Source of the DNA: Alphaproteobacteria bacterium
Lineage (GTDB): Bacteria > Pseudomonadota > Alphaproteobacteria > MPNO01
Direction of reading: 5' to 3'
Assembly: GCA_964291675.2 (NCBI GenBank)
Contig: OZ219866.1
Coordinates: forward strand, 960,001 to 1,024,000
Length of the DNA: 64,000 nucleotides
The position numbers and the translations under genes are program-made. Position 1 is the stretch's first letter, and the number at the start of each line of letters is the position of its first letter. Shown here piece by piece: positions 1-64,000 of this stretch. The notes under the pieces were generated by a model that saw only the letters and a list, made by a program, of their open reading frames with translations, searched no databases and was not told where the DNA came from.

Positions 1-657
1 CACGATCCCGGCCGCCACGTCCCAGGGCGACAGGCCGAACTCCCAGAACCCGTCATAGCGCCCCGCCGCGACATAGGCGAGGTCGAGGGCGGCGGAGCCG
101 AGCCGCCGGACCCCGGCGGTATTGTCGATCGCCGCGCCCACGGTCGAGAGGAAGGCGGTCTTGCCGCCCCTGCCCCTGAACGGGATGCCGGTGGCCAGCA
201 CCGCATCCGCCAGACGGCGGCGCGACGACACCCGGAGCCGCCGCCGGTTGAGATAGCAGCCGACCCCCTTCTCGGCCCAGAACATCTCGTCGCGCAGCGG
301 TTCGTAGACCACCCCCGCGACCAGCTCGCCGTGCTCCTCGAGCCCGATCGAGATCGCGAAATGCGGAATGCCGTGCAGGAAGTTGGTGGTCCCGTCGAGC
401 GGGTCGACGATCCAGCGCCGCCCGGCGTCCTCGCCCGCCGTCTCGCCCGATTCCTCCATCAGGAAGCCGAACCCGGGCCGCGCCTTGGCGAGCTCGGCGC
501 GCAGCATGCGCTCCGCCCGGCGGTCCGCCTCGGTGACGTAGTCCGCCGGCCCCTTGCGCGAGACCTGGAGGTTCTCGACCTCGCCGAAATCGCGGATCAG
601 CCCGCGCGCCGCCTTGCGCGCGGCGGCTTCCATCACGTTTATCGTCGCCGAAGGCAT
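1..657 (-). CDS. suhB: Inositol monophosphatase family protein (3' end runs off the window)
   Basis: Own translation of the minus strand from ATG 657: MPSATINVMEAAARKAARGLIRDFGEVENLQVSRKGPADYVT...WIVDPLDGTTNFLHG...GSAALDLAYVAAGRYDGFWEFGLSPWDVAAG, the IMPase motifs. This frame is absent from the ORF track. Confidence 0.93.
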   Translation of the reverse strand, partial: MPSATINVMEAAARKAARGLIRDFGEVENLQVSRKGPADYVTEADRRAERMLRAELAKARPGFGFLMEESGETAGEDAGRRWIVDPLDGTTNFLHGIPHFAISIGLEEHGELVAGVVYEPLRDEMFWAEKGVGCYLNRRRLRVSSRRRLADAVLATGIPFRGRGGKTAFLSTVGAAIDNTAGVRRLGSAALDLAYVAAGRYDGFWEFGLSPWDVAAGIV

Positions 658-678
658 GCGCTCCTTCCGGCGCGCCGG

Positions 679-1245
679 CTAGCCCTTGGCGCGCTCGACA
701 TAGCTGCCGTCCTCGGTGTTGACCACGATCCGGGTGCCGGCCTCGATATGCGGCGGCACCATCACCCGCTCGCCGTTCTCCAGCATCGCCGGCTTGTAGG
801 AGGAGGACGCGGTCTGGCCCTTGACCACCGGCTCGGCCTCGGTGACCGTCATCGTCACCTGCTGCGGCAGCCGCGCGGCGATCGGGTTGCCCTCGATCAG
901 GTCGAGGGTGATCGTCATGCCGTCCTGCAGATAGGCCGCCGGGCCGCCGATCATCTCCACCGGGAGCTCGAACTGCTCGTAGGTCTCGGCATCCATCAGC
1001 GTCACCGCCTCGTCGGCGCGGTAGAGATAGGTGCAGGATTTCTCGTCCACCATCAGCTTTTCGACCGATTCCTGGGTGCGGAAGCGCTCGTTGCTCTTGA
1101 TGCCGGTCATCACGTCGCGCATCTCGACCTGGACGAAGGCGCCGCCCTTGCCGGGTTGCAGGATCTGGATCTTGAGCACGCTCCACTGCTTGCCGTCGTG
1201 CTCGATCACATGGCCGGGCCGGATGGTGTTCGCGTTGACCTTCAT
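679..1245 (-). CDS. efp: Elongation factor P
   Basis: 188 aa with the PGKGGAF modified-lysine loop and EPVVKGQTASSSYKPAMLENG; next to epmB/epmA. Confidence 0.97.
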   Translation of the reverse strand: MKVNANTIRPGHVIEHDGKQWSVLKIQILQPGKGGAFVQVEMRDVMTGIKSNERFRTQESVEKLMVDEKSCTYLYRADEAVTLMDAETYEQFELPVEMIGGPAAYLQDGMTITLDLIEGNPIAARLPQQVTMTVTEAEPVVKGQTASSSYKPAMLENGERVMVPPHIEAGTRIVVNTEDGSYVERAKG

Positions 1246-1308
1246 GGGGCTCGCCTGGCCGTCGGGAGAGCGCGGAACCTAACAACTCGCGGTTGGCGAG
1301 GCAAAGGC

Positions 1309-2337
1309 TCAACCATGCGGGTCCGGGTGCGCATTGCCCCGCCAGTCGCTGAGCCCGCCCGCGGCGTCGCGGAAGGAAGGGCCGAGCGGGACCTTGCCGT
1401 GGCCGCCCGGGATGTCGATCACATAGGTCGGCTGGCACAGCCCGGAAATCCGCCCGCGCAGCGCGCGGACCAGCGCCTGGCCCTGCTCGATCGACAGCCT
1501 GAACCGCGCCGTGCCCGGCGCGAGGTCGGGGTGGTGCAGGTAGTAGGGCCGCACCCGGTGGCGCACCAGGGCGCGGAACAGCGCCGCCAGCGTGTCGGCA
1601 TCGTCGTTCACCCCCTTCAGCAGCACCGTCTGCGCGAGCAGCGGCAGCCCGGCATCGGCGAGCGCGGCGATGGCGCGCACCGCCGCCGGGTCGAGCTCGC
1701 TTGGGTGGTTGACGTGGATCGCCACGTAGACCGGAACGTCCCGGTGGAGCGCGGCGATCAGCGCCCGGTCGATCCGCGCCGGATCGGCGACCGGAACGCG
1801 GCTGTGGATGCGCAGCACCTCGACGCTCGGGATCGCCGCCGCGCGGCCCAGGATCGCGCCGAGCCGGCGCGGCGACAGGATCATCGGGTCGCCGCCGGTC
1901 AGGATCACCTCGCGGATCTCGGGGCGGGCGGCGACATAGGCGAGCGCGGCGTCGAGCTCTTCCCCCGACATCGCCGCAGCCCCCTGCCCGACGCGTTCGC
2001 GGCGGAAGCAGAACCGGCAATAGACCGGGCAGGCCGTCGTCGGCATCAGGAGGACGCGGTCGGGGTAGCGGTGAACCACGCCGGGGAGCGGCGAACGGGC
2101 GTCGTCGCCGATCGGATCGTCGCGCTCGCCCGGGCTCCGCGCGAGCTCGCCGGGGTCGGGCAGATACTGGCGCGCGATGGGGTCGTGCGCCGCGCCGCGC
2201 TCCATCAGCCCGGCGACATGCGGGGTGACCGCCACCGCGTAGCGCGCGGCTACGGCATCCACCGCCCCGATCCCTTCCCGGTCGATCAGCCCGGCCGCGG
2301 CGAGCGCGCGGCCTGTGCGCATGGTCCGGTCCGCCAC
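1309..2337 (-). CDS. epmB: Lysine 2,3-aminomutase-like radical SAM protein (EF-P beta-lysylation)
   Basis: CPVYCRFCFRR radical SAM motif, HRYPDRVLL, ILTGGDP, PTYVIDIPGGHGK. Confidence 0.93.
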   Translation of the reverse strand: MADRTMRTGRALAAAGLIDREGIGAVDAVAARYAVAVTPHVAGLMERGAAHDPIARQYLPDPGELARSPGERDDPIGDDARSPLPGVVHRYPDRVLLMPTTACPVYCRFCFRRERVGQGAAAMSGEELDAALAYVAARPEIREVILTGGDPMILSPRRLGAILGRAAAIPSVEVLRIHSRVPVADPARIDRALIAALHRDVPVYVAIHVNHPSELDPAAVRAIAALADAGLPLLAQTVLLKGVNDDADTLAALFRALVRHRVRPYYLHHPDLAPGTARFRLSIEQGQALVRALRGRISGLCQPTYVIDIPGGHGKVPLGPSFRDAAGGLSDWRGNAHPDPHG

Positions 2338-2396
2338 CCTTACCCCGCATCGCCCGATCCGGCATTATCGCGCCATGCCCGATATCGCGAAACGCC

Positions 2397-3443
2397 ATGG
2401 TTGAGCCGCCCTGGTGGCGGCCCGACCGCCACGCGCGGAGGCGGCCCAACCTGCTCGCCCGCCAGGCGATCGTGGCAGCCATCAGGCGGTTCTTCGCCGC
2501 GCGCGGCTTCGTCGAGGTCGAGACGCCCGCCCTTCAGGTCTCGCCCGGGCTGGAGCCCCATCTGGCGGCTTTCGAGACCGCGCTGGCCGAGCCCTTCCGC
2601 GACGGGCCGGTAACCCCCGTCTACCTGCACACATCGCCCGAATTCGCGATGAAGAAGCTGCTGGCGGCGGGCGAGGAGAAGATCTTTCAGATCGCCCGCT
2701 GCTACCGCAACGAGGAGCGCTCGCCCACCCACCATCCCGAGTTCACCATGCTCGAATGGTACCGGGCGGGCGCTTCCCATACCGATCTGTGGGCGGATTG
2801 CGAAAGGCTGCTCGCCGCCGCCGCCGAGGCCGCCGGGGCGGAGCGCCTGATGCGCGCGGAGAAGCGCGCGGACCCCGGCGCGGAATGGACCCGCATCAGC
2901 GTCTGCGAGGCCTTCGCCCGCCATGCCGGAATCGACCTCGCGGCGACGATGGACGATCCCTCCGACCCCGCCCCGCTGGCCGCCGCCGCGCGCGCCGCCG
3001 ACGTGTGGACCGGGCCCAACGACAGCTGGGAGGACGTCTTCTTCCGCATCTTCCTCGCCAAGGTGGAGCCCGCGCTCGGCATCGGCGCGCCGGCGATCCT
3101 CTACGACTACCCGGCCTCGATGGCGGCGCTGGCGCGGCTCGGCCCCGACCGCCGCTTCGCCGAGCGTTTCGAGGTGTTCGCCTGCGGCCTCGAGCTCGCC
3201 AACGGCTACGGCGAGCTCACCGACCCGGCGGAACAGCGCGCGCGCTTCGAGGCCGACCGCGCGCTGAGGCGGCGGCTCAGGGGCGACGCCTATCCGGTCG
3301 ACGAGGATTTTCTGGCCGCGCTCGAATCCGGGCTGCCGGACTGCGCCGGGATCGCGCTCGGCGTCGACCGCCTGGTCATGCTGGCGGTCGGCGCGGAGCG
3401 GATCGAGGACGTGCTCTGGGCGCCGGTGGCGGAGCCGGGCTAG
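2397..3443 (+). CDS. epmA: EF-P lysine aminoacylase (GenX/PoxA)
   Basis: Class II aaRS catalytic core only: [44 protein letters not shown]; divergent from epmB-efp. Confidence 0.95.
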
Positions 3444-4084
3444 GCGCCGAGCGCGTCCCGGATCGCCGCCTCGTAGGCTCGGACGGCTGCCGCCGGCCCG
3501 TCCGGATGCGCCCAGACGCCCGCAGACACGGCGAGGAAATCGGCCCCGGCGGCGGCGACCGGCCGGCAATTCTCCGCCGCAATGCCGCCGATCGCGACGC
3601 AGGGGACGGTGGCGACCGATTGCCAGGTCTCCAGCAGCGCGAGCGGCGCCCGCGTCGTCGTCCGCTTGGTCGCGGTCGGAAAGTAGGCGCCAAAGGCGAC
3701 GTAGTCGGCCCCGGCCTCCGCCGCCTCCATCGCCAGATGGTAGGAGTCCTTGCAGGTCACGCCGACGATCGCGTCCGCACCGACGATCCGGCGCGCCTCC
3801 TCATAGGGGGCATCGTCGGCGCCGACATGGACGCCGTCGCAGCCGGTCTCGCGGGCGAGATCGGGGCGGTCGTTCATCACCAAGGCGACGTCGCGGGATT
3901 GCGCCACCGGCGCCAGGATCTCGGCGGCGCGGCGGATGTCGTCGTCGCCCGCCTGCTTGAGGCGGAGCTGGACGCAGGCCGCCTCGCCGGCGTCGAGCGC
4001 CGCGGCGAGCCGGTCCGCGAAGCCGCGCGCGCCGCCCGGGCCGAGATCAGGCGGCGTGATCAGATACAGCCAGCAGGTCCGGAT
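3440..4084 (-). CDS. thiE: Thiamine phosphate synthase (start codon uncertain)
   Basis: The frame stays open upstream of the ORF-track start (3907) and encodes LYLITPP...CVQLRLK, then NDRPDLA...[18 protein letters not shown]. No ATG/GTG/TTG precedes the conserved N-terminus; 4084 is an in-frame ATC. Confidence 0.85.
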
Positions 4085-5003
4085 TGGCCTTGCCCTGGTA
4101 GATCCTGACGATGCCGTCCAGCATGGCGAGCGCGTCCGCGCGCGGCCGCTGGAAGGTGTTGCGGCCGATGATCGAGCCCGAGCCGCCGCCGTCGCGGATC
4201 GCCCTCACCTCGCGATGGATGCCGTCGAGATCCTTGGCCTCGCCGCCCGAGAAGACCACCAGCCGGCGCCCGTTGAAGCAGGACTGGACGACATGCGCGA
4301 TGCGCGCGGCGAGCGTCGCGGTGTCGATCCGCTGCTTCTCGTAGACCCCCCTGGCGGCGTCGAGGAAAAGCGCGTCCGTCGGCGGCTTCACCTTGACGAT
4401 ATGGGCGCCCATCAGACAGGCGATGTGGGCGGCGTAGGCGCAGATATCCATCGCCGTCTCGCCCTCCTTGGACAGCGCGCCGCCGCGCGGATAGGACCAG
4501 ACGACGACCGCGAGGCCGACCGATTTCGCCTCCTCGGCGAGCTCGCGGATCTCCTCCATCATCTCGTACTGGTCGTCCGAGCCGGGATAGACGGTGAACC
4601 CGATCGCCGAGCAGCCCAGCCTGAGCGCATCGCCCACCCCGCCATGGACGGCCTGGTCCTTCCCCGTCGCCAGGCTGTTGGCGCTGTTCACCTTGAGGAT
4701 CGTCGGCACCGCCCCGGCGAAGCTGTCGGCGCCGGCCTCGATCATGCCGAGCGGCGCGGCGTAGGCGCTGAGCCCGGCATCGACCGCGAGCTGGAAGTGG
4801 TAGTGCGGGTCGTAGGCGTCGGGGTTGGGGGCGAAGCTCCGCGCCGGGCCGTGCTCGAAACCCTGGTCGACCGGCAGGATCAGCAGCTTGCCCGAGCCGC
4901 CCAGCTTGCCGTGCATCAGGATGCGCGCGAGGTTGGCCTTGGTTCCCGGGTTGTCGCTCTCGTAGCCGGCAAGGATTTTCTTGACCTTTTGCGTGACCCG
5001 CAT
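4047..5003 (-). CDS. fbaB: Class I fructose-bisphosphate aldolase (DhnA type)
   Basis: [11 protein letters not shown]..., [38 protein letters not shown]. Confidence 0.93.
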
Positions 5004-5115
5004 CCTCGACCCCCCATCCGATGTCCCCGCGCATCCAGGCAGCGGCAAGCCGCCAATAACTAACCCAATCCCGGCGGGCGTGCCAGCGCGCTCGCGGTGC
5101 CGGAGACTGCGGGGG

Positions 5116-6969
5116 CTATAGCTGGGCGAGCAGGATCACACCTACCACGATGGCCAGGCAGGCGATTTGCAGCCCGAGGATCGACCACAGCAGGACCCGT
5201 TCCTGCCGGCCCTTTCCGGAAGAGGCGAGCGCGGCCCGGATCTCGGCGACCGCACGGTCGCGGAATGCCTCCAGCTCGGCCGCCGCTTCGGCGGAGGGGA
5301 CGAATTCCGGCGCCATGCCGGAGGCCGCGGGAGCGGAAGTCTCCGGGACGGTCGCTACCCCCGCCGCGAACACCGGGGCTGGAGCGGAGACCGGCAGGTC
5401 CGGGGCGGGCGTTTCCGGCTCCGGCTCGCCGGGTTCTTCGGGTTCCGGGACCAGCGCCGCCAGATAGGCGACCGGTTCCCCGTCGAGCGGCGAGCTGCGG
5501 CGATAAACGCGGAACTCCTCGCCCGGATCGTTGCGGATCGCCGCCAGAGCCTGGGCGGCGCCGTTTGCGGAAACGCTCTCGGCGCCGACGATCCCCCCCG
5601 CCTTGACATGCACCCGGTGGAGGATCGCTTCCCCGCGCCAGAACTCGATGTCGATCGGCTGTCGGCTGAGGTCGAGCGAACCGATCAGGAGGTCCAGCGG
5701 GAAGTCCGCTAACCGGCCGCGCAGGAACAGCGCGCCCCGGCTCTGCGGCGCATCGCGGGCGGCGGGAGCGGCGGGACGGGCGGCAGGCTGCCGCATGGCG
5801 GCCAGCAGCTCGGGAACGCCGCCCAGCGGTTCGCCCGCCTCTTCCGCCATCTCGTAGCGTATCTCGAAGGTCTCGCCGTGGTCGGCGCAGAGCTGCCGGA
5901 GGGCTTCCATGCCGTGCAGCCCGCCGGCCGCCGCCGCCAGAACCTGCCCGGACTCCACCATCATCGCGCCGACCTCGGCATCGCCCCGCATGAACGAGAC
6001 GACGACACAGCGGTCGCTGAGTTGCAGGACTTCCAGGATTTCGTCGAAGCTCGCGTCGTCCACCCGCCCCTGCATGATCGGATCGCCATCCTCCGGCGGC
6101 GGCGGCGCGGCCGGCGGGACCTCTGGCGTCGGCGGTTCGAGCGGGGCGGCTTCGATCGCGACGTCGGGCGAATCCGTGGCGAGGGGCCGGGGCTCGGCGT
6201 CCCCGGCCGGGTGCGCGGCTTGCACGGCCTCCCGCGCGGGCGGTAACGCGGGCGTGGCCTCGGCGGCGGCTGCGGTCGGCGGGACCTCCGGCGTCGGCGA
6301 ATCGGGCGGGGCGAATTCGATTGCTGCGTCGGGCGGCTCGGCTTCCCGTTCGGGCGGCAATGCGGGCGCGACCTCCGGCGTCGGCGGTTCGGGCGGCACG
6401 GCTGCGATCGCGGCGTCGGGCGGTTCGGCGCCGAGGGGCTCCGGTTCGGCGGTCCCGGCGGAGAACGCGGCTTGCGCGGCCTCCGGCTCGGGCGGCAATG
6501 CGGGCGCGACCCCGACGGCGTCGTGCTCCGGGGACTCGACGGGGAATTGCGGGCCGGAAACCTCGAAAATCTCATCGGTGCCGATGACTTCCCCGCTCGG
6601 CGGCTCGGCGGCGGCGTGGTGTCCGCCGTCTTCTTCGGACAGCAATTCGGCGAGCCCGCAGAGCGGCGCATCGTTCTGCAGCTCCGGCGCGTTCGGCGGC
6701 AGCATGACCACCGAGAATGCGGTGCCCGGATCGCCGATCAGGGCGTTCAGCGCGTCGCCGCCCGTGGCCTCGCTGCGGAAATCTCCGGCGCGGACCACCT
6801 GGCCCGCCTTGATCGCGATCGCGCCCACCTCCCGTTCCCCGCAGGAGAAGCGCACCTCCAGGAGTTGGCGGCTCACGGCGAGCACGCCGAACAGCTCGGA
6901 AAGCGGGCAGGTGCGAAACGAACCCCGGAGAAAGAGGGGCGTCGCCTGCCGATCGCCCGAACTCACCAA
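5116..6969 (-). CDS. Protein with three DUF4388 (PATAN-like) domains, Pro/Glu/Ala-rich linker and C-terminal transmembrane anchor
   Basis: Three ~80-aa repeats (LFLRGSFRTCPLSELFGVL...AGQVVRA; IMQGRVDDASFDEILEVL...SGQVLAA; LFLRGRLADFPLDLLIGSL...AGGIVGA) fit the DUF4388 pattern; terminal hydrophobic helix VLLWSILGLQIACLAIVVGVILLAQL. Confidence 0.72.
   Translation of the reverse strand: MVSSGDRQATPLFLRGSFRTCPLSELFGVLAVSRQLLEVRFSCGEREVGAIAIKAGQVVRAGDFRSEATGGDALNALIGDPGTAFSVVMLPPNAPELQNDAPLCGLAELLSEEDGGHHAAAEPPSGEVIGTDEIFEVSGPQFPVESPEHDAVGVAPALPPEPEAAQAAFSAGTAEPEPLGAEPPDAAIAAVPPEPPTPEVAPALPPEREAEPPDAAIEFAPPDSPTPEVPPTAAAAEATPALPPAREAVQAAHPAGDAEPRPLATDSPDVAIEAAPLEPPTPEVPPAAPPPPEDGDPIMQGRVDDASFDEILEVLQLSDRCVVVSFMRGDAEVGAMMVESGQVLAAAAGGLHGMEALRQLCADHGETFEIRYEMAEEAGEPLGGVPELLAAMRQPAARPAAPAARDAPQSRGALFLRGRLADFPLDLLIGSLDLSRQPIDIEFWRGEAILHRVHVKAGGIVGAESVSANGAAQALAAIRNDPGEEFRVYRRSSPLDGEPVAYLAALVPEPEEPGEPEPETPAPDLPVSAPAPVFAAGVATVPETSAPAASGMAPEFVPSAEAAAELEAFRDRAVAEIRAALASSGKGRQERVLLWSILGLQIACLAIVVGVILLAQL
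6115..6510 (-). repeat. Imperfect intragenic repeats encoding the PD(A/V)AIxxxPxxxPTPEVxP linker
   Basis: Three related DNA blocks beginning g(g/c)gacct(c)(t/c)ggcgtcggcg near 6116, 6281 and 6368, interleaved with ALPP(E/A) units. Confidence 0.7.
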
Positions 6970-6982
6970 CGATCTCCCCGGT

Positions 6983-7477
6983 TCACGTGATGCGGCCGAA
7001 TTCCATCTTTATGCTCGACGCCTTGCCTCCCAACCGCATGCTGGTCGCCAGGATGCGGTAGAGCTTGGTCCAGGCGCGCTTCAGCTCTGGGGTGAATCCC
7101 TCGCCCAACCCGTTCTCCAGCGCCCATATCAGCGCCCGCTCGAACGGTCCGTAGGCATCGTCGGGTATCTTGTACAGGGCGTGGTGGCGGCGCCCCAGCG
7201 CGAGTACGACCAGGAAAAGGTCCCGCTGCGGCGCGACATCTTCCTTCCACTGCTCCTCGGTCCAGTCCAGCGACTTGGTGACGAAGGCGAGCATGGCCAT
7301 CAGCTTGCGCTTCTGGCCGGTGATGTCTTCGGGGAACAGCCGGCGATAGTGCGGCTGCTCCTCGAACAGCCGCCCGAAGAACAGGTCCGCGACGGTCTCC
7401 CACACCGGAGCGATGAGGCGGTAGGTCCCGACGATCAGGGTCTTTTCGTGGGCGTTGAGCAGCGTTCTCTCAGTCAT
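6983..7477 (-). CDS. Single-domain globin
   Basis: Globin landmarks: ADLFFGRLFEEQP (B helix), RRLFP (CD1 Phe), GQKRKL (E7 Gln), LGRRH (F8 His), ALIWAL..LGEGFTPELKRAWTKLY (G/H helices). Confidence 0.88.
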   Translation of the reverse strand: MTERTLLNAHEKTLIVGTYRLIAPVWETVADLFFGRLFEEQPHYRRLFPEDITGQKRKLMAMLAFVTKSLDWTEEQWKEDVAPQRDLFLVVLALGRRHHALYKIPDDAYGPFERALIWALENGLGEGFTPELKRAWTKLYRILATSMRLGGKASSIKMEFGRIT

Positions 7478-7526
7478 GCCTGTGGATGCCTCCGCTCGGT
7501 CGGGTGCGTTTCCATATGGGCCCGGC

Positions 7527-7555
7527 GATCTATCCGCCGCCACCGATGGCGTCAA
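7527..7555 (-). promoter_or_regulatory. Possible sigma70 promoter for the globin operon
   Basis: Minus strand TTGACG-N17-TAGATC about 50 nt upstream of the globin ATG. Confidence 0.35.
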
Positions 7556-7695
7556 CAATCCCATGGCCCGTCACAATGCGAAGCCGGGCCGGGGGGACCC
7601 CGGCGACTCGATAAACTTCTACGCTTTAACGCCTTTTACGGCGTCGGCGGGCATCCGGGCAGCCCGTGCGGCGGATCGCCGCATTGGACGCGGGA

Positions 7696-8127
7696 TTACC
7701 GGGGCGCTCGCTCGGCGGCGGCGGCGAACCAGCGTCGGCAGGCGGATTCGGGATCGCCCTCCCCGGCGAGGTCGAGGGCGGCGTCGGCGTCGGCCTCGAT
7801 ACGGGCGCCGGCCGCCCCGGCGAGCGCTTCGAGCTTGCCGCGGACCGCCGGGGATCCGGCGAAGCGGATGGTTTCGACCGACCGGCGCAGCGCCGCCAGC
7901 GCCATGCCGGGGGAGTCGCCGCAATCGAGAACCGCGTCGATGGGGACGTCCGGGTGGGCGCGCCGGGCCGCGCGGACGATTTCGGCGAACCAGGCGGCCC
8001 CCGCATAGCCTGCGGCCGCGGGCCCGCTCCTGAGGCGGACGGCGGTGCCGAGCGCCGCCGCCGCGCGGGCCGCGGCGAGCGCGTGGTCGAGGCCGTGGAC
8101 GACCACGGTCGGCTTGGGTCCGGGCAT
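7696..8127 (-). CDS. Conserved hypothetical protein
   Basis: MPGPKPTVVVHGLDHALAAA...AAGYAGAAWF...VLDCGDSPGMALAALR; resembles a Rhodospirillales hypothetical usually found upstream of fbaB (from recall). Confidence 0.65.
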   Translation of the reverse strand: MPGPKPTVVVHGLDHALAAARAAAALGTAVRLRSGPAAAGYAGAAWFAEIVRAARRAHPDVPIDAVLDCGDSPGMALAALRRSVETIRFAGSPAVRGKLEALAGAAGARIEADADAALDLAGEGDPESACRRWFAAAAERAPR

Positions 8128-8247
8128 CCGGCAACAGTGGACGGCGCGCGGCGGCCGATCAACGGTTTCCGCCCGATTGACGGTCTTCCGATCTCCGGCG
8201 TAAGGTGCCGCGCAGTTGCCGGGCCCGGCCCGGTCCACGGGTTGCAC

Positions 8248-8460
8248 ATGCCACGTCTCGACGAAGCGCAGGCCAAGCTGGAGTCCGCCTTGGACAGGCT
8301 GGAACACGCGCTGCGCGAGCGCTCCGGCGCTGAGCCCCGGCTGGAGGCCGAGCTCGGCGAGTCGCGCGCGCGCTGCACGAAGCTGGAAGGCGAGACCCGG
8401 GCGGTCTCCGAGCAGCTCGATGCGGCGATCTCCCGGCTGCGCGCCCTGATCCCGTCCTGA
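8248..8460 (+). CDS. DUF4164 family coiled-coil protein (ZapB-like position)
   Basis: 70 aa heptad protein (LESALDRLEHAL...VSEQLDAAISRLRAL) immediately upstream of zapA. Confidence 0.72.
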   Translation: MPRLDEAQAKLESALDRLEHALRERSGAEPRLEAELGESRARCTKLEGETRAVSEQLDAAISRLRALIPS

Positions 8461-8478
8461 CGCCGGGGACCGCTCCCT

Positions 8479-8826
8479 ATGCCCGAGGTCGAGCTCAACA
8501 TCAACGGGCGCAGCTACCGGGTGGCCTGCGAGGAAGGCGAGGAAGAGCGCCTTTCCAGGCTCGGCGCCTATATCGACGACCGGGTGGAGGCGCTGGTCGG
8601 CCAGATAGGCCAGGTCGGCGATACCAGGCTGCTGGTTATGACCAGCCTGATGATCGCCGACGAGCTCGCCGAGGCCTATGCCGCGCTGTCCGAGGCGGGG
8701 ATCGCCATACCCGAGGACGGCGAGCCGCGAGGCGCGATCGAGGACCAGAAGAATGCCCTCGCCGCGCGCATCGAGGATGCGGCCGCGCGCATCGAAAGCA
8801 TTGCCGAGACGATCGCGCGATCCTAG
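8479..8826 (+). CDS. zapA: Cell division protein ZapA
   Basis: VELNINGRSYRVACEEGEEERL...RLLVMTSLMIADEL. Confidence 0.93.
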   Translation: MPEVELNINGRSYRVACEEGEEERLSRLGAYIDDRVEALVGQIGQVGDTRLLVMTSLMIADELAEAYAALSEAGIAIPEDGEPRGAIEDQKNALAARIEDAAARIESIAETIARS

Positions 8827-8833
8827 TTTCTGC

Positions 8834-9001
8834 CCGGGCGGCGCTGCGCGGTGCGCGAGGCCATTTATCCCTGGGGCCAATACAGTCCTCTTGGGAGCTG
8901 TCCCTGCCGCGGTCGTGGCCGCGGTACATGGCGCCCACCTGCGTTTGCAGGCCGCAGAGGATATGCATGGCGGGACGGCCGCCGCGGCGTCGCCCGCCCG
9001 G
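8834..9001 (+). ncRNA. ssrS: 6S RNA
   Basis: Canonical zapA-6S-ygfA position; alphaproteobacterial 6S motifs ATCCCTGGGGCC, GGGAGCTGTCCCTG, GGCGCCCACCTG; complementary ends ccgggcgg / ccgcccgg. Confidence 0.88.
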
Positions 9002-9027
9002 TTTCATCCGTCGGTGGCGGAGGCGGC

Positions 9028-9612
9028 GTGACCCTCGCTCGGGACAAGAAGCGCCTGCGCGCGGAGATGACCGAGGCGCGACGGCTGGCCGCGGCGGATT
9101 CGGGCCGCGCCGCGCGCGCGGTGCGCGACCGGTTCCTCGCCCGTTTCGGCGAGCGGGTCGCCGGCGCCGGGGTTTCCGCCTACTGGCCGATCGGGGACGA
9201 GCTCGACCCGCGGCCGTTGCTCCACGCCCTTGCGCGGCGCGGGGCGATCTGCGCGCTGCCGGCGGTGGTCGGCCCCGGCCGCCCGCTGGCCTTTCGCCGC
9301 TGGCGGCCCGGCGACGCGCTGGTCGAGGCGAAGTTCGGGCTCAGCGAGCCGCCCGGTTCCGCGCCGCCGGTCGTGCCCGAGATCGTCCTCGCGCCGCTGC
9401 TCGCGGTCGATCGCGCCGGCCGCCGGCTGGGCTACGGGGGCGGCTACTACGACCGGACGATCGCGGCGCTGGAGCGGCGGGGCGAGGTGGTCGCGGTGGG
9501 AATCGGCTACGATGTGCAGATCCGGTCCTGCGTGCCGGCCGGCGCCGGCGACCGGCGGGTGGACTGGGTGGTGACGGAGAAACGGATCCTCGAATGTTCG
9601 GAGGGCGCATGA
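9028..9612 (+). CDS. ygfA: 5-formyltetrahydrofolate cyclo-ligase
   Basis: GTG start; YWPIGDELDP, PLLAVDRAGRRLGYGGGYYDRT, VVTE. Confidence 0.93.
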   Translation: MTLARDKKRLRAEMTEARRLAAADSGRAARAVRDRFLARFGERVAGAGVSAYWPIGDELDPRPLLHALARRGAICALPAVVGPGRPLAFRRWRPGDALVEAKFGLSEPPGSAPPVVPEIVLAPLLAVDRAGRRLGYGGGYYDRTIAALERRGEVVAVGIGYDVQIRSCVPAGAGDRRVDWVVTEKRILECSEGA

Positions 9613-9622
9613 CGGGCGGGCT

Positions 9623-10438
9623 ATGCGGCTGCTGATCTGCGGCGACGTGGTGGGACGGTCGGGGCGGAGCGTCGTCCGCGACGAGCTGCCGCTTCTGCGC
9701 GAGACCCTCGACCTCGACTTCGTGATCGTCAACGGCGAGAACGCGGCGGGCGGGTTCGGCATCACGCCCAAGATATGCGACCAGCTCTTCGAGGTTGGGG
9801 CGGACGTGATCACCACCGGCAACCACGTGTTCGACCAGCGCGAGATCATTCCCCATTTCGACCGCGAGAAACGGTTGCTGCGCCCGGACAACTATCCGCT
9901 GGCCACCCCGGGCCGCGGCTGGGGGGTGTTCCCCGACCGCCGCGGCCGCAAGGTGCTGGTGCTGCACGCGATGGGCCGGCTGTTCATGGACCCGCTCGAC
10001 GACCCGTTCGCGTTCGCCGCCAGGCGGCTTGCCGAGGACGGGCTGATGCGCACCGTCTCGGCCATCGCGGTCGATTTTCACGGCGAGGCGACCAGCGAGA
10101 AGATGGCCTTCGGCCATTTTCTCGACGGCCGGGTGTCGTTCGTGGTCGGAACCCATACCCATGTGCCGACTGCCGATGCGCAGATCCTTCCGGGCGGCAC
10201 CGCCTATCAGACCGATATCGGCATGTGCGGCGATTACGATTCGGTGATCGGGATGAAGAAGGCGACCTCCGTCGAACGCTTCGTGCGCAAGATGCCGACC
10301 GTCAGGCTCGAAGCCGCCGACGGCGCGGCCACGCTATGCGCCGCCTTCGTCGAGACCGACGATTCGACCGGCTTGGCGCTGCGCATCGATCCGCTGCGAA
10401 TCGGCGGCCGGCTGAGCGCCGCGCTTCCGGACCGCTGA
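9623..10438 (+). CDS. ymdB: TIGR00282/YmdB family metallophosphoesterase
   Basis: GDVVG, NGENAAGGFG, TGNH, DFHGEATSEK, GTHTHVPTAD. Confidence 0.92.
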   Translation: MRLLICGDVVGRSGRSVVRDELPLLRETLDLDFVIVNGENAAGGFGITPKICDQLFEVGADVITTGNHVFDQREIIPHFDREKRLLRPDNYPLATPGRGWGVFPDRRGRKVLVLHAMGRLFMDPLDDPFAFAARRLAEDGLMRTVSAIAVDFHGEATSEKMAFGHFLDGRVSFVVGTHTHVPTADAQILPGGTAYQTDIGMCGDYDSVIGMKKATSVERFVRKMPTVRLEAADGAATLCAAFVETDDSTGLALRIDPLRIGGRLSAALPDR

Positions 10439-10618
10439 CGGCCCCCCGCCCGTATCGCTTTTCCAAGCAATGGCTTGGGCTTAGTCAAAATGTCGCCACA
10501 TTGATCGTCGACAAGGTGCGGTCGTTCGTGGTGCGTTCCACTCCATCGGCGGCTGCGTTAGGGTTCGCGACATTCGAAACCGGGCACGACGCGGATCGTT
10601 CCCGCGCGAAGGGATTGC

Positions 10619-11368
10619 ATGGCCGGTCACTCAAAATTCAAGAACATCATGCACCGCAAGAGCGCCCAGGACGCCAAGCGCTCGAAGCTGTTCACCCGGC
10701 TGATCCGCGAGCTCGCCGTCGCCGCGCGCTCCGGCCTGCCCGACCCCGACCAGAACCCCCGGCTGCGCTCGGCGGTGGCCGCCGCCAAGGCCGCCAATAT
10801 GGGCGGCGAGACCATCGATCGCGCCATCCGGCGCGGCTCCGGCGCCGAGGACGGGGAGCAGTATGACGAGATCCGCTACGAGGGTTACGGCCCCGGCGGC
10901 ATCGCGATCATCGCCGAGGCGCTGACCGAGAACCGCAACCGGACCGCGGCGGAGGTTCGCGCCGCCTTCGCCAAGCACGGCGGCAATCTCGGCGAGACCA
11001 ACAGCGTCTCCTTCATGTTCGACCGCGTCGGCGCGGTGCGCTACCCGGGCGGGTCGGCGTCCGGCGACGAGATGTTCGAGGCCGCGCTCGAGGCCGGCGC
11101 GACCGACGTGGAGTCGGCCGAGGACGGCCACGAGGTGGTGTGCGCGCCGGAAGACTTCAACGAAGTCCGCGAGGCGCTGGAGACGCGCTTCGGGACGCCG
11201 GAATCGGCGGAGCTGGCCTGGCGGCCATCGAGCACCGTCGAGGTCGACGAGGCCGGCGCGGAGAGGCTGTTCAGGCTGCTCGAGGCGCTGGAGGAGAACG
11301 ACGATGTGCAGTCGGTGGCGGCGAATTTCAGCGTCGCCGACGACATCATGGCGAGACTGACCAGTTGA
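10619..11368 (+). CDS. yebC: YebC/PmpR family protein
   Basis: [34 protein letters not shown]. Confidence 0.96.
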
Positions 11369-11889
11369 GGGGGTCCGAGACCCGCCTGCTCGGCCTCGAT
11401 CCCGGGCTGCGGGCGACCGGCTGGGGCGTTATCGACGTCGACGGCAACCGGCTGAGCCATGTGGCGGACGGCGCGGTGCGCCCGCCCACCGGGGGCTCGC
11501 TGGCTGACCGGCTCGCCGCGCTCCACGGCGCGCTCGCCCGGGTGATCGACACCTACCGGCCCGACGAGGCGGCGGTCGAGGAGACCTTCGTCAACCGCAA
11601 CCCCGCGTCCGCGCTGCGTCTCGGCCAGGCCCGCGGGGTGGTCCTGCTGGCGCCCGCCGAGGCCGGGCTGCCGGTCGCCGAATACCCGGCGAACCTGGTC
11701 AAGAAGTCGATCGTCGGCGCCGGCCACGCCGACAAGGGCCAGATCTCGGCCATGGTCCGTGCCCTGCTCGCCATCCGCGGCGTCTCGTCGTCGGATGCCG
11801 GCGACGCGCTGGCGGTCGCGATATGCCATGCCCATCACCGCGCGACCCGCGACCGCATCGCGGCCGCCGCCGGGGAGGCGCGGCCGTGA
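11365..11889 (+). CDS. ruvC: Holliday junction resolvase RuvC
   Basis: TTG start overlapping the yebC stop; [33 protein letters not shown]. Confidence 0.94.
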
Positions 11890-12491
11890 TCGCCAGGCTC
11901 ACCGGGCGGATCGATTCGACGTCCGCAGACGCGGCGGTGATCGACGTCGCCGGGGTGGGATACCTGGTCTACTGCTCGGCGCGCACGCTCGACGCCCTGC
12001 CCGCGGCGGGCGAGGCGGCGAGCCTCCATGTCGAGACCCATGTGCGCGAGGATCACATCCACCTCTACGGCTTCGCGGAGCCCGCCGAACGCGACTGGTT
12101 TCGCCTGCTGACCACCGTCCAGGGGGTCGGCACCCGGGTCGCGCTCGCCATCCTGTCGGCGCTGAGCACGGACCGGCTGGGCGCCGCGCTGCTGGCGGGC
12201 GATGCGGACATGCTGACCCAGGCGCCGGGCGTCGGAAAGCGGCTCGCCGGGCGCATTCTGGCCGAGCTCGGCGACAAGGCGATCCCCGCCCGCGATGCGC
12301 TGCCGGGTGCCGCCGACGGCGCCGGGGACGGCCGCGCCGGCGCGGTCGACGATGCGGTCTCCGCGCTGGTCAATCTCGGCTACCGGCGGGGCGAGGCCCA
12401 TGGCGCGGTGGCCGAGGCGGCGCGGTCGCTCGGGCCCGCGGTCGAGGTCGAGGCGCTGATCCGCGCCGGCCTCAGGGATCTCGCCTCGTGA
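11886..12491 (+). CDS. ruvA: Holliday junction branch migration protein RuvA
   Basis: GTG start; [39 protein letters not shown]. Confidence 0.95.
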
Positions 12492-13543
12492 CCGCCGAGC
12501 GCCCGAACGCGGCCGCCTACGATATCGACGGCGACGCCGGCGAGGCGGCGCTGCGCCCGCGCCGGCTCGATGCGTTCATCGGCCAGGAACGGCTGCGCCG
12601 CAACCTCGCGGTCTTCATCGACGCGGCGCGGGCGCGCGAGGAGCCGCTCGACCATGTCCTGCTGCATGGCCCGCCCGGCCTGGGCAAGACCACGCTGGCC
12701 CAGATCGTCGCCCGCGAGCTCGGCGTCGGGTTCCGCGCCACCTCGGGCCCGGTGCTCGCGCGCGCCGGCGATCTCGCCGCCGTGCTGACCAACCTGGAGC
12801 TGCGCGACGTCCTGTTCATCGACGAGATCCACCGCCTCAACCCGGCGGTCGAGGAGATCCTCTACCCGGCGATGGAGGATTTCCAGCTCGACCTGATCAT
12901 CGGCGCCGGCCCGGCGGCGCGCTCGGTGCGGATCGACCTGCAGCGCTTCACCCTGATCGGAGCGACGACGCGCGCCGGGCTGGTCTCGACTCCGCTGCGC
13001 GACCGCTTCGGGATACCGCTCAGGCTCGATTTCTACACCGACGCCGAGCTCGAGACGATCGTCGCGCGCGGCGCCCGGCTGCTCGACATCGGGATCACCG
13101 CCGACGGCGCGTCGGAGATCGCCCGGCGGTCGCGCGGCACGCCGAGAATCGCCGGCCGGCTGCTGCGCCGGCTGCGGGATTTCGCCGCCGTCGACGGGGC
13201 GGACGGGATCGACGCGGCGCTCGCCGATAGCGGGCTCGCCAGGCTGGAAGTCGACCGCCTCGGTCTCGATCTGATGGACCGGCGCTATCTCGACTGCATC
13301 GCCAGCAACTACGGCGGCGGCCCGGTCGGGGTCGACACGCTGGCGGCGGCGCTGTCCGAGCAGCGCGACGCGATCGAGGAGGTGATCGAGCCCTTCCTGA
13401 TCCAGCAGGGGCTGGTCCGGCGCACCGCGCGCGGGCGCACGCTCGCCGACCGGGCGTTCCGCCATCTCGGCGTGGCGCCGCCGCCGCGCGACGCGGACCA
13501 GCCCGACCTGCTGGGCGACGGCGAGGCGCCCGACGATGGTTGA
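12488..13543 (+). CDS. ruvB: Holliday junction branch migration helicase RuvB
   Basis: GTG start; [38 protein letters not shown]. Confidence 0.96.
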
Positions 13544-14024
13544 GCCGGGGGTTGAGCCGGGGGTGGGGCCGGTCTCCGGCGTTCTCCGGGACGCGGAGCA
13601 TGTCTACCGGCTGCGGGTCTATTTCGAGGACACCGACGCCGCGGGCATCGTCTACTACGCGAGCTATCTCCGCATGGCCGAACGCGCGCGGACCGAGATG
13701 ATGCGCCTGCTCGGCGCCGACCACGCCGGCATGATGCGCGGCGACGGCCTGGTGCTCACCGTGCGCCGATGCGCCATCGAATACCTGGCGCCGGCCCGGC
13801 TCGACGACGTGCTGGAGATCCGTTCGTGCCTGGTGGAGGTCGGCGGCGCCAGCCTGCGCGCCCGCCAGACCGTCCATCGGGACGGCGACACGCTGGCGCG
13901 CATCGATCTCAGGCTCGCCTGCGTGACCGACATCGGCCGCCCGGCACGGTTTCCCGCGCGGCTTCGTTCGGCGCTCGCCGGGCTCGGCCGCGCCGTCTCT
14001 CCCGCATCGACCCAGCGAGTGTGA
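13536..14024 (+). CDS. ybgC: Tol-Pal associated acyl-CoA thioesterase
   Basis: [19 protein letters not shown]...ERARTE; between ruvB and tolQ. Confidence 0.9.
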
Positions 14025-14026
14025 CC

Positions 14027-14746
<720 letters not shown>

Positions 14747-14749
14747 ACC

Positions 14750-15226
14750 GTGGCGATCCCGGTCGGCAACGGCTCCGCGACCCGCCAGGCACGGCGCATG
14801 GCCAGATACCGCCCGATGAGCGAGATCAACGTCACGCCCTTCGTCGACGTGATGCTGGTGCTCCTGGTGGTGTTCATGATCACCGCGCCGCTGCTCACCG
14901 TGGGCGTTCCCGTCGACCTGCCCAAGACGGCCGCCTCGCGCATGGTGGGTCAGGACGAGCCCCTGGTGATCACCGTGCGGGCCGACGGCACGGTCTATAT
15001 CCAGGATACCGCGATCGAATTGCCGCGGCTGATCCCGCGCCTCGCCGCGATCACCGAGAACAGGAAGGACACGCGCATCTTCGTGCGCGGCGACAAGGCG
15101 GTTCCCTACGGCCGGGTGATGGAGGTCATGGGGTCGGTCAACCTGGCCGGCTTCCAGCGCGTCGCCTTGATCACCCAGCTGCCGCCAGAGGGCGAGGCCA
15201 AGCCGTCGGACCGGGCGGAGCGTTGA
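14750..15226 (+). CDS. tolR: Tol-Pal protein TolR
   Basis: [35 protein letters not shown]. Confidence 0.94.
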
Positions 15227-15229
15227 ACG

Positions 15230-16201
15230 GTGCGCGCCGGCATCTCGCTGTCCGCCGGTCTTCACGTGGGGGCGATCGCCATCGCGCTGGTCAGCTTGCC
15301 GTCGCTGTTCGATCGCGAGGCGCCTGCCGAGATGGTGGTCGCGGTCACGGTGGTGGCGGAAACGTCCGAGCCGAAGACGGAGCCGCCGCCTCCCGAGCCG
15401 GAACCGAAGCCCGAACCGAAACCGGAACCGCCGCCCCCCGAGCCAGAGCCGCCGCCACCACAGCCCGAGCCGGAACCGCCGCCGCCGCCACCCGAACCCG
15501 AGCCGCCGCCGCCCCCGCCGGAGCCGCCGCCGCCACCGCCCGAACCCGAGCCACCGCTCCCGCCCCCGCCGGAACCCAAACCGGAACCCGAGCCCGAACC
15601 GAAACCGGAGCCCAAGCCCAAGCCCAAGCCCAAGCCCAAGCCCAAGCCCAAGCCCAAGCCAAAAGCGGCAGAGGTGCCGGCGCCGAAAGCAAAGCCCAAA
15701 GCCGTTCAGCGGCAAGTCGCCAGGGCCGTCCCGGCGCCGCGGCGCAAGCCCAACCCGCCGCCGGATGCGTTCGACACCCTGCTGCGCGACCTGGATCGGC
15801 AACGCAAGACCGCGAGCCAGACCCCGCGCCGGCAGGCCAGGCCCGCCCCGGCGCCGGGTCCGCAAGGCGGGCTCGACCGGCGCCGCCTGATCGCCGGGCT
15901 GGTCGAGCGGATCCGCGAGCAGGTGTGGCCCTGCTGGAACCCGCCGGTCGGGATCAAGGATGCCCACAAGCTGCGGGTCGCGATAAGAATAGAGCTCAAC
16001 CCCGACGGGACGCTGGTGGGCAGCCCGCGTATCGTCGACCGGCAGAGATTGACCGCCGATCCGGTCTTCCGGGCCTACGCGGAGAGCGCGGTCCGGGCGT
16101 TGCAGAACCCGGATTGCCGCCCGCTCCGCCTGCCGCTCGAATCCTACCGGGCCTGGCGGCAAATTTCCCTAAACTTCGACACCAGGGAGCTATTGCGATG
16201 A
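15230..16201 (+). CDS. tolA: TolA/TonB-like energy transducer with Pro-rich linker
   Basis: N-terminal TM with SxxxH (SAGLH), PE/PK repeat linker, C-terminal domain with CWNPP...[10 protein letters not shown]; between tolR and tolB. Confidence 0.88.
15611..15660 (+). repeat. Perfect hexanucleotide tandem repeat (CCCAAG)8 encoding (PK)n
   Basis: Directly visible: cccaagcccaag... eight units within tolA. Confidence 0.9.
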
Positions 16202-17550
16202 AGACCTTTTGCCATCTCGGTCCAGGGCGTCCGATCCGGTTCGCCGTGCTGGCTGTCGCCGCGGCTTTCGCGATGGCGATGCCCGCCGATGCCCAGCTCC
16301 GCGTGGACATCACCCGCGGCAAGGTGGAGCCGCTGCCCATCGCGATCCCCGACTTCCAGGGCAAGGATCCCGGCAGCGCGGCCTATGGCAGACAGGTCAC
16401 CGAGGTGATCGCCGGCGACCTCGCGCGGTCCGGGCTGTTCCGCCCCATCGACAAGCAGGCGTTCATCCAGTCCGCCGCCGATATCGGCGTCCAGCCGCGC
16501 TTCGGCGACTGGCGGCTGATCAATGCCCAGGCGCTGGTCAACGGCCTGGCCAGGGTCGAGCAGGACGGCCGGCTCGTCGTCGAGTTCAGGCTGTGGGACG
16601 TGTTCGCCCAGCAGCAGATGATCGGCACGCGATACCGCACGGCGCCGGACAACTGGCGGGTGGTCGCGCACCGGATCGCCGACAAGATCTATCAGCGGAT
16701 CACCGGCGAGAGCGGCTATTTCGACACCCGCGTCGTCTATGTCGACGAGTCCGGCCCCGCAGCGCGCCGCATCAAGCGGCTGGCGATCATGGATCAGGAC
16801 GGCGCCAATCACCGCTATCTGACCAGCGGCGAGCATCTCGTGCTGACGCCGCGCTTCTCGCCCACCGAGCAGGAGATCACCTTCCTCTCCTTCGTCAACA
16901 ACCAGCCCCGCGTCTATGTCTACAACATCGACACCGGCCAGCAGGAGGTGCTGGGCGACTTCCCCGGCATGACCTTCGCGCCGCGCTTCTCGCCCGACGG
17001 GACCACCGTGGTCATGAGCATGGCGCGCAACGGCAATTCCGAGATCTACGCCATGGATCTGCGCACCCGGCGGGTGCGCAGGCTGACCAACCACCCGGCG
17101 ATCGACACCTCGCCCTCGGTCTCTCCCGACGGCAAGCGCCTGGTGTTCAACTCGGATCGCAGCGGGCAGCAGCAGATCTACGTCATGGACATCGAAGGGG
17201 GGAGCGCGCGGCGCGTGAGTTTCGGCGAGGGGCGCTACGCGACGCCGGTCTGGTCGCCGCGCGGCGATCTGGTCGCCTTCACCAAGATCAACCGCGGCCG
17301 GTTCTCGATCGGCGTGATGCGGCCCGACGGGTCGGGCGAGCGCATCCTGGTCACGGACTTCCTGGTCGAGGGTCCGACCTGGGCGCCCAACGGCCGGGTG
17401 CTGATGTATTTCCGCCAGCCGCGCGCCCGCCCGGGGGCGAAGAAGCCGGGGCCGAGGCTGTTTTCGATCGACCTCACCGGACATAACGAACGCGAGATCG
17501 ACACGCCGCGCGATGCCTCGGACCCGGCGTGGTCGCCGCTCAAGCGCTGA
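16198..17550 (+). CDS. tolB: Tol-Pal beta-propeller protein TolB
   Basis: Signal peptide, PIAIPDF, AHRIAD.IY.RITGE.GYFDTR, PD40 repeats (FSPDG, WSPRG, WAPNG), SDPAWSP. Confidence 0.96.
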
Positions 17551-17552
17551 GA

Positions 17553-17569
17553 TGCGACAAAATGTCGCA
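17553..17569. promoter_or_regulatory. Palindrome TGCGACA-AAA-TGTCGCA (RegA/PrrA/RegR-like box) upstream of pal
   Basis: Perfect 7-3-7 inverted repeat matching GCGRC-N5-GTCGC; identical arms recur at 40447. Confidence 0.55.
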
Positions 17570-17709
17570 CCCGTTGCAACGACCGGAAGCGGTCCGAATA
17601 TCGGGTGCAGGCGTCTGTTGAATTCCGCCTGCCCGGGCGTCATATTGCGGCGGTCCGACAGCGCCCGCGTCGCAAGCCGACGGGCGCCTGACATGTGGGG
17701 GACGGTTCC

Positions 17710-18270
17710 ATGCGGTTCGGGAAACTTGCGGTCGTCCTGGCCGCGGCCATGTTGTGGGGGTGCGGCTCCACCGCCGACAGGGAGGCGTCCGGCCCGGCCG
17801 CCGGCGATGCGGGCGCGGCGACGGCATCCGAGACGACGGCAGGCGAGGGGATCGCCTCGACGGAGCTGACGACGCAGCCGGCCATTCCGCCGGGAACGCC
17901 GGAGGATTTCGTCGTCAATGTCGGCGATCGCGTGCATTTCGGCTTCGACCGCTTCGACCTGACCGAAGAGGCGCGCAACGTCCTTCGCGGGCAGGCGGAA
18001 TGGCTCAAGCGGCATGCTTCGATCACGGTCACCATCGCCGGCCACGCCGATGAGCGGGGAACGCGCGAATACAACCTCGCCCTCGGCGAACGCAGGGCGA
18101 TCAGCGTGCGCAACTTCCTGATCGCGCTGGGCGTCGACCCGGGCCGGATCCGCACGGTCAGCTACGGCAAGGAACGCCCGGTGGATCCGGCGTCCACCGA
18201 AGAAGCCTGGGCGCAGAACAGGCGCGGCGTGACGCAGGTCGACATATCGTCGCTCCGGGTCACCAACTGA
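17710..18270 (+). CDS. pal: Peptidoglycan-associated lipoprotein
   Basis: Lipobox LWGC; VHFGFD, GHADERGTREYNLALGERRA, SYGKERP, QNRR. Confidence 0.96.
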   Translation: MRFGKLAVVLAAAMLWGCGSTADREASGPAAGDAGAATASETTAGEGIASTELTTQPAIPPGTPEDFVVNVGDRVHFGFDRFDLTEEARNVLRGQAEWLKRHASITVTIAGHADERGTREYNLALGERRAISVRNFLIALGVDPGRIRTVSYGKERPVDPASTEEAWAQNRRGVTQVDISSLRVTN

Positions 18271-18366
18271 GCCGGCGGCCGCGCCCAAAAATAGCCATAA
18301 ACCGTCCCCATCGTGAGATTCCTTCCGCGGCCCGGAAAGCCGATCGGAGAGGGGGGTCATGGACCG

Positions 18367-19275
18367 ATGAAGCGATGCCCGGCAGGGTTGACGGGCCCGG
18401 CGGCGGTGCTGTTGACGCTCGGCCTCGTGGCGGCGTCCACCCCGGCGGCGGCGCAGTCCTTCGAACTGCTTGAACTTACCGAGCGGGTCGAACGGCTGGA
18501 GCGCGAGCTCCAGACCCTGCGGCGCCCGCCTCCCGCCGCCGCCGCCGCGAAGACCCCGGACGGAGCGGCCCAGGCGGAAATCCGCCTGAACGCGTTCGAG
18601 CGCCTGCTGCGCGGCTTCGAACAGCGCATCGAAACCCTCGAGAACCAGCGGCGGCGCGATGCAGAACGTCTGGACAAGCTCGCGTCCGACCTCGAGCACC
18701 GGCTGCGGACGCTGGAACGGGGGGCGCCGCCGCCCGCCGCCAGCGCCGAACCCGGGGAACGAAGCGCGTCGGTCATCGGCGGAACCACCGCGCCCGACGC
18801 CCCGCCCCGCCCGCTCGGCACGCTCAAGCTCGGCAGCGGCGCGGAAGCCGCCTCCCTCGCACCGCCCGCCCCCGTCCTCCCCGACGGCAGCCCCAAGGAG
18901 CAATACGACCACGCGCTCTCGCTGACCCTCAAGGAGGCCGATTACGCCCGGGCCGGCGCCGCGTTCCGCGCCTTCATCGACGCCTACCCGCAGCACGACC
19001 TGACCGGGAACGCCTATTTCTGGCTGGGCCGGACCCATTTCGTGCGCAAGGATTACGAGGGCGCGTCCTTCGCCTTCGCGGACGGCTACAAGAAGTTCCC
19101 CAAGGGGCCCAAGGCGGCCGACAACCTCTACAATCTCGGCATGTCGCTGCGCGCGCTCGGCAAGAAGCGGGAGGCGTGTACCGCCTTCGCGCGGCTGCTC
19201 GACCGGTTTCCCAAGGCCAACCCGACCCTGAAGAAACGCGTTTCGAGGCAGCAGAAGCGCCTCAAATGCGCATAG
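18367..19275 (+). CDS. cpoB: Cell division coordinator CpoB/YbgF
   Basis: Signal peptide, coiled coil, C-terminal TPRs (NAYFWLG, KAADNLYNLGMSL); follows pal. Confidence 0.88.
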   Translation: MKRCPAGLTGPAAVLLTLGLVAASTPAAAQSFELLELTERVERLERELQTLRRPPPAAAAAKTPDGAAQAEIRLNAFERLLRGFEQRIETLENQRRRDAERLDKLASDLEHRLRTLERGAPPPAASAEPGERSASVIGGTTAPDAPPRPLGTLKLGSGAEAASLAPPAPVLPDGSPKEQYDHALSLTLKEADYARAGAAFRAFIDAYPQHDLTGNAYFWLGRTHFVRKDYEGASFAFADGYKKFPKGPKAADNLYNLGMSLRALGKKREACTAFARLLDRFPKANPTLKKRVSRQQKRLKCA

Positions 19276-19279
19276 CCGC

Positions 19280-20617
19280 ATGGGCGCGGCCGCAGATGAG
19301 GCGCTGGACGGCGCCGGTTTCGCCCGTCTGATCGACCCGCTCGGCCCGTTCGAGCCGGCGCCGGCCGTGGCGGCCGCGGTGTCGGGCGGTCCGGACAGCC
19401 TCGCGCTTGCCCTGCTTGCCGCGTCCTGGACCGCCCTGCGCGGGGGCTCGCTGGTCGCGCTGGTGGTCGATCACGGGCTCGGCGACGGGTCCGCCGCGGC
19501 GGCCGACCGCGCGCTCGGGTGGCTTGCCGGGCGCGGTATCGCCGGGGTCAGGCTGCGCTGGCGGGGACCCCGGCCGAAGACCGGAATCCAGGCGGCGGCG
19601 CGGGCGGCGCGCTACCGGCTGCTCGGCGAATGGTGCGCGGCCAACGGCGTTCTGCACTTGCTGACCGGGCACCACCGGGAGGACCAGGCGGAGACGCTCC
19701 TGCTGCGGCTTGCCGCGGGCAGCGGCCCCGACGGGCTCGCCGCCATGCCGCCGATCCAGGAAACCGCCTGGGGCCGGATTCTCCGCCCGCTGCTGGACGT
19801 CGAGCGGTCGCGCCTGCGGGCGGCGCTCGCGGCCCTGGGCCAGGGCTGGATCGAGGACCCGGCCAATGCCGATCCCGCCTTCGCGCGCGCCCGGCTCCGG
19901 GGCTCCGTCCGGGCGCTGGCGCGCGAGGGGATGACCGCGGCCCGGCTCGCCGCGACCGCCGGGCGCCTCGGCGAGGCGCGCGAAGTCCTGGAAGGCGAGA
20001 CCGCGATCCTGCTGGCCCGCGCGGTATCGGTGTTTCCCGCCGGCTTTGCCCGGCTCGATCGGGCGGCGCTTGCCGGCGCGCCGGTCGATCTGTCGCGCCG
20101 CGCGCTCGAGCGCGTCCTCGGCTGTGTCGGCGGCCGCCGCTATGCGCCGCGGCGCACCCGCCTCGCGCCGCTCCTGGACGCGCTGCGCGGCTCCGGCGCG
20201 CTCGCGCCCCGCACGCTCGGCGGCTGTATCGTCCGGCCCGCCGGCGATTCCGTCCTGGTCGCCCGCGAGGCCGCGGCGATCCGCGAGACCGCCCGCGCCG
20301 TCCCCGGCGCGGAGACGCTGTGGGACGGCCGCTTCCGCGTCGCGCTCGCGCCCGGCGCCGAAGGCTGCGGCCCGCTTCGTCTGGGCGCCCTCGGCGCGGC
20401 CGGATGGCGGCAAGTGCGGCGCGCGCTCGAGGCGTCGCCGGCGATGCCGGACAGCGTGTGCCGGTCGCTCCCCGCGCTCTTCGACGATGCGGGCGTTCTC
20501 GAAGCGCCGCATCTCGGCTACCGCCGGGCGGGGGCGGAGGAGGGGCCGCCCGGCGTCGCGCGGATCGCGTTCGCGCCCAAAAGGCCGCTTGCGGCGACCG
20601 AGTTTGCGGTTGTTTAA
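19280..20617 (+). CDS. tilS: tRNA(Ile)-lysidine synthase
   Basis: AVSGGPDSLAL, VDHGL, ARAARY, GHHREDQAET, RPLL, EDPAN. Confidence 0.94.
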   Translation: MGAAADEALDGAGFARLIDPLGPFEPAPAVAAAVSGGPDSLALALLAASWTALRGGSLVALVVDHGLGDGSAAAADRALGWLAGRGIAGVRLRWRGPRPKTGIQAAARAARYRLLGEWCAANGVLHLLTGHHREDQAETLLLRLAAGSGPDGLAAMPPIQETAWGRILRPLLDVERSRLRAALAALGQGWIEDPANADPAFARARLRGSVRALAREGMTAARLAATAGRLGEAREVLEGETAILLARAVSVFPAGFARLDRAALAGAPVDLSRRALERVLGCVGGRRYAPRRTRLAPLLDALRGSGALAPRTLGGCIVRPAGDSVLVAREAAAIRETARAVPGAETLWDGRFRVALAPGAEGCGPLRLGALGAAGWRQVRRALEASPAMPDSVCRSLPALFDDAGVLEAPHLGYRRAGAEEGPPGVARIAFAPKRPLAATEFAVV

Positions 20618-20713
20618 TCCGTCTGCGGCATTATCTATTCATCCTGTCCAGCTAGTGGACGATACTGGGGACGCGGGCGGCAAGCCGCGCCCGGCCGGTT
20701 CGGGAAGCAGGGA

Positions 20714-22653
<1,940 letters not shown>

Positions 22654-22657
<4 letters not shown>

Positions 22658-23823
22658 CCGCCGCCGCCCCGCAGCCGCAGCCATTCACCGTCGAATGGAG
22701 CCCCGGCCTGCCCCGGGGCTCTTGCCTTTCGCCCGACGCGGCGGCCGGCCTCGCGCTGCAGCCCGTCGGTTTGCTGACCGGCGACGTCGCCGCGCGGGCG
22801 GTCGCGGGCGGAACGGCGATGAAGCTCGCGGGCGGGCCGCTCGCCTTCTCGGCCTGTGTCGTGACGCTGGCCGGCGCGCGGGGCCTGCTCCGGACGACGG
22901 TGGGGCTCGGCGAACTCTCGGACTGGGCGGCCGGCGAGAGCGCGGCGCTCGGCCGCGCCGTCGCCCGGCGGCTGGAGCTCCTGTCGCGCCGACGCCCGTC
23001 CTTCGCCGGGCTGTCCCTCGACCGGGCGCGGCTGATCGGGGTGGTGAACGTGACGCCCGACAGCTTCTCCGATGGCGGCGCGCGCTTCGCCGCCGCCGAT
23101 GCGCTCGCCGCCGGGCGGGCGCTCGCCGCGGCGGGCGCGGATTTGATCGACGTCGGCGGCGAGTCGACCAGGCCCGGCGCCGCGCCGGTCGACGCGGCGG
23201 TCGAGCGCGACCGCGTGTTGCCGGTGATCCGCGCGCTCGCGGCGGACGGGATCGCGGTCTCGGTCGATACGCGCCGGGCCGCGGTCATGGCGGCGGCGAT
23301 CGAGGCCGGTGCGGTCGTCGTCAACGACGTGAGCGCGCTTTGCTTCGACCGGGCATCGGCGGCGACCGTCGCCGCCGGACGGGCCGGTGCGATCCTGATG
23401 CACATGCAGGGCGAGCCGGCGACCATGCAGGACGCGCCGGCTTACGCCGACGCGCCCTACGAGGTGTTCCGCTATCTCGACGCGCGGGCGGCGGCGGCGG
23501 CGGCGGCCGGGATCCCCGCCGGGTCGATCGCCGTGGATCCGGGGATCGGCTTCGGCAAGAACGACGATCACAACGCCGCCATCCTGGCCGCGATCGGACT
23601 GTTTCACGCGACCGGCCGCCCGGTGGTGCTGGGCGCCTCGCGCAAGAGCTTCATCGGCCGCATTTCGCGTGGGGAGGCGCCCGGGGCGAGGCTGCCCGGC
23701 TCGCTCGCCGCCGCCGCCGCGGCGGCGCTCCAGGGCGTGCAGCTGTTCCGCGTCCACGACGTCGCCGAGACCCGCCAGGCGCTGGCCGTTATTGCGCGCA
23801 TCGGAGGGCTCGGCGTAACGTGA
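22654..23823 (+). CDS. folP: Dihydropteroate synthase with N-terminal extension
   Basis: GTG overlapping the ftsH stop; [46 protein letters not shown]. Confidence 0.92.
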
Positions 23824-23885
23824 ACCCAGGATGTTCCGGTCCGCTGGGGCCGGTCGAGAGTCTGCGTCACCGCAAGCGAGCGGCC

Positions 23886-25232
23886 ATGACACGTCAACTG
23901 TTCGGCACCGACGGCATAAGGGGCCTGGCGAACTCCGAGCCGATGACCGCTCAGACGGCGCTGCGCGTCGGCATGGCGGCGGGCGCGTTGTTCACCCGCG
24001 GCGAACACCGCCACCGTGCGGTGATCGGCAAGGACACGCGGCTGTCGGGCTATATGCTGGAGCCCGCGCTGACCGCCGGCTTCATCGCCATGGGCATGGA
24101 TGTGATCATGGTCGGCCCGATGCCGACCCCGGCGGTGGCGATGCTGACGCGCAGCCTGCGCGCCGATATCGGGGTGATGATCTCGGCCTCGCATAACGGC
24201 TATGCGGATAACGGGATCAAGCTGTTCGGCCCGGACGGATACAAGCTGTCCGACGAGGCGGAGGCAGAAATCGAGGCGCTGGTCGATGCCGACCTCGGCA
24301 AGTGCCACGCCGCCTCCGCCGGGCTCGGCCGCGCCCAGCGCCTCGACGACGCCAAGGGGCGCTATATCGAGTTCGTCAAGAACACGTTTCCGCGCGGGCG
24401 GCGGCTCGACGGCCTGAGGGTGGTGATCGACTGCGCCAACGGCGCCGGCTACCGGGTTGCGCCGGCCGCGCTGTGGGAGCTCGGCGCCGAGGTGATCCCG
24501 ATCGGGGTTGCGCCGGACGGATTCAACATCAACCGGGAATGCGGCAGCACCGATCCCGGCGTCATGCGCGAGGCCGTGCGCCGGCAGGGCGCCGATATCG
24601 GAATCGCGCTCGACGGCGACGCCGACCGGGTGCTGATCGCCGACGAGGAGGGCGCGCTGCTCGACGGCGACCAGCTCATGGCGATGATCGCCCGATCGTG
24701 GCAGGAGACGGGCAGGCTGAAAGGCGGCGGCCTGGTCGCCACGGTGATGTCCAATCTGGGCCTCGAGATCTACGCCGAGACCCACGGGCTCAGGGTGGAA
24801 CGGACCCGTGTCGGCGACCGCTATGTCGTCGAGCACATGCGCCGCCACGGGTTCAATGTCGGTGGCGAACAGTCCGGCCATATCATCCTCAACGACTACT
24901 CCACCACCGGGGACGGGCTGATCGCGGCGCTCGAGGTGCTCGCCGTGGTGGTCGGGTCCGGTCGCAAGGTGAGCGAGGTCGGGCGGATGTTCAGGCCGCT
25001 GCCGCAGCTCCTCCGGAACGTCCGTTTCGCCGGGCAGTTCCCGCTCGACAACGAGACCGTGCAATGCGCGGTCAGGGAGGCCGAGTCGCGTCTCGGCCGG
25101 GACGGCAGGCTGCTGATCCGCAAATCCGGCACGGAACCGCTGATCCGCGTGATGGCCGAGGGGCCCGACGAGACGCTGATCGCCGATGTGGTCTCCAAGC
25201 TGGTCGACGCCATCGAGCGGGTCGCCGCCTGA
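23886..25232 (+). CDS. glmM: Phosphoglucosamine mutase
   Basis: [43 protein letters not shown]. Confidence 0.96.
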
Positions 25233-25236
25233 CGTC

Positions 25237-26436
25237 TCAGCCGTCGTCGTTCGCCCGGGCCGCCTCCACCAGCCTCTTCGCGAACCAGCGGTAGAAGCAG
25301 TGGGTGGCGCCCTCCATGACCGGCGAGAGCACGCCGCCGCGATAGGCCGGCGAGGCGCGGCCGCGCTGCATTCCCTCGACGACGGATCGGTCCTCCTCGA
25401 AGATGCCGCGCCAGAGCGCCGCATTGGCCCGGCGCGCCTCCGCGCGGCGTTCGTCGAGGGCCGCGTCGGCGAAGTAGTAGATGTCGACATGCTCGACGGT
25501 CCGACCGGGACCCCTGGGTTGCAATGCGACGGTGTAGAAGTGATCGGCATGGATGCCGAACAGCGCGGTCGGGAAGAGCGCGACATATTCCGCCGTCCCG
25601 TGCCAACGCCGGGGCAGCCCCGGCATGGTGGGGAAAGCGTCTCCGTTCTCCACCGGCTGCGGCCGGTACGCCGAGGTGCCCTGGCCGGCATAGCCGTCCT
25701 GCTCCTGCGCGATCACGTAGTGATCCTCGAGCCGCGAATAGCTGTTGAGGCCGGGGTGTATCCACGGCAGGTGGTAAGCCTCGCAGAAGTTCTCGACCGC
25801 CAGCTTCCAGTTGCAGGCGACATCCAGGACGCAGGAGGAATCGCCGTCGTCGAACCGAAGCGCGGCGGGATCGAAATCCTTCCAGCGTTCGGCCAGCGGC
25901 GCGATGAAGGTCTCGAAAGGCTCGGCGTCGCCGCTCAGGTTGACGAACACGGCGTCGAACCAGGTCGCCGTTCGCACCGGTCTGAGCCCGTGCCGCGTCT
26001 TGTCGAAGCCCGGGAAGTTCCCCTGGTCCGGACCGCCGATCATGGGCGTCGCGCGAAGCGAGCCGTCCAGACCGTAGGTCCAGGAGTGGTAGGGGCAACG
26101 GATGGTGCCGCGCAGCCGCGCGGGCTTTTCCATCAGCGTCATGCCCCGGTGGCTGCACACGTTGTGGAAGACGCGCACCTCGCCGTCGCGCCCGCGCAGC
26201 ATGATCAGCGGCGCGCCGGCGAGCTCGACCGGTCGCGCATCGCCGGCTTCGGGCACGCGCCGACCGGTTCCTATGCAGGCCCAGGAGCGCGCGAGCAGGT
26301 GCTCCTGCTCCCATCGGGCGAATTCCTCGCAGACATACGCCTCGTTCGGCGGTCCGCTCGCCTGCCCGATCGCGCGCATGACGTTCGCCAATGCGGCGGT
26401 CGCTTGTGCGCCGCTGTTCCACCAGCGATGGGCCAT
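25237..26436 (-). CDS. Rieske non-heme iron oxygenase alpha subunit (choline monooxygenase/CntA-like group)
   Basis: Rieske CSH...CPYH; mononuclear Fe ligands ENFCEAYH.PWIH and FEED...MQRG. Confidence 0.88.
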   Translation of the reverse strand: MAHRWWNSGAQATAALANVMRAIGQASGPPNEAYVCEEFARWEQEHLLARSWACIGTGRRVPEAGDARPVELAGAPLIMLRGRDGEVRVFHNVCSHRGMTLMEKPARLRGTIRCPYHSWTYGLDGSLRATPMIGGPDQGNFPGFDKTRHGLRPVRTATWFDAVFVNLSGDAEPFETFIAPLAERWKDFDPAALRFDDGDSSCVLDVACNWKLAVENFCEAYHLPWIHPGLNSYSRLEDHYVIAQEQDGYAGQGTSAYRPQPVENGDAFPTMPGLPRRWHGTAEYVALFPTALFGIHADHFYTVALQPRGPGRTVEHVDIYYFADAALDERRAEARRANAALWRGIFEEDRSVVEGMQRGRASPAYRGGVLSPVMEGATHCFYRWFAKRLVEAARANDDG

Positions 26437-26623
26437 TACTCGATTCCTCCGCTGCGAGCGGCCGATATACCGGCCGGTGTCCGGCGACCCGGCCGAAAGG
26501 TGGGCCCATTTTGGATCCGCCGCAAGCAGACTCTGCGGTTCGGGCCGGGCGGCCGGGACGGGTTCACGCTCCGGTCGGACCCCGCTATCGTCGCAGCCAT
26601 GACACGTCACTCTGTCGGTTCCC

Positions 26624-27463
26624 ATGCCATCGGGCGGGTCGCGGCCTGACGCCCCGTCGCCGGCCCGGATCCTGATCGTCGCCGGGTCGGATTCCGGCGG
26701 CGGGGCGGGGATCCAGGCCGACATCAAGACGGTCGCCGCGCTCGGCGGCTACGCGGCGACCGCGGTGACCGCGCTGACCGCGCAGGACACCAGGGGCGTC
26801 CATGGCGTGGTGCCGGTCGATCCCGGCTTCGTGCAGCAGCAGATGCGGGTCGTCATCGACGATATCGGGGTCGACTGCGTGAAGACCGGCATGCTGCACG
26901 ATGCGGCGACGATCGAGGCCGTGGCCGCCGTGCTCGACGAGCTCGGCGACGTGCCGGTGGTGGTCGATCCGGTCATGGTGGCCAAGGGGGGCGCGCCATT
27001 GCTGGAGCCGGACGCGATCGGCGCGCTGGTCTCCCGCCTGCTGCCCTTGGCCCGCGTGCTCACCCCCAACGCGCCCGAAGCGGAAGCCTTGACCGGGATG
27101 GAGGTCGGCGACCGCGAGACCATGGAACGGGCCGCGAAGCGCCTGGTCGGAATGGGTTGCGACGCGGTCTATCTCAAGGGCGGGCATCTCCCCGGCGCCC
27201 GCATCGAGGACCTCCTGGTCGCCGGGTCCGGCATCGAAGTGCTGACCGCCGAGCGGATCGAGACCGCGCACACCCATGGCACCGGCTGCACCCTGGCCTC
27301 GGCGATCGCCACCGGGCTGGGCCAGGGGCTCGGGCTCGGCCCGGCTTCTGCCCGCGCCCAGGCCTTCGTGCAGGCGGCGATCGCCCGCGCGCCCGGCTTC
27401 GGAAGCGGCCATGGTCCGACCTGGCACGGCCACACGGTGACCTCGTTCGAGCCGCCGGATTAG
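26624..27463 (+). CDS. thiD: Hydroxymethylpyrimidine/phosphomethylpyrimidine kinase
   Basis: AGSDSGGGAGIQADIK, KTGML, VDPVM, TPNAPEA, KGGH, HGTGCTLAS. Confidence 0.95.
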   Translation: MPSGGSRPDAPSPARILIVAGSDSGGGAGIQADIKTVAALGGYAATAVTALTAQDTRGVHGVVPVDPGFVQQQMRVVIDDIGVDCVKTGMLHDAATIEAVAAVLDELGDVPVVVDPVMVAKGGAPLLEPDAIGALVSRLLPLARVLTPNAPEAEALTGMEVGDRETMERAAKRLVGMGCDAVYLKGGHLPGARIEDLLVAGSGIEVLTAERIETAHTHGTGCTLASAIATGLGQGLGLGPASARAQAFVQAAIARAPGFGSGHGPTWHGHTVTSFEPPD

Positions 27464-27469
27464 CCCGTA

Positions 27470-28279
27470 TCAGGCGAGCTCGCGCGAGCGCCTCGCGGCG
27501 GCGGCGATGGCGCGCTTCATCAGCGCCGCCATCCCGTCATCCGCCATCAGCACGCCGAGCGCGGCCTCGGTGGTGCCGCCCGGGCTGGTGACGTTGATGC
27601 GAAGCTGGGCGGCGTCCTCGTCCGACAGCCGCGCGAGCTCGCCCGATCCCGCGACCGTCGCGCGCGCGAGCCTTGCCGCGATGTCCGGCGGCAGGCCCTC
27701 GGCGATCCCCGCCTCGGTCATGCACTCGATCAGCAGGAAGACATAGGCGGGGCCGCTGCCCGAGACCGCGGTGACCGCGTCGATCAGCCCTTCGTCCTCG
27801 ACCCAGACGACTTCGCCGATGGCGGTGAGCAGGCGCTGGCAGAGCGCGCGCTGGTCCGCGCCGACCCGGGCGTTGGCGCAGGCCGCGGTGATGCCGCGCC
27901 CGACCGCCGCCGGCGTGTTGGGCATCGACCGGACGATCGCGGCGCCTTCCCCGAGCGCGGCCTCGAAGAACCCGATCGGCCGGCCGGCGGCGATCGAGAG
28001 CGTCACCGCGCCCGCGGCCGCGACCGGCGCGTAAGCCGCCGCCATGTCGGGCAGGGTCTGCGGCTTGACGGCGAAGACGACCACGGCGGGGGGATCGTCC
28101 GAAAGCCGCGCGGGGTCTTCCAGCACGCGGACGCCATGCGCCTTGCGCGCGGCCTCCGCGGCGTCCGGCTGCGGTTCGATCACCGTGATGTCGCCGGCCT
28201 CGGCGCCGCGCTCGATCCAGCCCGAGAGCATGGCGCCGCCCATCTTGCCGCAACCCACCAGAAGCAGACGATCGCCCAT
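27470..28279 (-). CDS. proC: Pyrroline-5-carboxylate reductase
   Basis: GCGKMG, AVKPQ, MPNTP, SGSGPAY, VTSPGGTT. Confidence 0.96.
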   Translation of the reverse strand: MGDRLLLVGCGKMGGAMLSGWIERGAEAGDITVIEPQPDAAEAARKAHGVRVLEDPARLSDDPPAVVVFAVKPQTLPDMAAAYAPVAAAGAVTLSIAAGRPIGFFEAALGEGAAIVRSMPNTPAAVGRGITAACANARVGADQRALCQRLLTAIGEVVWVEDEGLIDAVTAVSGSGPAYVFLLIECMTEAGIAEGLPPDIAARLARATVAGSGELARLSDEDAAQLRINVTSPGGTTEAALGVLMADDGMAALMKRAIAAAARRSRELA

Positions 28280-28294
28280 CGCCCGTCCCCCCGA

Positions 28295-28792
28295 TCAGGC
28301 CTCTCCACAGGTCTCCAGCATAGCAGCCTCCACCGCCCCGGCGGGGTTTTTCCCGCCCCAGACCACCAGGTGGAAGGCCGGGTAGAAGCGCTCGCATTCG
28401 TTGTGGGAGATGTCGATCAGGTCCTCGAGCTGTTCGACGCTCGCCTGCGAGATGCCGCGCAGCATCAGCGCGTGGCGGTAGACCACCAGCCCGTCGTCGA
28501 GCCACAGGTCGAAATGCCCGATGATCAGCCGTTCGTTGACGATCGCCAGCAACTGCGCGACCTCGGCGTTGCGTTCCGGCGGCACGCGCAGCTCGAAGGC
28601 GCAGGCGTAGAGCAGCGCGCGCACCTCCGGATGCCAGGTCAGGAACGCCCGGTAGCTGCACCAATGGCCTTCGAGGCCGAGCGCGAGGTCCTGCGGGCCG
28701 GAGCGGTCGATGCGGCAGTCATAGCCGCTCGCCACCTCTTCCATCAGGTCGAGCGGGTTGACCTCCATGTCGTCGGACGGCTCGAACTCCAT
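28295..28792 (-). CDS. YbjN domain (DUF1790) protein
   Basis: NPLD..E...GHFDLW...YRHAL...ECERFYPAF..V.WGGK....A..ET.GEA, typical of the alphaproteobacterial gene upstream of proC. Confidence 0.85.
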   Translation of the reverse strand: MEFEPSDDMEVNPLDLMEEVASGYDCRIDRSGPQDLALGLEGHWCSYRAFLTWHPEVRALLYACAFELRVPPERNAEVAQLLAIVNERLIIGHFDLWLDDGLVVYRHALMLRGISQASVEQLEDLIDISHNECERFYPAFHLVVWGGKNPAGAVEAAMLETCGEA

Positions 28793-28824
28793 CCTCGCTT
28801 CCTGATAACGCAAGGGGCGGATGG

Positions 28825-28871
28825 GTCGAACATATTGGGTTCGACTTAGCCCTACCTACCAGATATAGGAT
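28825..28871. promoter_or_regulatory. Tandem NrdR-box-like sites 31 bp apart
   Basis: gtcgaACATATTGggt (28825-28840) and ctaCcAGATATAGgat (28856-28871) compared with consensus acaCwAtATaTwGtgt. Confidence 0.4.
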
Positions 28872-28943
28872 GACAGATCGGTTTTTGCCGCACAAGGACA
28901 ATCCCCGGTCCGAGGCCCGGCGTGCGCGGCGAAGCGGGAGATT

Positions 28944-29240
28944 TCAGCCCGCCGCCGGCTTCCGGCGCTTCGGCTTCGGGGCGGGGGCGGTCTTGGCGGC
29001 CAGCGCGGCTTCCAGCGCCGCGACCCGCTCGGCCAGAACTTCCTGCTCGGCGCGGGCGTTGGCGGCCATCTCGCGTGCCGCCTCGAACTCGTCGCGCCTG
29101 ACCAGGTCCATGCCGGCGAGGATGCGTTCGAGCCGGGCATGCACCAGCGCCTCGACCTCGCGCTTCATGGCGACCGCGGTTCCCACCGCCCCCTCGGCGA
29201 GCCGCGCGGCGTCCTCCAGGATGCGGTTGTTCGACTGCAT
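28944..29240 (-). CDS. ubiK: Ubiquinone biosynthesis accessory factor UbiK (BMFP family)
   Basis: MQSNNRILEDAARL...DLVRRDEFEA..EMA..AR...L..RV..LEA. Confidence 0.85.
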   Translation of the reverse strand: MQSNNRILEDAARLAEGAVGTAVAMKREVEALVHARLERILAGMDLVRRDEFEAAREMAANARAEQEVLAERVAALEAALAAKTAPAPKPKRRKPAAG

Positions 29241-29343
29241 GGCCCGACTGTGCCGCAACCCGGCGGGTTCGGCAAGCGGCGGGAATACCGCGGGACGAAC
29301 CTCTTGGGGGGAGGCGGGTTGGCGATCCGTAATGGACTGATGC

Positions 29344-29367
29344 TGGCGGAGGGGGTATTTGAACCGC
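29344..29367 (-). other. Degenerate tRNA(Ser)-like 3' end, possible integration-site (att) remnant
   Basis: Minus strand GCGGTTCAAATACCCCCTCCGCCA resembles GGTTCRAATCCCACCCCCTCCGCCA lacking 3 nt; lies at the edge of the A/T-richer block. Confidence 0.4.
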
Positions 29368-29443
29368 GAACTCTGCGCGAGAGCATCGTCCGGGTTTGCC
29401 CCAAGCGAATATCCGCGACGCGGATCCTGGGCAGGAGGCACAG

Positions 29444-30802
29444 ATGTTGAAGCGTCTGCGACTGGCCAATTTCAAGGCGTGGGAGGAGGCCGATCTACGA
29501 TTCGGCAGGGTGACCGGGTTCTTCGGCACCAACAGCGCCGGCAAGAGCAGCCTCCTCCAGCTCCTGCTCTTGCTCAAGCAGACGAAGAATGCGACGGACC
29601 GGGGCCTGGTGCTGGATTTCGGCGGGCCTTCCGACTTGGTGAACCTCGGAACCTATAGCGATGTCGTGCACCGGCATGACGAAGAGACAAGAATAAGCTG
29701 GCTCCTCGACTGGTCCCTCCCGGAAATCATGAGGATCAACCAGCGAGTAGCATCTCCCAGCCCGCTCGAATTGGAGGGAAATTCCCTTCAGACACGATGT
29801 GAGGTCGGTCTGCGGCGCGAACGCCCTTGGCCGTATGCGTTGGCCTACACGTTCGATCAGATAGATTTCCTCGTGGAATCTCAACTGGGGTCGGAAAACA
29901 ACTTCAAGCTGGACACATCTGCCGCCGAATTCAGGTTCAAACGCAATCAGGGTCGAGCATGGCCGCTCTCCCACCCGATCAAGACGCACCTATTTCCGAA
30001 CGAGATGAGACGTTTCTATCAGAACGCCGATTTTCTGCGCGGCTTCGAGTTGGAATACGAACGTTTCATGGACTCAATTTACTACTTGGGGCCTCTCCGG
30101 GAGTATCCACAACGTGAGTACGGCTGGGCGGGTTCCAGCCCCGGCGATGTCGGACAGCGGGGAGAGCGCACGGTAGACGCGATCCTCTCCGCCACTCGCG
30201 ACGGACAGTTGCGAAATCTCGGATATAGGAAGAGAAGAAAGACGTTTCAGGAGATGATCGCACATTGGCTGAGCGAGCTAGGGCTGATTCATGAGTTTCG
30301 AATCAAGGAAATTGCGAGAGGTACGAACCTGTACCGAGCGGAAGTGAAAACTACCGAGTCGAGTCCATGGACCCTCTTGACCGATGTCGGGTTCGGCGTG
30401 TCCCAGGTGCTGCCTGCCTTGGTTCTCCTCTACTACGTTCCGGAGGGTTCAACCGTGTTGATGGAGCAGCCGGAGATACATCTCCATCCGGCCGTGCAGA
30501 GCGGGCTGGCCGACGTCATGCTGAGCGTCGCGAAGACCCGGGACGTTCAGATTGTCGTGGAAAGCCATAGCGAGCATCTGATGCGGCGCCTTCAACGGCG
30601 GGTGGCCGAAGGTGAGGCATCTGCGGAAGATGTCAAGCTGTACTTCGTTTCAACCGATGGGCGGAGTGCGCAGACTTCCGATTTGTCCCTCAACGAGTGG
30701 GGCGAAATCGAGAATTGGCCGGACCACTTCTTCGGCGACGAGATGGGCGAAATCGCGGCCATCACCAAGGCTTCTTTGAAGAGGAAAATAGGACATTCTT
30801 GA
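29444..30802 (+). CDS. ABC-superfamily (AAA_21/AAA_15-like) ATPase with C-terminal DUF3696
   Basis: AGGAGG RBS; LANFKAW, Walker A GTNSAGKSS, GFGVSQVLP signature, Walker B/D-loop LMEQPEIHLHP, ESHSEH, C-terminal GEIENWPDHFF. Confidence 0.88.
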   Translation: MLKRLRLANFKAWEEADLRFGRVTGFFGTNSAGKSSLLQLLLLLKQTKNATDRGLVLDFGGPSDLVNLGTYSDVVHRHDEETRISWLLDWSLPEIMRINQRVASPSPLELEGNSLQTRCEVGLRRERPWPYALAYTFDQIDFLVESQLGSENNFKLDTSAAEFRFKRNQGRAWPLSHPIKTHLFPNEMRRFYQNADFLRGFELEYERFMDSIYYLGPLREYPQREYGWAGSSPGDVGQRGERTVDAILSATRDGQLRNLGYRKRRKTFQEMIAHWLSELGLIHEFRIKEIARGTNLYRAEVKTTESSPWTLLTDVGFGVSQVLPALVLLYYVPEGSTVLMEQPEIHLHPAVQSGLADVMLSVAKTRDVQIVVESHSEHLMRRLQRRVAEGEASAEDVKLYFVSTDGRSAQTSDLSLNEWGEIENWPDHFFGDEMGEIAAITKASLKRKIGHS

Positions 30803-31278
30803 TGAATACGTTTGTCGTGGACACCAATGTTGCAATCGTCGCTAATGGTGGGCACGGGGTCGATGCGGACGAGTCGTGCCAACTAACCTGTGCGGAGAGG
30901 TTGGAACGCTTGGTGCAGCGCGAAACGGTAGCCGTCGATGAAACTGGGCTACTCATCGAAGAATACGCCAGACACCTATCATGGGCCGGCGCACCCGGCG
31001 TCGGCGATATGTTTTTCAAGCACTTGGTCGATCGGCAGTATGCGAAGGACCGGGTTTGTCGGGTGTCCATCATCGAGTCCGATGACGATCGCAGAGGATT
31101 TGAACAACTTCCCGCAAACGATTTCGACCCGTCGGACCGCAAGTTCCTGGCGGTCGCCGTTGTGGCCGATGCAGTGGTGATGAACGCCACCGACAGCGAC
31201 TGGGAAGAACACGCGGATCTGATGAACGAGCTGGGCGTGGAAGTCGACCAGCTTTGTCCCCAGCATGCCAGCAAGTGA
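30802..31278 (+). CDS. PIN-like nuclease domain protein
   Basis: TGATG coupling to the ATPase; acidic PIN-type residues in VVDTNV, EEY, DPSDRKFLAVA, TDSDW. Confidence 0.7.
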   Translation: MNTFVVDTNVAIVANGGHGVDADESCQLTCAERLERLVQRETVAVDETGLLIEEYARHLSWAGAPGVGDMFFKHLVDRQYAKDRVCRVSIIESDDDRRGFEQLPANDFDPSDRKFLAVAVVADAVVMNATDSDWEEHADLMNELGVEVDQLCPQHASK

Positions 31279-31972
31279 CGTTGGCGGAGCGGCCGGAAAC
31301 GACGGTGCAACTTCCTTGAACCGGAAATATCCCAGAACCCCGTACTGGCCCTATTCGCCGGCCGTCGGGCGCGAGGACGGCATGCATCCGGACCCCGGGC
31401 GTTTCGTGGGCGTGCCCGTGGTGGTGACGGAGAAGCTGGACGGCAGCAACACGCTCTTGCACGACGGCAAGGTCTATGGACGCAGCGTGTCCGCCCCGTC
31501 CGAAGCGAAATGGATGGCGATGGCGAAGAAGCACCACGCCTGGAAGGTGACCGGACCGGAAGTCTATCTTTATGGAGAGGACATCTATGGTGTGCACAGC
31601 ATTGCCTACGCGGCGGTGCCCGAAGACCGGACGTTCTACGCCTTCGCGCTCCGCGACGGGGCCGGCGCCTTCGCCCCTTTCGCCGATTTGGAAAGCTATG
31701 CGGAGGGGCATGCGATCCCCGTCGTGCCCGTCCTGTTCCGCGGGATCTTCCGCTCGGTGGCCGAGCTGCGCGCCTTCCTGGAATGCGCCCACGCCGAGCC
31801 TTCCGTTCTCGGCGGCGAGCGCGAGGGAGCGGTCGTGCGGCTGGCTTCCGGGTTTCCCGGGTCCGAGTTCGCGTTCAACGTCTGCAAGAGCGTTCGCGCC
31901 GGCCATGTGCAGAGCGACGAGCATTGGATCAGGAACTGGAGGCCCTGCAAGATCGCGCGCAGCTCCGCCTAG
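31265..31972 (+). CDS. ATP-dependent RNA ligase family protein (nucleotidyltransferase domain only)
   Basis: KYPRTP, motif I TEKLDGSN, III YGED, IIIa FYAF, IV EGAVVR, V KSVRAGH; alternative TTG start at 31316. Confidence 0.85.
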   Translation: MPASDVGGAAGNDGATSLNRKYPRTPYWPYSPAVGREDGMHPDPGRFVGVPVVVTEKLDGSNTLLHDGKVYGRSVSAPSEAKWMAMAKKHHAWKVTGPEVYLYGEDIYGVHSIAYAAVPEDRTFYAFALRDGAGAFAPFADLESYAEGHAIPVVPVLFRGIFRSVAELRAFLECAHAEPSVLGGEREGAVVRLASGFPGSEFAFNVCKSVRAGHVQSDEHWIRNWRPCKIARSSA

Positions 31973-32026
31973 CCAAAGGGTCGTTCCAGGACAACCTTGT
32001 GCGTGCGGCGATCAAGGAGGCAAGCC

Positions 32027-32455
32027 ATGAAAATCACCCCGGTCCATCCCGGCACGCCGCTGCCGGAGCACAACATGCCCTTCGTGCCGGCGTTCTCGGT
32101 CGAGGGCGGTCGCACGCTCTGGCTCGCCGGCATGGGGCCGGTGCCGATCTATCACAGGCACCCGCACGACCCGGACGAGGAGGCCAAGTGGTACGAGGGC
32201 GGGTTCCGCACGCAGTGCGAGCGCACGTTTGCGAACATCGAGCGCATCCTCGCAGCCGCCGGCGCCGACCTCACCAATATCGTGAAGATGACCCAGTACC
32301 TCACCCATGTGATGCGCGACCAGGACACGCTCAACGAGATCACCTGGGAGCTGTTCGGGCGCGAGCGCATGCCGCCGCGCACGCTGCTCGGCGTGCCGAC
32401 GCTGGCGCATGAGGACATGCTGCTGGAGATCGACGTCGTCGCCCAGCTTCCCTAG
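32027..32455 (+). CDS. RidA/YjgF family protein
   Basis: AAGGAG RBS; QCERTFANI..IL.AAG...IVK.T.YL, PPRT, LLEIDVVA. Confidence 0.87.
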   Translation: MKITPVHPGTPLPEHNMPFVPAFSVEGGRTLWLAGMGPVPIYHRHPHDPDEEAKWYEGGFRTQCERTFANIERILAAAGADLTNIVKMTQYLTHVMRDQDTLNEITWELFGRERMPPRTLLGVPTLAHEDMLLEIDVVAQLP

Positions 32456-32516
32456 CGCGGGGCCGGGAAATGTCGTCTAATCCGGCTTTCGTGCGTGCAG
32501 AACCGCGGGAGAGGCC

Positions 32517-33347
32517 ATGGCGATCACCGTAACCCCGCTTTCCGAGGCGATCGGGGCGCGGATCGAGGGTGTCGATCTGAGCCGCGAGCTCGACGCGGCG
32601 ACCTTCGGCAGGATCAGGGACGCGCTGTTCGACCGCGCCATCATCGTCGTCCCCGACCAGACGCTCGACGAGGACGACCAGGAGCGCTTCTGCCGCTATT
32701 TCGGCGAGCTCGAGATGGTGCGCTCCGGCCAGGCGCTCGGCCGCGACCACCCGGCGGTGCTGATGATCACCAACGCCACCGACACCGGCCGCCCGACCGC
32801 GCTGGAAGACGGCGAGATGATGTTCCACTACGACCAGTGCTACTACGAGAATCCGGCGCTCGGCTCGACGCTGTATGCCATCGAGGTCCCCGACGAGGGC
32901 GGCAACACGCTGTTCGCCAATTGCCGGCTGGCCTACGAGGCGCTGGACGAGAGCTGGAAGGCGCGCCTCGACGGGCTGAGGGCGCTGCACTACTACGACT
33001 ACAAGCGCGATCCCACGCTGCGGCCGTCGACGGTCAACCCGGACGCGCCGCAATGGGTCCATCCGGTCGTGCGCACCCATCCCGAGACCGGGCGCAAGGC
33101 GATCTACGTCAACCGGCTGATGACGCTCTGGATCGAGGGCATCGAGCGTGACGAGAGCGACGCGATCCTCGACTTCCTGTTCGACCACATCGAGAAGCCG
33201 GAGTTCGTCTACGAACACGTCTGGACGGTGGGCGAGCTGATCATGTGGGACAATCGCTGCTCGGCCCATGCACGCACCTGGTTCTCGCCCGAGAAGCGCC
33301 GCATGATGCGCCGGGTGACGGTGCGCGACTCCCACCCCGTCGTCTGA
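32517..33347 (+). CDS. TauD/TfdA family Fe(II)/2-oxoglutarate dioxygenase
   Basis: IGARIEGVDL, HYD facial-triad motif, GGNTLFAN, HPVVRTHPETGRK, WDNRCSAH.R. Confidence 0.92.
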   Translation: MAITVTPLSEAIGARIEGVDLSRELDAATFGRIRDALFDRAIIVVPDQTLDEDDQERFCRYFGELEMVRSGQALGRDHPAVLMITNATDTGRPTALEDGEMMFHYDQCYYENPALGSTLYAIEVPDEGGNTLFANCRLAYEALDESWKARLDGLRALHYYDYKRDPTLRPSTVNPDAPQWVHPVVRTHPETGRKAIYVNRLMTLWIEGIERDESDAILDFLFDHIEKPEFVYEHVWTVGELIMWDNRCSAHARTWFSPEKRRMMRRVTVRDSHPVV

Positions 33348-33350
33348 GCC

Positions 33351-34316
33351 ATGGGCACGATCGACATCGACCGCGCCGAGCGGCCGACCAGGGGGCGCGT
33401 CGGCGGCACCGACAAGGACCGGGCGGCGCGGTTCCGCGCCCGCTTCCCGCCATCGGCCAAGCGCAGCCTCTACATCCGCGACAGGATCCTGCTGCCCGCC
33501 CGCGAGCCGCCGGTCAACCCGGAGAAGAGCGAGATCGGCGACTCCGCCGAGGCCGCGCGCGAGATCTGCGACATGGCGCGCGGGATGGGGGCGGACGCGG
33601 TCGGCGTCGCCGAGTACGACCGCCGCTTCGCCTTCACCCAGGCGGGCGAGCCCGAGCACTCGGCGGTCGTCGTCTTCGGCATCGCCATGTCCTACGACAA
33701 CATGGCCGATATCGGCCCGCGCTCGCAGGAGGAGGTGCACCGGGTCTACCACGCGCTCGACGATATCGGGGTGCGGCTCGCGCACCAGATCGCCGCCTAC
33801 GGCTATTCCGCCAGGATGCAGCCCAACGAGGGCGACATCCCGCTTCCCGCGCTGGCCTGGCTCGCCGGTCTCGGCGAGCTCGGCAAGCACGGCTCGCTGA
33901 TCTCGCCCGAGCTCGGCTCCTCCTTCCGGCTCGGCGCGGTGACCACCGACATGCCGCTTGCGCCCGACGGGCCGGCGGATTTCGGCATCGACGAGGTGTG
34001 CGCCAAGTGCGGCGTGTGCACCCGTTTCTGCCCGGGCGACGCGATCAAGCCGGACAAGCGGACGGTCAACGGGATCGAGCGCTGGCATGTCGACACGCCG
34101 GCCTGCGAGCCGTGGTTCCACAAGCTCTACGGCTGCAAGATCTGCCTGATGGTCTGCCCGCTCAACAGCCGCGGCGTGTTCGGCGAGGACTTCAAGCGGG
34201 CCTCGCGCGTCCTGGTCGACGCCAAAGACGCCGAGGGCATGCTGCGCCTGATCGAGGAGCGCACCGACATGCGCTACGAGGATTTCGACCCGCCGGCGGA
34301 GGAGCGGGACGGATAG
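33351..34316 (+). CDS. Compact reductive dehalogenase/QueG-like protein with two 4Fe-4S clusters
   Basis: GADAVGVA, AGLGELGKHGSLISPELG..FRL..VTTDMPL, CAKCGVCTRFCP and CX9CKICLMVCP. Confidence 0.78.
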   Translation: MGTIDIDRAERPTRGRVGGTDKDRAARFRARFPPSAKRSLYIRDRILLPAREPPVNPEKSEIGDSAEAAREICDMARGMGADAVGVAEYDRRFAFTQAGEPEHSAVVVFGIAMSYDNMADIGPRSQEEVHRVYHALDDIGVRLAHQIAAYGYSARMQPNEGDIPLPALAWLAGLGELGKHGSLISPELGSSFRLGAVTTDMPLAPDGPADFGIDEVCAKCGVCTRFCPGDAIKPDKRTVNGIERWHVDTPACEPWFHKLYGCKICLMVCPLNSRGVFGEDFKRASRVLVDAKDAEGMLRLIEERTDMRYEDFDPPAEERDG

Positions 34317-34324
34317 CGGGGGCA

Positions 34325-34352
34325 TTGACCCGCCTGTTTTTTGTAGTAACAT
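34325..34352 (+). promoter_or_regulatory. Sigma70-like promoter with overlapping TGT-N4-ACA operator for the brnTA pair
   Basis: TTGACC-N16-TAACAT ending 3 nt before the ATG; TGTAGTAACA overlaps the -10. Confidence 0.5.
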
Positions 34353-34355
34353 TAA

Positions 34356-34637
34356 ATGGTGCGTGTCGAGTACGATCCGGTCAAGCGCGCGCTCACCCTG
34401 GAGGCTAGGGGACTCGATATGGCTCGCGCCGGAGAAGTCTTCGACGGTGCGACGCTGACGGTGCAGGACGACCGGCGGGATTACGGCGAAGACCGCTACA
34501 TCACCATCGGCTTCCTCGACGATGCGATGGTTGTATTTGTCTGGACCCGCCGGGCTTGGGTCAGGCGCGTCATTAGCATGAGGAAGGCCAATGAACGGGA
34601 ACGAAGGCTCTACCGTCCGCTACTCGGACCGGGATGA
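34356..34637 (+). CDS. brnT: BrnT family toxin (RelE-like RNase)
   Basis: EYDPVKR....RGLD, DYGEDRYITIG, RVISMRKANERE. Confidence 0.9.
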   Translation: MVRVEYDPVKRALTLEARGLDMARAGEVFDGATLTVQDDRRDYGEDRYITIGFLDDAMVVFVWTRRAWVRRVISMRKANERERRLYRPLLGPG

Positions 34638-34848
34638 CGCGCCCGACCTTTCCCGCGACGGCTGGCCGGAAAAATTTGCCCGTGCGCCCGTGCGCCGTGG
34701 CCGGCCGCCGTCTGTCCGACCCAAGGTGTCGACCACCATCCGCCTGTCGCAGGACGTGATCGACCATTTCAGGGCCGGCGGGCGCGGCTGGCAGACGCGG
34801 ATCGACGAGGCGCTGCGTGACTGGATCGCCCGGCGCGGCGCCGGCTGA
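34591..34848 (+). CDS. brnA: BrnA family antitoxin
   Basis: RRGRP...PK..TTIRLS.DV.DHFRA.G.GWQTRIDEALR. Confidence 0.9.
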   Translation: MNGNEGSTVRYSDRDDAPDLSRDGWPEKFARAPVRRGRPPSVRPKVSTTIRLSQDVIDHFRAGGRGWQTRIDEALRDWIARRGAG

Positions 34849-34887
34849 GCGCGGACGGCCCGCGCCCGACCGGGATATGGCCCTTAC

Positions 34888-36183
34888 CTATCTGGCCGCG
34901 TGTCCATCCGCCTCGCAGGCCTCCCAGACCCACGCCGCGACCGAGAGCAGCGTGTCGCAGGCTCCGCGGCGGGCGACAAGCTGGATGCCGACCGGCATGT
35001 CGCTGGGCCCGCGATGGGTGGGCAGCGAGATGGCAGGCACGTGCAGCATGGTCCACAGCGCCTGGAAGGCGGGATCGCCGGCGTAATCGAGCCCGGGCGG
35101 CGCCTCGCCGTTGACCGCGGGCACGAGCAGCGCGTCCCAGTCGTCGAACAGCCAGTCCAGCATGTGCCGGCAGTCCCGGGTCCGCGCCCGCGCAGCCCGG
35201 TAGTCCGCATGCGGGACCGCAAGCCCGGAAGCGACGGTCTTCCGCATCGCCGGGCTCAGCCGCTCGCGGTCGGTGCGCCATTCATGCGCCATGGCGCGGG
35301 CGCGCTCGTAGTCGTTGATCGCCCGGCGCGCATCGGCGAGCGCCTCGAAGGCGGCGGGCAGCCGGACCTCGTCGACCGCCGCCCCGGCGTCCCGCGCCGC
35401 ATCCGCCGCCCGCTCGATCGCCGCCGCCGTCTCCTTCTCGGCGAGGTGCCAGAGCGGGGTGCGGCAGACGCCGATCCGGGGCGGCGCGGCGAGCGGCGCG
35501 ATCCCGCCCGGCTCGCGCCCCCACAGCACGTCCGAGAGCAGCGCGATGTCCTCCAGCTCCCGCGCGAGCAGCCCCACGGTATCGAGGCTCTCGGCGGCGA
35601 GCTTGATGCCGGCGCGGGAGATCGTGCCGAAGCTCGGCTTGAAGCCGAAAATGCCGCAATAGGAGGACGGCCGCAGCACCGACCCGCCGGTCTGGGTGCC
35701 GAGCGCCGCGGGCACCATGAAATCGGCGACCCCCGCGGCCGAGCCCTGCGACGACCCGCCCGGGGTGCGCGCCGCATCGTGCGGGTTGGTCGTGGGTCCG
35801 GGATGGGTGCCGGCGAATTCGGCGGTGACCGTCTTGCCGAGGATCACCGCGCCCGCCTGGCGCAGTATCGCCACCGCGGCGGCGTCCGCCGCCGGGCGGT
35901 GCCCGTCATAGATCGGCGAGCCCATCCCGGTCGGCATGTCGGCGGTATCGAAGATGTCCTTGATGCCGACCGGCACGCCGTGCAGCGGCCCGGCCGGTCC
36001 GGCGGCGGCGTCGCAGGCGCGCGCCTGGGCGAGCGCCAGCTCGGGGTCGAGGAACGCCCAGGCGCAAACGGTCTCCTCGCGCTCGGCGATGCGCGCGAGG
36101 CAGGCCGCGACCGCCGCCTCCGAGGTGGTGCGCCCCTGGGCGATCGCGCGCGTGGTTTCGGCTGCGCCCGGCAGGCGGGTCAC
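34888..36183 (-). CDS. Amidase signature family protein
   Basis: GTG overlapping the SDR stop; GVPVGIKD, TPGGSSQGSAA, GTQTGGSVLRPSSYCG. Confidence 0.92.
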   Translation of the reverse strand: MTRLPGAAETTRAIAQGRTTSEAAVAACLARIAEREETVCAWAFLDPELALAQARACDAAAGPAGPLHGVPVGIKDIFDTADMPTGMGSPIYDGHRPAADAAAVAILRQAGAVILGKTVTAEFAGTHPGPTTNPHDAARTPGGSSQGSAAGVADFMVPAALGTQTGGSVLRPSSYCGIFGFKPSFGTISRAGIKLAAESLDTVGLLARELEDIALLSDVLWGREPGGIAPLAAPPRIGVCRTPLWHLAEKETAAAIERAADAARDAGAAVDEVRLPAAFEALADARRAINDYERARAMAHEWRTDRERLSPAMRKTVASGLAVPHADYRAARARTRDCRHMLDWLFDDWDALLVPAVNGEAPPGLDYAGDPAFQALWTMLHVPAISLPTHRGPSDMPVGIQLVARRGACDTLLSVAAWVWEACEADGHAAR

Positions 36184-36988
36184 CGGTCGCGCAGCGCGTC
36201 CATCAGCGGCTTCTGCTGGCCGCCGTCGATCTCGATCATCGTGCCGTTGACGAAATGGGCGAGCGGCGAGGCGAGATAGGTGACCAGGTTGGCGACCTCC
36301 TCGCACTCGGCGATGCGGCCGAGCGGGATGGCGCGCGGCGCGAGCTGGTCGGCCTCCTCGTAGGGAATCTCCATGTCGCGCGACATCGCCCGGACCAGCC
36401 CGTCCCAGCGCTCGGTGCGCACCGGGCCCGGGTTGACCGCGCAGACGTGATGTTCTCGCGCCCGTACTGGGCGGCGATCGAGATGGTGAAGTTCTGCCCC
36501 GCCGCGTTGGCGGCGCCCGGGGCGACCTCCCAGTAGGAGTGCTTGATGCCGTCATTGCCGATCAGGTTGACGATGCGCCCGCCGCCTTGGCGGCGCATAT
36601 GCGGCACGGCGTAGCGGGTGCAGCGCACATAGCCCATGAACTTGAGCCCGAGCGCGGCCTCCCAGTCCTCCTCGCTCAGCCCTTCGAGCACGCCGCCCGG
36701 CGCGGCGCCGGCGTTGTTGACCAGGATGTCGAGCCGGCCGAAATGGGCCACCGTGCCGTCGATGAAGGCCTGGGCATCCTCGGGCCCGGTGAGGTCGGCG
36801 GCGATCGCGAGGGTCTCCTGGCCGGTGCGCTGGCGGATCGCGGCGGCGGCGTTGTCGAGCCGCTCCTTGTCGCGCGCGCAGATCGCCACCTTGCAGCCCT
36901 CGCTCGCCAGGCTCTCGGCGATCGCCCTGCCGATGCCGATGCTTCCCCCGGTGACCGCCGCGATCTTGCCGTCCAGTTGCAGGTCCAT
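36180..36988 (-). pseudogene. SDR family oxidoreductase with a single-base frameshift near 36447
   Basis: TGGSIGIG, LVNNAG in the first frame; after ...GRENIT the SDR motif VCAVNPGPVRT...PLGR..EEVAN...DGG continues in another frame. Either a real lesion or a sequencing error. Confidence 0.8.
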
Positions 36989-37085
36989 CTCCGCCTCCTC
37001 TTTGCCTTCCCCGCGCGTGCTCATTTGCGCGCCGACGGGCGCTAGCCTAGCGTGGCGCGGCGGAGATGCAAAACCGGCGGAAGAG

Positions 37086-39380
37086 ATGGCTGACGGAGCG
37101 ATCGGGCGCGCGCTGAGCCGGCGCGAGGATGCGCGGCTGCTGCGCGGCACGGGGTGTTTCGTCGACGACTTCGCCCCGCCCGGCGCCCTCCATCTGGCGA
37201 TCCTGAGAAGCCCCTTCGCCCATGCCCGAATCCGCTCGGTCGACCTCGCCGGCGTCCGCGCCCGGCCCGGCGTGGTGGACGCGTTCTCGGGCGCCGATCT
37301 CGCGTCGCCGCTGCCGGCAATCCCCGTCCGCATCGCCGGGCTCGCCGGGTTCGAGCGTTTCCTGCAGCGCCCGCTCGCCACCGACAAGGCGCGCTTCGCC
37401 GGCGAGCCGGTGGCCGCGATCGTCGCCGCCGACCGCTACGCTGCCGAGGACGCGCTGGCCGCGGTCGAGATCGACTACGACCCCCTGCCGGCGGTGGTCG
37501 ATCCCGGGACCGCGGCGGCCTCGGCCACGCTGGTGCACGAGGAGGCCGGCGAGAACCTCGCCATCCGCTACGCCGTCGGGCGCGGCGACGTGGACGCGGC
37601 CTTCGCCGCCGCGTCCTATCGCCGGTGCGAGCGCTTCCGCACCCACCGCCAGACCGCGCTGCCGCTGGAGACCCGCGGGCTGGTCGCCGATTTCTCCGAC
37701 GGCGGGGCGCTGAGGCTCTGGGGCGCCGCCAAGGTCACCCATTTCAACCGGCGGGCGCTGGCGCGCGCCTTCGGCCTCCAAGAGGCGGCGGTCGAGCTGA
37801 TCCAGCTCGACGTCGGCGGCGGGTTCGGGGTGCGCGGCGAGCTCTATCCCGAGGATTACCTGGTATCGATCGCGAGCCGCCGGACGGGCCGCCCGGTCAA
37901 GTGGATCGAGGACCGCCGGGAACACCTGACGGCGGCCAACCACTCGCGCGACATCGCGTGTTCGCTGGAGATCGCCGCCCGGCGCGACGGCACCATAATC
38001 GGCCTGCGCGGCCGTGTGGTGGCCGATCTCGGCGCCTATGCCCGCACCAATGGCGGCACCGTGCCGGTGCGCGTGGCGCAATTTCTGCCCGGCCCCTACC
38101 GCATCCCGAACTTTGCCTGCGAGGTCGAGGTCGTGGCGACCAACCGCACGCCGACCGGGACCCTGCGCGGCCCCGGCCGGTTCGAGGCCAATTTCTTCCG
38201 CGAGCGGCTGATCGACCTGATGGCGGCGGATCTCGGACGCGACCCGGCGAGCGTGCGGCTCGCCAACCTGCTGTGTCCCGACGAGCTGCCCTACGCTACC
38301 GGCGAGCTGGCGCCGGGCGATACCGGCACCGCCTACAGCGCGGGGGACTACCCGGCGGCGCTCCGGCTGCTGCTGAAGGAGGCGGGCTACGAGTCCTGGC
38401 GCGCGCGCCAGGGCGAGATCGGCGAGGACGGAAGGCGCCACGGGCTCGGGATCGCCTGCTTCGTCGAATCCAGCGCCGCCGGGCCGCCCGAGCACGCCAG
38501 CATCGCCGCCGACGAGAGCGGCGCCGTCGAGATCCGCGTCGGCTCGTCCTCCTTCGGCCAGGGGGTGGAGACCGGGATGGCCCAGATCGCGGCCGACGCG
38601 CTCGGCATCTCGCCCGACGCGATCGCCGTCCGCTACGGCACCACCAGCCTGCTGCCCGAGGGCAGCGGCAGCTATCACAGCCGCACCACGGTGATGGCGG
38701 GCAACGCGGTCGCCGAGGCCGGCGCGGCCTTCCGGGAGCGCTGCGTGGCGCTGGCGGCGCTGCGCTGGAACGCCGAGCCGGGCGGGCTTGCCTGGCGCGG
38801 CGGCCGCGTCGAACGGCCCGGCGGCGAGGCCATCGGCGTCGCGGCGCTCGCCGCCTTCGCGCGGTCCCGCGGCGAAACCCTCGAAGCCGCCGCGCGGTTC
38901 GACAACCGGGGCCGGGTGGCGTGGAGCTGGGGCGCGCACGCGGCGCATGTCGCCGTCGATGCCGAGACCGGCGGGGTCCAGGTGCTCGGCTATCGCCTGG
39001 TCGAGGAGCTCGGCCGGGTGCTCAACCCGATGATGGCCGAGGGTCAGGCCGTGGGCGCGGCGGTCCAGGGGATCGGCGGTGCCCTCCTGGAGAGCATCCG
39101 CCACGACGCCGACGGCCAGCTCCTCACCGCCAACCTCGCCGACTATACGGTGCCGGCGAGCGCGGAGACGCCGCGCATCGACGCGCTGGCTCTCGAAACC
39201 CACCCGGCGGACTCCAACCCGCTCGGCTTCAAGGGCGCGGGCGAGGGCGGAATCGTCGCCGCCGGCGCCGCCATCGCCAATGCGATCGGCCAGGCGCTCG
39301 GCCCGTCCTGCGCCGGGCCGAGCGCGCTGCCGGTGTCCGCGGACGACATCCGGCGGCTGCTGGAACAGGCGCAAGCATGA
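37086..39380 (+). CDS. Xanthine dehydrogenase/CoxL-like molybdopterin-binding subunit
   Basis: RREDARLLRG, LRSPFAHARI, VGGGFG, RGPG, GQGVET, QGIGGAL.E, KGAGEGG. Confidence 0.9.
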   Translation: MADGAIGRALSRREDARLLRGTGCFVDDFAPPGALHLAILRSPFAHARIRSVDLAGVRARPGVVDAFSGADLASPLPAIPVRIAGLAGFERFLQRPLATDKARFAGEPVAAIVAADRYAAEDALAAVEIDYDPLPAVVDPGTAAASATLVHEEAGENLAIRYAVGRGDVDAAFAAASYRRCERFRTHRQTALPLETRGLVADFSDGGALRLWGAAKVTHFNRRALARAFGLQEAAVELIQLDVGGGFGVRGELYPEDYLVSIASRRTGRPVKWIEDRREHLTAANHSRDIACSLEIAARRDGTIIGLRGRVVADLGAYARTNGGTVPVRVAQFLPGPYRIPNFACEVEVVATNRTPTGTLRGPGRFEANFFRERLIDLMAADLGRDPASVRLANLLCPDELPYATGELAPGDTGTAYSAGDYPAALRLLLKEAGYESWRARQGEIGEDGRRHGLGIACFVESSAAGPPEHASIAADESGAVEIRVGSSSFGQGVETGMAQIAADALGISPDAIAVRYGTTSLLPEGSGSYHSRTTVMAGNAVAEAGAAFRERCVALAALRWNAEPGGLAWRGGRVERPGGEAIGVAALAAFARSRGETLEAAARFDNRGRVAWSWGAHAAHVAVDAETGGVQVLGYRLVEELGRVLNPMMAEGQAVGAAVQGIGGALLESIRHDADGQLLTANLADYTVPASAETPRIDALALETHPADSNPLGFKGAGEGGIVAAGAAIANAIGQALGPSCAGPSALPVSADDIRRLLEQAQA

Positions 39381-39556
39381 AGTTCGACGGTGGATAAGGG
39401 CAGGAAGAACTCTCTGGATCGACCGCCTGGAAGGCAAGGTGGACGTGCTGTCCGCCGTCCGCCAATCCCCGGCGCGCGAGCTTTCCGAGCTGCGGGGCGA
39501 GATCCGCGGGCGCCTCGGCGGGTTGCCGGTCGCCCCCTAATCGAAACACCCGCGCA

Positions 39557-40249
39557 TTACGGGTTCAGCCGGTAGCCGCCGCTTTCGGTGACCAGGAGCC
39601 GGGCGTTGGACGGGTCGCGCTCGATCTTCTGGCGCAGCCGGTAGACATGGGTCTCCAGCGTGTGGGTGGTGACGCCCGAGTTGTAGCCCCAGACCTCGTT
39701 CAGCAGCACGTCGCGTGCGACCACGGTGGGGCCGGCGCGCAGCAGGAATTTCAGGATCGCCGCTTCCTTTTCCGTCAGGCGGATCCGGCTGTCCCGCTCG
39801 ACGTCGATGAGCAGCTTGGCGCCCGACCGGAAGGAGAACGGGCCGATGGAGAAGACCGCGTCCTCGCTGCGCTCGTACTGGCGCAGCTGCGCGCGGATGC
39901 GGGCGAGCAGGACGCCGAGCCGGAACGGCTTGCCGACATAGTCGTTGGCCCCCGATTCGAGGCCGAGGATGGCGTCGGCGTCGCTGGATGCCGCGGTCAG
40001 CATGATGACCGGCGCGCGAATGTCCGACTGGCGCAGGCGGCGGCAGACTTCCCGCCCGTCGATGTCGGGCAGTCCGACATCGAGCAGGATCAGGTCGAAA
40101 TGGCTGGCTTGCGCGGTCTCCAGGGCGGTCGCGCCGTCGCCGGCCGGGACGGTCTCGAACTCGCCGTCCATCTCGAGCTGTTCCGCGAGGGCCTGCCTGA
40201 GCGCTTCGTCATCGTCGACCAGAAGGATCTTCTTGCTCTGCCTCGCCAT
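39557..40249 (-). CDS. cenR: OmpR-family cell envelope response regulator (CenR-like)
   Basis: LAEQL, LLDVGLPD.DGRE, GANDYV.KPF, RLTEKE..IL, VWGYNSGVTTHTLETHVYRLRQKIE, closely resembling alphaproteobacterial CenR. Confidence 0.82.
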   Translation of the reverse strand: MARQSKKILLVDDDEALRQALAEQLEMDGEFETVPAGDGATALETAQASHFDLILLDVGLPDIDGREVCRRLRQSDIRAPVIMLTAASSDADAILGLESGANDYVGKPFRLGVLLARIRAQLRQYERSEDAVFSIGPFSFRSGAKLLIDVERDSRIRLTEKEAAILKFLLRAGPTVVARDVLLNEVWGYNSGVTTHTLETHVYRLRQKIERDPSNARLLVTESGGYRLNP

Positions 40250-40446
40250 ACAAACAGCACCCCTCCGATAACCTGACTCGGGCGCCGGGCGGGCGGATTC
40301 TGACAATGGGCGAATCCGCGACCTCCCGCGCGACGCCACGAAGTGGGGCGTAAACCCGCAACAGTCTCAAGACCGCGGGACTAACGACAAAACTAGCTCA
40401 GCGACGCCGGATTGTCATATGCCGCGAACATACGAAGCGATGTCAC

Positions 40447-40463
40447 TGCGACATAGTGTCGCA
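40447..40463. promoter_or_regulatory. Palindrome TGCGACA-TAG-TGTCGCA (RegA/PrrA/RegR-like box) between cenR and the L,D-transpeptidase gene
   Basis: Perfect 7-3-7 inverted repeat with the same arms as 17553. Confidence 0.55.
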
Positions 40464-40562
40464 ACCTTCGGTCGGGTAGAGGCCGAAGCGTTCGCCCAAG
40501 GGCTGCTCCGCCGGCGGGGCGGCGGGTTGCGGGGCCGGGCGGCGGCGGGGTAACAAGCCGCC

Positions 40563-41057
40563 ATGACGCTGACGGTGGGCGCCGACGGGAAGGCGGTCTG
40601 GCGCGGGCGCGCGCTGCGCTGCGCGATCGGGCGGGGCGGCATCGCCCGGGCCAAGGCGGAGGGCGACGGCGCGACCCCGGCCGGGCGCTTCCCGCTGCGC
40701 CGCGTGCTTTACCGCGCCGACCGGATCGGCGCGCCGCGCACCGCGCTGGCCCGCGCCGCCATCGACCCCGCCGACGGCTGGTGCGACGCGCCGGAGGATG
40801 CGCGCTACAACCGGGCGGTGCGCCACCCCTACCGGGCGCGGGCCGAGCGGCTGTGGCGCGCCGAGGGGTGTTACGACCTGCTCGCGGTGATCGGCTTCAA
40901 CGACGATCCCGTGGTGGCGGGGGCGGGCAGCGCCATCTTCCTCCACGTCGCCCGGCCCGATTTCGCGCCGACCGAGGGCTGCGTCGCGCTCGCCCTCGGC
41001 GACCTGCGCGAGGTCCTCGCCGGCTGGCAAGCGGAAGACCGGATCGCGATCGGCTAG
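40563..41057 (+). CDS. L,D-transpeptidase family (YkuD-like) protein
   Basis: EGDGATPAG, WCDAP, GSAIFLH...PTEGCVAL catalytic His/Cys motif. Confidence 0.85.
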   Translation: MTLTVGADGKAVWRGRALRCAIGRGGIARAKAEGDGATPAGRFPLRRVLYRADRIGAPRTALARAAIDPADGWCDAPEDARYNRAVRHPYRARAERLWRAEGCYDLLAVIGFNDDPVVAGAGSAIFLHVARPDFAPTEGCVALALGDLREVLAGWQAEDRIAIG

Positions 41058-41064
41058 CCCCGCC

Positions 41065-41475
41065 TCAGACCGCGGCGATCGTCTGGACCTCGATCAGGAA
41101 CGGCTCCTGCACCAGCCGGTCGACCAGCAGGAGCGTGTTGGGCGGATACCTGCCGTCAGGGAACATTTTCGGGAACTCGCGCAGCCGGAACTTCATGAAT
41201 TCCGGGATCCACTGCGAATGCACCATATAGGTGGTGAACTGGACGACATTGCCCCAGCCCGCCCCGGCCGAGTCCAGCGCCGCGCGGATATTGGCGAAGA
41301 CCTGGACGCATTGCGCGTCGAAATCGCGCTCGCCGACGATGTTGCCCTCGGGGTCGGCCGACAGCATGCCGGCGATGAACAGGAACTCCGACGCCTTGAC
41401 GCGCGTCACATGGGTGTACTGGCCCAGCGGCGCGCCGAGCGCCTCGGGGTTGTAGATGTCGATATCGGCCGTCAT
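41065..41475 (-). CDS. RidA/YjgF family protein
   Basis: PLGQYTH, LFIAG, QCVQVFANI, PPNTLL, LIEVQTIA. Confidence 0.85.
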   Translation of the reverse strand: MTADIDIYNPEALGAPLGQYTHVTRVKASEFLFIAGMLSADPEGNIVGERDFDAQCVQVFANIRAALDSAGAGWGNVVQFTTYMVHSQWIPEFMKFRLREFPKMFPDGRYPPNTLLLVDRLVQEPFLIEVQTIAAV

Positions 41476-41552
41476 CGTGCTGTGCCTCCCTTTGCCGGAA
41501 GCGCGATCAAGCCCGTTCGCGGCCGCCCGATCAAGCCAGCGCGCATGTCTCA

Positions 41553-41632
41553 CCCCTGTCACGGCCTGCGTCGCGCCCGGGCGCCTCTCCTGCCCTGTCG
41601 GCCGGACAGCGCCGCGCAGGCCATGACAGGGG
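41553..41632 (-). repeat. Intergenic inverted repeat (18-bp arms) with nested hairpin
   Basis: cccctgtcacggcctgcg (41553-41570) pairs with cgcaggccatgacagggg (41615-41632), one mismatch; inner ctgtc/gacag stem. Confidence 0.75.
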
Positions 41633-41645
41633 CGGGAAATGCGGG

Positions 41646-42344
41646 CTATGGCGCCATCGTTCTCACATTCGAGCGCAGCGCGCGGTGGTCGACGACGCCT
41701 TTGACGCCGGCGATCTCCTCGGCCAGCACCTTCGAGGCGGCGCGCTCGGACTCCGAGCCGACCACCCCCCAGAACTCGACCGTGCCCTGCTTCACCGTCA
41801 CGCTGGTGGTGCCGTAGCTCGCCCAGGGCTGTTCCGACAGCGCCCTGTCGACCGCCCGGCGGATCGCCTCGTCGTCCGCGTCGCTGTCGATCGACACCGT
41901 GCCCGCCGAAGCGATCTCGCGGATGATGTTGGCGCGGCTGATCAGCCCCACCACCCTGCCGTCGTCGACGATCGGCACCCGCTTGATGTGGTTGCGCTCC
42001 AGCGTCTCGGCGACCTCCGACAGCGACGCCTCGGGGCCGACCGAGATGACCGGCGCGGTCATCACGTCGCGCGCCGTTCTGCCATGCGCCTTGGTGAAGT
42101 CCTCGGCAAGGTCCGAGGGGTCGCGCCACAAATTGAGCCACCATGAGCCGGAGGGCTTTTCGGTGCCGATCTCCGGCCGGCGCAGGAGGTCGCCCTCGCT
42201 CACGATGCCGAGCAGCGTACCGTCTCCCTCCACCACAGGGACCGCGCTGATGTGGTGGTCGGTGAGCTTTTGCGCGATCGCCGTGACCGGTTCGTCCGGC
42301 CCGGCCGTCACTACGCGGCTGGTCATGATGTCTTTCGCCTTCAT
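41646..42344 (-). CDS. CBS-pair plus BON domain protein
   Basis: MKAKDIMT, ISAVPVV, GIVSEGDLLRR, IKRVP, then BON (VTVKQGTVEFWG...GVKGVVDH). Confidence 0.88.
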   Translation of the reverse strand: MKAKDIMTSRVVTAGPDEPVTAIAQKLTDHHISAVPVVEGDGTLLGIVSEGDLLRRPEIGTEKPSGSWWLNLWRDPSDLAEDFTKAHGRTARDVMTAPVISVGPEASLSEVAETLERNHIKRVPIVDDGRVVGLISRANIIREIASAGTVSIDSDADDEAIRRAVDRALSEQPWASYGTTSVTVKQGTVEFWGVVGSESERAASKVLAEEIAGVKGVVDHRALRSNVRTMAP

Positions 42345-42407
42345 CGCCTGCCTCCCGTCCCTCGCGGAGCCGCCGACCGATCCTCGCCGCCGCGCCGGTC
42401 AAGCACA

Positions 42408-42421
42408 TTGACCTGGATCAA
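42408..42421. promoter_or_regulatory. FNR/FixK-type box
   Basis: TTGAC-CTGG-ATCAA in the divergent intergenic region upstream of the CBS-BON gene. Confidence 0.7.
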
Positions 42422-42460
42422 GCGGGCGTGTTGTCGTCCGAGGCAGTATCGGGAGCGTAG

Positions 42461-43921
42461 ATGACGCAGCCAACCGAGATCTTCTTCCTGACCGCCCGGG
42501 AGCATGCGAGGCGCCCGGCGGTCGCGGTGCAGCCCGGCGCGCCGCTGCGCGAGGTCGTCGGCCGCATGGCGACGGAGAAGGCATCCGCCGTCGTGGCCGT
42601 CGACGGCGACGGCCGGCCGGCCGGGATCGTCACCGAGCGGGACATCGTCCGCCGCGCGACCTTCGCGGCCCCGCCCGAGCAGCCGGTGCGCGACCTGATG
42701 TCCTGGCCCGTCCGCTGCATCCGGGAGGACGAGCACCTGTTCATCGCCATCGCCCGGATGCGCCGGCTCGGCCACCGCCACATGCCGGTGATCGACGGCG
42801 AGGGACGGCTTGCCGGAATCCTCGACCTGCACGACGCGATGGGCCGCGCGGCGCGCGGCATGGTCGTCATGATCGACGACCTGACGCGCGACGACAGCGA
42901 CGACGGGCTGCGCGAGATCAAGGCCGCCCAGGTACGGGTCGCCGACACCCTGTTCGCCGCCAATGTCGCCGTCGGCGACATCCAGGCGACGCTGAGCCAC
43001 GTCAACAACGACATCTATGCTCGCCTGCTGGAGCGCAACCTCGCGGCGATGGCGGACGAGGGGATGGGTTCCCCTCCGGCGCCGTTCGCGATGATCATCA
43101 TGGGCTCCGGCGGGCGCCACGAGAACTTCTTGACCCCCGACCAGGATTACGGCTTCGTCATCGAGGACGGCGCGGATGCGCTCGGCGAGCGGGAAGATGG
43201 CTGGTTCGCCGCGCTCGCCGAGCGCCTGTCGCGCGACCTCGACGCGGTGGGGCTGCCCTATTGCGACGGCGGGGTGATGGCGACCAACCCGCAATGGCGC
43301 AAGACGCTCGCGGGGTGGAAGGATCAGGTCGACACGTGGTGTCGCCGGGCGCGCATCGACCCGCTGCTCGATTTCGACATCTTCTTCGACTTCCGCCTGG
43401 GCTGGGGCGATGCCCGGCTTGCCGCCGCGCTCAGGGAGCACGTCACCCGGCGGACGGCCGGCAACGAGGCGTTCCTGCGCGAGCTCCACGCCACCAGCCG
43501 GGACCACGGGACCGCGCTCGCCTGGTTCGGACGCTTCGCCACCGAGCGCGCCGATCCCGCCCATCGCGGCAAGGTGAACCTGAAGATGCACGGCACGCTG
43601 CCGCTGGTCACCGCGGCGCGTCTGTTCGCGCTGCGCGACGGCGTGGCGGAGACCGGCACGCGCGAACGCCTCGCCGCCTGCCATGCGGCCGGGGTGCTGA
43701 ACGATGCCGAGCACGACGATCTCGACGCCGCCCGGCAGACGATCTGCCGCCTGCTGCTGGGCCGCCAGCTGGTCGATTTCAGCGCCGGCGCGGCGGTCTC
43801 CAACTTCGTCGACCCCGCCGCGTTCACCCCGCGGCGCAAGCGCCAGCTGCGCGAGGCGCTGCGCGCCGTCGAGCGCCTGCGCAAGCGCATGGCGGTCGAG
43901 TTCGGCGGCGAGCCGATCTGA
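42461..43921 (+). CDS. CBS + DUF294 nucleotidyltransferase-like protein
   Basis: CBS pair (GIVTERD, RHMPVID), GSGGRHE....DQD pol-beta NTase motif, C.GGVMATNP.W, IFFDFR. Confidence 0.87.
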   Translation: MTQPTEIFFLTAREHARRPAVAVQPGAPLREVVGRMATEKASAVVAVDGDGRPAGIVTERDIVRRATFAAPPEQPVRDLMSWPVRCIREDEHLFIAIARMRRLGHRHMPVIDGEGRLAGILDLHDAMGRAARGMVVMIDDLTRDDSDDGLREIKAAQVRVADTLFAANVAVGDIQATLSHVNNDIYARLLERNLAAMADEGMGSPPAPFAMIIMGSGGRHENFLTPDQDYGFVIEDGADALGEREDGWFAALAERLSRDLDAVGLPYCDGGVMATNPQWRKTLAGWKDQVDTWCRRARIDPLLDFDIFFDFRLGWGDARLAAALREHVTRRTAGNEAFLRELHATSRDHGTALAWFGRFATERADPAHRGKVNLKMHGTLPLVTAARLFALRDGVAETGTRERLAACHAAGVLNDAEHDDLDAARQTICRLLLGRQLVDFSAGAAVSNFVDPAAFTPRRKRQLREALRAVERLRKRMAVEFGGEPI

Positions 43922-43930
43922 GTCCTGTGC

Positions 43931-44854
43931 TCAGTATTTGAGGTCGAGGCCGCGACGGCGGCGGATGCGCGCCGAGGCCTGGAGCACCTGGCCGAGCGTG
44001 GCGATGCCGCGCGCCTCCAGCCGCGGCAGCATCTTGCAGAACACCCGGGCCGTGGCGATCGAGTCGCCGAGCGCGGTGTGGCGGCCTTCCACCCCGATCC
44101 CGAGCCGTTCGGCGATCGCATCGAGCGAGTGGTTCTGCGAGAGAGGGTCGAGAAAAACCGAGATCAGCAGCGTATCCAGCACCAGGTTGGCGAATTCGAT
44201 GCCCGTTCCTTCCTCCTTCATGCGCAGGAACGCCATGTCGAAATCGGCGTTGTGCGCGACCAGAACGGCGTCGCCGACATAGGCGTGGAACGCCGGCAGG
44301 ACCTCGCCGATGGGCGGTTCGCCCGCGACCATGTCGTCGGTGATCCCGTGGAAGCGGATCGAGGCGCGCGGGATCGTCCGGCCCGGGTTCACCAGCCGCG
44401 AGAACGCGTCCGCCTCCTCGACCTCGCCGTCGCGGCAGCGCACCGCCGCGATCGAGATGATCTCGTCGCCCTCCGACGGCCTGAGCCCGGTGGTCTCGGT
44501 ATCGAACACCACGTAGCGCAGCGCCGCCAGCTTGCGCCCGTCGAGCTCGTCGCCGTGGAACGGCTGCTCGAAGCTGGGCCCGCCGTGGAATTCGGGCCGG
44601 GCGGGGAGGCCGCGGCGGTCGTGAAGCCGGGCGAGGATCACCCGGTCGGTCAGCGCCCACAACCCGGCCATGGCCAGGGCGAGCACGGCCAGCGCGGCCC
44701 AGACGACGCCCACGGGAACGCCGGTCCCGCCGCCCGCCAGCGCCTCCGGCCAGACCAGCGCCGCGATTGTGAGAACCAGCACTGCACCCGCCACCGCCCC
44801 GGCCCAGAGCAGGCCGATGGCGCTCCGTATACCCATCTCGTGCAGCAGTCGCAT
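43931..44854 (-). CDS. Membrane-anchored DEDDh 3'-5' exonuclease-like protein
   Basis: Two N-terminal hydrophobic helices; FDTETTG, AHNADFD, HTALGD. Confidence 0.85.
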   Translation of the reverse strand: MRLLHEMGIRSAIGLLWAGAVAGAVLVLTIAALVWPEALAGGGTGVPVGVVWAALAVLALAMAGLWALTDRVILARLHDRRGLPARPEFHGGPSFEQPFHGDELDGRKLAALRYVVFDTETTGLRPSEGDEIISIAAVRCRDGEVEEADAFSRLVNPGRTIPRASIRFHGITDDMVAGEPPIGEVLPAFHAYVGDAVLVAHNADFDMAFLRMKEEGTGIEFANLVLDTLLISVFLDPLSQNHSLDAIAERLGIGVEGRHTALGDSIATARVFCKMLPRLEARGIATLGQVLQASARIRRRRGLDLKY

Positions 44855-44883
44855 ACCCGTCTCCCCGACGGGGCGGCCGCGCG

Positions 44884-45678
44884 CTACACCGCGACCCGCG
44901 CCCTGATGTGCGCCTGCGGGCGATAGTCCTCGATCGCGATGTCCTCGGCGGTGAAGTCGAACAGGTCGCGCCGGTCCGGGTTGAGGCGGAGCCTGGGCAG
45001 CTTGCCCGGTATGCGCGAGAGCTGCTCGTCGGCCTGGTCGAGGTGATCGAGATAGAGATGGGCGTCGCCCAATGTGTGGACGAAATCGCCCGGCTCGAGG
45101 TCGCAGACATGGGCGACGAGATGGGTGAGCAGGGCGTAGCTCGCGATGTTGAAGGGAACGCCCAGGAATATGTCCGCGCTGCGCTGGTAGAGCTGGCAGG
45201 AGAGCCTGCCCCCGGCGACGTGGAACTGGAACAGGCAGTGGCAGGGCGGCAGCGCCATGGCGTCGAGCTCGGCGACATTCCACGCGCTCACCACCAGCCG
45301 GCGCGAGTCGGGGTCGCTCCGGATCTCCTCCACAACCCGGGCGATCTGGTCCACCGCAGACCCGTCCGCGTTCGGCCAGGACCGCCATTGCCGCCCGTAG
45401 ACCGGCCCGAGCTCGCCGTCGGCGTCCGCCCACGCGTCCCAGATCGTGACCCCGTTCCGGTTGAGGTAGCCGATATTGGTGTCGCCCGCGAGGAACCACA
45501 GGAGCTCGTGGACGATCGAGGGCCGGTGCAGGCGCTTGGTGGTCAGCAGGGGAAATCCGTCCGCGAGGTCGAAGCGCATCTGGTAGCCGAAGACGCCCTT
45601 GGTCCCGGTGCCCGTGCGGTCGCCGCGGACCGCGCCGCGCTCGCGCACATGACGCATCAGATCGAGATATTGCCGCAT
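44884..45678 (-). CDS. thyA: Thymidylate synthase
   Basis: [49 protein letters not shown]. Confidence 0.97.
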
Positions 45679-45710
45679 GCCACCCCCCGTATCCCGACCC
45701 CGCGTCCGGT

Positions 45711-45738
45711 TTGAATTGGCCGCGAAGCGTCCTATATT
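45711..45738 (+). promoter_or_regulatory. Promoter of ssrA
   Basis: TTGAAT-N16-TATATT just upstream of the tmRNA acceptor piece. Confidence 0.6.
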
Positions 45739-45744
45739 GTCAAT

Positions 45745-46026
45745 GCCGGTCAGCCGGCTATGGCGATAAACGGCTTGTGCAATAAGCGAAGCGGACCCGG
45801 GGGCAGTACCCGGCGCCTCCACCAAACCTCTTTCCCGCCGCCTCGGCGCGGGCTTCATGGGGGCGAAACAGGATCGACGCGCGTGTAAAGACTCGCTTTT
45901 CGCCCGGCATGGTACCGCCGTTATCGGGCCGACCTGAAAGATGCCAACGACAACGACGTGGCACTCGCTGCCTAGCTTGGCTGGGTAAGCGCGGTTCGGG
46001 GGGCGCCGGGCAACAGAAGCCCCCCA
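45745..46026 (+). ncRNA. ssrA: Permuted two-piece tmRNA; tag [10 protein letters not shown]
   Basis: Acceptor piece ends GACCCGGGGGCAGTACCCGGCGCCTCCACCA (45824); intervening segment; coding piece starts GGGGGCGAAACAGGATCGAC (45859); tag frame GCC AAC GAC AAC GAC GTG GCA CTC GCT GCC TAG at 45943-45975; sspB follows. Outer ends are approximate. Confidence 0.93.
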
Positions 46027-46060
46027 CTCTCGGACCCGCCGGCGCTGTCAGGTCAGGGTG

Positions 46061-46525
46061 ATGTCGAACACCGAAGAGTCTCTCGTCCCGTATCAGGAGA
46101 TGGTGGAACGCGCGCTGCGGAGCGTGGTGCGCGACGCGCTCGCCCGCGTCGAGCAGCAGGGGCTGCCCGGCAGCCACCACTACTACATCTCCTTCCTGAC
46201 CGGGCACGACGGCGTGACGATTCCCGACCGTCTCCGCGCGCGCTACCCGGACGAGATGACCATCGTGCTGCAGCACCGGTTCTGGGGGCTGGAAGCCGGG
46301 GATGACGGGTTCTCGGTCACGCTATCCTTCGGCGGCCAGTCGGAGCGCCTCGCCGTGCCCTACGAATCGGTGACCGCCTTCATGGACCCCGCGGTCGATT
46401 TCGGCCTCCGCTTCGGTCCCCAGCCGGACGGCGACGCGGGCGATGCGCCGGACGACGGGGACGGGGAGCAACCGCAAGCCGGCGCCGGAACCGTGGTCAC
46501 GCTCGACAGCTTCCGCAAGACCTGA
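46061..46525 (+). CDS. sspB: ClpXP adaptor SspB (alphaproteobacterial type)
   Basis: GLPGSHHYYISF.T...GV, YPDEMTIVLQH.F, C-terminal VVTLDSFRK. Confidence 0.92.
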   Translation: MSNTEESLVPYQEMVERALRSVVRDALARVEQQGLPGSHHYYISFLTGHDGVTIPDRLRARYPDEMTIVLQHRFWGLEAGDDGFSVTLSFGGQSERLAVPYESVTAFMDPAVDFGLRFGPQPDGDAGDAPDDGDGEQPQAGAGTVVTLDSFRKT

Positions 46526-46607
46526 CGAGGCACAGGCGCCGGGCGAACCGGCACCGCCGTGAATCGGCTATGATGGGTTGCGTTGCAGCAATCGGTCGGG
46601 TGGGGCC

Positions 46608-47414
46608 ATGGCGGAGCTGGAAATCGGCGTGATCGGGGCGGCCGGCCGGATGGGGGCCGCGGTCGTGCAGGAGATATGCGACACCGAAGGCTGCGCGCTG
46701 GTCGCCGCCGCCGACGCCGCCGGGCATCCGGCGATCGGCGAGGACGCGGGGTCGCGCGCGGGCGTCGGCGCGCTCGGCATCCCGATCGGCGACGATGCGG
46801 CCTCGGTGTTCCAGCGCGCCCGGGTGGCGATCGAGTTCTCGCTGCCCGATGCGACGACCCGGCACGCGGCGATGGCGGGAGAGGCGGGCACCCCGCATGT
46901 CATCGGCACGACCGGTCTCGATGCGGCGCAGGAGCGCGCGATCGGCGCGGCCGCCGAAGGCGCGCCCATCGTGATCGCGCCCAATATGAGCCTCGCGGTC
47001 AACATCCTGTTCGCGCTCACCCGCCAGGTCGCCGGCATCCTCGACGACCGCTTCGACATCGAGATCGTCGAGATGCACCACAAGCACAAGGTCGATGCGC
47101 CGTCCGGCACGGCGATCGGCCTCGGCCGCGCCGCCGCGGAAGGCCGCGGGGTCGCGCTCGACGCGGTCGCCCAGATGACGCGCGAGGGCCATACCGGCGC
47201 CCGCGGCCGGGGCGATATCGGCTTCGCGGTGCTGCGCGGCGGCGACGTGGTGGGCGACCACTCGGTGGTGTTCGCGGTCGAGGGCGAGCGGCTGGAGCTC
47301 ACCCACAAGGCCTCTTCGCGGCGCATTTTTTCGCGCGGCGCGGTGCACGCGGCGCGCTGGGCCGCGACCCGGGAGCCCGGCCTCTACGGCATGGCGGACG
47401 TGCTCGGCCTGTGA
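46608..47414 (+). CDS. dapB: 4-hydroxy-tetrahydrodipicolinate reductase
   Basis: GAAGRMG, IGTTG, APNMS, EMHHKHKVDAPSGTA, RGGDVVGDH. Confidence 0.96.
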   Translation: MAELEIGVIGAAGRMGAAVVQEICDTEGCALVAAADAAGHPAIGEDAGSRAGVGALGIPIGDDAASVFQRARVAIEFSLPDATTRHAAMAGEAGTPHVIGTTGLDAAQERAIGAAAEGAPIVIAPNMSLAVNILFALTRQVAGILDDRFDIEIVEMHHKHKVDAPSGTAIGLGRAAAEGRGVALDAVAQMTREGHTGARGRGDIGFAVLRGGDVVGDHSVVFAVEGERLELTHKASSRRIFSRGAVHAARWAATREPGLYGMADVLGL

Positions 47415-47418
47415 CCGG

Positions 47419-48279
47419 TCACGCGGCCGTATCCGGAGCGGCTGCGTGCCGGCGGCCGGCCTCCCGCGCGATCAGGGCCCGCTTGCGCGCGCTGCCCCAG
47501 CGATAGCCGGTCTCGAACCGCCCCGACGCCCGGATCGCGCGGTGGCAGGGGATCAGCACGGCGATCGGGTTGGCGCCCACCGCCCGTCCCACCGCGCGGC
47601 CCGCGCCCGGTCTGCCGATCGCCCGCGCGATCTCGCCGTAGCTCACGAGCCGCCCCGGCGGCACCCGCAGCAGCGCCTCCCAGACCTTGATCTGGAAATT
47701 GGTGCCGCGCGCCCACAGGCGGATCGGCGAGGCGCCGGCCTCGCCGCCCCGGGCCAGCGCCTCGCCCGCGCAACGCCAGGTCTGCGCCGCGTCCTCGACG
47801 AGCCGCGCATGGGGCCAGGCGGCGGCGAGCGCCGCCACCGGATCCTCGCCCTCCCGCTCGAAGGCGATGCGGCACACCCCGCGCTCCGTCGTCGCGGCCA
47901 GGAACCGTCCGAACGCGCCGTCATGGCGGCCGTAGCGGATTTCCAGACCGCGCCCGCCGGCGCCGATCTCGCCCGGCGTCGCGGCCTCCAGGGTGACGCA
48001 CAGATCGTGCAGCCGCCCCGGACCGGAAAGCCCGACATCGAGCGCGGCATCCAGCACCGAGCGCGCATCCATCAGCGCCTCGCGCGCATGGTCGAGGGTG
48101 ACGTAGCGGAGGAAGAGCTTCGGGCTCACCCCCGCCCAGGCGGTGAACAGGCGTTGCAGGTGGAAGGGGCTCATGCCGATGCCCGCCGCGACCTCGTCGA
48201 GCCCCGGCTGGCGAAGCCTGTGGTCCTCGATATAGCGGATCGCCCGCTCGATCCTCGCATAGGTCGCGTTCCCGTCCAT
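47419..48279 (-). CDS. AraC-HTH/methylated-DNA-protein-cysteine methyltransferase (Ada-like)
   Basis: SPFHLQRLF..WAGVSPK, GTNFQIKVWEAL, SYGEIA, IPCHR. Confidence 0.9.
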   Translation of the reverse strand: MDGNATYARIERAIRYIEDHRLRQPGLDEVAAGIGMSPFHLQRLFTAWAGVSPKLFLRYVTLDHAREALMDARSVLDAALDVGLSGPGRLHDLCVTLEAATPGEIGAGGRGLEIRYGRHDGAFGRFLAATTERGVCRIAFEREGEDPVAALAAAWPHARLVEDAAQTWRCAGEALARGGEAGASPIRLWARGTNFQIKVWEALLRVPPGRLVSYGEIARAIGRPGAGRAVGRAVGANPIAVLIPCHRAIRASGRFETGYRWGSARKRALIAREAGRRHAAAPDTAA

Positions 48280-48326
48280 CGTCCCTGCCCTCGCCGTCTG
48301 CGCCTGCACGCCGACGATAGGAACGC

Positions 48327-48845
48327 CTAGCCGGCCGGGCCACCCGTATCTTGCGCTGCGCGGGCGCCCGCCGGCGGACGCCGCAGCCGCTCCAGAGCGG
48401 CGGTCAGGGCGCGCGCCAGCTCGAGCCGTTCCTCCGGCGCGAGGAAACCGCCGACCGCCAGGCGCCGGCCGTGCGAAGTCAGCACGAGCTGGCTTGCGTG
48501 CTCCGGCGGATCGTCCATCTCCACCCGCAGCCAGTAGGGCTGAAAGCGCCAGGACTGGTGACGGCGCCCCGGCCCGATCCGCTCGACGACCAGCGCGGTC
48601 TCGGTCAGAAGCAGGGTTTCGTGCATGCGGGCGCTGCGGTAATTCGCCTTGAACGCGACATAGATCAGCAACACGTCGAGCCCGAAAAAGCCCAGCACGG
48701 GCCAGGCGCCGATCAGCGCGAAGGCGAGGCCCGCGCCGAACGCCACCGCGACGATGGCCGCCATCAGGACGACGAACCCCCTGGGGCTCAGGCTGCGATG
48801 CGGCTCCAGCGTGGCCTGGAATATGGGTGCGGTCTCGGGGGCCAT
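48327..48845 (-). CDS. DUF2244 membrane protein
   Basis: L.PHRSLSPRGF, GAWPVLGFFGLDV, G.FLAPEER. Confidence 0.88.
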   Translation of the reverse strand: MAPETAPIFQATLEPHRSLSPRGFVVLMAAIVAVAFGAGLAFALIGAWPVLGFFGLDVLLIYVAFKANYRSARMHETLLLTETALVVERIGPGRRHQSWRFQPYWLRVEMDDPPEHASQLVLTSHGRRLAVGGFLAPEERLELARALTAALERLRRPPAGARAAQDTGGPAG

Positions 48846-48899
48846 CGGCGGATCATAGGCCTCTCCCCTGCGCCGGCCAATCCGCGCTAGTCTTGCGCC

Positions 48900-49544
48900 A
48901 TGCCGCGACCCATGCCGCTCGCCGATGTCGACGCGTTCTACCGCCGTCTCGCGGAAACCATGCCGGCGCCCAGGGGCGAGCTCGAATACCGCAACGAATT
49001 CACCCTGCTGGTCGCCGTCGTCCTGTCGGCGCAGGCGACCGATGTCGGGGTCAACAAGGCGACGGGGCCCCTGTTTGCCGTCGCCGATACGCCGGAGAAG
49101 ATGATCGCGCTGGGCGAGGCGAGGCTCAGGGACCACATCCGCACCATCGGGCTCTACCGCAACAAGGCCAAAAACGTGATCGCGCTGTCCGAGGCGCTGG
49201 TGGCCGATTTCGCCGGCATGGTTCCGCGCCACCGGGATGCGCTCGAAAGCCTGCCCGGGGTGGGACGGAAGACCGCCAACGTGGTGCTCAACATCGCCTT
49301 CGGCGAGCCCAGCATCGCGGTCGACACCCATGTCTTCCGGGTCAGCAACAGGACCGCGCTTGCCCCCGGCAAGGACGTCCGCGCGGTCGAGGACGCCCTG
49401 GTCCGCCGCACGCCCGCGCGCTGGAAGCAGCACGCCCACCACTGGCTGATCCTGCACGGGCGCTATGTCTGCAAGGCCCGGCGGCCCGACTGCCCCGCCT
49501 GCGTCGTCGCCGATCTCTGCCGCTACGGGGCCAAGACCGTCTGA
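48900..49544 (+). CDS. nth: Endonuclease III
   Basis: LSAQATD, LPGVGRKTANVV, VDTHV.R, CKARRPDCPACVVADLC 4Fe-4S motif. Confidence 0.96.
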   Translation: MPRPMPLADVDAFYRRLAETMPAPRGELEYRNEFTLLVAVVLSAQATDVGVNKATGPLFAVADTPEKMIALGEARLRDHIRTIGLYRNKAKNVIALSEALVADFAGMVPRHRDALESLPGVGRKTANVVLNIAFGEPSIAVDTHVFRVSNRTALAPGKDVRAVEDALVRRTPARWKQHAHHWLILHGRYVCKARRPDCPACVVADLCRYGAKTV

Positions 49545-49547
49545 GGT

Positions 49548-50030
49548 TCAGCCCGTCGGCTGCTGCCTGGCGTGCCGGGCGAGGGCGTTGAGGCACTTGC
49601 GCGGCGGGGTTTGCTCGCCGCCCGGCGCCCAGGACTCGATGTGACGCACCCGGAAGGTCTCGCCGCCGCCGGCCCCACCGGCATAGAGAAACAGGGCAAG
49701 CGCGCAGGTCCCGTGGCGGTAGCGCCAGAGTTCCGTGGGCTTCTCGCTGCGTATGAAGGAGGGCGAGCCGAGCAGCGCCCTGACCTCGTTCCGATCGAGG
49801 CCGATCAGGCTTTTCGGATCGATGTCGAGCGCCGCCGTCCGCTCGGGTTCCGGCCCTGGCGGCGGTGGCGGCTCACCCGACGCGGCTTCGGCCGGCTCCG
49901 CCGGCCCTCCTCCGCCTGGCGGGAGAACGGGCAGCGGCCGCTCCTGAGGGGCGGGACGCGCGCTGTGCTGCAGAAGCAGCGGGTTCTCGATGCGACAGCC
50001 GACGACACCCGCCAGGACGGCGACCGCCAA
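49548..50030 (-). CDS. Hypothetical protein, possible lipoprotein
   Basis: VVGC lipobox-like; L.GL....V..LLG.P...R......WRY...C.L.LFLY (SmpA/BamE-like pattern). Confidence 0.55.
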   Translation of the reverse strand: MAVAVLAGVVGCRIENPLLLQHSARPAPQERPLPVLPPGGGGPAEPAEAASGEPPPPPGPEPERTAALDIDPKSLIGLDRNEVRALLGSPSFIRSEKPTELWRYRHGTCALALFLYAGGAGGGETFRVRHIESWAPGGEQTPPRKCLNALARHARQQPTG

Positions 50031-50057
50031 CGCTACTCGACAGGCGGCGAAAATGGT

Positions 50058-50666
50058 CTAGCCGACCGGCGACTCGGCCGCGAGGACGGGGGCTGCCTCA
50101 CGCGAGTCGTCTTCCGAACAGGGCTGCAGCTCGCCGACGATGACGCCGCCGCGCTCCACTTCCAGCTGGCCGAAGGAGATCTTGCCCAGAATCCGCCCCG
50201 AGGCGCGCACCACCAGGGTTTCGCGGGCGACCAGGGACCCCTCGACGGTACCGCTGATCTCCGCCGTTTCGACATCCGCATCGCCCTTGAAGACGCCGGT
50301 GCGGGCGACCTCCAGCTCACGGCAGCCCTCCATCCGGGTCTCGACGAAGCCTTCGACGATCAGCTTTTCGCAGGACTGGATCTGGCCGTTGAGCGAGATG
50401 CTGCGGCCCACCAGGAGACACTTGCCCTCGCTGTCGGCGCCGGGAGAGATGCGTCGGGCGGGCTCCGTTGCCGGGGTGCTGACGCGTCGCGCGGGTCGGG
50501 CCTGGACGACGGCCGCCGGCGCCGGCGAGGCCGCCCGGGCGGGCTCCCTGGACGGGACATCGAGCGATGCCTCGGCGCTTGTATCCTCTTGCCGCGGCAT
50601 CTCTCCGGGGACCTCTTCGTCCCCGGACCGGGCCTCTTCCGCGTCGTTCTTTCTGCGACCGAACAT
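50058..50666 (-). CDS. Bactofilin (polymer-forming cytoskeletal protein)
   Basis: MFGRRK membrane-targeting N-terminus; LLVGRSISLNGQIQSCEKLIVEG.V, AEISG.VEG.L, G.I.G.I.F..LEVE.GG.I.G. Confidence 0.88.
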   Translation of the reverse strand: MFGRRKNDAEEARSGDEEVPGEMPRQEDTSAEASLDVPSREPARAASPAPAAVVQARPARRVSTPATEPARRISPGADSEGKCLLVGRSISLNGQIQSCEKLIVEGFVETRMEGCRELEVARTGVFKGDADVETAEISGTVEGSLVARETLVVRASGRILGKISFGQLEVERGGVIVGELQPCSEDDSREAAPVLAAESPVG

Positions 50667-50739
50667 ATCCAATACCCCCTGGCCGGCGTCCGGCGACGTA
50701 CTCATTCGATCTGCCTCCGCATCGGGCCGGACGGCGGCG

Positions 50740-51411
50740 TCATGTCCCCGCATCACGCCGCTCCATGGCGTCGAACTCGTGTACCATAAACGCTGTTGCG
50801 ATCATGGGCATCAACCAATTGATGACCGGGATGCTTAACAGAAGCGTGATCAGAATCCCTCCGACAAAGATCCGCCACCGGAATTTCCGGCATGCGCGCC
50901 GCGCCGTGCGCGGCTCCAGTCGGCGCAGCGCGACCAGCTCGAAATATTCACGTCCCAACAAATAGCCGTTCAACCCGTAGAAAACAAAGACATTTATTCC
51001 CGGCACCAAGTACAGCGGCAGGACCAGAAGGTTGAGCGCGAGCGCGATCAGGACGAGCTTCGCGGTGGAGAAGGTGGACGACAATATCGACTGGCCCGGC
51101 GCCTCCGGCTTGTCCGGGTAGTGCCTGGCATCGACCGCGTCGGCGATTTCCTCGAGGAAGAGGCCGACCACCAGGGTCGCGACCAGCGGGAACAGCATGA
51201 CTGCCACGATCGCCGCGCCCGCCCCGGCGACCGCCTTGATCGTCCAATCCAGCCAGGCGATGCCAACCAGCTCGATGGCGTGAAGCGCCCAGCCCACGGC
51301 GAAGATCAGCGCGGCGAACAGCGCTGCGGAGATCGCGGCGGTCTTGAGGGCGACCGCGCGGAAGGCCGGATCGAGGGCCTGTCGAACGGCGAGCAGCAGG
51401 TTCCTTGGCAT
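50740..51411 (-). CDS. EI24/CysZ-like membrane protein
   Basis: Multiple TM helices, LFLEEIADAVDARHYP, NGYLLGREYF, IPVINWLMP. Confidence 0.85.
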   Translation of the reverse strand: MPRNLLLAVRQALDPAFRAVALKTAAISAALFAALIFAVGWALHAIELVGIAWLDWTIKAVAGAGAAIVAVMLFPLVATLVVGLFLEEIADAVDARHYPDKPEAPGQSILSSTFSTAKLVLIALALNLLVLPLYLVPGINVFVFYGLNGYLLGREYFELVALRRLEPRTARRACRKFRWRIFVGGILITLLLSIPVINWLMPMIATAFMVHEFDAMERRDAGT

Positions 51412-51521
51412 CGGCGGCACTCGAACGGCGTAAGGGCACTGCGCGGGTTCGCCGCACCCGGCGCCGCCAGTATACTGGCGCGGCGCCAGAGCTGCGACCG
51501 CACGCACCCGAAGAGGTATCC

Positions 51522-52514
51522 ATGGCCGCCGACCCCGCGCCGTTCGACGCCGTCGGCCTCGGCAACGCGATCGTCGACGTCGTGGTGCAGACCGACGACG
51601 CCACGCTCGCCGAACTCGCCCTGCGAAAGGGCGCGACGACGTTGATCGATGCCGACCGGGCGTCCGGCCTGCAACGCTATGTCGAGGACGGGCTGGAAGT
51701 TTCCGGCGGCTCGGCGGCGAACACCATCGCCGGGCTCGCCTCGCTGGGCGGCAGGGGCGCCTTTCTCGGCAAGGTCGGCGGCGACCGGCTGGGCGAGGTG
51801 TTCCGCACCGACATCACGGCGATCGGCGTGGAATACCGCTCGCCGCCGGCGCCTGCCGGTCTCGAGACCGCGCGCTGCCTGGTCCTGGTCACGCCCGATG
51901 CGGAGCGGACGATGCTGACCTTTCTCGGCGTCTCGACCGCTTTCGGTCCGGAGGACGTCGACCGGGAGCTGATCGGCAAGGCCGCGATCACCTATCTGGA
52001 GGGGTACCTGTTCGACGAGGAGCGGGCGAAGGCCGCATTCGTGCGCGCCGCCGAGCTCGCCCACGCCGCCGGCCGCAAGGTCGCGCTGTCGCTCTCCGAT
52101 CCGTTCTGCGTCGAGCGCCACCGCGGCGCGTTCCGCCATCTCGTGCGCGGCCATGTCGACATCCTGTTCGCCAACGAGGCCGAGATCACCGCGCTTTACG
52201 AGGTCGAAAGCTTCGACGAGGCCTGCCGGCTGGCGGGCGCCGAATGCGCCTTTGCGGCGCTCACCAGGGGGGCCGCCGGTTCGTCCATCGTCGCCGACGG
52301 CAGGATCTCGCCAGTCGCCGCGGCGCCGGTCCCGCGGGTTCTCGACACCACGGGTGCCGGCGATCTCTATGCCGCGGGCGTGCTGTTCGGACTTGCCCGG
52401 GGCTACGAGCCCGAGCGATGCGGGAGCATCGGCGCCATCGCCGCGGCCGAAATCGTCGGCCATTACGGCGCCCGCCCGCGGGCGCGGCTTGCCGATCTGC
52501 TGCCCGCCGCCTGA
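51522..52514 (+). CDS. PfkB family adenosine kinase
   Basis: GLGNAIVD, SGGSAANT, ERTM.T.LG, LFANEAE, DTTGAGD. Confidence 0.9.
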   Translation: MAADPAPFDAVGLGNAIVDVVVQTDDATLAELALRKGATTLIDADRASGLQRYVEDGLEVSGGSAANTIAGLASLGGRGAFLGKVGGDRLGEVFRTDITAIGVEYRSPPAPAGLETARCLVLVTPDAERTMLTFLGVSTAFGPEDVDRELIGKAAITYLEGYLFDEERAKAAFVRAAELAHAAGRKVALSLSDPFCVERHRGAFRHLVRGHVDILFANEAEITALYEVESFDEACRLAGAECAFAALTRGAAGSSIVADGRISPVAAAPVPRVLDTTGAGDLYAAGVLFGLARGYEPERCGSIGAIAAAEIVGHYGARPRARLADLLPAA

Positions 52515-52553
52515 AAAACGGCGAATATCCCGGTCCGACGAGGCACGCCCGGC

Positions 52554-54371
52554 ATGGAGCTTCGCAACATCGCCCTGATCGCGCATGTCGATCACGGCAA
52601 GACGACGCTCGTCGACTCGATGTTCCGGGCCGCGGGCGCGATACGCGCCAACCAGCGCATCGCCGACCGCGCGCTCGATTCGGGCGACCAGGAACGCGAG
52701 CGCGGCATCACCATCCTCGCCAAGTGCACCGCCGTGGTCTGGCGCGGCACCAAGATCAACATCGTCGACACCCCGGGTCACGCCGATTTCGGCGGCGAGG
52801 TGGAGCGTATCCTGTCGATGGTGGACGGCGCGCTGCTGCTGGTCGACGCCGCCGAAGGCCCCATGCCGCAGACCAAGTTCGTGCTCGCCAAGGCGCTCGG
52901 GCGCGGGCTCGCGCCGATCGTGGTGATCAACAAGGTGGACCGCCGCGACGGCCGGCCGCATGCCGTCGTCGACGCGGCGTTCGACCTGTTCGCCGCGCTC
53001 GGCGCCGACGAGCGGCAGCTCGATTTCCCCATAATCTACGCCTCCGCCCGGGAGGGCTGGGCGGCGCGCGAGCTCGATGCGCCGAGGGCCGGGATGGAGC
53101 CGCTGTTCGATGCCATACTGAACGAGGTCGCGCCGCCGCCTCCCGACCCCGGCGGCGCCTTCGCCATGCTCGCCAGCATCCTCGAATACGATGCCCATCT
53201 CGGCCGCGTGCTGACCGGGCGCATCGCGCGCGGCACGGCCGAGGTCAACATGCCGGTGACGGTGCTCAACCGCGACGGCGAAACCGTCGAGCAGTCCCGC
53301 ATGACCAAGCTGCTGACCTTCAACGGGCTTGCCCGCGTGCCCGCGCGACGGGTCTCCGCCGGCGACATCGTGGCCATCGCCGGGCTCAAGACCGCGACCG
53401 TCGCCGATACCGTCGCCGCGGCGGAGCGCCCGGCCGCGCTCGCCGCATCGCCGGTCGATCCGCCCACGCTTGCGATGCGGTTTACCATCAACGATTCGCC
53501 GCTGGCCGGAAACGACGGCGACAAGGTGACCTCGCGCCTGCTGCGCGACCGCCTGTTCCGCGAGGCCGAAAGCAATGTCGCCATCGATCTCAGCGCCATC
53601 GAGGGCGAGGACGGCGTCGAGGTGCGCGGCCGGGGCGAGCTGCAGCTCGGCGTCCTGATCGAGACCCTGCGGCGCGAGGGCTTCGAGCTGTCGGTGTCGC
53701 GGCCGCGCGTGCTCTACCGCGTCGACCCCGGGACCGGCGCCCGGCTGGAGCCGCTCGAAGAGGTGATCGTCGACGTCGACGACGCCCATGTCGGCGTGGT
53801 CGTCGAGTCGCTGGGCCGCCGGCGCGGCGAGATGTCCGACATGCGCCCGTCGGGCGGCGGCAAGACGCGGATCGGCTTCATCGCGCCGTCGCGCGGGCTG
53901 ATCGGCTTCCTCGGCGAGCTGATGAACGACACCCGCGGCACCGGGGTCATGTCCCGCGTGTTCCACGGCTATGGCCCGCACCGCGGCGAGCTGGAGGATC
54001 GGCGGCGCGGCGTGCTGATCTCCACCGGCGACGGGGAGGCGGTGGAATACGCGCTGCACAACCTGGAGGAGCGCGGCGTGCTGTTCGTCGAACCCGGCGA
54101 GCGGATCTATCGCGGGATGATCGTCGGCGAACACAGACGGGGCAACGATCTCGAGGTCAACCCGCTCAGGACCAAGCAGCTCACCAATATCCGCGCCGCC
54201 GGCAAGGACGACTCGATCCGCCTGACGCCGGCGCGCAGGCTGCGGCTGGAGGAGGCCATCTCCTACATCGCCGGAGACGAGCTGGTCGAGGTGACGCCGA
54301 AGAGCATCCGCCTGCGCAAGACGCTGCTCGACCCGCATGCGCGCCGGCGGGCGGCGCGCGGTGCCCGCTGA
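52554..54371 (+). CDS. typA: Translational GTPase TypA/BipA
   Basis: [52 protein letters not shown]. Confidence 0.97.
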
Positions 54372-54428
54372 ACCGGCGCCCGGCCTCGCGGTGCTGCCGG
54401 TCGCCGCTAGGCGCGCGCCGGCGCCCGG

Positions 54429-55121
54429 TCAGTCGGGGGAGGCTTCGAGGCCGTAGCCGGCCGAGCGGACGGTGCGGATGACATCCGATTGACCGCCGTC
54501 GTTGAGCGCCTTGCGCAGCCGGCGGATGTGCACGTCGACCGTGCGCGTTTCGACATAGATGTCGTGCCCCCAGACGGCGTCGATCAGCTGGTTGCGCGAG
54601 AACACGCGGCCGGGGTGCTCCATCATGTAGCGCAGCAGGCGGAACTCGGTCGGGCCGAGCCTGACGCCGCGGCCGTTCCTGGTCACCCGGTGCGCGGCGA
54701 GATCCATCTCGATGTCGCTGAAGGCAAGCCGTTCCGCCGCGAGAGCCGGGCGTACCCGGCGCAGCACGGCGCGGATTCGGGCAAGCAGCTCGTCGGTCGA
54801 GAACGGCTTCGAGATGTAGTCGTCCGCGCCGGTGTCGAGCCCGCGGATGCGGTCCGTCTCCTCGGCGCGCGCGGTGAGGATGATGATCGGCACGTTGCGG
54901 GTGGCCGGCTTGCGCCGGAGCTGGCGGCAGACCTCGATGCCGCTCATATGCGGCATCATCCAGTCGAGCAGCACCAGATCGACCCGCTGTTCGGCGACGA
55001 CCGTCAAAGCCTCCTCGCCGTCGGGGGCGGTGACCACGTCGAGCCCCGCGCGTTCCAGGTTGTAGCGCAGCAGGGTCACCAGATCCGCCTCGTCATCGAC
55101 CAGCAGGACGACCGGTCTCAT
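54429..55121 (-). CDS. phoB: Phosphate regulon response regulator PhoB
   Basis: LLDWMMP..SGIEVCR, GADDYI.KPF, LGPTEFRLL, RTVDVHIRRLRK. Confidence 0.96.
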   Translation of the reverse strand: MRPVVLLVDDEADLVTLLRYNLERAGLDVVTAPDGEEALTVVAEQRVDLVLLDWMMPHMSGIEVCRQLRRKPATRNVPIIILTARAEETDRIRGLDTGADDYISKPFSTDELLARIRAVLRRVRPALAAERLAFSDIEMDLAAHRVTRNGRGVRLGPTEFRLLRYMMEHPGRVFSRNQLIDAVWGHDIYVETRTVDVHIRRLRKALNDGGQSDVIRTVRSAGYGLEASPD

Positions 55122-55158
55122 CGCGCTCCGTTCTCTGCGCTGGCGGTGACGACGCGGG

Positions 55159-55872
55159 TCACTTCGCATCGCCGCCGACCTCGTGATCGGCAGTGCTGCC
55201 GCGCGGCCGCGTCCGGCGCATGCGCGTGCCTTCCACCAGGTAATGGATGATCTCGGCGATGTTGGTCACATGGTCGCCGATGCGCTCGATATGCTTGGCG
55301 ATGAACAGCAGGTGGGTGCAGGGGGTGATGCTGCGCGGGTCCTCCATCATGTAGGTCAACAGCTCGCGGAACAGGCTGGTGTACATGTCGTCGACCTCGC
55401 GGTCGGAGGCCCAGACCGTCATCGCCTTGTCGAGGTTGCGCTCGATATAGGCGTCCAGCACCTCCTTGATCATCTGCTGGACCTGCCGGCTCATGCGCGG
55501 AATCGCGTGTACCGGCCGCACCGGCGCCACCTCGGAGAGCGCCAGCGACCGCCGCGCGATGTTCGAGGCGTAGTCGGCGATGCGTTCGAGGTCGGCGGCG
55601 ATCTTCAGCGCCGAAACGATGTTGCGCAGGTCGAGCCCCATCGGCTGGCGCAGCGCGATCAGCACCGTCGCCTTCTCGTCGATCTCGTAGTTGAGATCGT
55701 CCACCCGCTCGTCGTCGGCGACCACCGTTTCCGCGAGGTCGGGGTTGCGGTTGACCAGCGCCTCGATCGCGCGGGCGATCTGCGACTCGGTGAGCCCGCC
55801 CATCCGCGCGATCATGTCGTTGAGGTCGCGCAGCTCCTCGTCATAGGACCTGACGATGTGTTCTGCTTCCAT
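55159..55872 (-). CDS. phoU: Phosphate signalling protein PhoU
   Basis: [37 protein letters not shown]. Confidence 0.96.
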
Positions 55873-55906
55873 GCCTGCTCCTCCAGCCGCCCGCCCCGCC
55901 GCGCCG

Positions 55907-56746
55907 CTAGCCGAACCGCCCGGTGATGTAGCCCTGCGTGCGTTCGTCGCTGGGGTTGGTGAAGATCTGCTCGGTGCTGCCCACCTCCACCAGATTGCCG
56001 AGGTGGAAGAAGGCGGTCTTCTGCGATACCCGCGCGGCCTGCTGCATCGAATGGGTGACGATGACGATGGTGAAGTTTTGCCGCAGCTCGTCGATCAGCT
56101 CCTCGATCCGGGCGGTGGCGATGGGGTCGAGCGCGGAGCACGGCTCGTCCATCAGGATCACCTCCGGGCTGATGGCGATCGCGCGGGCGATGCAGAGCCT
56201 TTGCTGCTGGCCGCCGGATAGCCCGGTTCCGGGCTCGTCGATGCGGTCCTTGACCTCTTCGAGCAATCCGGCGCGGTCGAGGCTCGAATGGACGATGTCG
56301 TCGAGCTCGGCGCGGTTCGCCGCGGTGCCGTGGATGCGCGGGCCGTAGGCGACGTTGTCGTAGATCGACTTGGGGAACGGGTTGGGCTTCTGGAACACCA
56401 TGCCGACGCGCGCGCGCAGCAGCACCACGTCGAGGGACGGGTCGTAGATGTCCTCCCCGTCGAGCGTCATCCGGCCGACCACGCGGCAGCTTTCGATGAC
56501 GTCGTTCATCCGGTTGAGGCAGCGCAGGAAGGTCGACTTGCCGCAGCCCGACGGGCCGATCAGCGCCGTCACCTGGTGTTCCGGGATGTCGATGTCGACG
56601 TTCCTGAGCGCCTCCTTCTCGCCGTAGAAGACGCCCACCCCCGTCGCCTCGATCTTGGTCGCCGGAAAATTGCGGCGCGCGGGCTCGACTCCCTCCCCGC
56701 CGCTCGGATCCGCGGTCCGGACCATCGTCGCCGTCGCTTCGTCCAT
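55907..56746 (-). CDS. pstB: Phosphate ABC transporter ATP-binding protein
   Basis: [48 protein letters not shown]. Confidence 0.97.
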
Positions 56747-56780
56747 CGTTTCCCTCCGTCCGGCGGGGCCCGTCCCCGGG

Positions 56781-58103
56781 CTACCAGCGCCGTTCGAACT
56801 TGCGCCTCAGATAGATCGCCAGCGCGTTCATGACCACCAGGAAACCGAGCAGAATCATGATCGCGGCGCTGGTCTTCTCGACAAAGCTCCGCTCCGGCAT
56901 GTCGCTCCAGAGATAGATCTGCACCGGCAGCACGGTGGCCGGGCTCAGCGGGTCGGTCGGAATGTCGACGATGAAGGCGACCATGCCGATCATCAGCAGC
57001 GGCGCGGTCTCGCCCAGCGCCTGGGCCATGCCGATGATGGTGCCGGTGAGGATGCCGGGCAGCGCCAGCGGCAGCACGTGATGGGTGATCACCTGGAGCT
57101 TCGATGCGCCGATGCCGAGCGCCGCCTCGCGGATCGAGGGCGGCACCGCCTTCAGCGCGGCCCGGGTCGCGATGATGATCGTCGGCAGGGTCATCAGCGC
57201 CAGCACCATGCCGCCGGCCAGCGGCGCCGAGCGCGGCACCCCGAAGAAGTTGAGGATCACCGCGAGCCCGAGCAGCCCGAAGACGATCGACGGCACCGCC
57301 GCGAGGTTGTTGATGTTGACCTCGATCAGGTCGGTCCAGCGGTTCCTGGGGGCGAACTCCTCGAGATAGACCGCCGCCCCGACGCCGACCGGGAAGGACA
57401 GCAGCAGCGTCACCATCATGGTGAAGAACGAGCCCATGATGGCGCCCCAGATCCCCGCCAGCTCCGGCTCGCGCGAGGCGCCGGACGAGAAGAACCTTGT
57501 GTTGAACCTGGTCTCCACCCGGTCGTCGGCGGCAAGCGCGTCGAACCAGGCGAGCTGCCGGTCATCGATCGGGCGCTCCCGTTGCGGGCGGTCGCGCTCG
57601 ATCTTGCCCTTGACCAGCATGTCGACATGGTCCGAGGCGGTCAGCCAGACCTCCTGGCGGGTGCCGACGATCGAGGGGTCGGCCAGCACCATGTCGCGCA
57701 GATCGTCCTCCGCGCCCTGGCTCAAGAGCGCGTAGAGCGAGCGCCGGTCGCGCCGCTTCTTCGCATCCCCGAACCGGTCGCGCAGCGCCTGCTTGTAGAT
57801 CGCTCCGTAATTGGCCCCGGCGAGGGCTTCGGGCGTGTTCCTGCCCGACGGGTCGAGCAGCTCGGCGTCGAACAGCACGTCGAGCTTGATATGGGTGTGG
57901 ACGAACGCCTGATAGCCCTGGGCTGCGATGCTGAACAGGAGCCAGACCAGCGCGACCATGGCGGTCGCGATGGCGATGACGCCATAGGCCTTGAACCGGC
58001 GTTCCGCGGCGTAGCGGCGGCGCAGCCGGCGCGCATCCAGCGTCGGCCGGCTCGCCGCCGGGTGCCGCGGTCGCGCGCCCGATGCGTCTGCCGCGTCAGT
58101 CAT
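56781..58103 (-). CDS. pstA: Phosphate ABC transporter permease PstA
   Basis: [38 protein letters not shown]. Confidence 0.95.
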
Positions 58104-59478
58104 ATTGCTCCCTGTACTTGCGCACCACGTGCAGGGCGACGACGTTCATCGCCAGCGTGATGACGAACAGCACCAGGCCGAGCGCGAACGCCGCCAGGGT
58201 CTTGGCGCTGTCGAATTCCTGGTCGCCGATCAGCAGGGTGACGATCTGGACGGTCACCGTGGTCACCGCCTCGAACGGGTTGGCGGTGAGATTCGCCGCG
58301 AGCCCCGCCGCCATGACCACGATCATCGTCTCGCCGATCGCCCGGCTGACCGCGAGCAGGCAGGCCGCGAAAATGCCGGGGAGAGCGGCCGGCAGGATTA
58401 CCCGCCTGATGGTCTCCGACTTGGTGGCGCCCATCGCCAGCGAGCCGTTGCGCAGCGATTGCGGCACGGCGTTCATCACGTCGTCGGACAGCGAGGAGAT
58501 GAACGGGATGATCATGATCCCCATCACCGTCCCGGCGGCGAGCGCGCTCTCCGAGGCCACGTCGAGCCCGACCGATTCGCCGATCCCGCGGAATACCGGG
58601 GCGACGGTCAGCGCGGCGAAGAATCCGTAAACCACCGTCGGGATGCCGGCCAGGATCTCGACCACCGGCTTGACCGCGCCGCGCACCCTGGGATCGGCGT
58701 AGTCGGACAGGTAGATCGCCGACAGCAGGCCCACCGGCACCGCGATCAGCATGGCGATCAGGGTGATCAGCATGGTTCCGGCGAATAGCGGGATCGCCCC
58801 GAACACGCCGGTCGAGCCGACCTGGTCGGCGCGCAGCGCGGTCTGCGGGCTCCATACGACGCCGAAGACGAAATCGAAGAACGGGATCTCGCCGAAGAAC
58901 CGGATCGATTCGAAGACCAGCGAAAGCACGATGCCGACGGTGGTCAGGATGGCGATCGACGAACACGCGACAAGCAGGATGTCGATCGTCCTTTCCACCC
59001 GGTTGCGCGCCCGGAGCGCCGGCGCGACGCGGCCCCGCGCGAAGGCGAGACCGGCGATGGCAAGCGCCAGCGCGATCGCCGCGAGCGCGCCCTTGCCGGT
59101 CGCGTCCAGACGGTTGAGATGCGCCGCCGCCGCCGCCACATGGGGCGCGGCGCGGCTCGCCGGGATGGTGCCGTCGGCGGCGTTGCGGATGTCGTTCAGC
59201 AGGAGCGACATCCGGTCCGGGCCGAGACCGCGCATCGCCTCCGGCAGGGCGGAGACCACGATGCTCTCGATGACGCTGGGCTGGGCGAGCAGCCAGAGCA
59301 CGAAAATCCCGAGCGCCGGCAGGGCGCACCACAGCGCCACATAGGCGCCGTAATAGCCGGGCCGCGAATGCATCGAATGGCTGCGGCCGCCGGCCAGGGC
59401 GAGGGCCCGGCGACGGCCCAGGTAGTAGCCGAATATCGAAAGCGCGAGCAGCGCGATGATCAGTGAAAGCGGAGACAT
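58096..59478 (-). CDS. pstC: Phosphate ABC transporter permease PstC
   Basis: AIYLS.YA, ILAGIPTVVYGFF, SRAIGETMIV. Confidence 0.95.
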   Translation of the reverse strand: MSPLSLIIALLALSIFGYYLGRRRALALAGGRSHSMHSRPGYYGAYVALWCALPALGIFVLWLLAQPSVIESIVVSALPEAMRGLGPDRMSLLLNDIRNAADGTIPASRAAPHVAAAAAHLNRLDATGKGALAAIALALAIAGLAFARGRVAPALRARNRVERTIDILLVACSSIAILTTVGIVLSLVFESIRFFGEIPFFDFVFGVVWSPQTALRADQVGSTGVFGAIPLFAGTMLITLIAMLIAVPVGLLSAIYLSDYADPRVRGAVKPVVEILAGIPTVVYGFFAALTVAPVFRGIGESVGLDVASESALAAGTVMGIMIIPFISSLSDDVMNAVPQSLRNGSLAMGATKSETIRRVILPAALPGIFAACLLAVSRAIGETMIVVMAAGLAANLTANPFEAVTTVTVQIVTLLIGDQEFDSAKTLAAFALGLVLFVITLAMNVVALHVVRKYREQYD

Positions 59479-59563
59479 TGCCCGTTGGATCGCTTTCCGC
59501 TGCCGGCGTCGGTCGCGAGCTTGCCGGCCGGGCGGCGACCGATTCCGCCCGGCCGTTACGCAG

Positions 59564-60604
59564 CTACATGGCGAGCTTGGCGCCGGCCATCGCGGCGCTC
59601 CCGATCTTCTTGCGGTCCTCGTCGGATAGCGGGATCAGCCCCTTGTCCACGAGATAGCCTTCCGGACCCCAGGCGCGCTCGGCGGTGAATTCGCCGACAT
59701 ATTCCTCGATGCCCGGGATGACCCCGACATGCGCCTGCTTGACGTAGAAATACATCGAGCGCGACACCGGGTACTCGCCGCCCGAGATGGTCTCGAACTC
59801 GGGCGCGACGCCGTCGACCGTGGTGCCCTGGATCCGGTCGGCGTTCGAATCGAGGAAGCTGAAGCCGAAGATGCCGTAGGCGTTCGGGTTGGCGACCAGC
59901 TTCTGGATGATCAGCACGTCGTTCTCGCCCGCCTCGATGAAGGCGCCGTCCTCGCGGATGCCGTGGCAGATCGCCTTGTAGCGCCTCTTGTCCTGCTTCT
60001 TCATCGCCTCGATCGCGGGGAACTGCTTGCAGCCCCCTTCCATGGCGAGCTCGACGAAGGCGTCCCGCGTGCCGGAGGTCGGCGGCGGTCCGAGGACCTC
60101 GATCTTGCGCCCGGGAAGCGACGGGTCGATGTCGCTCCACATCTTGTACGGGTTGTCCTTCAGCGTCTCGCCCTTGGCGTCGGCCGGCACCGACTTGGCC
60201 AGCGCGAGGAACAGCTGCTTCAGGGTGATCTCGGTCGGCTTGGCCTTCCTCGAGTTGGCCAGCACGATGCCGTCATAGCCGATCTTCACCTCGGTGATCG
60301 CCTTGACGCCGTTCCTGGCGCAGCGGTCGACCTCGGACTTCTTGATGCGGCGCGAGGCATTGGTGACGTCGGGATGCCGAACGCCGACGCCCGCGCAGAA
60401 CAGCTTGAGGCCGCCGCCCGAGCCGGTGCTCTCGACGACGGGCGTCTTGAACTCGGTCGACTTGCCGAACTGTTCGGCGACCGCGGTCGAGAACGGGAAG
60501 ACCGTCGACGAGCCGACGATGCGGATCTGGTCGCGTGCCTGGGCGGAACTCGCCACCGCGATGGATACCACCGCCGCGGCAGCGAACATGGTGTGCTTGT
60601 TCAT
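59564..60604 (-). CDS. pstS: Phosphate ABC transporter substrate-binding protein
   Basis: Signal peptide; IRIVGSSTVFP, ESTGSGGG, NASR, PPTSGTRDAF. Confidence 0.94.
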   Translation of the reverse strand: MNKHTMFAAAAVVSIAVASSAQARDQIRIVGSSTVFPFSTAVAEQFGKSTEFKTPVVESTGSGGGLKLFCAGVGVRHPDVTNASRRIKKSEVDRCARNGVKAITEVKIGYDGIVLANSRKAKPTEITLKQLFLALAKSVPADAKGETLKDNPYKMWSDIDPSLPGRKIEVLGPPPTSGTRDAFVELAMEGGCKQFPAIEAMKKQDKRRYKAICHGIREDGAFIEAGENDVLIIQKLVANPNAYGIFGFSFLDSNADRIQGTTVDGVAPEFETISGGEYPVSRSMYFYVKQAHVGVIPGIEEYVGEFTAERAWGPEGYLVDKGLIPLSDEDRKKIGSAAMAGAKLAM

Positions 60605-60722
60605 GATATCTCCGTCTCGGATTTGTGGGTGTCGAGGCAGCGCGAATCTCTGTTCGGCCGGTTCGGGCGGGCCCTGTCTACCCCGGACGCCGACGGTGGT
60701 AAGCGTCCTGCGAGACCTCGAT

Positions 60723-60751
60723 ATGAAATTCCTGTTACGTTTTGATGACAG
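60723..60751 (-). promoter_or_regulatory. Pho box (three 11-bp-spaced half-sites) upstream of pstS
   Basis: Minus strand CTGTCAT-caaa-ACGTAAC-agga-ATTTCAT. Confidence 0.85.
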
Positions 60752-62177
60752 TGCCGGCTTCTTCTGCCTGCGCGCGCGTGTCGGGTTCCGGTGCGGCGCG
60801 CGGAAGGCGCACGGTGAACACGCTGCCGACCCCGAGCTCGCTCTCGATGGCGAGCTCGCCGCGGTGCCGGTTGACGATGTGCTTGACGATCGCCAGCCCC
60901 AGCCCGGTGCCGCCCATCTCGCGCGAACGCGCCGTGTCGACCCGGTAGAACCGCTCGGTGAGACGCCGCAGATGCTCCGCCGGGATGCCTTCTCCCTGGT
61001 CGCTGACGGCGATCCGGATGGCATCCGTCTCCGGCGTTCCGTCGCCCGCCCCGTCCAGCGTCGCGCCGTCGATGGAGATGCGGACCGAAGAGCCCTCCGC
61101 GCCGTACTTGATCGCGTTGTCGATCAGGTTCTGGAACAGCTGCGTCAGCTCCTCGCGCTCGCCGATCACCCCCGGCTCGGCGATATCGCCGTCGATCGAC
61201 AGCGCGATGCGGCGCGACCGGGCGGCGAATTGCAGGGAGTCCACCACCGGGGGGATCACCGAAGACAGCGATACCGTGGCGGACGGCGGCAGATGCTCGT
61301 TGAGCTCGATCTTCGACAGCGACAGGAGGTCGTTCACCAGCCGGCTCATGCGCTCGGCCTGGGTGCCCATCATCTCGAGGAACCGGTCGAAGGCCGCTTG
61401 GTCCTCCCTGGCCGGGCCGCGCAGCGTCTCGATGCAGCCGAGCAGCACCGAGATCGGCGTCCTCAGCTCGTGGCTCGCATTGGCGACGAAATCCGCCCGC
61501 GTGCGGCCGTGGCGCCGGATAGCGGTGACGTCGGTGACCGCGATCAGGGCGAGGGTTCCATCCGGCGCCGGCTCGGGCAGCGCGGCGATGCGGGCGGCCA
61601 GCTCGAGATCGGACCCCGCGAGACGGAAGTCGATCTCCTCGGCCGCGCCGGTGGCGATCACCCGTTCGGCGGCCTCCAGAACCCCGGGATCGCGCAGCGC
61701 GGCGACCAGGTCGGCGCCGACCGGATCGACCCCGAGCAGCGCCGTCGTGCTGCGCGAGGCGCGCACGATGCGCCGGTCGCCGTCGATCGCGATCACCGGG
61801 TCGGGCAGGCTGTCCAGCACGCTGTCGGCCGACGCGCTGCTCGTCGCCAGATCGCCGAGCCGCTGATGCAGCCCGGCCGTCGAATCGGCGAACGCCGACG
61901 CCAACCGGCGCGGGACCAAGGGCGATTCCAGGTGCAGCCGTTCCGGCGCGTCGCCGGCGTCAAGGCGGTTCAACCGGTCCGCGACCCGCGACAAACCCGA
62001 CAGATGGCGCCTGACCGGCAGCCACAGCGCGGCCGCCGCCACCGCCGCGCCCGCCGCCGCCACGCCGAGTCCGAGCTCCCCGGCCAGCACGAGCACCAGC
62101 AGGATACCGGCAAACGGGCCCGCGAGAACCGCTATCGCCCAGACCAGCGCTCGCTTGGGTACCGGATCGCTCTCCAT
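60735..62177 (-). CDS. phoR: Phosphate regulon sensor kinase PhoR
   Basis: Two TM helices, PAS-like region, ANASHELRTP, NLIDNAIKY, ERFYRVD..RSR..GGTGLGL. Confidence 0.92.
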   Translation of the reverse strand: MESDPVPKRALVWAIAVLAGPFAGILLVLVLAGELGLGVAAAGAAVAAAALWLPVRRHLSGLSRVADRLNRLDAGDAPERLHLESPLVPRRLASAFADSTAGLHQRLGDLATSSASADSVLDSLPDPVIAIDGDRRIVRASRSTTALLGVDPVGADLVAALRDPGVLEAAERVIATGAAEEIDFRLAGSDLELAARIAALPEPAPDGTLALIAVTDVTAIRRHGRTRADFVANASHELRTPISVLLGCIETLRGPAREDQAAFDRFLEMMGTQAERMSRLVNDLLSLSKIELNEHLPPSATVSLSSVIPPVVDSLQFAARSRRIALSIDGDIAEPGVIGEREELTQLFQNLIDNAIKYGAEGSSVRISIDGATLDGAGDGTPETDAIRIAVSDQGEGIPAEHLRRLTERFYRVDTARSREMGGTGLGLAIVKHIVNRHRGELAIESELGVGSVFTVRLPRAAPEPDTRAQAEEAGTVIKT

Positions 62178-62300
62178 GTCGTCACGCGGCCGGTCCGGCC
62201 CTTCACTCCGACGCGACGGCGATGCTAGCGCTTCGTGCGTCACCCGCCAAGCGGCCGTCTGGCTGGCGTCGCGCGCGGCATGATAGGTTGCCGGATGTCC

Positions 62301-64000
62301 ATGACCGACGCGGCCGGGCAGCGCGAAGATGGCGGCGCGCGTTCGACCGGCGAGGATGCCGGCGGCAAGGGAAGCGCGCGGGACGCCGCCGCGACGCCGA
62401 TGATGGCGCAGTATCTCGCCGTCAAGGAGGCCCATCCGGGCTGCCTGCTGTTCTACCGCATGGGCGACTTCTACGAGCTGTTCTTCGACGACGCGGTCGC
62501 CGCCGCCAGGGCGCTCGACATCACGCTCACCCGTCGCGGCCGCCACCGGGGCGCCGACGTGCCGATGTGCGGCGTGCCGGTCCATGCCGCCGAGACCTAT
62601 CTGGAGCGGCTGATCCGCAAGGGCTTCCGGGTGGCGGTCTGCGAACAGACGGAAGACCCGGCGCAGGCGCGCAAGCGCGGCGCCAAGTCCCTGGTCGCCC
62701 GCCAGGTGGTGCGCGTGGTCACCCCCGGCACCCTGACCGAGGACTCGCTGCTGGAGGCGCGCCGCCACAACTACCTCGCCGCCATCGCCGAGGCCGAAGG
62801 GCTTCTGGGGTTCGCCTGGATCGACATCTCGACCGGCGCCTTCCAGGCGCAGCCGCTCGACCCCGGCATGGTGGCCGAGGCGATGGCGCGCGTCGATCCG
62901 GGCGAGCTCGTCCTCTCGGAGCGGCTGGCGGCGCAGCCGGATATCGACGCCGCCCTGGAAGGCTGGGACGGCCTGGCCACGCCGCTGCCCGGCGCGCGCT
63001 TCGACAGCCTCTCCGGCCGGCGGCGGCTCGAAGCCCATTACGGGGTCCGTTCGCTGGATGCCTTCGGCGCCTTCTCGCGCGCCGAGATCGCCGCCTGCGG
63101 GGCGGCGCTCGACTATGTCGCGCTGACCCAGCAGGGCCGGCTGCCGCGAATCGAGCCGCCGCGGCGGCTCGGGCCGGGCGCGGCGATGGAGATCGACGCC
63201 GCCACCAGGCGCAATCTCGAGATCGTGCGGTCTCTCTCGGGGGAACGCGCCGGCTCGCTGCTCGCGGTGATCGACCTGACCGTCACCGGCGCGGGCGCCC
63301 GCGCGCTCGCCGAGCGCCTCGGCGCGCCCTTGACCGATTGCGCGGCGATAGACCGCCGCCTCGACGCGGTCCGGCATTTTGCCGCCGACGCCGCGCTGCG
63401 CAGCGCCTGCCGCGACGTGCTCGCCGCCTGTCCCGACCTCCAGCGGGCGATGACCCGGCTGGCGCTCGGCCGGGGCGGTCCGCGCGATCTCGCCGCGGTG
63501 GGCGAAGCGCTGTCGCGCGCCGACAGCCTGTCCGACTTGCTGCAAGGCGGCCAGGAAGCGGTCCCCGGCGAGGTCGAAAGCGCCGCCGCCGCACTCACCG
63601 GCCACGCCGCGACCGTGGCCGCGCTGCGCGAGGCGCTCGGCCCCGAGCTGCCGCTGCTCGCCCGCGACGGCGGCTTCGTCGCGCCCGGCCACGACGGCAC
63701 GCTCGACGAGCTTCGCGCGCTGCGCGACGGCAGCCGGCGGCTGATCGCCGACCTTCAGAAGCAATATGCCGAGGCGACCGGCATCGCGTCTCTCAAGATC
63801 CGCCACAACAACGTGCTCGGCTATTTCGTCGAGGTGACGCCGGTCCACGAAGCCGCGATCGCCGGCCACGACGCCTTCATCCACCGCCAGACCCTGGCCA
63901 GCGCGCGCCGCTATACCACCGTCGCGCTCGCCGGGCTGGAGGAGAAGCTCGCCACGGCGTCCGACAAGGCGCTGGCGCGGGAGCTCGAGATCTTCGAGGC
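62301..64000 (+). CDS. mutS: DNA mismatch repair protein MutS (runs off the window)
   Basis: Own translation from ATG 62301: TPMMAQY...LLFYRMGDFYELFFDDA...PMCGVP.HA...VVRVVTPGTL. Confidence 0.96.
   Translation, partial: MTDAAGQREDGGARSTGEDAGGKGSARDAAATPMMAQYLAVKEAHPGCLLFYRMGDFYELFFDDAVAAARALDITLTRRGRHRGADVPMCGVPVHAAETYLERLIRKGFRVAVCEQTEDPAQARKRGAKSLVARQVVRVVTPGTLTEDSLLEARRHNYLAAIAEAEGLLGFAWIDISTGAFQAQPLDPGMVAEAMARVDPGELVLSERLAAQPDIDAALEGWDGLATPLPGARFDSLSGRRRLEAHYGVRSLDAFGAFSRAEIAACGAALDYVALTQQGRLPRIEPPRRLGPGAAMEIDAATRRNLEIVRSLSGERAGSLLAVIDLTVTGAGARALAERLGAPLTDCAAIDRRLDAVRHFAADAALRSACRDVLAACPDLQRAMTRLALGRGGPRDLAAVGEALSRADSLSDLLQGGQEAVPGEVESAAAALTGHAATVAALREALGPELPLLARDGGFVAPGHDGTLDELRALRDGSRRLIADLQKQYAEATGIASLKIRHNNVLGYFVEVTPVHEAAIAGHDAFIHRQTLASARRYTTVALAGLEEKLATASDKALARELEIFE

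Follow-up and report, generated by a model that had tools for sequence, protein, structure and literature searches.

An RNA ligase gene is the conserved third member of stand-alone HEC-03 ATPase-PIN cassettes

Organization of the cassette and its predicted products

The window, that is the whole stretch of 64,000 nucleotides that was analyzed, carries a cassette of about 2.5 kb in which the genes for an ABC-type ATPase, a PIN nuclease and an RNA ligase follow one another in that order on the + strand. The coding region occupies 29444-31972 and the DNA homology to other loci spans 29422-31970. The ATPase open reading frame (29396..30802) has an ATG at 29444 that gives a protein of 452 aa, the PIN frame (30697..31278) has an ATG at 30802 that gives 158 aa, and the ligase frame (31265..31972) encodes 235 aa. 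The TGA of the ATPase gene (30800-30802) and the ATG of the PIN gene have one base in common (TGATG, 30800-30804), and the ligase frame, from its ATG at 31265, overlaps the PIN gene (stop codon ending at 31278) by 14 nt. The three overlapping, same-strand frames of the original prediction were found as described, with the caveat that the ligase may start instead at an in-frame TTG (31319), giving 217 aa, the usual length among its relatives, and a 40-nt gap to the PIN gene rather than an overlap. The database gene call for the ligase (P0002, 196 aa) starts at M40. However, residues 21-39 (KYPxTPYWPxSP..GR) are kept across loci, which places the start upstream of M40.

The cassette is chromosomal and stands alone among housekeeping genes, with UbiK-like, YbjN and ProC genes on one side and RidA and TauD genes on the other, outside any Hma (helicase-methylase-ATPase) system. 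Its first two genes are A/T-richer than the flanks, as had been claimed. The GC content is 0.570 for the ATPase, 0.574 for the PIN and 0.657 for the ligase gene versus 0.705 and 0.703 for the flanks, so that the ATPase and PIN genes lie about 13 GC points under their surroundings. The left edge is marked by a conserved short leader (29422..29443, + strand), at which the blastn homology of 77 unrelated loci starts; the homology begins between 29422 and ~29470 and never further left.

The ATPase (29444..30802) matches the Pfam families AAA_15 (E 3e-21) and AAA_21 (4e-19), and a C-terminal DUF3696 helix region (PF12476, 2.6e-9) was identified at residues 394-438 (30623..30757). The PADLOC model PDLC04148 aligned with residues 1-450 on profile positions 1-454 of 458 (E 7.3e-204), and the PADLOC model for NsnB also matched (E 3.7e-63). 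An alignment of 38 sequences showed that G28, N30, S31, G33 and K34 of the Walker A motif GTNSAGKS (residues 28-35, 29525..29548) are invariant, as are E341, E344, H346, H348 and P349 of the Walker B region E341-Q342-P-E344-I-H-L-H-P (30464..30490), while Q342 is at least 90% conserved. By our own reading of this alignment, Gln appears to take the place after the Walker B acid that is usually filled by the catalytic Glu.

The 158-aa product of the second gene (30802..31278) had no Pfam match at E ≤ 0.01. Members of its family matched PF01850 (30 of 39 at E ≤ 1, best 3.9e-4) and PIN_3 (25 of 39 at E ≤ 1, best 1.9e-3) weakly, below the cut-off. The PADLOC model PDLC04147 covered residues 4-158 on profile positions 3-157 of 159 (E 3.4e-65). 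An AF2 model of the protein (pLDDT 93) had VapC, Rrp44-PIN and HARP as its top PDB matches (probability ~1, E ~1e-3, TM 0.4-0.58), which supports a PIN fold. The acidic residues D7, E54, D112 and D131 are invariant among 39 sequences and 92-100% conserved among 133 family representatives. The PADLOC match, the model and the conserved residues identify a predicted VapC-like PIN nuclease and, judged by sequence, the window ATPase and PIN belong to the HEC-03 families over their full length.

The third gene (31265..31972) encodes a predicted minimal ATP-dependent RNA ligase, consisting of the nucleotidyltransferase domain alone. RNA_ligase PF09414 matches residues 51-202 (E 4e-18, 66.5 bits, cut-off 27). 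Motif I, K57-L-D-G (31433..31444), contains the predicted adenylylated lysine, and reads EEKLDG or EEKIDG in distant plasmid ligases. Among 34 aligned sequences K57, D59, G60, E105, F127, E187, G188, R192, K208 and R211 are invariant; by a motif numbering that is our own, all of these except F127 would fall in motifs I, III, IV and V. The motifs named in the original prediction (GTNSAGKS, EQPEIHLHP, the PIN acidic residues and KLDG) are all present and conserved in the alignments of 38, 39 and 34 sequences, and all three cassette proteins keep their predicted catalytic motifs. The structural model of the ligase is poor (pLDDT 62, with residues 60-123 below 50), and its fold matches to Naegleria RNA ligase (NgrRnl), archaeal Rnl3, T4 Rnl2 and Trl1 had E values of 8e-5 and weaker with TM 0.4-0.5. 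At 217-235 aa in total, the protein lacks the appended RNA-binding or OB domain of Rnl1-5. PADLOC returned no match for the ligase.

Of the three proteins the ligase varies least, with a mean p-distance of 0.30 vs. 0.34 and 0.41 for the others. A kinase domain (PF13671) is fused to most of the 113 longer ligase relatives, and none of the 113 is fused to a PIN or an ATPase; likewise, no long forms were present among the best 150 PIN relatives. The cassette ligase has neither a kinase nor a phosphatase partner which, given that the longer relatives are mostly kinase-fused, fits RNA ends that can be ligated directly (3'-OH/5'-P). Outside the cassette, relatives of the ligase occur as kinase fusions, beside an AAA ATPase or a TIGR02452-family protein in Deinococcus, and alone on plasmids. 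The nearest Atlas clusters of the minimal ligase type are 55-58% viral, and the type also occurs in jumbo phages.

Linkage, spread and damage of the three genes

The 80 closest loci, spanning at least 10 phyla, were compared. The tblastn search placed the ligase directly downstream of the PIN in 73 of these loci. By a stricter test the ligase is intact in 68, damaged in five and absent in seven, the ATPase is intact in 76, and all three genes are intact in 60. The ATPase, PIN and ligase genes are the only ones common to at least 69 loci; no cluster from outside the cassette is found in more than 13. Blastn homology to 77 other loci ends at the cassette edges. In 66 loci, the PIN stop and the ligase start closest to it are separated by a median of 24 nt (range -25 to +82). 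Furthermore, the distance matrices of the three proteins from 58 loci and the window co-vary, with r = 0.83 for ATPase-ligase, 0.68 for ATPase-PIN and 0.62 for PIN-ligase (Mantel p = 0.001). Since the same genes occur in the same order in 73 of the 80 related loci, the three-gene arrangement is not due to chance, and the ligase is the conserved third gene of a stand-alone cassette. The original prediction had treated the trio as one unit and would have given this up for a ligase never linked to the ATPase-PIN pair elsewhere; the linkage holds across phyla and on plasmids.

The cassette spreads by wide horizontal transfer. Its tree is incongruent with the host phyla, and its GC content is under that of the flanks in 62 of 63 loci. 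The ligase was found in five of the six plasmid loci examined, and the order ATPase-PIN-ligase is present on plasmids of Azotobacter, Aeromonas (two records), Rhodococcus and Tistrella. In the three plasmids compared with the window, the ATPase is 37-45%, the PIN ~33% and the ligase 25-28% identical. Some of these plasmid carriers are conjugative or mobilisable, and the cassette adjoins AbiEii and Hok/Gef genes there.

The exceptions to this pattern were also considered. Two forms embedded in helicase/methylase systems have no ligase, one located between DrmMI and DrmA (L013) and the other after a helicase and a methylase (L084). A ligase-less locus on an Acinetobacter soli plasmid has an HNH gene after the PIN. 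Intact ATPase and PIN genes are accompanied by an absent ligase at three loci (L013, L022 and L057) and by a damaged one at three others (L047, L052 and L058). Because these six loci keep the intact pair without an intact ligase, the ligase is not an essential antidote. The ATPase is broken at two loci with intact PIN and ligase (L051 and L067) and at a third, L072, that has an intact PIN and no ligase, which does not fit a simple model with the ATPase as the only brake. The PIN is damaged in 11 of the 80 loci vs. four for the ATPase, and four of the 11 damaged PIN genes have deletions that remove the catalytic core. This excess of PIN damage may be read as a sign that the PIN is toxic.

Relation to known systems

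HEC-03 (Hma-embedded candidate 03) is reported as a two-gene anti-phage system that protects E. coli and needs both genes, with apparent toxicity in the presence of IPTG and a PIN called VapC-like (Payne et al. bioRxiv 2024). It was found embedded in Hma systems, and the anti-phage result applies to the tested homologue only. The window has the same adjacent, same-strand ABC ATPase and VapC-like PIN, and both PADLOC models (PADLOC-DB v2) were matched over their full length. In contrast to HEC-03, however, the window pair stands outside Hma and is joined by a conserved RNA ligase that has no PADLOC model; a ligase is never named in the main text of the preprint (0 occurrences of the word). The layout of an ABC ATPase with a nuclease effector had been correctly anticipated. 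The trio had also been taken not to be a named system, and this does not hold for its ATPase-PIN pair, which is HEC-03 in PADLOC and is described in the preprint as anti-phage and as toxic when induced. The third criterion of the original prediction was that the pair should not map to a named system, and its mapping to HEC-03 removes the novelty of the pair. Ligase-less relatives exist and HEC-03 is reported in the preprint to defend with two genes, which makes the ligase an accessory rather than a core part.

The Menshen system (NsnA-NsnB-NsnC) is similar in that the window ATPase is NsnB-like, with an ABC ATPase domain and a DUF3696 tail, and its partner has a PIN fold. In the Menshen paper, NsnB has 'EN' in place of the Walker B 'DE', the DUF3696 tail is modelled as clamping the PIN-like domain of NsnC, and the PIN-like domains of NsnC are described as adaptors without activity. 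The Walker B 'DE' thus appears altered in both ATPases, to EN in NsnB and to EQ in the window protein. However, the NsnA gene (ParB-DUF262) is absent from the cassette, in which only three genes are conserved, and no NsnA match was found among the neighbours scanned. Moreover, the window PIN keeps its D-E-D-D residues, is only 158 aa long without a C-terminal effector domain, and had no NsnC match in PADLOC. The cassette has a ligase, whereas none is mentioned for Menshen (0 occurrences of the word in the paper).

Operons of PIN, ligase, ATPase and HNH genes, in which the RNA ligase neutralises the nucleases, appear in a table of Matelska et al. 2017, credited to Burroughs & Aravind, NAR 2016; a similar idea was thus apparently published in 2016. 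The 'ATP-grasp ligase' of that table row, which is the source for the system here, corresponds in the usage of the Aravind group to Rnl-type ligases (Iyer 2021). The parts are of the same kinds, the neutralising idea is the same, and in the window cassette, too, an Rnl-type ligase and an ATPase share an operon. The system was filed by Matelska under PIN_3.COG1569, the family that the window PIN family matches weakly (best 1.9e-3). It differs in its HNH gene, which is absent from the window and from the conserved cassette and was seen only at the ligase-less A. soli locus.

PrrC and RloC, together with phage T4 Pnkp-Rnl1, also combine an ABC-ATPase-controlled defence RNase with an RNA ligase that can undo the cleavage. 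The nuclease of PrrC and RloC is not known to be a PIN, and Pnkp has to heal the ends before ligation in T4. The ATPase and nuclease form one protein in PrrC and RloC and are separate genes in the cassette. The repairing ligase there is a counter-defence of the phage (RloC abstract), whereas the host cassette carries its own. HARP, a PIN_5 protein-only RNase P, is genomically linked to Rnl3, a circularising ligase (Seshadri & Gopalan 2025), and so provides another PIN-like RNase linked to an ATP-dependent RNA ligase. However, the families are different (PF09745 for the PIN and PF18330 for Rnl3), the genes are mostly divergent and have no ATPase, and the roles proposed in that source are in tRNA biogenesis or stress, not defence. 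PARIS, Septu and Gabija also pair a sensor ATPase with a nuclease, either separate or fused to it, but their effectors are Toprim or HNH proteins and they have no ligase. The PADLOC models AriA and GajA match the window ATPase weakly and partly, AriA at residues 306-379 and 280-380. An assignment of the cassette to PARIS was rejected because the effector is a PIN, not the AriB Toprim, and the AriA matches are partial. VapBC has the VapC-like PIN fold and acidic residues in common with the cassette, but no VapB-type antitoxin gene is present; the gene upstream of the PIN encodes the 452-aa ABC ATPase, a partner also noted by the preprint, and the gene downstream encodes the ligase.

Possible role of the ligase

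We tentatively favour, with a confidence somewhat short of even, the reading that this is a horizontally transferred, self-contained anti-phage cassette in which the HEC-03 pair is joined by a dedicated RNA ligase that, we infer, reseals the 3'-OH/5'-P cuts of the PIN. The ABC ATPase, probably a dimer or tetramer, would hold the PIN via its DUF3696 tails, as modelled for Menshen NsnB-NsnC, and would act as infection sensor and switch. On a phage cue the PIN RNase would cut an essential RNA (tRNA, rRNA or mRNA) and translation would stop. Metal-ion catalysis, assumed from the PIN superfamily, would leave 3'-OH and 5'-phosphate ends; the two-metal mechanism of PIN domains has a 3'-O leaving group (Matelska 2017). 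A minimal Rnl-type ligase could seal such ends and would need no kinase or phosphatase. Rnl-type ligases are described as needing 5'-P ends, and metal-independent RNases as requiring RtcB or end healing (Iyer 2021). The ligase might mop up leaky cleavage in uninfected cells, let survivors restart, or both. It would be an accessory, lost or absent in the forms embedded in helicase/methylase systems, with the two-gene form defending without it. A ligase that undoes the work of the effector would seem to weaken the defence, unless it is slower or regulated.

The possibility was considered that the ligase is merely a neighbouring host gene, adjacent by chance, as its GC content of 0.657, between that of the pair (0.57) and the flanks (0.70), would allow. 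However, the ligase gene is GC-richer than the ATPase gene in 63 of 63 loci, which makes the intermediate GC content a property of the cassette. This pattern, the linkage in 73 of 80 loci with unrelated flanks and the edges of the homology refute the explanation, to which we give next to no credence. It is improbable, for different reasons, that the ligase serves in general RNA repair against foreign RNases (phage, plasmid or competitor toxins), so that two defences travel together. Its relatives occupy many other contexts, and clustering is common among defence genes. However, the genes overlap or are spaced as in an operon, their order does not vary, the cassette edges match the three genes, and the ATPase-ligase correlation exceeds that of ATPase and PIN. 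The ligase also lacks a partner for end healing, which the ends left by most toxin RNases need (Iyer 2021).

We consider it unlikely that the ligase is a co-effector, although PIN and ligase evolve together as a unit and neither has lost its catalytic residues. In this case the PIN would cut an RNA, for instance at two sites or with trimming, after which the ligase would rejoin or circularise the pieces. The resulting RNA, shortened or circular, would be a dead end beyond the reach of phage repair enzymes. A host would gain from such repair-proof damage, given the largely viral nearest ligase clusters and the occurrence of the type in jumbo phages. The RloC abstract describes excision of the wobble nucleotide, interpreted as a means of thwarting repair, and the link of HARP to a circularising ligase provides a further parallel. 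However, HEC-03 defence was reported for a two-gene system, several loci with an intact pair have lost the ligase, and double cutting or trimming has no indication. A selfish addiction module, in which the ligase and/or ATPase counteract the PIN toxin and stabilise the mobile DNA that carries them, phage defence being secondary, is quite improbable. The plasmid loci beside AbiEii and Hok/Gef genes, the wide horizontal transfer and the frequent inactivation of the PIN would be explained. However, the pair gave E. coli phage defence (Payne et al. bioRxiv 2024), the window copy is chromosomal among housekeeping genes, and an enzymatic antidote would not obviously cause post-segregational killing unless it decays faster than the toxin.

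A more far-reaching form of the favoured resealing reading is doubtful. In it, an RNase of abortive infection would cause an arrest that the ligase makes reversible and non-suicidal. With the weapon (PIN) and a repair kit (ligase) for the cell's own RNA in 2.5 kb, the cassette would be the first 'cut-and-reseal' RNA immune module encoded by a host. The stand-alone mobile form would depend on its ligase to be tolerated by naive hosts, while embedded forms do without. In a bolder variant, the PIN and ligase would excise and rejoin RNA so that phage repair enzymes could not restore it.

Host defences that cut RNA, such as tRNA, are usually seen as suicidal, or as undone solely by repair enzymes that phages encode. 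In this cassette, a validated host defence pair has a built-in RNA ligase of the repair type, whose nearest clusters are largely viral and which spreads with the pair across at least 10 phyla. If the ligase buffers or reverses PIN damage, this would show how an RNA-targeting abortive system becomes safe to carry and survivable, and would account, too, for the establishment of such cassettes in new hosts. PADLOC-type HEC-03 models miss the third gene found in most of the close relatives examined. The A and B labels of HEC-03 in PADLOC and in the preprint are swapped relative to each other.

Identity and layout of the cassette

When the three proteins were compared with PADLOC-DB, the ATPase and the PIN protein each matched a model over their full length, PDLC04148 ('HEC-03B', E 7e-204) and PDLC04147 ('HEC-03A', 3.4e-65), respectively, and the ligase had no match. 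The original prediction did not recognise the trio as a named system; its ATPase-PIN pair, however, already has a name. That the locus is a conserved three-gene cassette of the HEC-03 type is close to certain. HEC-03 (Hma-embedded candidate 03) pairs an ABC ATPase with a VapC-like PIN protein and was discovered inside helicase-methylase-ATPase (Hma) systems (Payne et al., bioRxiv 2024). According to the available portions of that preprint, HEC-03 cut plaquing in E. coli, both genes were needed, and the assays were run without IPTG owing to apparent toxicity; the word 'ligase' is absent from its main text. The A and B labels are reversed between the two sources: PADLOC HEC-03B is the ATPase and HEC-03A the PIN protein, and the preprint text available has HEC-03A as the ATPase and HEC-03B as the PIN protein. 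'HEC-03' appears as a defence system in the preprint and, going by their titles, in two surveys. The window ATPase also shows a likeness to Menshen, in that it matches the NsnB model (3.7e-63). The Menshen paper, in which a search for 'ligase' found nothing, describes a model where the inactive PIN-like N-domain of NsnC is clamped by the DUF3696 tails of NsnB. Literature searches found no experimental study of the ATPase-PIN-ligase trio. The pair is known already.

The ORF scan bore out the three co-oriented genes described originally, with the ATPase at 29444-30802, PIN at 30802-31278 and the ligase at 31265-31972, all on the + strand. The ATPase stop and the PIN start have one base in common (TGATG), and the ligase ATG sits 14 nt within the PIN ORF. 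An alternative in-frame TTG at 31319 would give a ligase of 217 aa, the usual length among its relatives, and a 40-nt gap after PIN. In the database the ligase is called as P0002, a 196-aa product that begins at Met40, preceded by a GAGGA box. Since residues 21-39 (KYPxTPYWPxSP...GR) are conserved in other genomes, the P0002 call is too short, and the real start is either the ATG at 31265 or the TTG at 31319 (region 31265-31381). The claim that the first two genes are A/T-richer than their surroundings also held: the GC content is 0.570 for the ATPase, 0.574 for PIN and 0.657 for the ligase, and the 5-kb flanks stand at 0.705 and 0.703.

Housekeeping genes flank the cassette. ProC, YbjN and a UbiK-like gene lie upstream on the opposite strand, and downstream there are genes for a RidA-like protein, for TauD and for an Fe-S protein, followed at 34.4-34.8 kb by a BrnT/BrnA pair. 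The BrnT toxin and BrnA antitoxin genes (34356-34637 and 34591-34848, + strand; Pfam 4.6e-20 and 2.8e-20) are 2.4 kb downstream of the cassette and form the only other conflict-type module seen nearby. The UbiK/BMFP-like ORF (28944-29441, - strand) is listed as 165 aa. It is probably shorter because its domain begins at residue 69-75, which would leave ~200 nt, not 2 nt, between it and the start of the ATPase, and it is in this stretch that GC begins to fall. No sigma-70-like consensus promoter was found at the cassette, and shuffled sequences had terminator-like sites just as often. The cassette is not bounded by terminal repeats, either direct or inverted, the pairs detected falling within neighbouring genes. 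There was no tRNA gene between positions 20 and 42 kb and no Rfam match between 28.5 and 32.6 kb.

Linkage of the ligase to the ATPase-PIN pair

A one-genome-per-species scan yielded 288 ATPase relatives, and the best 80 of these (53-89% identity) were retained. Analysis by tblastn placed a ligase homologue directly 3' of PIN in 73 of the 80 loci and none in the other seven, so the linkage of the ligase to the pair that was noted in the window recurs in other genomes. Where whole, these ligase homologues were 63-85% identical. A stricter test of intactness, based on core coverage and the lack of internal stops, was then applied to the 80 loci. All three genes were intact in 60 loci. PIN was damaged next to an intact ATPase and ligase in six; the pair was intact with the ligase absent in three and with the ligase damaged in three; PIN was damaged and the ligase absent in three; and the ATPase was damaged with PIN and ligase intact in two. 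The remaining three loci each had another combination. In this scoring the ligase of locus L026 counts as intact though it runs into the contig end, and the PIN of L011 counts as damaged, where it may merely diverge at the N-terminus.

The gene most often broken was PIN (11/80 loci vs. 4/80 for the ATPase), and four of the PIN breakages are deletions of the catalytic core. The frequent breakage fits a costly nuclease. Among the decayed copies, L020, L033, L037 and L041 carry four independent deletions running from inside PIN into the ligase start (about 9360-9600). L056 has a ~1.1-kb insertion within PIN (about 9520-10650), and L015 has a stop codon in PIN. The ATPase of L067 is split by an insertion-sequence-like element, as judged from the start of its ORF (about 6500-8000).

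When the ORFs of the 80 loci were clustered (all those reaching 90 aa), only the three cassette genes and their shadow ORFs were common to at least 69 loci, the next non-cassette cluster being present in at most 13. In 77 loci, the DNA shared with the window was limited to 29422-31970. Collinearity past the cassette was seen on both sides in only one locus (L001) and on the right side in two (L004, L005). The distance from the PIN stop to the nearest ligase start lay between -25 and +82 nt (median 24), with an overlap in 15 of 66 loci. The pairwise distances of the three proteins are correlated, with r=0.83 for ATPase and ligase, 0.68 for ATPase and PIN and 0.62 for PIN and ligase (Mantel p=0.001; 58 loci and the window).

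The possibility was considered that the ligase, with its intermediate GC content, is a gene of the host flank. This was ruled out: all 63 loci compared have a ligase richer in GC than the ATPase, so the intermediate value belongs to the cassette itself. The ATPase GC was below that of its flanks in 62 of the 63. In a quick maximum-likelihood tree, the ATPase sequences do not track host phyla, and rows lacking the ligase occur at several separate positions; the 'noLIG' label of L082, an Aeromonas plasmid locus outside the 80, is an E-value cut-off artefact, the record itself annotating an RNA ligase. The cassette at 53-89% ATPase identity was present in MAGs of at least 10 phyla, and its tree crosses phyla. 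The hosts include Palauibacter, Binatia, Aphanocapsa feldmannii and Vicinamibacterales, taxa typical of marine sponge microbiomes.

More distant copies were found in PLSDB, where a PIN homologue occurs in 12 plasmid records, adjoining a DUF3696 or AAA ATPase in all 12. The third gene was an 'RNA ligase family protein' in five of the six plasmid loci examined out of these 12, namely those of Azotobacter chroococcum pAcX50e, Aeromonas veronii, Aeromonas salmonicida, Rhodococcus aetherivorans and Tistrella mobilis pTM2. Direct comparison of the Azotobacter, A. veronii and Rhodococcus proteins with those of the window gave identities of 37-45% for the ATPase, ~33% for PIN and 25-28% for the ligase. 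Distant plasmid trios of such low identity point to a trio that is old and widespread. The sixth, an Acinetobacter soli plasmid, carries helicase, methylase, hypothetical, ATPase (split), PIN and HNH genes without a ligase, and in L013 the pair sits, again without a ligase, between DrmMI- and DrmA-like genes. The ligase is missing from both of these embedded forms. In phage records the ATPase matches were only partial (at most 55% of the query), and the cassette was therefore not seen on phages. On two Aeromonas conjugative plasmids (L082 and L090) the trio has AbiEii-family and Hok/Gef genes on one side and, on the other, genes for a metallophosphoesterase and for GASH, a protein of the 'GTPase-associated system'; the trio and its neighbours there form a small defence/addiction island.

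Catalytic residues and the proposed role of the ligase

The three proteins can be assigned to families, their catalytic residues are conserved and their genes are tightly linked. NCBIfam has no name for any of them, and PDB sequence searches with PIN or the ligase returned nothing meaningful. PIN had no Pfam match at E<=0.01; PF01850 was touched by 30 of 39 family members at E<=1, and PIN_3 by 25 of 39. The AlphaFold model of PIN is confident (pLDDT 93), and the closest PDB structures are all PIN domains (VapC toxins, Rrp44 PIN and HARP), with a probability of ~1 but E ~1e-3 and TM-scores of 0.4-0.58. Residues D7, E54, D112 and D131 are invariant in the 39 cassette PIN sequences. The wider family numbers 1484 representatives (E<=1e-3), and in 133 of these, which share 30-61% identity with the window PIN, the four residues are 92-100% conserved. 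Three cysteines, C26 (30877-30879), C30 (30889-30891) and C152 (31255-31257), are present in 97%, 84% and 99% of the 133 representatives and link the first long helix with the C-terminal tail; distant plasmid versions have C-x3-C ... C-x4-C. They could form a zinc site or a disulfide, unusual among VapC-like PINs.

The Pfam matches of the ATPase (AAA_15 3e-21, AAA_21 4e-19 and a C-terminal DUF3696 2.6e-9) mark the gene 1 product as an ABC-type ATPase. Among 38 sequences the key residues of Walker A (GTNSAGKS) are invariant, as are E341 and E344 of the Walker B region M-E-Q-P-E-I-H-L-H-P (E341 to P349 at 30464-30490), where Q342 is at least 90% conserved. ABC ATPases usually carry a catalytic Glu at the position taken by this Gln. 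The substitution is a hint of a switch that binds ATP and hydrolyses it slowly or not at all. At the same place, NsnB is reported in the Menshen paper to have 'EN' for the Walker B 'DE'.

The ligase scored 66.5 bits against Pfam RNA_ligase PF09414 (cut-off 27), and 34 sequences all have K57-x-D-G, E105, E187-G, R192 and K208-x-x-R211. It consists of the nucleotidyltransferase domain alone, without an appended domain. Its structure model is weak (pLDDT 62), the best PDB matches being the RNA ligases of Naegleria, archaeal Rnl3, T4 Rnl2 and Trl1. At E<=1e-5 there were 1934 relatives of the same length. Most of the 113 longer relatives join the ligase to an AAA_33 kinase domain, and the closest one joins it to PF10127; none of the 113 is fused to PIN or ATPase, and the fusion search found no long PIN forms among the best 150 PIN relatives (87-264 aa). 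Homologues of ~200 aa occur in jumbo phages (26-42% identity), the nearest Atlas clusters are 55-58% viral, and other plasmid homologues have varied gene contexts. The cassette ligase is a repair-type enzyme of a kind common in phages, here without an end-healing partner.

A mechanism can be proposed in which the ATPase would sense infection and turn PIN on, PIN would cut essential RNA, and the ligase would reseal the PIN-type breaks, buffering leakage or permitting recovery. The full statement is offered tentatively and falls a little short of probable. The idea that the nucleases of PIN-ligase-ATPase-HNH operons are neutralised by a ligase is credited to Burroughs and Aravind (2016) in a table of Matelska et al. 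(2017). According to the latter paper, PIN nucleases are in general believed to rely on metal-ion catalysis in which 3'-O is the leaving group. Rnl-type ligases require 5'-phosphate ends, and the ends left by metal-independent RNases require RtcB or healing enzymes, as stated in the accessible part of Iyer (2021).

On this reading the ligase may act as an antidote to PIN. However, the HEC-03 for which the preprint reports defence is a two-gene system, which speaks against that role, as do the six of 80 loci that keep the pair without an intact ligase and the three of 80 that keep PIN with a broken ATPase. Moreover, a self-reversing effector would require some timing control, and none was seen. 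Another minimal ligase with partner proteins was observed in D. radiodurans MP1 (L091, 1507-3591), where a 210-aa ligase-family protein, 31% identical to the window ligase, is encoded by the first gene of an operon that also holds genes for a TIGR02452-family protein and an AAA ATPase.
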